This document shows positions 1 through 33,075 of a stretch of DNA of 33,075 bases, one piece after another (position 1 is the first letter of the stretch; every line of letters starts with the position of its first letter). Where the stretch lies: the IMG/VR virus record IMGVR_UViG_3300043442_000189; one strand, written 5' to 3'. Source of the DNA: a virus. The notes beneath the pieces are model-generated. The model saw only the letters and a list, made by a program, of their open reading frames with translations. It had not been told where the DNA came from and did not search any database. The translations under genes and the position numbers were made by a program.

Positions 1-2
1 CT

Positions 3-221
3 AAAATGCGTTACTTGATTCCTGTTAGTGAACTTGTAAAGGTGACAGCTCCGTCAAAGTTTAATGCGGCGGCGAGTTTGAAAGTAACAGAGTTTGATGA
101 TTTCTCAAACTTGTTGCAAGATGACGCGCCCATGTCTGAGATGACAATCAAAGATCTTGCTGCTATTTTGTTGAAGAAACCGATTAGTAACAAGAAGTGG
201 TTGAACGATTTAGTTAAGTAA
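3..221 (+). CDS. Hypothetical phage protein, probably the 3' part of a gene starting before the window
   Basis: The frame is open from position 3 (AAA ATG CGT...) and ends at TAA 219-221, 14 nt before the ATPase gene. Confidence 0.7.
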   Translation, partial: KMRYLIPVSELVKVTAPSKFNAAASLKVTEFDDFSNLLQDDAPMSEMTIKDLAAILLKKPISNKKWLNDLVK

Positions 222-235
222 TAAATAATAAAACA

Positions 236-979
236 ATGGAGATTATATTACCAACAGCAAAGGTTGCTGCGGAACACACGAGTCCAAAGAACCTGATCAT
301 TTTTTCAAAACCAAAAACCGGTAAGACTACCTTACTATCTCAATTAGACAACTGTTTAATACTTGACCTTGAGAAAGGTTCAAAGTATGTAGATGCGATG
401 AAGATAGAAGCTAGTAGTGTAGAGGAAATTAAGCATATCGGAAAAGCTATTAAGGATGCCGATAATCCTTATAAGTACGTTGCTGTCGACACCATCACTG
501 CATTAGAAGAGATGTGTGTTCCGTATGCGGAAGAATTGTATATGAAAACCCCTATGGGTAAGAACTGGTTGACAGAAGGTAAAACTAAATATGGTAACAT
601 ATTGAGTCTACCTAACGGCGCTGGTTATCCTTATTTGAGAGAGGCGTTTACAAAGGTTGTGAATTATATTCAAACCTGGGCACCTAGAACTATTCTAGTA
701 GGTCACGTAAAAGATACTATGCTTGAGAAGAATGGTTCCGAGTTTAACTCTTTGGATTTAGATTTAACTGGTAAGTTAAAGAGAATCACTGCGTCTAACT
801 CTGACTCTATTGGTTACTTGTATCGTAAAGGTAAGAAGAACATTATTAGTTTCAAGACCTCTGATGAAGTAGCATGTGGAGCAAGACCTGCACACTTAAG
901 TAACAAAGAAATAGTTTTGTCTGAAATGCAAGAAGACGGAACAATAACAGTTAACTGGCAAGAAATTTACATTGATTAA
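236..979 (+). CDS. AAA_24/Sak4-like P-loop ATPase (putative recombination/annealing protein)
   Basis: Walker A SKPKTGKTT, LILDLEKGS, Walker B VAVDTIT and ILVGH; followed by an SSB-like gene, the usual Sak4 context. Confidence 0.8.
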   Translation: MEIILPTAKVAAEHTSPKNLIIFSKPKTGKTTLLSQLDNCLILDLEKGSKYVDAMKIEASSVEEIKHIGKAIKDADNPYKYVAVDTITALEEMCVPYAEELYMKTPMGKNWLTEGKTKYGNILSLPNGAGYPYLREAFTKVVNYIQTWAPRTILVGHVKDTMLEKNGSEFNSLDLDLTGKLKRITASNSDSIGYLYRKGKKNIISFKTSDEVACGARPAHLSNKEIVLSEMQEDGTITVNWQEIYID

Positions 980-990
980 AATTAAGAAAA

Positions 991-1674
991 ATGATTAGCA
1001 CAAAAGATCTAAAAAGTTCAGAAGGTACATCGTTACCAAAAGTTATCGGTCCTGGTAACGTAGAAGTTAAAATCAACAGCATCACATTGGAAGCACCTGC
1101 TTATGACAAGAATGCTTACAACTTGGTTATGAATGTAGAAACTCAACCTATTGAAGGGTTTGAAGGTTTCTATATCAACAAAGACAATCCAGAATTGGGT
1201 CGCCACTTGGGTCAAGTTGGTAAAGTAAAGACTTCCGAGTATGCTTACAAAGATGGTACTACTAAGACTGGTATTTCTGTATCTCGTGATATGGATATCT
1301 TGAAAGCATTGCAGAATATCTGTCGTGTTGTAGATAAGCTCAACTGGATGGAAGACAACGATAGCAAACATGAGACTATTGAAGATTATGTAGCAGCATT
1401 TAACAGTGATGCTCCCTTCAAAGATGTGCTTGTTAGAATGTGTGTTGGTGGCAAAGAGTATCAGAATCGTGAGGGTTATACTAACTATGACATGTTCTTG
1501 GTTAGAAACCAACGTGGTTCTTACAACATGGAGAACGCAAATGTTGCTGATTCTAAACTAATTAAGTTTGATGCTGATCTTCATATTAAGAAGAAGAAAG
1601 TTGAGAACGTTGATTCTTTTGGTAGCGGCAGTGTTGCAACATCGTCTTCAGTAGGTTCTGATTTCGAATTGTAA
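991..1674 (+). CDS. Putative single-stranded DNA-binding protein
   Basis: Lies between the ATPase and the primase; beta-rich N-terminus; flexible Ser/Gly-rich tail ending in SDFEL; followed by a terminator. Confidence 0.55.
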   Translation: MISTKDLKSSEGTSLPKVIGPGNVEVKINSITLEAPAYDKNAYNLVMNVETQPIEGFEGFYINKDNPELGRHLGQVGKVKTSEYAYKDGTTKTGISVSRDMDILKALQNICRVVDKLNWMEDNDSKHETIEDYVAAFNSDAPFKDVLVRMCVGGKEYQNREGYTNYDMFLVRNQRGSYNMENANVADSKLIKFDADLHIKKKKVENVDSFGSGSVATSSSVGSDFEL

Positions 1675-1690
1675 TTTAAGTTTAACGATA

Positions 1691-1718
1691 AGAGGGGGAG
1701 TTTTGCTCCCCCTTTTTT
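1691..1718 (+). terminator. Rho-independent terminator
   Basis: Stem AGGGGGAG / CTCCCCCT with a TTTTG loop, running into a T6 tract just after the SSB stop codon. Confidence 0.85.
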
Positions 1719-1730
1719 ATCTCTACGTTT

Positions 1731-2705
1731 ATGATAAGTTCTAAAGTTCTTGTGTCTAGTTATGATGATGTTCCGGATTACTGGATGTTTGAGCATTATT
1801 GTAATCTAAACGAAAAATTAATTGGTCAAGATGTAAAGATCAAATCTGTATTTAATCCTACAGAACGTACTGCAAGTTTCTGTATCTATCGTAAAGATGA
1901 GAATTATCTGTTCAAAGATTTCTCATCAGGTAGAGGCGGTTCACCTATAAATCTAGTAATGGATCTATATGGTATAACATTTCCGGAAGCTGTCAACAAA
2001 GTAGTAAAAGATTATCGTGAGTTTCTACACACAGGTACTACTGATGATATGCGTACGTTCAAGAAGATGGCGAAGTACAAGATTGTAGATTTCTCTAAGC
2101 GCTCCTGGACTAAAGGTGATGCAAGTTTTTGGACTCAGTTTGACATTGATTCAGAAACACTAGAGAGATACAATGTATTTCCTGTTGGTGATTATTCTAT
2201 GGAGAAGCAGGATGAAGATATGGTTAAACACTTGTCTATTACTGGTCCGTACTTGTATGCTTATACAAGACTAGATGGTAGTATCTACAAGATGTATCAA
2301 CCGATGAATCCTGATCATAAGTTTCTAAAAGTCAAGAATTATATTCAAGGTACAGATCAGCTAAAGTTTGAGAAACCAAATCTCATTATATGCAGTTCAC
2401 TCAAGGATCTTATGTCACTATCTAAGTTTGGATTCAATGCTGAATTCGTAGCGCCGGATAGTGAGAATACAGTTATCCCACAAGGTGCAATTAGCATATA
2501 CAAAAGCAAGTATCAGAATATCATCACTTTGTTTGATAATGATGACGCCGGTAGAAAAGCTATGAGTAAATACGAATCTACTTATGGTATTCCTAGTGTT
2601 GTATTACCACTTAGTAAGGATCTATCTGATTCTGTTAGAGACCACGGTTTAGTTAAGACAAGAGAAGTATTATATCCATTATTAAAAGAAGCAATAAGTA
2701 AATGA
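1731..2705 (+). CDS. dnaG: DnaG-family DNA primase (crAss-type)
   Basis: N-terminal degenerate CHC2-like region (SVFN...SF.IY...FKDFSSGRGG); TOPRIM motifs IICSSLKD and LFDNDDAG; C-terminal KDLSD. Confidence 0.8.
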   Translation: MISSKVLVSSYDDVPDYWMFEHYCNLNEKLIGQDVKIKSVFNPTERTASFCIYRKDENYLFKDFSSGRGGSPINLVMDLYGITFPEAVNKVVKDYREFLHTGTTDDMRTFKKMAKYKIVDFSKRSWTKGDASFWTQFDIDSETLERYNVFPVGDYSMEKQDEDMVKHLSITGPYLYAYTRLDGSIYKMYQPMNPDHKFLKVKNYIQGTDQLKFEKPNLIICSSLKDLMSLSKFGFNAEFVAPDSENTVIPQGAISIYKSKYQNIITLFDNDDAGRKAMSKYESTYGIPSVVLPLSKDLSDSVRDHGLVKTREVLYPLLKEAISK

Positions 2706-3124
2706 GTTGGATTTATAAAGGTGTAGTATTTACACCTGAGATGATACCTGAAGGTGCTGTTGGTTTCATATATGAAATGACAGCAATCATAGACGGTAAG
2801 TCTGTGGCTTATATAGGTAAAAAGAACTTTGCATTAGTTACCAAAAAGAAACTTGCAAAGAAAAACGCACCTGTAGATAAGCGTAAAAAAAACTATGTGA
2901 AGACTTCTAAGTTAAACTATGAGAACTACTTTAGTAGTAATGTGGTACTTAAGCAAGCTCACAAAGATAAAATTCCTATTAAGAGGAACATCTTACACAT
3001 ATGTTATTCTAAAACAGAACTAACATACATGGAAACAAAGTATCAGTTTGTCAAGGGTGTACTAGAATCAGATTATTATCTGAATGGTAATATCCTAGGA
3101 CGTTTTTATAAACAAAAATATTAA
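2702..3124 (+). CDS. GIY-YIG family endonuclease (stand-alone, endonuclease II-like)
   Basis: GFIYEMT...AYIGKK, a conserved Glu in LTYMET and YLNGNI; ATGA overlap with the primase stop. Confidence 0.7.
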   Translation: MSWIYKGVVFTPEMIPEGAVGFIYEMTAIIDGKSVAYIGKKNFALVTKKKLAKKNAPVDKRKKNYVKTSKLNYENYFSSNVVLKQAHKDKIPIKRNILHICYSKTELTYMETKYQFVKGVLESDYYLNGNILGRFYKQKY

Positions 3125-3128
3125 TCGT

Positions 3129-3488
3129 ATGAATTTATTTGATGATGATTTAGAAAAAGCAGCATTTTTCTCTGGACTAAAAGATTTAGGTGTTGAGAAA
3201 TTAGTTGCAGAATATAGTGGGTCAGGAGACTCTGGTAGTATAGATACTGTATATGCTGAAAGTACTGAAGGTGATCATATAGACCTTGATGATTTTCATG
3301 ACCGTGTAGAAAACTTTATGTATGAAATCTTAACTACTAAGTATGTCTATGACTGGTACAACAATGATGGTGGTAGTGGTACTGTTTACTTTAACATTAA
3401 TACTTTAGAGTATGATGTTCATGGTTATGTAGTGGAATCTAGAGAAGCATTTCAAAGTGGTGAGCTTGATATAGATGAAATAAACTAA
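3129..3488 (+). CDS. Acidic protein, DUF6878-like
   Basis: Motifs YSGSGDSG and DWYNNDGGSG; adjacent to a DUF6915-like gene. Confidence 0.6.
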   Translation: MNLFDDDLEKAAFFSGLKDLGVEKLVAEYSGSGDSGSIDTVYAESTEGDHIDLDDFHDRVENFMYEILTTKYVYDWYNNDGGSGTVYFNINTLEYDVHGYVVESREAFQSGELDIDEIN

Positions 3489-3489
3489 T

Positions 3490-3837
3490 ATGGCACATCC
3501 TTATGATCATGCACGTTCTAGTGCAAAAAAATGGGGAGGACATCCTGAAGAATATATGTTTATACACCAATGGTTTGATGAAACTAAAGCATGGGTTGGT
3601 CATTCTGATCACCGTATGTTTAGACATCATTCAGAAGGTATATTTCAAGCAGAAGAAATCTTTGGTGAGTACTTCACAAACACAGTAGGTAAGAAAGTAA
3701 TGGTTCGCTATGTAGGTGAACAACATGTAAAAGAGGATTGTAATAACTACATACCCTCAGCAAAGGAGTGGATACTCGCAATGAAGTCTAATGAACATCC
3801 TCTATGGATGATTAAAACAATGAAGATAGATGACTAA
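3490..3837 (+). CDS. His-rich protein, DUF6915-like
   Basis: MAHPYDHARSSAKKWGG, IHQWFDETK, HRMFRHHSEGIF and GEQHVKED. Confidence 0.65.
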   Translation: MAHPYDHARSSAKKWGGHPEEYMFIHQWFDETKAWVGHSDHRMFRHHSEGIFQAEEIFGEYFTNTVGKKVMVRYVGEQHVKEDCNNYIPSAKEWILAMKSNEHPLWMIKTMKIDD

Positions 3838-4333
3838 AAGTTTAGATGAGATGATTATTCTCAATGATTCTACGTATGACAGAGTATTGGATATGTTGTG
3901 TAGTCCTGATAAGGACAATGTTCAAGTTGCTGTTAGTATTATTGAAGCTGTAGATTTTCAAAAGAATGCTCCGTATATCTTATTGCTTGCAAAAGATGCA
4001 GAAGCAAAACTAAAAAGAGATAATAATCCTTTTAGAGCAGAGTTATTTGGTGAAGGAGATATAGAAACTACTCCAGGTTCATCTAGTTTTAATACTAATA
4101 TTAGAACTATGATACAAGCATGTACTAATCAAGCTGATAAGTTAAACTACAATGCTATGTACGAAGAACTTACCAGAATGAATACTGATGCTGTTGCTAT
4201 GAACTTCTTCTTAGGAAGATTTGCAGATGCATTAAAGGATCACCTTCTACAATGGGGTTTCACATTTGTAAAAACTATGGACTTAAAATTAATACCACAT
4301 GACAAAACAAGATTCGCTGGCGAAGGTCAGTAA
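3830..4333 (+). CDS. Hypothetical helical protein; paralogue A of a three-member family
   Basis: Residues 10-55 align without gaps to internal segments of ORFs 6689..7861 and 7827..8990. Confidence 0.8.
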   Translation: MTKSLDEMIILNDSTYDRVLDMLCSPDKDNVQVAVSIIEAVDFQKNAPYILLLAKDAEAKLKRDNNPFRAELFGEGDIETTPGSSSFNTNIRTMIQACTNQADKLNYNAMYEELTRMNTDAVAMNFFLGRFADALKDHLLQWGFTFVKTMDLKLIPHDKTRFAGEGQ

Positions 4334-5489
4334 AGAACTAATGCTTAAAGAACCATTCTATGGTTTGCTTATACTCAGCTTAAATAAGGTGTGGGACAAG
4401 AGAGTCCCCACCGCTGGTGTAAGTAAGAATGGAGTGAACTTTCAGCTTACTATTAATGAAGACTTTTGGAATTCTCTCAGTGATAATCATAAGAGAGGGT
4501 TACTTAAGCATGAGTTATTGCATATTGGTTTCTTCCACATTCAGTGTCAAGATGAATTTCAAAATAAGAAAGTAGCAAACATTGCTATGGATATTGAGAT
4601 TAATCAGTACATTGATCCGGATGATTTACCAGAAGGAGGATGTACTCTAGAGTCATTCTCGGAATATAATCTACCACCTAAAGCAGGTTGTCGAGAGTAT
4701 TACAAACTCTTGATGAAAGCTATGGAAGAAGAACAACAATCTGGTAAAGGTGGTAAGATATCTGACATGGCGAGTATGGGTGAAGGTGAGTCATATGGTG
4801 ACGGTACCATTAATCCTGATCACGATACATGGAAAGATTTTGAAGATTTGTCTGAAGCAGAAAAGAAATTGCTTGAATCACAGACAGCACACATTCTTAA
4901 AGAAATTGCAGAAGCTGTAGAGAAATCTAGGGGTACAATTCCCGGAGAGTTTCAAGGTATTATTGAAAGACTTAGACACGTAGAACCACCAAAGTTTGAC
5001 TGGCGTAGTTATGTCAGAAGATTTGCAGGTGGATCTAATGAGATCTTTACCAAGAAACTAAGACGTAAAGACAACAGAAGATTTGAAGAAAATCCTGGTC
5101 TTAAGATTAAAAACAAGAGACACTTGTTAGTTGCTATAGATACCAGCGGTTCTGTAAGTGATAAAGAAGTTAAGGAATTCCTTAATGAGATACATCACAT
5201 ACATAAAACTGGTAGTGAAGTAACTGTCTTACAGTGTGATACTACTATTAGAAGTATTGAGAAGTTTAAACCTAACCAAGACATTGTGTTACATGGTCGT
5301 GGAGGTACTGACTTTGATCCAGTTCTAGAGTATTACAATGAGAATACAAGAAAGTATACGTGCATGTTCTATCTAACAGATGGTGAATGTAGCACTAGTG
5401 TAAAACCAAGAGGTAAAATGTTATGGGTAATCTCTACCCGTGGTGAAATTAACGACGGTCTTCCAGGACCACAAATCAAGTTGAATTAA
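4299..5489 (+). CDS. DUF2201-type protein: N-terminal HExxH metallopeptidase-like domain plus C-terminal VWA domain
   Basis: LKHELLH and NIAMDIEIN; MIDAS-type AIDTSGS, GRGGTDF and YLTDG. Confidence 0.85.
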   Translation: MTKQDSLAKVSKELMLKEPFYGLLILSLNKVWDKRVPTAGVSKNGVNFQLTINEDFWNSLSDNHKRGLLKHELLHIGFFHIQCQDEFQNKKVANIAMDIEINQYIDPDDLPEGGCTLESFSEYNLPPKAGCREYYKLLMKAMEEEQQSGKGGKISDMASMGEGESYGDGTINPDHDTWKDFEDLSEAEKKLLESQTAHILKEIAEAVEKSRGTIPGEFQGIIERLRHVEPPKFDWRSYVRRFAGGSNEIFTKKLRRKDNRRFEENPGLKIKNKRHLLVAIDTSGSVSDKEVKEFLNEIHHIHKTGSEVTVLQCDTTIRSIEKFKPNQDIVLHGRGGTDFDPVLEYYNENTRKYTCMFYLTDGECSTSVKPRGKMLWVISTRGEINDGLPGPQIKLN

Positions 5490-5501
5490 AAAATTAAAGA
5501 A

Positions 5502-6689
5502 ATGGCTAAGCAAGTACAATTAAACACAGATGAGTTAAAGCAGTTTGTATCTCACGTTGTAAACAATAACAAGTATCTACAGGAAAACGGTAAGATTCCT
5601 GTAGCTGTAAATATTGAAGGTGAAGCAGGTATCGGTAAGACTACCACTATTCTGCAGTTCACAAAGGATAATAACATGGACTATGTAAAGTTATCTTTGA
5701 GTCAGCTCGAGGAGTTGGGTGACTTGGTAGGTTTTCCTATTAAGGAATTCCAAGTTACTAAGACTACTGATGATGGTCAGAAGGTTACTAAGTGGATTCC
5801 CGAGAATGTTATGCCTATGTATATCCAGCAGAAGTATGTACCTACTGGAGAAAAGCGTATGACTCACGCAGCACCAGAGTGGATTCAAGGTAAAGGAGAG
5901 AATGGTCTCTTGATTCTTGACGACTATACTCGTGCAGATGCTAGATTCATGCAAGCTACTATGGAGATCATTGATCGTCAAGAGTATGTATCATGGAAGT
6001 TACCAAAAGGATGGACTGTTATCCTAACTAGTAATCCTGATAATGGTGACTATCAAGTTACATCTCTTGATGAGGCACAGAAGACTCGCTTTATCACAAG
6101 CTATTTGAAGTTTGATCTTGAGTGTTGGGCACGTTGGGCAGAGGAGAATGAGATCGACACTCGTTGTATTAACTTCATGTTGTTGCACCCAGAGTTGACA
6201 GAGAAGCGTGCTAACGCGCGTAGCTTCACTACATTCTTTAACTCTATCTCTAGTTTGGAAAGCTTTGAAGAAAGTCTTCCTATTATCCAGATGATTGGTG
6301 AAGGTTCTGTAGGTGGTGAGTTTGCTACTATGTTTACTATGTTCATTAACAACAAGTTAGATAAGTTGGTAACTCCTAAAGATGTATTGACTAACAACAG
6401 TTGGGAATATATCAAAGGACAACTTAAGTCTTGTATTGGTGAAGGTAATAACTACCGTGCAGATATCGCTAGCTTGATGACTACTCGTCTTATTAACTAT
6501 GCTGTGCACTATTCTAATAACAACACAGTAACTCAACCAATGATTGACCGTATTACTAATTTGATTACAGAAGATATCTTCAGTAATGATCTTAAGTATT
6601 ACATGGTTAAGGGTATCCTTAATGGTAACAAGCAGAAGTTCACCAAGCTTATGCTTAATCCAGAAGTTATTAAAATGACTGTAAAGTAA
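5502..6689 (+). CDS. MoxR-like AAA+ ATPase
   Basis: Walker A GEAGIGKT, Walker B LILDDYTRAD, sensor ILTSNP, arginine finger LDEAQKTRF and ARSF; adjacent to a VWA protein. Confidence 0.85.
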   Translation: MAKQVQLNTDELKQFVSHVVNNNKYLQENGKIPVAVNIEGEAGIGKTTTILQFTKDNNMDYVKLSLSQLEELGDLVGFPIKEFQVTKTTDDGQKVTKWIPENVMPMYIQQKYVPTGEKRMTHAAPEWIQGKGENGLLILDDYTRADARFMQATMEIIDRQEYVSWKLPKGWTVILTSNPDNGDYQVTSLDEAQKTRFITSYLKFDLECWARWAEENEIDTRCINFMLLHPELTEKRANARSFTTFFNSISSLESFEESLPIIQMIGEGSVGGEFATMFTMFINNKLDKLVTPKDVLTNNSWEYIKGQLKSCIGEGNNYRADIASLMTTRLINYAVHYSNNNTVTQPMIDRITNLITEDIFSNDLKYYMVKGILNGNKQKFTKLMLNPEVIKMTVK

Positions 6690-7861
6690 TGCAAAGAAAC
6701 ATCCATAAACCTTTTAGTGATCCCAGTATCCCAACCAAACTAAGGTTTGTTGAGATGACTGGTAAATATGTGTACATGCTAACACCAGGTACATATGTTA
6801 GTAACATAGAAGTTGCGGATGTATGTGTAATATCAGAAGCTAGTTTCGGTAAAATGGTATCATTCCTTAAGGGGGATGATACCTTTACCCCTACTAAGGG
6901 AGATAAGTTATATATACTTCCCGACTCTAAAATTCCTGGTTATAAAATCAAGGAGTATTGTAGATCTAAAGAAATATCTATTGTAACAGATATAGAAAAG
7001 GCAACCTGTATATTAGGTACGGAGAAGAACATGTTTGAAGATGGAGACTATGATACATACAAGTATCAGATTCCAGACGCATGCTTTGCATCTAAAGGTG
7101 ACTATAAAGTTCTAGGTTATGATGAAAAGACTCTTGAGTTTATTAAACAAAAGAATACTTTTCAAACTTTTGATGTAGAACCTGAGACTAAGATAGGACC
7201 CACAGACAACATACTTATATCTGGTGCATTGATATATGAGTTCAACCAATCTACTTACGCATCTACTATTTCTGAAAAGAAGACAGGATACTTGATGACG
7301 GCAGATGGTGTTGAACTTGTATATAATATCCTATCTAGAAAGTTACCGGTTATTACACAAGAGCATTTTATTGCTACGTGTTCTGATCAAGTTGCTTTTG
7401 ATGAGCAGATGTTTGATGCTTTAGATATGATGTATAGCAGTCCATCTGATGAAGATAGTCTGACAGCATCTAAAATTTTATTTAATACTGATTGTAGTAA
7501 GTCTATTTATCTTTTATGGAAGCTTGTTAAGAAACACTATTATCATATTACTAATAGTGAAAACAGGAGACTAAAAGAAGGTAGGCTATTTATAGACAGT
7601 AACGATGTGCATATATTGTATAACTGCAATAACATGGAGATCTTATCTCTCCTTACAAATAAAGATCAGGTAACTCAAAAACTTTATAATGAGCTCATGT
7701 CAAAGATTCTTATAGATACTATAGATAATGTTGACTGTAGATTTGATGACAGATCTCATCTATTAAACATACAAGTTACCGCTAAAGATACATTTGAAGA
7801 ATACGCAAAAAAATACAATTTAACCAATGTTCAAGTACAAGACAGTAAAGATTCTGAATGA
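6689..7861 (+). CDS. Hypothetical protein; paralogue B (BRCT-like segment plus shared helical motif)
   Basis: 390-aa ORF coupled to the ATPase by TAATG; shares two segments with ORF 7827..8990. Confidence 0.8.
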   Translation: MQRNIHKPFSDPSIPTKLRFVEMTGKYVYMLTPGTYVSNIEVADVCVISEASFGKMVSFLKGDDTFTPTKGDKLYILPDSKIPGYKIKEYCRSKEISIVTDIEKATCILGTEKNMFEDGDYDTYKYQIPDACFASKGDYKVLGYDEKTLEFIKQKNTFQTFDVEPETKIGPTDNILISGALIYEFNQSTYASTISEKKTGYLMTADGVELVYNILSRKLPVITQEHFIATCSDQVAFDEQMFDALDMMYSSPSDEDSLTASKILFNTDCSKSIYLLWKLVKKHYYHITNSENRRLKEGRLFIDSNDVHILYNCNNMEILSLLTNKDQVTQKLYNELMSKILIDTIDNVDCRFDDRSHLLNIQVTAKDTFEEYAKKYNLTNVQVQDSKDSE

Positions 7862-8990
7862 TATAAATATTCAGGATGGTAGAATTCATAGTGTAGATAC
7901 TCAAGATGTAGAAGTTGTAGACCACGATAGATACTGGGGTTTTCAAAACTACATGAAAGATGAATATAAAAAGTTTACAGCTGATAGAAAGTTGGACTTG
8001 ACTAATGTAAAAACTATTTTCTTTACACCTAAATGTGATGTATCTAGAGAGAAACTTAGAAGTCTCCTGGATAAACATAACATGAAAGTTACAAGAGACT
8101 CTAGCAAAGCAGATGTAATTATTACTAATGCAAAATACTTTGCTGATATGATTCCTTTTGGAAGCTGTAATAAAATTAAAGGTTTTGATGATGTAAATAT
8201 TCAAAGTAAAGCTTTCGTAAATCCTACTGATATCAATAATATCATGCATTGCCATGTACAAGATGCGATTAGAAATGTAATGCTTGTTACTCTTGATAGA
8301 AAGTATTTTAGCAGAAATGGTTGGTCCGATAGATTCTTTGACTTTAGCGGTAGCATTTCTATTATTAAGAAGTCTGATCTAGATAACAATGAGCTCTTTC
8401 AGAATATAGTTAATGGTACAGGTAATGTATATGATCAACAAGTTATCTTAGACTTGATGGGTGAATCTATTATTGATAGATCAGCTTTTGAAGGATTAGA
8501 TGCTATGCTCAAGAGTACTGATTCTAGTAATCATACTGTAGCTATGACTATTATTGCTAACTGTAACTATCAAAAGAGTTTAATATATATCTTAGAACTA
8601 TGTCGTAGACACAACAGAACTATGTGGGATAACTCAGTTCGTAAGACTGTAGGTTTCAAAGGTTTTATTAATTACATGGGTGGAAATATGAGATACCAAC
8701 TACGTATGGACTATGATGATATCTTTAGGACAGTACTAGATAAAGATGCTGTTACTCAAGATACTATTGATTTCTTATATGAGTTAGGTGCTGAAGAGTT
8801 TAGTGCTAGTAGTGATAACATTACTTTTACTAGTTATAGATTCACAGATAGTGCAATGAAAAAATTACAATCAAAATTAAAAACAGATGACGACGGATTT
8901 CCAAGCGGAGGAGAGGTTCTACAGCAAGAAGTTTCAGTTCAGCTACAGCAGTCTGAACAAACTGATGTTTGTACCGAACACATTTTATAA
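7827..8990 (+). CDS. Hypothetical protein; paralogue C (BRCT-like segment plus shared helical motif)
   Basis: 387-aa ORF with TIFFTPKCDVSREKLRSLLDKHNMKVTRDSSKADVII; shared motif at 8469-8606. Confidence 0.8.
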   Translation: MFKYKTVKILNDINIQDGRIHSVDTQDVEVVDHDRYWGFQNYMKDEYKKFTADRKLDLTNVKTIFFTPKCDVSREKLRSLLDKHNMKVTRDSSKADVIITNAKYFADMIPFGSCNKIKGFDDVNIQSKAFVNPTDINNIMHCHVQDAIRNVMLVTLDRKYFSRNGWSDRFFDFSGSISIIKKSDLDNNELFQNIVNGTGNVYDQQVILDLMGESIIDRSAFEGLDAMLKSTDSSNHTVAMTIIANCNYQKSLIYILELCRRHNRTMWDNSVRKTVGFKGFINYMGGNMRYQLRMDYDDIFRTVLDKDAVTQDTIDFLYELGAEEFSASSDNITFTSYRFTDSAMKKLQSKLKTDDDGFPSGGEVLQQEVSVQLQQSEQTDVCTEHIL

Positions 8991-9855
8991 ACATTACATA
9001 CTTGGTGAACGTGAAGACAGACTCGACTCTCATTTAATTGAGGGTCGAGCACTTCATTGTTTACTATTAGAACAGGAGAAGTTTGATGATTACTTTGTAG
9101 TATCACCAAGCAGTCTACCTGGCGACAATGCGAAGAAAGTTATTGACAAAGTGTATGCACTATCTTGCCAAGAAGGTTGTGAAGCATTATCTTTGTCATC
9201 TCATGAGGTAGTCATACTCGATATTCTAAGAGAGATCAATTTACACCAGAGTCTTAAGACTGATCAACAGCGTGTAGAGAAGATGCTCACTGCAGAGAAT
9301 ATCAGTTATTATGAGTTTCTAAAATCAAGAGGATCGAAGACTGTTATAGACCAAGAGACTTATGATAAACTCAAAGGTTATGTTGAAATCATACTCAGTA
9401 ATGAATCAGTTACTAGCTTGCTCCAGTTAGGTTCTCCTAACAGTCGGAGTGAGGTGCCACTAGAAGCTGATACTCAGTATGGTTTCGGGTTGAAAGGTAT
9501 TGTAGACAATTATGTTTATGATCCTGAAACTAAAGTTGTTACAATCAATGACTTTAAAACAACCGGTAAAACAATCAGTGAGTTTAAAGAAACTGTTGAC
9601 TACTATAAGTATTGGTTACAAGCAGCTGTTTATTACAAGTTGATACAAGCAAACTTTAGTGGATTATCAGAGATCAGATTTAATTTCATAGTTATTGATA
9701 AGTACCAACAGGTATTCGCGTTTCCTGTTTGTGCTGCTACGTTGCATAGCTGGGTCTGGAGTCTTGATGAAATACTAGAGAAAGCAAATTACCACTACAC
9801 AAATAGAAGGTATGACTTACCTTATGAGTATCTTGTAAATAAGATCTCACTGTAA
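8887..9855 (+). CDS. PD-(D/E)XK exonuclease (RecE/exonuclease VIII-like)
   Basis: FSYSSL, GRALHCLLLE, SEVPL, LKGIVD, INDFKTT and YWLQAAVY. Confidence 0.8.
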   Translation: MTTDFQAEERFYSKKFQFSYSSLNKLMFVPNTFYKHYILGEREDRLDSHLIEGRALHCLLLEQEKFDDYFVVSPSSLPGDNAKKVIDKVYALSCQEGCEALSLSSHEVVILDILREINLHQSLKTDQQRVEKMLTAENISYYEFLKSRGSKTVIDQETYDKLKGYVEIILSNESVTSLLQLGSPNSRSEVPLEADTQYGFGLKGIVDNYVYDPETKVVTINDFKTTGKTISEFKETVDYYKYWLQAAVYYKLIQANFSGLSEIRFNFIVIDKYQQVFAFPVCAATLHSWVWSLDEILEKANYHYTNRRYDLPYEYLVNKISL

Positions 9856-9867
9856 ACTAAAAAACGA

Positions 9868-10434
9868 ATGGTCAAAAACTTGTATAAGAAGTATACTCAA
9901 AAATCAAGGATATTCCTTTATCCTTTACTGGGTATCAAAAGAGGTGCTGCTGTAGTTCCCGTAGAGACTTATGTTTCTATAGAAGGATTACACAAACCTG
10001 AAGATATGAAGTTGATTTGTTTGTACCATCTAAGAACTGATTTAGAGTTTAGAAGTTTTGAGAAAGCTAGATTACTAAACAATCCTAAGTTTGAGAATTT
10101 TCATGAGCTAGAAGATAACAAAGGTTTATACATCTTTGACTTTAGCGATGAATCTTCTTTATGGAATTGTTTTCTTTCTGGTAAATACTCTAAGATAGAT
10201 AAAGAGACTAAGTCTTCGATACTGTTATTCTTTGCGAATAATCCATCTAACAGAGACTTGATTAATAGCTATCTTAATCCTGAATCTTACTTTAAATCAT
10301 ATGCTGAGTATTTGAATGTACCTGTATCTCTTCTTCGTGAAGTAGGTGAACTGTGCTCAGTTCCCAGTCTTGAGAAAGAAACTCTCAAAGTTGATGTAAA
10401 ACAAAATCAGTTTCTGTCTATATTTGATCTCTAA
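9868..10434 (+). CDS. Hypothetical phage protein
   Basis: 188-aa ORF in the operon with an A-rich leader; no motif recognised. Confidence 0.75.
   Translation: MVKNLYKKYTQKSRIFLYPLLGIKRGAAVVPVETYVSIEGLHKPEDMKLICLYHLRTDLEFRSFEKARLLNNPKFENFHELEDNKGLYIFDFSDESSLWNCFLSGKYSKIDKETKSSILLFFANNPSNRDLINSYLNPESYFKSYAEYLNVPVSLLREVGELCSVPSLEKETLKVDVKQNQFLSIFDL
10419..10426 (+). promoter_or_regulatory. Possible Bacteroidota-type -7 promoter element (TAnnTTTG)
   Basis: TATATTTG ends 18 nt before ATG 10445. The upstream TTG (10391-10393) is 25 nt away, longer than the canonical spacing. Confidence 0.35.
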
Positions 10435-10444
10435 AAACCAATTT

Positions 10445-10822
10445 ATGAATAATATGATGTTAATTACTTCCACATGGAAGAGCGGTAAGACATTCAAAAT
10501 GATCCCAACAGATGCAGAATGTCCTTATGTAGAATGTATTTTTGATGCTGATATGAAAGTGTTAGCTGTCATTGGTGCAGTGCAGAAAGATATCTTTCAC
10601 ATGATGCCAAAGATTGATCCTAACGGTGATATCGAAATGAGAAAGACTCCTTCTCGTGAGGGTAAACCTTACAAGGAAGAACGTCGTACTATCGAAACTT
10701 TCCAAGAATATTATATTGAGGAAATAAGTGAGATTCGCGAGTTCGTAAAGATGTTTGCTATCAATGCTAGTACGTTTGATATTGAGCAATACATCACAAA
10801 ACCTGTAGAAACAGCTGAATAA
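10445..10822 (+). CDS. Hypothetical phage protein (ATG 10445 preferred over TTG 10424)
   Basis: The A-rich leader CTAAAAACCAATTT precedes ATG 10445; coupled to the polymerase gene by TAATG. Confidence 0.75.
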   Translation: MNNMMLITSTWKSGKTFKMIPTDAECPYVECIFDADMKVLAVIGAVQKDIFHMMPKIDPNGDIEMRKTPSREGKPYKEERRTIETFQEYYIEEISEIREFVKMFAINASTFDIEQYITKPVETAE

Positions 10823-12813
10823 TGACTAACTGGGTCCACGACTATGAGACCTTGATTAATTGTTTTGTCGCAGTATTCATTGATTACAGATCTGATGAAA
10901 CTAAAGTATTTGTAGTACACGAGACGCAGAATGATTATCCACAACTCTATGAGTTCTTACAGGAATGTAAGCACGAAGAGGTGTGGCACATCTCATTCAA
11001 TGGTATTAACTTTGACTCTCAGATAACCGAGTTTATCATACGAGAAGGTGAGTACTATCTAGATGAACCTGCTGAGAATATTGCTCACATACTTTATCTT
11101 AAAGCACAGGATACTATCGATCGCTCCAACAAAGGAGAGTTCGCTGAGTATCCTGAACGTGCTTTGAGTATCAAACAGATTGACGTATTCAGATTAAATC
11201 ACTGGGATAATCCAGCAAAAAGATCCAGTCTTAAATGGATCGAATTCTCTATGGATTGGAATAACGTTCGCGATATGCCAATCAAACATAGCACTCTGAT
11301 CACAACTAAGGAACAGATAAACACTATAGTAAGTTACTGTATTAATGATGTTAAAGCTACCAAACAAGTAATGCTCCTGAGTAAGGAACAGATCCTGTTG
11401 CGTAAAGCATTGACTAATGAGTACGGAATAAATCTGTACAGTGCTTCTGAACCAAAGATTTCTAAGGAACTGTTCTTGCATTTCTTGGGTAAGAAACTTC
11501 AAATGAAGAAGTATGATCTTAAGCAACTGCGAACTATCAGAGAATCAATTGTAGTTAAAGACATCCTATTGGATTACATATCGTTTAATCGTAAGGAGTT
11601 TAAAAACATCCATGAGAAGTTTAAAGCTTTAACGATTAATCCTAATGATACAAAGGGCGGGTTTAAATACTCTGTTACTCATAAAGGTGTAAAGACAGAC
11701 TTCGGTTTGGGTGGTGTACATGGTGCTACCAAAGCTGGTGTGTATGAAGCAAAAGACGGAATGATCATCATGACTTCAGATGTTACCAGTTTCTATCCTA
11801 ATCTAGCGATTAGAAATAGATGGTCTCCAGCGCATCTACCTAAAGAAGATTTCTGTGACCAATATGAGTGGTTCTTTGAAGAAAGAAAGAAGATTCCTAA
11901 GAAAGATCCGAAGAACTATGTATACAAGATTATTCTTAACAGTACTTATGGTTTAAGTAATGATGAGAATAGTTTTCTGTATGATCCAGAGTTCACAATG
12001 CGTATTACAATCAATGGTCAACTTAGTCTAATCATGTTGTATGAGATGTTATCTGACGGTATTCCCGGAAGTATACCACTCATGCAAAATACAGATGGTC
12101 TCGAGATGTTGATTCCTGCAAGTTACAAAGATAAATATCTTGAAATATGCAGTAAGTGGGAAGAACTGACCATGTTACAGTTAGAACATGATGAGTATGA
12201 GAAGATGATTATCGGTGATGTCAACAACTATATCGCCGTATTCAAAGAGAAAGAACTAAGTAAAGAGGATTGGGATAGTCTCAAGAAGAAGTCTCCGCAC
12301 TATGTGTTCAAGGAAGTAAGTGGTAAGTATTATTTCAATGCTACCAAGTGTAAAGGTAGATTTGAGTTTTCAGATCTAGCGCTGCACAAGAATAAGTCTG
12401 CTTTGATAGTGCCAAAAGCGATTTATTATTACTTCGTACACAGTGTTATTCCAGATGTATTCCTACAGACTAACCGTAATATCCTAGATTATTGTATTGG
12501 TGTTAAGCGTAAAGGTGATTGGATCTTTATAGAAACATGTTTTGTAAAAGGTGTTAGACAAGATAGAGAGTTACAAGCAGTTGTAAGGTACTATGTATCT
12601 AACAAAGGTTGTAAAATTATCAAGGTCAACAAAGCTGATGGTAGAGAGTCTCGTGTAGAAGCAGGTAAATGGTTACAAACTGAGTTTAATCTTTTTGAGA
12701 TTAAATCTTGGAATGACTATGATGTTAATGACGAGTACTATCTAGAAAGGATCTATAAAGAGATCGAGAATATCAGCAAAGAAAAAGAAAAGTCACAACT
12801 AACTTTATTTTAA
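10822..12813 (+). CDS. polB: Family B DNA polymerase with 3'-5' exonuclease domain
   Basis: Exo I HDYET, Exo II FNGINFD, Exo III YCINDV; polymerase motifs SDVTSFYPN, KIILNSTYG and QNTDG, plus DVNNY. Confidence 0.92.
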   Translation: MTNWVHDYETLINCFVAVFIDYRSDETKVFVVHETQNDYPQLYEFLQECKHEEVWHISFNGINFDSQITEFIIREGEYYLDEPAENIAHILYLKAQDTIDRSNKGEFAEYPERALSIKQIDVFRLNHWDNPAKRSSLKWIEFSMDWNNVRDMPIKHSTLITTKEQINTIVSYCINDVKATKQVMLLSKEQILLRKALTNEYGINLYSASEPKISKELFLHFLGKKLQMKKYDLKQLRTIRESIVVKDILLDYISFNRKEFKNIHEKFKALTINPNDTKGGFKYSVTHKGVKTDFGLGGVHGATKAGVYEAKDGMIIMTSDVTSFYPNLAIRNRWSPAHLPKEDFCDQYEWFFEERKKIPKKDPKNYVYKIILNSTYGLSNDENSFLYDPEFTMRITINGQLSLIMLYEMLSDGIPGSIPLMQNTDGLEMLIPASYKDKYLEICSKWEELTMLQLEHDEYEKMIIGDVNNYIAVFKEKELSKEDWDSLKKKSPHYVFKEVSGKYYFNATKCKGRFEFSDLALHKNKSALIVPKAIYYYFVHSVIPDVFLQTNRNILDYCIGVKRKGDWIFIETCFVKGVRQDRELQAVVRYYVSNKGCKIIKVNKADGRESRVEAGKWLQTEFNLFEIKSWNDYDVNDEYYLERIYKEIENISKEKEKSQLTLF

Positions 12814-12814
12814 A

Positions 12815-13879
12815 ATGCCCTTTAAATTATCAATGGGTGGGTCCACAGAGAGTTATCTCTGTGACCCTTCCCTCATTCCTTCACATGGAGGACGTTACAA
12901 AGTAATTACTAACGCTAGTGTGTTAAGCACTGTGCGTCAAGAACTAGCAACAGCTGGTTTAATTGTAGATAGAGAATTGTTTTCATCTAATGGAAATGTA
13001 TCAGTGGGTAACCACTATATATCTTACGGTACAGATGAGAATGTAGGTATTGTATTTACCTGGGTTAACTCTTATGATAAGAGTACCCGTTTCCATTGTA
13101 GCATTGGTTTACACTTTAAAGACAACGACGGAGTTATGATGACTTCAGACATGGCATTCTTTATGCGTAAACATACTGGTACTGCAGATGTAGAGATGGT
13201 TGATGCTGTAAAGAATCAAGTAGCTCGAGTATCTGATTTCTATAATGAGTTAATGACCCGCAAGTCTAATCTAGAGTTACTTACTATATCTAGAGACGAG
13301 ATGGGTGATATCATTGGTAGAGCATTTATTAATGACTACTTGAAAGCAGATCAGCTTACAGCAACCAAGCACTATTATGAAAGCTTGAAGAAAGATGAGA
13401 TTACTTACTGGGAAGCTTACTTTACACTAGCTTCTAGTATTAAGCACTCTCATCCTAAGTTTTATACTAGATCTCATATTGGTTGTTTTGATACTGTATA
13501 TGCAGCGTATCTTCATAGAGCTGTAATAAGTACACCACCTTCTGTAATAAGTGCACTAGCTGCAGGTTTAACTACACCAGTTGATCCTGCTCAGATTAAT
13601 ATCTTTGATGTTATTGCTGAAGAGGAAGAGCTGCATGTAGATATGACCAATGATTTGTTGATTCCTGGTCTTGATTATGATGAACCTAGTGTACATCATC
13701 CTGTAGATACGAAGGCTGAACCTGAAGTATTTGATTTTGAAGAAGAAGAGGTACCGTTTGATACTACACCTGTACCAGACTCGTTCTATGAAGATCAAGA
13801 AAAAGTTGAAAATACCTTGTCTAAAGAGGATGAATTCTTTAACTTTGGTGATGAATCAATTGATTTACCAGAATTGTAA
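12815..13879 (+). CDS. DUF932-like protein with a long acidic C-terminal tail
   Basis: RYKVITN and NSYDKSTRF...RKHTG resemble DUF932; the last ~90 aa are very D/E-rich and end in DLPEL. Confidence 0.5.
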   Translation: MPFKLSMGGSTESYLCDPSLIPSHGGRYKVITNASVLSTVRQELATAGLIVDRELFSSNGNVSVGNHYISYGTDENVGIVFTWVNSYDKSTRFHCSIGLHFKDNDGVMMTSDMAFFMRKHTGTADVEMVDAVKNQVARVSDFYNELMTRKSNLELLTISRDEMGDIIGRAFINDYLKADQLTATKHYYESLKKDEITYWEAYFTLASSIKHSHPKFYTRSHIGCFDTVYAAYLHRAVISTPPSVISALAAGLTTPVDPAQINIFDVIAEEEELHVDMTNDLLIPGLDYDEPSVHHPVDTKAEPEVFDFEEEEVPFDTTPVPDSFYEDQEKVENTLSKEDEFFNFGDESIDLPEL

Positions 13880-13885
13880 TTAACT

Positions 13886-13930
13886 GACCCTGGGGGTATG
13901 ACCCTTGCATGCCCCCTTGGGGTCTTATTT
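13886..13930 (+). terminator. GC-rich hairpin, putative terminator or RNA-processing site
   Basis: Outer stem GACCC/GGGTC and inner stem GGGGGTATG/CATGCCCCC, followed by a weak U-tract (TTATTT). Confidence 0.6.
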
Positions 13931-13938
13931 AATTGAAA

Positions 13939-14469
13939 ATGAACAAGATAGAATTCAACAAATTAGTAGATGAGCGTATCAAGCTTATCCAATCTGTATT
14001 ACAAAAGAAAGGCGCTGAGTATGCTAACGACAAAGATGTATTCCACAACTTTGAAGAAGGTACTAAGATGTCCTTTCATGACACACGTGAGATGGTAGCT
14101 TGGGAGTATATGATGAAGCATATGATATCTATTAAAGATATGATATCTAGTAAGAGCACATTCTCTGAGCATACAATCCGTGAGAAGTTTGGTGATGCTA
14201 TAAACTATCTAATCTTAATGGAAGCTATGATGTTAGACTCTAATGGTATTCAAAAAAGATTCTGTGAAGCTGTGAAAGAAACAACAGCAAAAGCTGAAAA
14301 AAAGATAGAACAGTTACGCACTGAAGGTTATGAAAGAGGTGTAGATCAACTAGGTTTTCCTAGAATGTCTAGTAATAGTACACCTAATAAAATGGTTTAC
14401 CCTACAGATAAAGTAAAATTTCAACAACTGCCACCAAACTATGATGAGTGGTATTATTCTAGTTATTAA
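13939..14469 (+). CDS. DUF1599/nucleotide-modification-associated all-alpha NTP-PPase-like protein
   Basis: LQKKGAEYA, VFHNFE, MKH and EKFGDAINYLIL; ATG 13939 preferred over TTG 13933. Confidence 0.55.
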   Translation: MNKIEFNKLVDERIKLIQSVLQKKGAEYANDKDVFHNFEEGTKMSFHDTREMVAWEYMMKHMISIKDMISSKSTFSEHTIREKFGDAINYLILMEAMMLDSNGIQKRFCEAVKETTAKAEKKIEQLRTEGYERGVDQLGFPRMSSNSTPNKMVYPTDKVKFQQLPPNYDEWYYSSY

Positions 14470-14470
14470 T

Positions 14471-14854
14471 ATGCAAGATGTAATTAACGCTGTAAAGCAC
14501 TTCCACGATGTATTCGGTCAACACTATGCATCAGAACCAAGTTTAATTAAAGAAAAAGAATATCAATTAAGACATGATCTCCAAGCTGAAGAACTCTTTG
14601 AATATCTTCTCGCATGTCGTGAGAACGATTTGGTGGGTATTGCTGATGCTCTTGGTGATCAGTTATATATATTGGTGGGCACCATTCTTAAACATGGTTT
14701 GCAAGATAAGATCGTCGAAGTATTTGAAGAGATCCAAAGATCTAACATGAGTAAGTTAGGAGAAGACGGACGACCTGTTCTTAGAGAAGATGGTAAGATC
14801 CTAAAAGGACCTAACTACACTAAACCAGATATTAAAAAGATATTAGGAGTCTAA
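14471..14854 (+). CDS. mazG: MazG-like nucleoside triphosphate pyrophosphohydrolase
   Basis: EELFEY, IADALGDQLYI, FEEIQRSNMSK and REDGKILKGPNY; likely start is ATG 14471. Confidence 0.85.
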   Translation: MQDVINAVKHFHDVFGQHYASEPSLIKEKEYQLRHDLQAEELFEYLLACRENDLVGIADALGDQLYILVGTILKHGLQDKIVEVFEEIQRSNMSKLGEDGRPVLREDGKILKGPNYTKPDIKKILGV

Positions 14855-14991
14855 CCTTGACCCCTATACATCTTAACGTAATTCTTACTTGTTTTTAGTT
14901 TACTTGTTTTTTTCTTAGCTACAACCCCAGGACGCTTTTTACGAGCGTTCTTGGGTGCGTAGTTATTCTTTGCAGTATTTACCTTTGCCAT
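14851..14991 (-). CDS. 46-aa highly basic protein (not in the ORF track)
   Basis: MAKVNTAKNNYAPKNARKKRPGVVAKKKTSKLKTSKNYVKMYRGQG*; 15 K/R and no D/E; its stop overlaps the mazG stop. Confidence 0.7.
   Translation of the reverse strand: MAKVNTAKNNYAPKNARKKRPGVVAKKKTSKLKTSKNYVKMYRGQG
14926..14955 (+). terminator. Imperfect hairpin, possible terminator for the plus-strand block
   Basis: CCCAGGACGCT / AGCGTTCTTGGG with one G-U pair and one bulge, about 70 nt after the last plus-strand stop; weak U-tract. Confidence 0.3.
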
Positions 14992-15089
14992 ACGTTAGGG
15001 TTCTTTGGTTGTTTTGGTTTTTGAGTACGAGCTTCCTTGATTATGCTATCAAGTTTGTTGTTCTCAGGTTTGAAGGGTTTGTTCTTCAT
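14979..15089 (-). CDS. 36-aa basic Pro/Lys-rich peptide (not in the ORF track)
   Basis: MKNKPFKPENNKLDSIIKEARTQKPKQPKNPNVWQR*; fills the gap between two small ORFs and overlaps the next start. Confidence 0.4.
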   Translation of the reverse strand: MKNKPFKPENNKLDSIIKEARTQKPKQPKNPNVWQR

Positions 15090-15101
15090 ATAATAATATA
15101 G
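15087..15101 (-). promoter_or_regulatory. Putative phage late-promoter motif, copy 2
   Basis: The minus strand reads CTATATTATTATATG, near-identical to GTATATTATATATG at 17694-17707. Confidence 0.35.
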
Positions 15102-15257
15102 TTAAGATCCGCAATATAAACAACCGTCATCTTCGTTATCATGCCAGTCATCGTGTTTTTCCATAATACGCTTGACTTCCTCATTAATTTGATCTTGTGA
15201 CCAATCTGGGTTCATAGCTCTAATCTGTGCTCTCAAAAAATAATAATTACTGTCCAT
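15102..15257 (-). CDS. 51-aa acidic peptide with a C-terminal CxxC (not in the ORF track)
   Basis: MDSNYYFLRAQIRAMNPDWSQDQINEEVKRIMEKHDDWHDNEDDGCLYCGS*; coupled to the upstream gene by TGATG. Confidence 0.7.
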   Translation of the reverse strand: MDSNYYFLRAQIRAMNPDWSQDQINEEVKRIMEKHDDWHDNEDDGCLYCGS

Positions 15258-15721
15258 CAGTTTGTTAGAATTAGTAGTACTCCTAATAATAAGGTACTAC
15301 AACCTAACCCAATGTTCCAATTAATAGACTTAGAATGTTTTAATTTTAACACATTATGTTCTTCTTGAAGCTTATTATGTACTTCTAAGAGACTATTATA
15401 ATTCTCAGCATAGATCTTTGCATCACCTATACATTTGTTATACTTTGTTGTTAATAAGTTTATCTCAAAGTTTTTGTCACCTATAGCATTATTCAAATCT
15501 AAGATTATACTATCTTTTAGAACTATAGATTTAGAACAATACTTATAGTCTATAAGTGCGTTGAGTATACTCTTCTCCTGAGCAGGAGTTAAGAATATAC
15601 CGGGATTACCATTAATGATTAATCTTTGGGGAGTAAACTGACCAGAGACTGTCAAGTTGCTTATCAGTAGCACGCTTAACAATATCATGTGCTTGATTAC
15701 GTTGGTTTTTATTTTCATCAT
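15257..15721 (-). CDS. Spanin-like lysis accessory protein (signal peptide, coiled coil, C-terminal hydrophobic helix)
   Basis: Signal-like segment ILLSVLLISNLTVSG followed by Q; heptad-rich middle; C-terminal IGLGCSTLLLGVLLIL; overlaps the upstream TM gene by 110 nt. Confidence 0.5.
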   Translation of the reverse strand: MMKIKTNVIKHMILLSVLLISNLTVSGQFTPQRLIINGNPGIFLTPAQEKSILNALIDYKYCSKSIVLKDSIILDLNNAIGDKNFEINLLTTKYNKCIGDAKIYAENYNSLLEVHNKLQEEHNVLKLKHSKSINWNIGLGCSTLLLGVLLILTN

Positions 15722-15968
15722 CTTTCTTATTTAAGCTTCTAATATGTATAATACGTAAACTATCTACATGTGCTAAGCTATCATGTAGTACTTTCATCTT
15801 TAAAGAATCTATAGTTAGACTGTCTGTATTAATTTTTTGTAGTACTTTGTTGTACTTCTGCTCATTGTCTGTAGCTCTGTATATACAATACACAAATGCT
15901 GTACCTACAACAAGCATTAACACTACTAAGAATATATCTTTAAGCAGTTGTTCCTGATTCTCCTTCAT
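15612..15968 (-). CDS. i-spanin-like protein (N-terminal TM helix plus coiled coil)
   Basis: TM segment IFLVVLMLVVGTAFVYCIY, then a helical region with repeated DSL; directly downstream of the holin-like gene. Confidence 0.55.
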   Translation of the reverse strand: MKENQEQLLKDIFLVVLMLVVGTAFVYCIYRATDNEQKYNKVLQKINTDSLTIDSLKMKVLHDSLAHVDSLRIIHIRSLNKKDDENKNQRNQAHDIVKRATDKQLDSLWSVYSPKINH

Positions 15969-16194
15969 CTGGTTTGTTGGTTTTTTTACTAAATACTGAC
16001 TCTACTACGGTACCTCCGTAACCTGCTATAACAATCATCACCAACCAGTCAAATACATAGTCCGGAGTTTTGTGTTCTGTAAGAGTGTTTACGTATGACA
16101 GGGATAATAAAACAACAAGAGTAAGTCCTGAACTTACTCTCTTAAATGATATATCTCCTTTACTCGAGAAGATATTATGAAGAATGTTCTTCAT
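15940..16194 (-). CDS. Putative holin (two TM helices)
   Basis: 84 aa; SFKRV followed by two hydrophobic segments and a charged C-terminus; coupled to the lysin gene by TAATG. Confidence 0.65.
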   Translation of the reverse strand: MKNILHNIFSSKGDISFKRVSSGLTLVVLLSLSYVNTLTEHKTPDYVFDWLVMIVIAGYGGTVVESVFSKKTNKPDEGESGTTA

Positions 16195-16739
16195 TAGAAT
16201 TCTTTTAATAGTGTATAGGTGAATTTCTTAAACCCAGACTTCTTGCATTTGTCTAATAACTGTGCAAACTGTTTTGGATCATTAAGAACTTGACATCCCG
16301 CAGACCATTTGTCTATGAGTTTAGATACAATACTAGGATTAGCGCGGTGAATATTAATACCAAAGATACCGGTCTCTGTAACTTTAGACTCTTCAGCAAC
16401 GTCATTCTTGTTACCATCTCTATATACAGTAACAGCTTTACATTGAGTCAATGCTTCGTACTTACCTTGGTGCATACCGATCTGCCAGCAGTCATCCCAT
16501 TGTCCAGGTACTAATAACGCTGCACCTTTTGGATTAAGTAAATTCTGCAACCAGTGTGTTCCAGGATTAGTAGTGCAGGTATACCAAGTGATATTATCCT
16601 TTTCTATTACACCAATAAGATCATCAAACTGATTCTTAGCATTAGCATTAGATCTAATACCTACTAAATGAAAAACTGGGAAGTCATATCCCAATCTTTC
16701 AAACTCAGCTTTGAGTTCTTTTACTGTGTACTTTTTCAT
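16194..16739 (-). CDS. Putative endolysin with an L,D-transpeptidase (YkuD-like) catalytic motif
   Basis: GINIH-x14-SAGCQV matches the YkuD H-x(14-17)-S-x-G-C pattern; immediately upstream of holin/spanin-like genes. Confidence 0.65.
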   Translation of the reverse strand: MKKYTVKELKAEFERLGYDFPVFHLVGIRSNANAKNQFDDLIGVIEKDNITWYTCTTNPGTHWLQNLLNPKGAALLVPGQWDDCWQIGMHQGKYEALTQCKAVTVYRDGNKNDVAEESKVTETGIFGINIHRANPSIVSKLIDKWSAGCQVLNDPKQFAQLLDKCKKSGFKKFTYTLLKEF

Positions 16740-17173
16740 TATGGATTAATAACTAAAAAGTGAAAAGTAAGATTTATAGGTGATGGTGTAGGGGATGAAG
16801 GTCTAGCGAAAGTTATACCAAAGGATCCGTCCGTTATACTATAAGTTGATGCACCAAATGGTTGAGTAGGTTGAGCAAAAGCATTATCTACTTCAAATGT
16901 TAGCAAAATAATACTAGATGCTGTTACTTTATTATTGTTAACAGTAAAGTTACCTTGCCCACCGCCTGCAGGAGCGGCTAATGCGATCGATCCAGCATCA
17001 GCATCAACTGTTACAGAGCTGAAAATACTAACGGTTCCTGTATCAACTGTAAATTTAGAACCAGAATTTGATAATGCATCATACAACGCATTAACGTGTC
17101 CTATACGTGCTACTTGAGCATCAGAACTTTTCTTAAAGTACTTTTTGTAGTTAAAAATATCGATGAATGACAT
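16739..17173 (-). CDS. Putative small virion (decoration/fibre-tip) protein, paralogue 2
   Basis: The first 35 aa are 30/35 identical to ORF 17191..17673; the remainder is beta-rich and T/S/G-rich. Confidence 0.7.
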   Translation of the reverse strand: MSFIDIFNYKKYFKKSSDAQVARIGHVNALYDALSNSGSKFTVDTGTVSIFSSVTVDADAGSIALAAPAGGGQGNFTVNNNKVTASSIILLTFEVDNAFAQPTQPFGASTYSITDGSFGITFARPSSPTPSPINLTFHFLVINP

Positions 17174-17673
17174 AATTATTTATTTTTTGATTAATTATAT
17201 ACTCTAATTTCTATTGCAGTTTTTAGTAATAAACTATCATTAAATGGTAATATACGAGGAGGTGTAGGAGCTGCGTCGGTGTTATTATCAAAAGTAATTA
17301 ATGCAGTACCTCCTCCAACAACAGGAATATATTCTGGAATTTGAGTACCACCAAAGCTTATTATAGATCCTGTACTTGATGTTGCTAAGAAAAGAGTTTT
17401 TGTCATGTCCCAAGCACCTGCGCTATTTATAACATAATAGGTTCCTATACTATTTCTTTTGAAAATAACATCTGAACCAAGTGTATTATGTAGCACAGTA
17501 GCTACTGGATCATCAGTTCCACTTTGTGTTAGCAAAGCAGTATATACTTTATAAGGTAAAGAACCTTGGGATAAGGCATCATATAGTGCATTAACATGTC
17601 CGTATCTAGCAACTTGAGAATCGCTAGATTTAGAAAAATACTTCTTGAAATTAAAGATATCTATAAACGCCAT
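17069..17673 (-). repeat. Diverged 105-bp direct repeat (17069-17173 and 17569-17673) encoding the shared N-terminal module
   Basis: MSFIDIFNYKKYFKKSSDAQVARIGHVNALYDALS versus MAFIDIFNFKKYFSKSSDSQVARYGHVNALYDALS; the copies are 500 nt apart. Confidence 0.85.
17191..17673 (-). CDS. Putative small virion (decoration/fibre-tip) protein, paralogue 1
   Basis: Shared N-terminal module followed by a beta-rich domain YKVYTALLTQSGT...IEIRVYN. Confidence 0.7.
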   Translation of the reverse strand: MAFIDIFNFKKYFSKSSDSQVARYGHVNALYDALSQGSLPYKVYTALLTQSGTDDPVATVLHNTLGSDVIFKRNSIGTYYVINSAGAWDMTKTLFLATSSTGSIISFGGTQIPEYIPVVGGGTALITFDNNTDAAPTPPRILPFNDSLLLKTAIEIRVYN

Positions 17674-17693
17674 AATCTTTATTTTTTAGTTTA

Positions 17694-17716
17694 CATATAT
17701 AATATACAAAAAAATT
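17694..17716 (-). promoter_or_regulatory. Putative phage late-promoter motif, copy 1
   Basis: Intergenic TTTTTTTGTATATTATATATG upstream of the small-virion-protein and lysis genes. Confidence 0.4.
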
Positions 17717-17719
17717 TGG

Positions 17720-20700
17720 TTATTTGAAACGACTTTGTGCACTTTCAAAGTTTTTCAATGCATTAACTGGATCTACAGCTTTTCCAGAAAGTCCTATAGA
17801 TTTAAGTATGTAGTTAAGAACCTTTGCGTCTTCTTGCTGTTGCCACTCAAATGGTCCCGCATCACGCTTGTAATAAGCTGAAGGATCGTTAGTTATCAAG
17901 TTTACAATAGCAGCAATACTCTTTGAGGTGTTCTCTACAGTATGTGTTAGTGCAATAGAATCTAAAGTAAACAACTTACCATAGTCATCAAGTCCTAATC
18001 CGGGTATTGGTACCATAGCTTCCTGCTCGTTTAGTGTACTCTTAAGTAAGAACAACGCATGGTTTTCCATAAATCCTACGGTGTTATATTCATACTCACT
18101 GTCTGCAGTAAAGATTCCGGGAAGTGGTCCTGACTTACGGCGTAGTTTTTCGTAGCGCTCTTCATCATCTGGATCATAATCAAACAATAATAACATCAAG
18201 TTAAGACCTCCGATAATCACTAACAATTCAACAGCAGTCTTCTTAAGTGATGCTTTCTCTTGTTTAGTAAGAACCTTTGTGTCTTTTCCTAAAGTCGTAA
18301 TTGCTCTTACCATAGTATTCAAAGACTGAGTATAGTAACCTATTCTCATCTGATTACCTTGAACATCCCATCTAGCTTGTGGGTTCAAGAAGTTTCCACG
18401 GTATCCAAAACGGTTCAAGAACATGTTAGCAAACCACTTCTTCAAGAATGTGATCATTCTCCATAGTAAGTATCTACCGCCCATAGGAGTATCAAATTGT
18501 GTAAAAGCTCCATTAAGATTTCTATTCATAGCTTGTACACGGTTCTGCATCATCTTGAACTTAGATCCTCCTGGTGCCCACTCTTGACTAATTCCTTCTT
18601 TTACAGTAAGTTGACCATCTTTAATCTCAAATGCTTCCATGTAAGGGATTTGTTTTGTCACACCGTTGATAGTTTGATCTACCATTTGGTGGTGCATTAC
18701 TCCTCCAAACAATTGCATTGTTGCGTTAAGCTGCGTCCATACACGGAAGTTAGTTAACCAGCTTCTGTCTTTTAATATGTCTCTTGTAAGTGTTCTAGTT
18801 GAACTAGTACCAAACTTATCCCCATAACCACGGACTTCAGGTCTAAACTTCATTTCAGGATCGAACATTTCATAAATCTGAACATTCAATCCTTTTGGAC
18901 CATACTTATAGATCTCAAAAGATATCTCTGCTGTAGCGTACTGTGCCCATATTGCACCTTTTGCTAAACTACTTGGTGATAAATACTGTCCTCCAGCACT
19001 CTCAATAATTGACTGGAATGTCTGACCAAACGAGTTCTTTAACGCTGATGTAATATCTAATGCAAAGAACGCTGTCGATGCAAGACCCATTGCAAAACTA
19101 CCGAACTTGTTTAGTCCCGCCATGTCTGCAGTAACACCTGCTTGTGTCTTACCCTCAAACTCTCTTTCTATAAGTGAGTTGATTGCTTGTGCTCTTACAG
19201 ATGTTCCTTTCTTTTTAGTAGCAAAGCGTAGTTGATTAAACGCAAGTTTATCACTCTTACTCGCTTTAGTCATATCTTTAAGAGCACCTTCTTTTCCGTT
19301 GACAACCTTTTGAATTGCACGTACTTGAGGATTGATCTCTACTAACTTCTTATGTCTCTCCGCACTCTGCATATAGCGCATTACACCAAGGAACATGTCT
19401 TCGGAAGTTTCTGTTAATTCTAAGTCTGCTTTACCTGCAATAGGAATACCGCTGATCTCAGAGTCAAACATGTCTAGAGTTACATAGTTTATGTCAGCTT
19501 CTGGATTATAACCTAGATCTAAATCATCTTTCGCTTTTGCAAACGTTGCTTTTGTATTACTTACAACTGTATCCCACTTGTCTTTGAGTGTGCCTTCTGT
19601 AAGAGTTTCGTAACCATCCTTTCTAAATCTAGGTGCAAATACACCAAGTCTTGAGTTCTTAGATAGTCCTTCTTGGTTCTCCAAATGGAACTGAAGCATC
19701 TTGTTAGCAAGGTTGAACTGTGCAGGATTAGTATTCTTTAATCTGTAATACTCATCATTTCTAAACTTGCTATCAGGTTTTGGTAACCATCTACCAACCT
19801 CATCTACAGTAGCTAATGTGAGATCACCTCGACGAAGTGCTTCCGCCATAGTAATCTTTTCTGTTCTGTATTCACTCTTTAAAGATCTTCTGTAATACTT
19901 CAAAGTAGGAATACCTTGTATAACATCAATTACATTTCCGTCTTTATCTGTGATTTCTGTACTCTCGTAGTACTCAGGATCATTTGGACGGTTGACGTTC
20001 CAAGCGCTTATACGTTTATGACTTTTGATTTTAGTTCCTCTTCTTCTACCTTTCTTAATAGTATATTCAGAAGTATAATGATTTTCTCTGAACCATTTAT
20101 CAAACTTAGGACTCTTTCTTAGAATATCGCTAATATTAGGATCAAGAATCTTATCAATGTTACTTGCATCAAACTCTCTAATACCTAATACGCTGAATAA
20201 TTCTGCAACATCTACATTGTCCTCTTCCTCCTCACCTGGTTTTAGTAATTCATTTACAGCATCTATATACTGACTGGTAGCTTCTTTACTTCTAAGAGCA
20301 TTAAGTTTTTTATAGAGAATATTTATTCGACCTATAGATACGTCATTTAATGCGTATTCATCAATTAGGCTTTGAAGATACTCGTATCTATCTCTAAGAT
20401 CGGGATTTTCTGCTACCCATTCTGAAAGATTATCTCGATTGAGTGATAACAAAGCAGATATGTAATCGTACTCTTCTTGCTCATCTGCAGATAATCCCAT
20501 CAAACCTGTGATGGTCTTTCTAGACTTTTCAATCTGTTTGTCTAGTTCTTTGATAGCTGCTCTTTTCTTTTCAGACATTAGCAAACCATCAGGTTGACCA
20601 TCATCATCTCTAAACGCACTCATCTGATCAGTAAGATCAGCATAGAGTTCATCTAGATCTAATTTCATTTTTAAGTTCTCTGGTATCTCAGGTTTCAAGG

Positions 20701-23700
20701 ATCTGATCTCTTCTAGAATCTCGTTTACCTTTTCCCAAAACTCTGGTTTGATTTTTACACGCGTGTTGTTTTTAATCCAGTCAGCACGCATCTTAATAAA
20801 TTCTCCCCCGGTAATACCATTATCTTTAAGTTGCTGCTCGTAAGAAGCAAGTGCTCTAGAGAACATGTTCTTTACAGGAACCCATTCATAGAACTCTTTA
20901 GTTTCTTCTCTATACTCACGTAGTCTAACAGCAATCTTGTAGTCATCTGAATTAGGATCTTTCTTAGTACCGTCGGCGTAACTTAAAGAGAACAACATAT
21001 TGTACTCTCTCCATAGAGAATCAAGTATTGCAACTCTATCTTTTTCTATGAGTTCATCCGGATCAGTGATACCAAGATCCAAACTCTTAATTTTTCTTAG
21101 TACAAGATCTCTTGCGTTATACGCTTTCTCACCAATCTCATCACGCACCAATCTTTTCTCAGCATTTCTTACAACTTCTTTTTTAGAATCGTAGAAATTC
21201 TCACTAAGAAACTTCTCTCTTTCTACTTTTAGTTTATCAAGTTCTGTACTATCTCCAGTTTCCTGTGCAGTGATTTCAGCTTTTCTGATTTCATCATTGA
21301 TTTTACCAATCTCGTATCTATAGTCTTTAAGGTGATTCTTAAATGCGTATCTGTCACGCTGTACGTATTCACCCTTCTCATTATAGATACCGTCTTTCTC
21401 TACATAGGTTACAGCATCTCGCAATGCTTTTAGGTTCTTGATGTCGATACCTGCAGCTTGTAGCAATGGTTCAAACTCAGTAGCAAACTTATTATGCTTC
21501 TGTTGACTGACTGTAAGTACATCAGAAATATTATTGTTAATGAACTGAGCAAGACCAAACACTACAGGATCTTGTATATTCATATAAGATTCCATCCATG
21601 CACTAAGCACGTTTGTATCTTTTCGCTGTCCGGTTAACCACTCTTTTAAAGCTTGTTTATCAAGAATGGTATCTTTAAATTCTCTTTTGTATCGCTCAAT
21701 CTTTTCAGGAGATGCTCCTTTAGAAACTAATTCGTCAATGATATCGTTATAATATCTCTCAACTTCTTTTGCTAGTGGATCTAGAACATCCGTTAAAAGT
21801 TCTGTAGCAGATCTAACACTGAACTTCTCGTCAATATTAATTGCTGTATTAACATAACCTTCTATACTAGTAATTAAATCTACAAACTCACCAGTGTCTA
21901 ATCCTTCTTCATTCAACATCTCTCTAGCGTTACTAATAGTATTCGCCCAATCTGTTGCTAACTGTCTGTAGTAAAAGAATTGTTTTGTAATCTCTGGTGT
22001 CTGGGGTTGGTTGCGGATTTCATTCATATGAATTACCATCAACCTTGCCATGTGTTTGATTTGATACAAAGTCTCGATATAAGCTTTTGCTTTATCGTGA
22101 TTGTACTGATACTTTTCTACTAGCTCAGAGAACTTATCGGTAATCAAACTTTCATAATCTCTAAGATTGTTTATGATAATCTTATAGGTAGGTTCATCAA
22201 ACTCACCCTTAAGAAGTTCCGCCATATCCTTAAGGTTCTTGTTAACCTCAAGACGTTCTTTATGGTTCATTGCAACACGATAGACATCGTTGATTGCTTT
22301 ACTCACAGCTTGTGCACCGGAGTCTGTTTCCATAATATTTGCTAACTCCTCAACAAGTCCATCTATATCTTTCTTAAATGCAACAATATCTGTTTGATTA
22401 ACAGACTCAGTTTGGAAATCTATTTTTGCAGCTAAGAATATTTCTGATAACTCATCAAGAGTTGTGGTGCTGTCTAATTTAGATACGTCATAAGTTTTAC
22501 CTAAGTACTTTCTAAGCAATTGTTTTAGATTGTACAAGAAGTTCTTAATCGCATTAAAGAAAGATGTGTCTTCTGGTTTCTTGTTTATCTTATCGTAAGC
22601 ATGCTTTGACAATGCTCTTACTACAACTTCCTCCTTGAATAAGTCACTAGACGGATCTAATGTATCTTCTAACAAAGACACCATAGATACCATCTTACGA
22701 CCTGTCTCAGTATTGATCAGATCATTATATAACTTATTAAACAACTCGGGATTCTCTCTCTGAATAGCACGCACAAAAGGATGTGCAAACTCATGCATTG
22801 CTGTATCTAAACTAAGATCTTCTCTTATCAAATATACTTTACCGCCTATAAAGAATCCGGATTCTTGTGTGTATGTTTTACCAGCTTGTTTTAATATTTC
22901 AAAAGCTTCTCCTCTTGATACAAACTCATAGGGTATACCAAGTCTGTCAGAGAAACTTCTAACCATAAAGTCAACAATAGCATTCGCTCTGTTTACACTA
23001 ACTCCTTGAGTATCAACTTCTATACCTGTAAGCATAGCATCAAACCCAGGAAACACAGCAAGATCTCTTAAGTGTTCATCTACTGTTTGAGACACTCTTA
23101 CATAAGACACCCCTTGCTCTGTAAACTTTTTAAATCCTTCTATATCTTGTTTAGTACCTAATTCATATAAGTTCTTTGATGTTGTTGCATATACTGTACC
23201 TGACTCTGCAGCTCTTCCTTTATCCACACCTTTTAACACAAAATCTTGTGGTTCATTTTCTAAAGATTCAGTATTCATTTCTCCTACATTCTTTATACTA
23301 GCTGTATTAATTAAGAATGTATTAATCATACCTTCACCAGATTGAGCAACAAAGCCTTTATCAAAAGCGTACTCTTTAGCATAAGATATTTTTTCTGTGA
23401 AAAACCCTCTTGTTTTAAATTGAGATCTTCCTTTTTCACTACCCCTATATACTATGGTATTTTGAGGAAAGATGATATCGAGATATGCTGAGTATAGTTG
23501 TTGAGCTTGTTGTTTTTGTTCTGGAGTTATTTGTTTAATCCTTCCTTCTGAAAGTTTATTACCTTTTTCAGATATAAATTGAAATTCATTATTTCCTATT
23601 CCGGGACCTTCAGCTTTAGCTTTTGTTAGTTCATCTTTAGTTACATCTACGTAATACAAAATAGGATTCTCTCTTTCTTTTAAGTAAAAACTCAGGTCTT

Positions 23701-24031
23701 CTATATTATCTGTAAACCAAATTCCGGTATCATCTTTTTCAGAACCTACTCTCCATAATCTTGTTTTACTTTGTTCAGGTTTACCAATTAAAATTTCATA
23801 TACAGCATTAGCTAATTCAGAATTAGAATCAAATAGTTCTGGTATTCCTGGTTTAATTGCTGCAGGTTTTACATCTAATAACTTACCTTCTTTTCGTAAA
23901 GTCTCTTTTATCTCTTCAACAGATCTAACTCTACCATATTCTAGATAGTCTTTATTAGCTATGAACTCTCCAAATACTTTTACTGATTCATTTAGTGCAT
24001 CCTTTTCAGGACCAAACGCGCATGCATTCAT
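17720..24031 (-). CDS. 2103-aa polyvalent virion cargo/ejection protein (ART-like segments, zincin HExxH domain, helical body, C-terminal hydrophobic segments)
   Basis: Directly follows the vRNAP gene; AMHEFAH at 22781-22795 with downstream EEVV; RLWR..GIWFT and IVYRG..GFFT segments; hydrophobic AVELLVIIGGLNLMLLLF. Confidence 0.8.
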   Translation of the reverse strand: MNACAFGPEKDALNESVKVFGEFIANKDYLEYGRVRSVEEIKETLRKEGKLLDVKPAAIKPGIPELFDSNSELANAVYEILIGKPEQSKTRLWRVGSEKDDTGIWFTDNIEDLSFYLKERENPILYYVDVTKDELTKAKAEGPGIGNNEFQFISEKGNKLSEGRIKQITPEQKQQAQQLYSAYLDIIFPQNTIVYRGSEKGRSQFKTRGFFTEKISYAKEYAFDKGFVAQSGEGMINTFLINTASIKNVGEMNTESLENEPQDFVLKGVDKGRAAESGTVYATTSKNLYELGTKQDIEGFKKFTEQGVSYVRVSQTVDEHLRDLAVFPGFDAMLTGIEVDTQGVSVNRANAIVDFMVRSFSDRLGIPYEFVSRGEAFEILKQAGKTYTQESGFFIGGKVYLIREDLSLDTAMHEFAHPFVRAIQRENPELFNKLYNDLINTETGRKMVSMVSLLEDTLDPSSDLFKEEVVVRALSKHAYDKINKKPEDTSFFNAIKNFLYNLKQLLRKYLGKTYDVSKLDSTTTLDELSEIFLAAKIDFQTESVNQTDIVAFKKDIDGLVEELANIMETDSGAQAVSKAINDVYRVAMNHKERLEVNKNLKDMAELLKGEFDEPTYKIIINNLRDYESLITDKFSELVEKYQYNHDKAKAYIETLYQIKHMARLMVIHMNEIRNQPQTPEITKQFFYYRQLATDWANTISNAREMLNEEGLDTGEFVDLITSIEGYVNTAINIDEKFSVRSATELLTDVLDPLAKEVERYYNDIIDELVSKGASPEKIERYKREFKDTILDKQALKEWLTGQRKDTNVLSAWMESYMNIQDPVVFGLAQFINNNISDVLTVSQQKHNKFATEFEPLLQAAGIDIKNLKALRDAVTYVEKDGIYNEKGEYVQRDRYAFKNHLKDYRYEIGKINDEIRKAEITAQETGDSTELDKLKVEREKFLSENFYDSKKEVVRNAEKRLVRDEIGEKAYNARDLVLRKIKSLDLGITDPDELIEKDRVAILDSLWREYNMLFSLSYADGTKKDPNSDDYKIAVRLREYREETKEFYEWVPVKNMFSRALASYEQQLKDNGITGGEFIKMRADWIKNNTRVKIKPEFWEKVNEILEEIRSLKPEIPENLKMKLDLDELYADLTDQMSAFRDDDGQPDGLLMSEKKRAAIKELDKQIEKSRKTITGLMGLSADEQEEYDYISALLSLNRDNLSEWVAENPDLRDRYEYLQSLIDEYALNDVSIGRINILYKKLNALRSKEATSQYIDAVNELLKPGEEEEDNVDVAELFSVLGIREFDASNIDKILDPNISDILRKSPKFDKWFRENHYTSEYTIKKGRRRGTKIKSHKRISAWNVNRPNDPEYYESTEITDKDGNVIDVIQGIPTLKYYRRSLKSEYRTEKITMAEALRRGDLTLATVDEVGRWLPKPDSKFRNDEYYRLKNTNPAQFNLANKMLQFHLENQEGLSKNSRLGVFAPRFRKDGYETLTEGTLKDKWDTVVSNTKATFAKAKDDLDLGYNPEADINYVTLDMFDSEISGIPIAGKADLELTETSEDMFLGVMRYMQSAERHKKLVEINPQVRAIQKVVNGKEGALKDMTKASKSDKLAFNQLRFATKKKGTSVRAQAINSLIEREFEGKTQAGVTADMAGLNKFGSFAMGLASTAFFALDITSALKNSFGQTFQSIIESAGGQYLSPSSLAKGAIWAQYATAEISFEIYKYGPKGLNVQIYEMFDPEMKFRPEVRGYGDKFGTSSTRTLTRDILKDRSWLTNFRVWTQLNATMQLFGGVMHHQMVDQTINGVTKQIPYMEAFEIKDGQLTVKEGISQEWAPGGSKFKMMQNRVQAMNRNLNGAFTQFDTPMGGRYLLWRMITFLKKWFANMFLNRFGYRGNFLNPQARWDVQGNQMRIGYYTQSLNTMVRAITTLGKDTKVLTKQEKASLKKTAVELLVIIGGLNLMLLLFDYDPDDEERYEKLRRKSGPLPGIFTADSEYEYNTVGFMENHALFLLKSTLNEQEAMVPIPGLGLDDYGKLFTLDSIALTHTVENTSKSIAAIVNLITNDPSAYYKRDAGPFEWQQQEDAKVLNYILKSIGLSGKAVDPVNALKNFESAQSRFK

Positions 24032-24035
24032 TCTA

Positions 24036-27000
24036 TTAACCTTTACAATTTTTAATATATTCTAATACTGTGTTGTCCGAAACTCGTTGTTTTACACCAG
24101 ATTCCATCAAGGTCTGCTGTATATAATCTAGTCCGGTTGTCGCTCCCTCTAAAAGTTCTGTTGAGAAACCTTTACTTATAAGATCGAACATTGGATTAAT
24201 ATAACCAAACTCTTTTAATAGTCTCTTAGACAAATGTACGTACAAATTCACGCTCTTCTTAAGTTGATTATTGGGAGCATACTTACCATTTTGTAGACTA
24301 AATCCTATAAGTTCTAGACCCATTCCTCGTGAAGGGAACACAATAGTTTTACCAGAATTCTTTAGTCTAGCTAGCTCATCTATCTGTTGATCAAGAACTT
24401 CTTTGTACTTCTCAAATTCTTCAGCACTAGGATTCTGACCACTAGGTAATTGTAATTGGATTCCGTAACTTCTACCTTTATCCAAACCTTTTCTAAACGC
24501 TTTTCTAGATCCGTTTGTAGGGGTCTTGTTCACTTTGGTACCGATAGGATACTGATCATCAAATACAAATACACTATCAGGATTCTCTTCAGAAACAGCA
24601 TCGAATTCATTGGTTGTGAACTTCATAACTTCTTCATTGTATACACGAACAGATTCTATTTCACCTGTCTCCATATTTACAAATGCTGCATTTTGCTCTT
24701 GAAGTATGTCAGTGTTAATGGTTTCTTTATTGAATGCACTTACTGCTGCATCTGCAACATAAGAAACATACATATTTCTGTCTCCGTTAAACTTAACGTC
24801 AAATCTTCTAGCAAATCTGTTCAGGATACTATCTGTCTGCTCCTTATTAGTATTGAATACTTTTATGTACTGGTCTAAGTTCTGAACAATAAACGGTGCA
24901 ATGTTATCCATTGTAAACACACTCATTACATAAAGTCCGGATCTAGCGTTGTTACCACCCTGTATAAATCCAATAGTTGGAAGCCTTTCAAAGAACGCAC
25001 TGATTACAGTATTGAGTTCTTTATCTTTTACTTTACTTACACCTGGGTCAGCAAGTTGTAGCATTTGATCTTTATAAGATGTACGTAACTGACCATCCTT
25101 TTCTTGAGTAATTAATCTTAGGAATGTTTTGTTACCAACAATCTTACGTGCAAGTAACTCAAGCACTGGATAGTTAGAAACTAATCCTGGATTTTCAATT
25201 AAGAAGTGTTCTAACTTTCTATGAGTACCTACAAGGTTTTGCTTATTATCACCTGCAAAAATACTAGTATCAATATACAAGTTATCCAAAGCTTTATTAC
25301 GTAAGAATTCTTCATATCTCATTGGCATATTTTTATTATCACCAATGATTTTCAAAAACTCTATGAACTCTTTAGACTGAACTGTCTCACTGTAGGGGTA
25401 CATTCCTCGTAAGGTCTCTCTTTCAAGAACAAACTTATAGTATAATTCAAATCCTCTATCACCGTAAGAAGAAAACGTGTTCTCTGGCAGTGGTGCTAGC
25501 ACAGCATTCTTAGGATTGTATGGTGATCTTGCTGATAGAACTTCAAGTTTCTTTGTAGACTTATATTCTAATCCACTAAATAATCTTAAGTCATACTGCT
25601 CCTTTAAAGATTTCTTATCTACGAGTAGTGTAGGTTTACCGTCAGCATCAACATTTAAAAATGCTCCAAATTTAAGTACTTCCTGATTCTCAATATCAAC
25701 TTCTACATCATTAGTTCTATATGTATCATCGTTGGTATTGTGTCTATACAGGAAGTTCTCAAAGATGTATTGATTCAAATCTGAAGTAAATGCGCTCACA
25801 TACTTTTCTTCCATATCCATATCCATATCAAGCTTATCTAAATGTTCTAATAAGAATTCATTCAGATATACAGATGACCTTAATGGAAGAACAGCAGACA
25901 AAGATTGACGGATAAGATCTTGCTTCATGAATGAACCTAAGATTGTAGACTTCAATAGTTTGTCAACCATCTCTTTAGGAACCTTAGCGGATATACCACG
26001 ACTACCTTGTTGTTTAGCTACAGCATCGAAGTAAGTTCTCGCTTTATCAGTATCAAAATTCAAACTTCTCTTTACTTCTGAGTTAGCTTTACTCATCAAT
26101 TGTATTTCTACAAAGTGCTCAAAGATCAAATCATTAATATCAATCTTACCTTCCAAGTTAGCATATAAATCCTCTACAGGAATACTAAAATCACTAGGTA
26201 TCTCACCACGCTTCTTTTGAATAGCAGCAACAATTAGCTCTACAGATGGTTTACGTTTTCCAGTTCTTGCAAGAATGTCAGGTGATACCATATCTAACAA
26301 AGCATTATACTTTGCAAAGCTTGGTTTAATATATTCACCTCCAGTTAAACCAGCATACGGACTTCCATATTGTCTTACCTTTTCTAGATACTCTCTAATC
26401 TTAGGTTGGGATAAAAACAACACAATCTGTCTAATCGGTACCCCTGCTAGAATCATTACCTCAAACTCTGGTTCAAATTCTTTAATAGCATTAATGTCAT
26501 AAACCCAGTCGTCTTTTGCAACGTCAAGGTATCCATTCATCAACTCTGATATTACGTCTGCAGTGTAGCGTTTTTTATCTGCACTCATCTGGTGAGACAA
26601 AGAAATGCTATCTCCGATTTTATTATGATCTAAGAAAAGTCTTTGATAAACTTTACCGAGTTTAGTATCGTACTCATTTGCTAAGTACATACCTACAGAT
26701 CTATATAAGTTAGAGAAGGTATTACCTGTAGCGATCATACCGATACCATCTTTACCAGCAGATAATGAAATCGCTTTAGAGATGTTGTAACCGTTCTCCA
26801 TAATACGAGTTGGAGAAAACTTACGAGAACTATGTCTACTTGTTTTGAAAGACTTACGGTTGTATTTACCAAACTCATTTTTTATAGATGGTGTTCCGTC
26901 TTCTTCTTCTCCTGTAAAGATTGTTGTATCGTTAGGTCGAGTCAGGTTGATATAGTTATCAGGTCTGCTTACAATACTAACCATGTTTTGCAACAATAAA

Positions 27001-30000
27001 TTAGTTTCAGCATTAGTACTATACGACTGTATCTGTCTATTTATATTTCTAATCTCTTCAAGATTATCAGCAATCTCTTTATCACGAGCTTCATAAAGTT
27101 CTTTTATTTCTTTTCGTGCTGCAAATTCTGCATCAAGTTTGCTTTGTATAGATTCAATCTTCTCAATTATAGCATCTAATTCAGCTTGTTTCTTTTCAAT
27201 ATATTTCTTACTATCCTTGATACTCTTACCTGCAGCAAGTCTCTCTTCTTGATCAGCTTTTGCTTTTCTAATTTTCTTGTAGATGACTGATCTCTCTTCT
27301 ACTAGTGGTTCCTTTTCTGCAATTAATGCGTCGATATCCTCACTAGCAACTATTTTAGAAAGTTGTTCATCGTATTTTCTATCAATAGCATCATACTTCT
27401 CCCTAAGAGTTTCTTTTTCATTCTCAAGTATAGCTTCTGACTTCTTTGTCTTAACTGACTTGGTAAGCTCTACCTTCTTTTCATTATAACTTATACTAGG
27501 TACAAGCGTAACAAGCTTGTCGATATCAAAGTCACCACCTGATTTAGCTACTATTTCTAATGGTAAGATCATTATGTTACCCGCATCTTCTGGTAAGAAC
27601 TCATATACTTCCATAAAGTCCATAGAGTTAGTACCCTGTGTCGGAATACGAACACCGAATAGAGTAATCATTTTTCTATTATCTCCAGTGTTTAACCACT
27701 TGTCATTCTTAATCATTTCGTTTAAGCGATCAAGTGTTCCTATCTTTTTACCATCATTATGATCTACATTCAATAACTTCTTAAAGTCACCATGTAAAGC
27801 AATCTTGATCTTCATTCCTGAGATAGGACTCTTTCCGTTCCATTTATAGAATGGTAAACCATCAGTACCATACTTTTTAAGATCTGCTTCTGTGGGTTTA
27901 GAAAACTTCTCAAATCCTACACCGGATCCTTGAATATATTGCTCACCTTTACTCATCTGGTCAATAATTCTCTTATTAACCAATGCGGTAATCAATGATT
28001 CAATCTTAGCAGGATCTGTAGAAATATCTAAAGGAAATAATAATTTACCGTTAGCATCTATTTTAATGAAGTCAATTGACTGCTCGTCTAGATCTTGTGC
28101 TGTAAGACTCTCTTTTACATATTCAACAAGACGCTTATGATTAATTTTACCATTGTGGAAACCTAACTCTTTCTTAAGTTGGTTCTCTGCAATAGTTGTA
28201 ATCTTATTGATATGATTTACATATGTCTTTTCTAGTTCGTAGTAAACAGACTCTTTCTCTTTTTGTTTTTCAGATAAGTCTGCCCATTGTTTTATTCTTT
28301 CAGACTCTGTAAGTCTTGGTCTGAAATCAGTTGGTACACCAAAGTCTCTAAGTCCTGATGTAACTAGCTTTCTTAACTGTGTAGGGAACTTTACATTCTT
28401 CTTAAACTTATCTTTAGTAACAAGCTGTTCTTTTAAGTAATCCAAGAAGATTGTATTCTCAACAAACTTGTAATCTGGTTCAGTAAATGCTGGATCAAAT
28501 TGATCATTCTTATAGAACGGAATCAAATCACCATTAGTACCTATACTAGCAATCTTAGAACCAGAATGCATTACACCGTAAGCAAAACCTTGAGATACCA
28601 AATGATTATGTAACTTCTCAAGTCTCTTACCTTTAATTACATTAGGTATAAGCGGCATTACCGAATACTTGTGGAAAGCATTAGGTGCAAAGTTATCTGT
28701 TAACAGTGGACCAGAGTACTGTAATTTCTTTACGGGGAAGAACTGTAGTGTCTCTGCAAGATCTACATTCTCACCATTTATAATTCTATTGTATAGATCT
28801 TCTTTTTCTGGACTCCAGTTATCAAGTCTGATCTCCAATGCTCTATATGCATCAAATGTCATCCATGCTTGAGCATCTGCTACTTTCATATTCTTGTAAG
28901 CATCGAATGCTTCTTTAGGAATAGGTACAGCAGCAGTTTCATTGTAGTCTTCTAACACACTAATCATTTCATCATAGTACACAGAGTCTGTAAATACATC
29001 TTTGAATACTGCTGTTTTTAGTATAGAACCTTGATACTCTAATGGATTAGATGGTGCTTGAAGACCTGATTGTTGGAACCAAGGTGACGTATGGTAACGA
29101 CCTCCTCTATGTACAAACATATTATCCATAAATACATCTGCAACAGGAATTCTACCTGTAGCAAAGAATCCAGGAATACGTTTCATATGTTCTTCCTTAT
29201 CATGGTTGTTCATAGCAGGGTCACCGTATACAAGAATGTTCATCTCAAACTTGTGGATGAAGCTATTATATACCATAGACTTAACCGCTGTATCAAAGAT
29301 TGTGGACGCTGCTTTACCTTTTAAGTTAGGTAACACGTTAGTAGTCATTGATGCATATACACCGGGTCTTTGTAATACAGGAAACGCGTTTAGTATATCC
29401 TTAGTCTTTGCAATCTCTTCTTCAAAATAGTTATTTAACTGCTCAAGAATTTGTTCTCTTACAGCAAAGTTGTTAGCTAAGAATTGTTTAAAAGAATCCA
29501 AGTCTGTAATAGACTCTTCATTGATTAACATGTTAGCTGTTTCTTCTAGTAAGATGTCGTCAAATACTGTGAAGGTACTTCCTGTATCTTTAAATGTCAC
29601 AGGGTTTCCTTTCTTATCATACCAAAGAATAATATCTTCGGGATTAGTTCCAGTACCGCTGAAGCTTCTAACTTTTTTAATTCTTTCAAGTTCAGAACCT
29701 ACATAGTCAATAATAATATTATTCGCTATGCTCCTACCGTTAGCATTTTCAAACTCTTTAGGATGTACGTAGAATGATGGGTTACCATTATTTGTAAGTG
29801 CTACGATAAAAGCTTGTGTCTTATCAGCGTGTTTATACGCCTCCGCAAATCCTTGCAGGTTATATGTGAAGAAGTCACGCAAATACGCCGTCTGGAAATC
29901 TGATGCAGATGATTTCAATCCTGATAACAAGATTACTGTTTCTACATTATCTTTAATTTGCTTGTCAAGAACTTGTGTTCCTAACTGAGATCTTATTTCA

Positions 30001-33000
30001 AGTTGATAAGGTACACCATTCTTTAATTGGCGCTTACCTAATGTCTCTCCGAACATTCTTTTGAAAATCACTGATGACTTTACAAGAGCATTTCTTTCAG
30101 GATTGTAGTGAGACATATTAGGTTCTGCAATCATTCTATCAAATGCTGCTTGTGTTCCATCTAAACTATCCGTAGAGTCGTTAATTCTATTTATAAGATT
30201 ACCTGCTGTACTAGGGTTAGACATTTCAGATTGTGAGTCGCCGCTAGCATTCTTAATCATGTAATCGTTTACGGTACCAGAATACTTAGATTGTACTTGC
30301 AATAAGTTATTCCAAGGAGTACCTTGATCATAAAACAAACTTGCTTGACCAGATGATTTAAGTCCGGTGATTACTCTATTGTTTTGTTTACCACTTGTAA
30401 CGATGTTGTAGATGTTAGTGATAATATTTCTATCTCTAAGTAATCTTCTAATCTTTACATTCTCAGCAATATCAATACCCAAGTCTCTTAAAAACTCTAC
30501 AGGTTTTTGCAATGCCATTACAGAAGTAGGATACTTTCTAAGTACTCCTTCGAGACTTAATGTGTAAATACCATCTGAGTTTTTAACCAAGAATTGACTT
30601 CTTGTTTTATTTACTTTAAAAGCATCTTCTAGATTTCTACCTGTTAACTTATCAGCACCATCTGACTCACCTACTCTTACTTCTACAGCACTATTGTTTA
30701 CATAACTAATAGTAACCTGATTACCTTCTAGTTTATCAAAACGGAAACTGTGGAAGAAACTATTCCATAGTGATTGATTACTAATATCCGGTGTATTCAA
30801 AGGACCTAGTTTCTGTAGGAGTTGTTGAACAATTAGATATCTGCTGTCAGGTTTACCATTATCAAGAAGCATCTTAGAAGCAAGATCCATATTCTCAAGC
30901 ATCTTAAGACGTGTATATGCATTCTCTGTAGAGGTTGCGATAGCACTGTATGCTTTTCTAAATGGTACTACTTTCTTGAAACCCAAACTGTTATATGCAA
31001 ACTTATCACCGTCTTTTTCAAATAACCCACTCAAAAGAAACATTACAGCGTCGTCCATTCTTTCAATGGTTCCGAACTCAATACCAGCACCCGCCATCAA
31101 TCCTTCTCTATCTGATGCACCTTCTTCAGTGCTAACAGCATCTGTTTGGTTACCGATATTACTTTCTCTATCTAATGCTTTAGATTGCATTGTCATGTCA
31201 AACAATCCATAGCGTTTATTATAATAGTCGATCAAACCGCCAGTAAAAGTTTCAGTGTTACCAAAGTTCATATATGCATACTGTAATAGCTGCATATTCT
31301 TTTCCAACTGTTCTTTTAAGAAACTCTCTGGAGTATTCTCGTATTCAGACTTTACAGCTTTAAGTCTATTAAGTATTGTTTCTTTTGCATCTTCTAATAC
31401 AGCTTTCTTATATGCATTGTTATTGAATAACGCAGATGTTGCTTTTGCTGTACCTCTACTATCTACAATATCAGATATGATTGAGTTAAGTGAGTCTGAT
31501 AACAAAATAGAATCACTAATATTCAAATCTTCAAATCCTTCTGTTGTAGCAATAATACCACTATTCAAAACATTGAATTCCATATTAGCAGCATCCATTG
31601 TATAGTCGGATAAATCACCAACATACAATTTCTCAAATACTTCTGCTACATTACTTTCTGATATAGGTGTAAGGGTACTTTCTCTAGATCCAAATCCAAA
31701 TAATGCTTTTAATGCATCCCATATCTTTCTAAAGATACTCTTTACTTTAGTAGGTTCAGTTTTAGTAAACTTACCACCATTCAATGCAAACTCCCGGAAC
31801 TTCTCAGCAAGATGTTCTTCAGCGTAAAGTCTATGATTCTTATTAGTAAAATCTAAATCAGAAGCACTCATTGACTTCCAACTATTAGTAGAATCATCAT
31901 AGTACTTAATTCTTTCTCCAGAGTTCTTTACAGCATTATATAAATCTAATTTCTCTTTACCTGTTAAGAACCACTGTGTAAATCCGTGCCACGCTTCGTG
32001 ATATAAATCTGAGTAGTCTGATCCTTGAAATAAACTAATACCCGCTCGTGTAAAACGTGCTCTAACGTCACCATTGCTGTTTGCAATTCTAAACATAACA
32101 TGATAAGGAATCACATCTGACATGTTCTTCTCTACAATGTTACCACTAGCATCTTTGAACTTAATCTTAAGATTCTTATACCAAGATTCGGCTTGAACAA
32201 TTTGTGCGGGTGTAGCTTCAATCTCACCTTGACCGCGTCTCTTATAAGTACCGAAGTCAAAATCTTTAGATTTATTTACAGTAATTTCAGAGTTAGTAGG
32301 TAGACTAGATGGAATCTCATCTGCTTTAGTTTCTCTTCCTTTTTCTAATTCAAATGCTTCCCAGTTGAAGTTATTAATCAAATAGTCTAATGCATTAGAA
32401 TGAGCAGGTTCGTTCAACTCTACATAGTAAAGAATATCTTTACCTTTAAGTTTACCTGAAGTAAGTTCTTGTCTGATCCAGTTAGCACGTTCTTTTAACT
32501 TTTCAATTTCTTGAGCAGTCTTTCCGGACTTACTGTAGTCAAAGTTATCATTGGTAACCCAATCTAAATATGTCTTTACAGCATCAACTGTACTAGCAAC
32601 TCTTATTAAATCCGGATTCTTTTTAAGAACACTTTCTGTTGAAGAAAACGGATTACCAAAGTGTTGATTAGTATTATGAATTCTTGTAGCTATTACTCCA
32701 GTAATTGCACCACTCTTATTTGTTTCATAAGCTTCTGTTTTCTTTGATAGTGTTGCCCAAGTCTTTTTCTTTACATTACCTGTAATAGTTTTGTTAGGAT
32801 CTAACTTAGAATACATTCTGTCAACAGGATTATCTCCTATGACTTCCTTAACTTTCTTTGCAGTGCTTAGTGTACGAAGACCGTCGATACCTAATGAGAA
32901 CTTTACATATCCATTTACTTGACGAATCTCTCCATTAAATAATTCTATACTTACTAATGCATTCTCTTTTGCCCAATCAAGATATGGTCTTGTAGATGTA

Positions 33001-33074
33001 GTAATATCCAAAGATCCTTCAGTGTTTGGGGTAAGTGTAAACTCAACAAAGTTACCAGTTGCTCTTTTGTTATT
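24036..33074 (-). CDS. Virion-packaged single-chain RNA polymerase (crAss/phi14:2 gp66-type), 5'-partial, at least 3012 aa
   Basis: Catalytic GGDFDIDK (DFDID at 27519-27533), VRIPTQG, DAQAW, TQLRK and NGYLDVAKD; N-terminal HEAWH. The frame stays open from 33011 to the window edge, so the TTG start in the track is unlikely to be the real start. Confidence 0.92.
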   Translation of the reverse strand, partial: NNKRATGNFVEFTLTPNTEGSLDITTSTRPYLDWAKENALVSIELFNGEIRQVNGYVKFSLGIDGLRTLSTAKKVKEVIGDNPVDRMYSKLDPNKTITGNVKKKTWATLSKKTEAYETNKSGAITGVIATRIHNTNQHFGNPFSSTESVLKKNPDLIRVASTVDAVKTYLDWVTNDNFDYSKSGKTAQEIEKLKERANWIRQELTSGKLKGKDILYYVELNEPAHSNALDYLINNFNWEAFELEKGRETKADEIPSSLPTNSEITVNKSKDFDFGTYKRRGQGEIEATPAQIVQAESWYKNLKIKFKDASGNIVEKNMSDVIPYHVMFRIANSNGDVRARFTRAGISLFQGSDYSDLYHEAWHGFTQWFLTGKEKLDLYNAVKNSGERIKYYDDSTNSWKSMSASDLDFTNKNHRLYAEEHLAEKFREFALNGGKFTKTEPTKVKSIFRKIWDALKALFGFGSRESTLTPISESNVAEVFEKLYVGDLSDYTMDAANMEFNVLNSGIIATTEGFEDLNISDSILLSDSLNSIISDIVDSRGTAKATSALFNNNAYKKAVLEDAKETILNRLKAVKSEYENTPESFLKEQLEKNMQLLQYAYMNFGNTETFTGGLIDYYNKRYGLFDMTMQSKALDRESNIGNQTDAVSTEEGASDREGLMAGAGIEFGTIERMDDAVMFLLSGLFEKDGDKFAYNSLGFKKVVPFRKAYSAIATSTENAYTRLKMLENMDLASKMLLDNGKPDSRYLIVQQLLQKLGPLNTPDISNQSLWNSFFHSFRFDKLEGNQVTISYVNNSAVEVRVGESDGADKLTGRNLEDAFKVNKTRSQFLVKNSDGIYTLSLEGVLRKYPTSVMALQKPVEFLRDLGIDIAENVKIRRLLRDRNIITNIYNIVTSGKQNNRVITGLKSSGQASLFYDQGTPWNNLLQVQSKYSGTVNDYMIKNASGDSQSEMSNPSTAGNLINRINDSTDSLDGTQAAFDRMIAEPNMSHYNPERNALVKSSVIFKRMFGETLGKRQLKNGVPYQLEIRSQLGTQVLDKQIKDNVETVILLSGLKSSASDFQTAYLRDFFTYNLQGFAEAYKHADKTQAFIVALTNNGNPSFYVHPKEFENANGRSIANNIIIDYVGSELERIKKVRSFSGTGTNPEDIILWYDKKGNPVTFKDTGSTFTVFDDILLEETANMLINEESITDLDSFKQFLANNFAVREQILEQLNNYFEEEIAKTKDILNAFPVLQRPGVYASMTTNVLPNLKGKAASTIFDTAVKSMVYNSFIHKFEMNILVYGDPAMNNHDKEEHMKRIPGFFATGRIPVADVFMDNMFVHRGGRYHTSPWFQQSGLQAPSNPLEYQGSILKTAVFKDVFTDSVYYDEMISVLEDYNETAAVPIPKEAFDAYKNMKVADAQAWMTFDAYRALEIRLDNWSPEKEDLYNRIINGENVDLAETLQFFPVKKLQYSGPLLTDNFAPNAFHKYSVMPLIPNVIKGKRLEKLHNHLVSQGFAYGVMHSGSKIASIGTNGDLIPFYKNDQFDPAFTEPDYKFVENTIFLDYLKEQLVTKDKFKKNVKFPTQLRKLVTSGLRDFGVPTDFRPRLTESERIKQWADLSEKQKEKESVYYELEKTYVNHINKITTIAENQLKKELGFHNGKINHKRLVEYVKESLTAQDLDEQSIDFIKIDANGKLLFPLDISTDPAKIESLITALVNKRIIDQMSKGEQYIQGSGVGFEKFSKPTEADLKKYGTDGLPFYKWNGKSPISGMKIKIALHGDFKKLLNVDHNDGKKIGTLDRLNEMIKNDKWLNTGDNRKMITLFGVRIPTQGTNSMDFMEVYEFLPEDAGNIMILPLEIVAKSGGDFDIDKLVTLVPSISYNEKKVELTKSVKTKKSEAILENEKETLREKYDAIDRKYDEQLSKIVASEDIDALIAEKEPLVEERSVIYKKIRKAKADQEERLAAGKSIKDSKKYIEKKQAELDAIIEKIESIQSKLDAEFAARKEIKELYEARDKEIADNLEEIRNINRQIQSYSTNAETNLLLQNMVSIVSRPDNYINLTRPNDTTIFTGEEEDGTPSIKNEFGKYNRKSFKTSRHSSRKFSPTRIMENGYNISKAISLSAGKDGIGMIATGNTFSNLYRSVGMYLANEYDTKLGKVYQRLFLDHNKIGDSISLSHQMSADKKRYTADVISELMNGYLDVAKDDWVYDINAIKEFEPEFEVMILAGVPIRQIVLFLSQPKIREYLEKVRQYGSPYAGLTGGEYIKPSFAKYNALLDMVSPDILARTGKRKPSVELIVAAIQKKRGEIPSDFSIPVEDLYANLEGKIDINDLIFEHFVEIQLMSKANSEVKRSLNFDTDKARTYFDAVAKQQGSRGISAKVPKEMVDKLLKSTILGSFMKQDLIRQSLSAVLPLRSSVYLNEFLLEHLDKLDMDMDMEEKYVSAFTSDLNQYIFENFLYRHNTNDDTYRTNDVEVDIENQEVLKFGAFLNVDADGKPTLLVDKKSLKEQYDLRLFSGLEYKSTKKLEVLSARSPYNPKNAVLAPLPENTFSSYGDRGFELYYKFVLERETLRGMYPYSETVQSKEFIEFLKIIGDNKNMPMRYEEFLRNKALDNLYIDTSIFAGDNKQNLVGTHRKLEHFLIENPGLVSNYPVLELLARKIVGNKTFLRLITQEKDGQLRTSYKDQMLQLADPGVSKVKDKELNTVISAFFERLPTIGFIQGGNNARSGLYVMSVFTMDNIAPFIVQNLDQYIKVFNTNKEQTDSILNRFARRFDVKFNGDRNMYVSYVADAAVSAFNKETINTDILQEQNAAFVNMETGEIESVRVYNEEVMKFTTNEFDAVSEENPDSVFVFDDQYPIGTKVNKTPTNGSRKAFRKGLDKGRSYGIQLQLPSGQNPSAEEFEKYKEVLDQQIDELARLKNSGKTIVFPSRGMGLELIGFSLQNGKYAPNNQLKKSVNLYVHLSKRLLKEFGYINPMFDLISKGFSTELLEGATTGLDYIQQTLMESGVKQRVSDNTVLEYIKNCKG

Positions 33075-33075
33075 A

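Follow-up and report, generated by a model that had tools for sequence, protein, structure and literature searches.

The two cysteines at the adjoining ends of two giant virion proteins are one joint of an end-to-end pattern conserved among crassvirus cargo proteins, in which, judging from sequence and from an analogous bond in a cyanophage, a disulfide likely, with a probability of about 65%, locks the C-terminal tail helix of one protein onto the N-terminal head of the next.

Cysteine Content and Identity of the Two Giant Proteins

In the window (the whole stretch of 33,075 nucleotides that was analysed), the minus strand carries the gene for a crAss-type RNA polymerase (vRNAP; 24036..33074), a relative of phi14:2 gp66, whose reading frame is open at the window end and misses about 500 N-terminal residues. 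Across a 4-nt gap (24032..24035, minus strand) lies the gene for a downstream cargo protein of 2103 aa (17720..24031, minus strand), which belongs to the same family as phi14:2 gp65 and the crAss001-type gp49 and would be the last link of the chain. The 3012 visible residues of the vRNAP contain a single cysteine, residue 3010 (codon TGT, 24045..24047, minus strand), and the downstream protein contains a single one at residue 4 (codon TGC, 24020..24022, minus strand), which bears out the preliminary description of one cysteine per giant protein at the adjoining ends of neighbouring genes. The 18 plus-strand genes counted hold 58 cysteines in 4881 aa (1.19%). About 61 cysteines would be expected in the 5115 aa of both giant proteins and 2 were observed (probability of two or fewer, 8e-24), and chance would place both no more than 10 aa from the facing ends with a probability of about 8e-6. 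Translation tables 15 and 4 altered neither count from the start codons used, and junction contigs from four other runs (4 of the 24 listed) had no listed change at either cysteine codon.

The vRNAP matched PDB 6VR4 (phmmer E 2e-23), its only PDB match, and phi14:2 g066 (tblastn E 9e-17, 92% of the core query), and its catalytic motif DFDID (visible residues 1848-1852; 27519..27533, minus strand) fits DFDxD and is invariant in alignment A1. The downstream protein (P0002) matched 76 of the 77 set-B proteins, phi14:2 gp65 matched 39 (best E 6e-42), and phi14:2 gp67 matched 3 set-A (upstream) proteins. With a downstream gene homologous to gp65 and an upstream gene, taken from the relatives L001 and L002, homologous to gp67, the locus belongs to the cargo set gp67-gp66-gp65. 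The named top matches were classed as Crassvirales; the terminase, major capsid protein and portal genes lie outside the window.

Neither giant protein was named by Pfam or PHROGs. The downstream protein carries an HExxH motif (HEFAH; 22781..22795, minus strand), seen in the sequence with no Pfam match, which we take to be zincin-like; gp65 orthologues have been described with a zincin-like domain. In the N-terminal region of the vRNAP, residues 101-250 lay near DUF4326 (PF14216) clusters in the ESM Atlas (0.87-0.91) and had no Pfam hmmscan match, so that the Cys-free DUF4326-like segment (32400..32660, minus strand) is a lead only. The DUF4326 family normally carries cysteines in that segment, and the searches found no stand-alone homologues of it.

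The part of the vRNAP beyond the window was judged from L002, whose vRNAP matches that of the window at 98.3%, beginning at L002 residue 503. The L002 protein is complete at 3514 aa and has cysteines at positions 3 and 3512 only, so the many cysteines that would have spoken against the proposed chaining are not found in this relative's N-terminus. For the upstream gene, likewise beyond the window, the sequences of L001 and L002 were used; Cys3 of the L002 vRNAP faces a terminal cysteine of the upstream protein, and the chain would therefore comprise three links.

Conservation of the Paired Terminal Cysteines in Crassvirales

Mapping of cysteine positions in a survey of 85 loci in 53 clusters, from which L058 and L071 were excluded for lack of the motif regex, showed that the pair is co-conserved: a C-terminal cysteine was present in 82 of 83 vRNAPs and an N-terminal cysteine in 79 of 82 next ORFs. 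At the other junction, 65 of 69 vRNAPs had an N-terminal cysteine and 64 of 68 upstream proteins a C-terminal one, the four misses being the same four loci in both cases. Interior cysteines in the surveyed cargo proteins amounted to 21 in 316,958 residues (0.007%). In 11 named crassviruses, paired cysteines were found at 14/14 junctions and a cysteine at 0/22 outer ends. L012 (cr108_1), with its RNA polymerase in two ORFs, was excluded from these 11 records; there the cysteine closing the second RNA polymerase ORF is Cys791 of 792, and the one opening the ORF that follows is Cys5. The purge is not strict, because gut lineages tolerate interior cysteines, up to 0.41% in cr130_1. The position of the terminal cysteine varies from residue 3 to 6 in heads and from 1 to 10 residues from the end in tails, with no fixed spacing, and cysteine is the sole residue that every head and tail type shares.

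Predicted Docking Ends and Their Co-Variation

The C-terminal tail of the vRNAP (24039..24098, minus strand; alignment A2) ends in its cysteine, the single nearly invariant column among 18 aligned tails, and is likely a docking helix. The N-terminal head of the downstream protein (23867..24031, minus strand; alignment A3) consists of an arm bearing the cysteine and a predicted three-helix unit (helices 8-20, 22-32 and 38-48; mean pLDDT 79) and is likely the docking site. Directly behind it lies a Cys-free cassette of about 250 aa (23132..23884, minus strand; borders approximate) that is absent from L001.

In phylogeny-corrected partial Mantel tests on 36 clusters, partner ends gave correlations of 0.34 and 0.29 (p 0.001), and non-partner ends gave 0.06 and 0.06 (p 0.19, 0.11). 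This co-variation supports contact between the presumed partner ends, not the chemistry or timing of a bond. Co-folding of a 40-aa tail with a 55-aa head (A2, A3) scored 0.26 and 0.04, where the mark was 0.32, was run without controls and counts neither way, and the head model, compared by fold with 48,161 chains, had no informative match (best Z 3.7).

It is unlikely that tail and head dock as proposed while their cysteines coordinate a metal (such as zinc held by four thiols of two neighbouring chains) or serve as small buried residues, with no disulfide. Co-variation is compatible with any docking, assembly takes place in the reducing cytoplasm, and each protein is packed in several copies, about 6 at most according to a volume estimate. 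Each end, however, offers a single cysteine, with a histidine nearby in only 3/95 tails and 7/95 heads (2 of the 95 rows being false junctions), cysteine is the one residue that all types share, and the A4 pair forms a disulfide (PMC12002296).

Fusions, Inserted ORFs and Rearranged Genes

Where homology shows that neighbouring cargo genes are fused, the terminal pair is missing at the fused boundary; this was found for the upstream protein and RNA polymerase in L084 and for the RNA polymerase and downstream protein in L071, L008 and L014. The upstream fusion was confirmed, by the upstream-protein profile, for L084 only; it escaped both blastp and the profile in L070, L088 and three Suoliviridae records, where the call reflects gene position and size. 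No internal vestigial copy of the head was detected among 341 ORFs with the head profile, which matches N-termini only. In addition, small extra ORFs within the chain carry cysteines at both ends, and the pair is kept across opposite-strand genes (crAss001 gp47/gp50) and across an intervening ORF of 180-200 aa (L069, L070).

These observations bear on three alternatives. The cysteines could join like with like in a ring, anchor each cargo protein to the portal or to tail proteins, or join the two ends of the vRNAP; the cargo is oligomeric, tail proteins are Cys-rich and cross-linked, and the vRNAP has a cysteine at both ends. We regard all of these as quite improbable, as they leave unexplained the lack of outer-end cysteines and the joint absence of both boundary cysteines at fusions; self-closure is moreover impossible for fused forms with one terminal cysteine, and the vRNAP tail showed no residual co-variation with its own head (0.06, p 0.19). 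In fused lineages a peptide bond can stand in for the joint, which would suit another covalent chemistry (thioester or transpeptidation) ligating the proteins into a polyprotein, but this is very improbable given the variable spacing of the cysteines from the ends noted above. Splicing-type ligation requires a cysteine at a free N-terminus. Scarcely credible is a by-product of a DNA or RNA junction signal (translational coupling), or mere chance: the cysteine codons do lie 23 nt apart in the window, but both codons occur at the ends (TGT 264, TGC 50), the gap is not conserved (-11 to +43 nt in relatives), the pair outlasts inversion and intervening ORFs, and chance placement is already remote at the window junction alone, as calculated above.

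Proposed Mechanism and Significance

The tail-to-head linkage put forward in the preliminary description thus gains from co-conservation, from the missing cysteines at fusions and outer ends, from co-variation and from the A4 geometry, while its other option, a shared metal site, is weakened by the scarcity of histidines; the bond itself is a prediction for crassviruses, and the cryo-EM study of crAss001 reports disulfides in gp57 and tail proteins only, with gp47, gp49 and gp50 unresolved (PMC10172136). In the proposed mechanism, tail and head would associate without a covalent bond while the particle assembles in the reducing cytoplasm, and the disulfide would be oxidised in the released virion, as in A4 particles. 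The set would then leave the capsid as a single thread, its order fixed and its members in a 1:1 ratio, with partly unfolded proteins traversing the tail N-terminus first and each drawing the next, and the purge of cysteines elsewhere would avoid wrong cross-links. The bond is likely reduced in the host cytoplasm, yet this is probably not what the link is for, because several lineages have a fusion, and with it a peptide bond, in its place; the suggestion that the link serves to release the RNA polymerase there is therefore unsupported.

A rather unlikely variant retains the same pairing but places disulfide formation not in the virion but solely in the host periplasm, or gives the bond a role in building a trans-envelope complex. 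The periplasm catalyses disulfides, the reason given for cysteine loss from N4-like ejection proteins (PMC11445570), and, gut hosts being anaerobes, oxidation after lysis may be slow. The analogous A4 bond is, however, already present in the mature virion (PMC12002296), crAss001 virions contain other disulfides (PMC10172136), and a bond made after exit cannot order exit.

On a broader reading, to which we give odds slightly better than even, crassvirus cargo is a post-translational polyprotein: giant proteins from separate genes would have matched docking ends that act as an address code and are locked by single disulfides, the joint would be interchangeable with fusion, and new modules would be added once they gain a head and a tail tipped with cysteine. 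If true, the RNA polymerase and its companions would be drawn through the tail in a set order and ratio, in a group that takes in the commonest gut phages. On the order in which crassviruses eject their several megadaltons of cargo, the crAss001 atlas considers that it likely arises from packing and mutual interactions and, in the sections available, names no such link (PMC10172136), and a 2026 N4 paper holds that crassvirus ejection proteins still need solving. The rule names the pairs gp67 C1797-gp66 C3 and gp66 C2179-gp65 C3 in phi14:2, and gp47 C2339-gp50 C5 and gp50 C2404-gp49 C5 in crAss001; it predicts the chain order despite gene rearrangement and marks small unannotated ORFs as cargo.

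Comparison with Known Systems

The homologous cargo sets phi14:2 gp67-gp66-gp65 and crAss001 gp47-gp50-gp49 show the same cysteine pattern. Crassvirus cargo proteins are virion-located, sometimes fused, and thought to be ejected partly unfolded (10.1101/2020.03.07.982082; PMC10172136); the packaging of the homologues comes from mass spectrometry and ejection is a model, and the window proteins are likely packed and injected as well. The text of the gp66 preprint (10.1101/2020.03.07.982082) contains neither 'cys' nor 'disulfide'. No description of terminal-cysteine chaining in crassviruses was found in the literature covered. Within that scope the earlier remark that such chaining is not described stands for crassviruses; the A4 disulfide and the N4-like purge were already known.

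In the Schitoviridae (N4 gp50-52, DEV gp71-73), a giant virion RNA polymerase and its neighbours are purged of cysteine, which was explained by passage through the periplasm (PMC11445570). There, cysteine is reported to be all but absent, none is conserved at the termini, and the polymerase is T7-like, whereas the polymerase here is of the two-barrel type and the terminal cysteines are conserved; with these and its sole PDB match, 6VR4, the window vRNAP does not fit the Cys-free operon of that family.

The closest likeness is to A4 (Anabaena phage A-4L), a cyanopodophage of the Saffermanviridae with the pre-ejectosome pair gp27-gp26, in which cryo-EM revealed a disulfide between gp27 Cys1715 and gp26 Cys5, with the C-terminal helix of gp27 in a cleft of gp26; its authors suggest a chain reaction upon ejection (PMC12002296). 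These are the sole cysteines of A4 gp27 (1715 of 1717) and gp26 (5 of 1114), so that in both systems sole cysteines stand where the C-terminus of one ejection protein faces the N-terminus of the next, the bond being seen in particles in A4 and predicted from sequences here. Neither A4 protein matched the 59 upstream or 77 downstream crAss proteins by blastp at E 1e-5; remote homology is possible, and because blastp similarity is lacking the precedent is an analogy. A4 has one junction, no RNA polymerase and belongs to another virus family, whereas each crassvirus has two to three junctions, gained and lost along with the splitting and fusing of genes.

Cysteine positions in the giant proteins

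The 3012-aa frame of the virion RNA polymerase (vRNAP; 24036-33074, minus strand) is open at the window end, and the next gene, encoding 2103 aa (17720-24031, minus strand), lies four bases further on. The vRNAP matches phi14:2 gp66 (PDB 6VR4, E 2e-23), carries the DFDID motif and is identified from its sequence as a crAss-type virion RNA polymerase. Its N-terminal region (~31980-31995) contains an HExxH motif (HEAWH), the second in the window after that of the downstream protein. The downstream protein and phi14:2 gp65 match one common set of downstream proteins, indicating that the two group together. Mass spectrometry places homologues in the virion, according to the available part of the crAss001 atlas (PMC10172136) and to record notes, from which packaging of the cargo proteins in the phage of the window is predicted.

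The preliminary description of one Cys per giant protein, at the adjoining ends, was borne out, with the sole Cys of the visible vRNAP at residue 3010 and that of the downstream protein at residue 4. From the 18 plus-strand genes of the window (58 Cys in 4881 aa), about 61 Cys would be expected in the 5115 aa of these two proteins (P 8e-24), and by chance both remaining Cys would fall within 10 residues of the facing ends with a probability of about 8e-6. Contigs of four other sequencing runs span the junction with strain differences, none of which is listed at the Cys codons. Many Cys might have been hidden in the unseen vRNAP N-terminus, and a near-identical relative (L002, 98.3% identity) that shows these ~500 residues has Cys at 3 and 3512 only in its full vRNAP, while its upstream protein (1525 residues visible) has its sole Cys third from the end. 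These positions make the Cys pair of the window, at the sequence level, one joint of a three-protein pattern, namely upstream tail/vRNAP head and vRNAP tail/downstream head.

Elsewhere in the window, metallopeptidase-vWA (DUF2201_N, DUF2201) and AAA+ ATPase genes adjoin in the replication block (4299-6689), and the primase (1731-2705) has a weak CHC2 zinc-finger profile match (E 6e-5) with one Cys only in the matched stretch.

Conservation of the terminal cysteines

Of 489 confirmed relatives, the best 80 (29-63% identity over their top-scoring segment) were taken together with the window and six further loci; two loci without the motif pattern were left out, giving 85 loci in 53 clusters, and a terminal Cys was counted within 12 residues of the end. 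The vRNAP C-terminal Cys was found in 82/83 (50/51 clusters) and the N-terminal Cys of the next ORF in 79/82, the misses being L006 (disrupted reading frame), L070 (another ORF in between, with Cys3 in the giant gene that follows it) and L085 (start assigned too far upstream). The vRNAP N-terminal Cys was found in 65/69 and the upstream-ORF C-terminal Cys in 64/68; both were missing in L068, where the RNAP is split over two ORFs, the first with Cys3, and in L070, L084 and L088, where the upstream giant gene does not occur as a gene of its own. An upstream-ORF N-terminal Cys occurred once in 14, in the split-RNAP locus L068, and a next-ORF C-terminal Cys in 12/49, all 12 being extra ORFs that are also Cys-headed and have a further Cys-headed gene behind them. 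Interior Cys amounted to 21 in 316,958 residues.

In 11 named records of Steigviridae, Intestiviridae and Suoliviridae, with chain order assigned by homology and position, junctions were paired in 14/14 and outer ends carried Cys in 0/22, the head Cys being residue 3 in two records only when counted from a later Met. No further Cys is present in 5398 residues of phi14:2, and the Cys purge is relaxed in gut lineages, up to 0.41% (cr130_1), with the terminal pair still kept. Taken over the sequences examined, the terminal-Cys pattern is real and order-wide. Away from the junctions, the 7875 cargo residues of cr130_1 (L011 6748-30377) include 32 Cys, a level that greatly exceeds that of environmental relatives.

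Fusions, insertions and inversions

Fusions shown by homology, of upstream protein and RNAP (L084) or of RNAP and downstream protein (L071, L008, L014), keep no terminal pair at the fused boundary. In L070, in L088 and in three records of Suoliviridae, neither blastp nor profile searches detected an upstream-RNAP fusion, and it is position and size that point to one. Several loci (L080 14334-14846, L081, L083, L085, L086, L087; also L027, L028, L029, L048, L069, L082) have extra ORFs of ~170-655 aa, with Cys at both ends only, ahead of the last cargo gene and after the vRNAP; these are likely overlooked cargo links. One cluster has six loci in which a ~550-nt gap contains a 170-aa ORF whose sole Cys are residue 4 and the third-last residue. 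The cargo array is also broken by a 180-200-aa ORF (L069 15940-16533; L070 15504-16052), presumably resembling a GIY-YIG homing endonuclease, and the flanking giant genes retain their terminal Cys. A nucleic-acid signal as the cause is ruled out, since crAss001 gp47 and gp50 retain Cys on opposite strands, both Cys codons occur at junctions and spacing varies from -11 to +43 nt.

Partner specificity

Tail-tail similarity follows the similarity of the partner heads. After removal of RNAP-core similarity, by a crude correction with a single core distance, values for partners were 0.34 and 0.29 (p 0.001, 36 clusters; the 2/95 false rows of the junction list lie outside these clusters), against 0.06 and 0.06 for non-partner ends of the same genomes (p 0.19, 0.11). 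Like-with-like Cys links have lower odds. The head in the window aligns with 17 others, is modelled as a Cys arm and three helices, and its profile matches N-termini only. A metal site formed by the two Cys is likewise a less probable reading; His is seldom near either Cys. Directly behind the head lies an insert of ~250 aa (~23132-23884), missing in L001; DNA at its start (23800-23860) has matches to numerous other contigs in each of the four runs, the ends being loose on either side, and looks like a widely reused cassette-border motif.

Proposed mechanism and comparison with known systems

Most likely, the tail helix would dock on the head of the next protein during assembly, the two facing thiols would oxidise in the released particle, and the cargo would pass through the phage tail as a single, partly unfolded thread that is pulled along; Cys would have been lost elsewhere so that wrong cross-links are avoided. 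Formation of the same bond later, in the periplasm, is given lower odds. Release of the RNAP by reduction, as first proposed, is not needed because fusions take the place of the joint; fused forms may undergo protease cutting, as suggested in the available text of the gp66 preprint (10.1101/2020.03.07.982082). In the accessible portions of published crassvirus structures and mass spectra, no terminal disulfide was found; those of the crAss001 atlas (PMC10172136) leave the cargo proteins unresolved and list disulfides only for gp57 and tail parts.

At L007 8839-10101, L099 6988-9516 and L010 25321-28497, the only Cys of the C1-type cargo proteins are two closely spaced internal ones (phi14:2 gp69 369/378; crAss001 gp45 390/398), as in A4 gp28 (1036/1039), with none in the C2-type proteins there.

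The words 'cys' and 'disulfide' are absent from the gp66 preprint text, as are 'cysteine' and 'disulfide' from a 2026 N4 paper and the polyvalent-protein paper, and no description of a multi-link, fusion-interchangeable terminal-Cys chain around the crAss RNA polymerase was found in the literature as covered in part, with gp66 represented by its preprint rather than its journal version. The strongest outside support for a disulfide joint comes from phage A4, where, in the available text on its cryo-EM structure (PMC12002296), the gp27 C-terminal helix sits in a gp26 cleft fixed by Cys1715-Cys5, the sole Cys of gp27 and gp26, respectively. Since homology between A4 and crAss proteins was not detected, A4 is treated as a system that works like the crAss cargo rather than a member of its family. 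Cys loss in ejected proteins, from N4-like phages (PMC11445570, available portion), and one terminal disulfide, from A4, are already known, and what appears new here is the multi-link, fusion-interchangeable terminal-Cys pattern around the crAss RNA polymerase.
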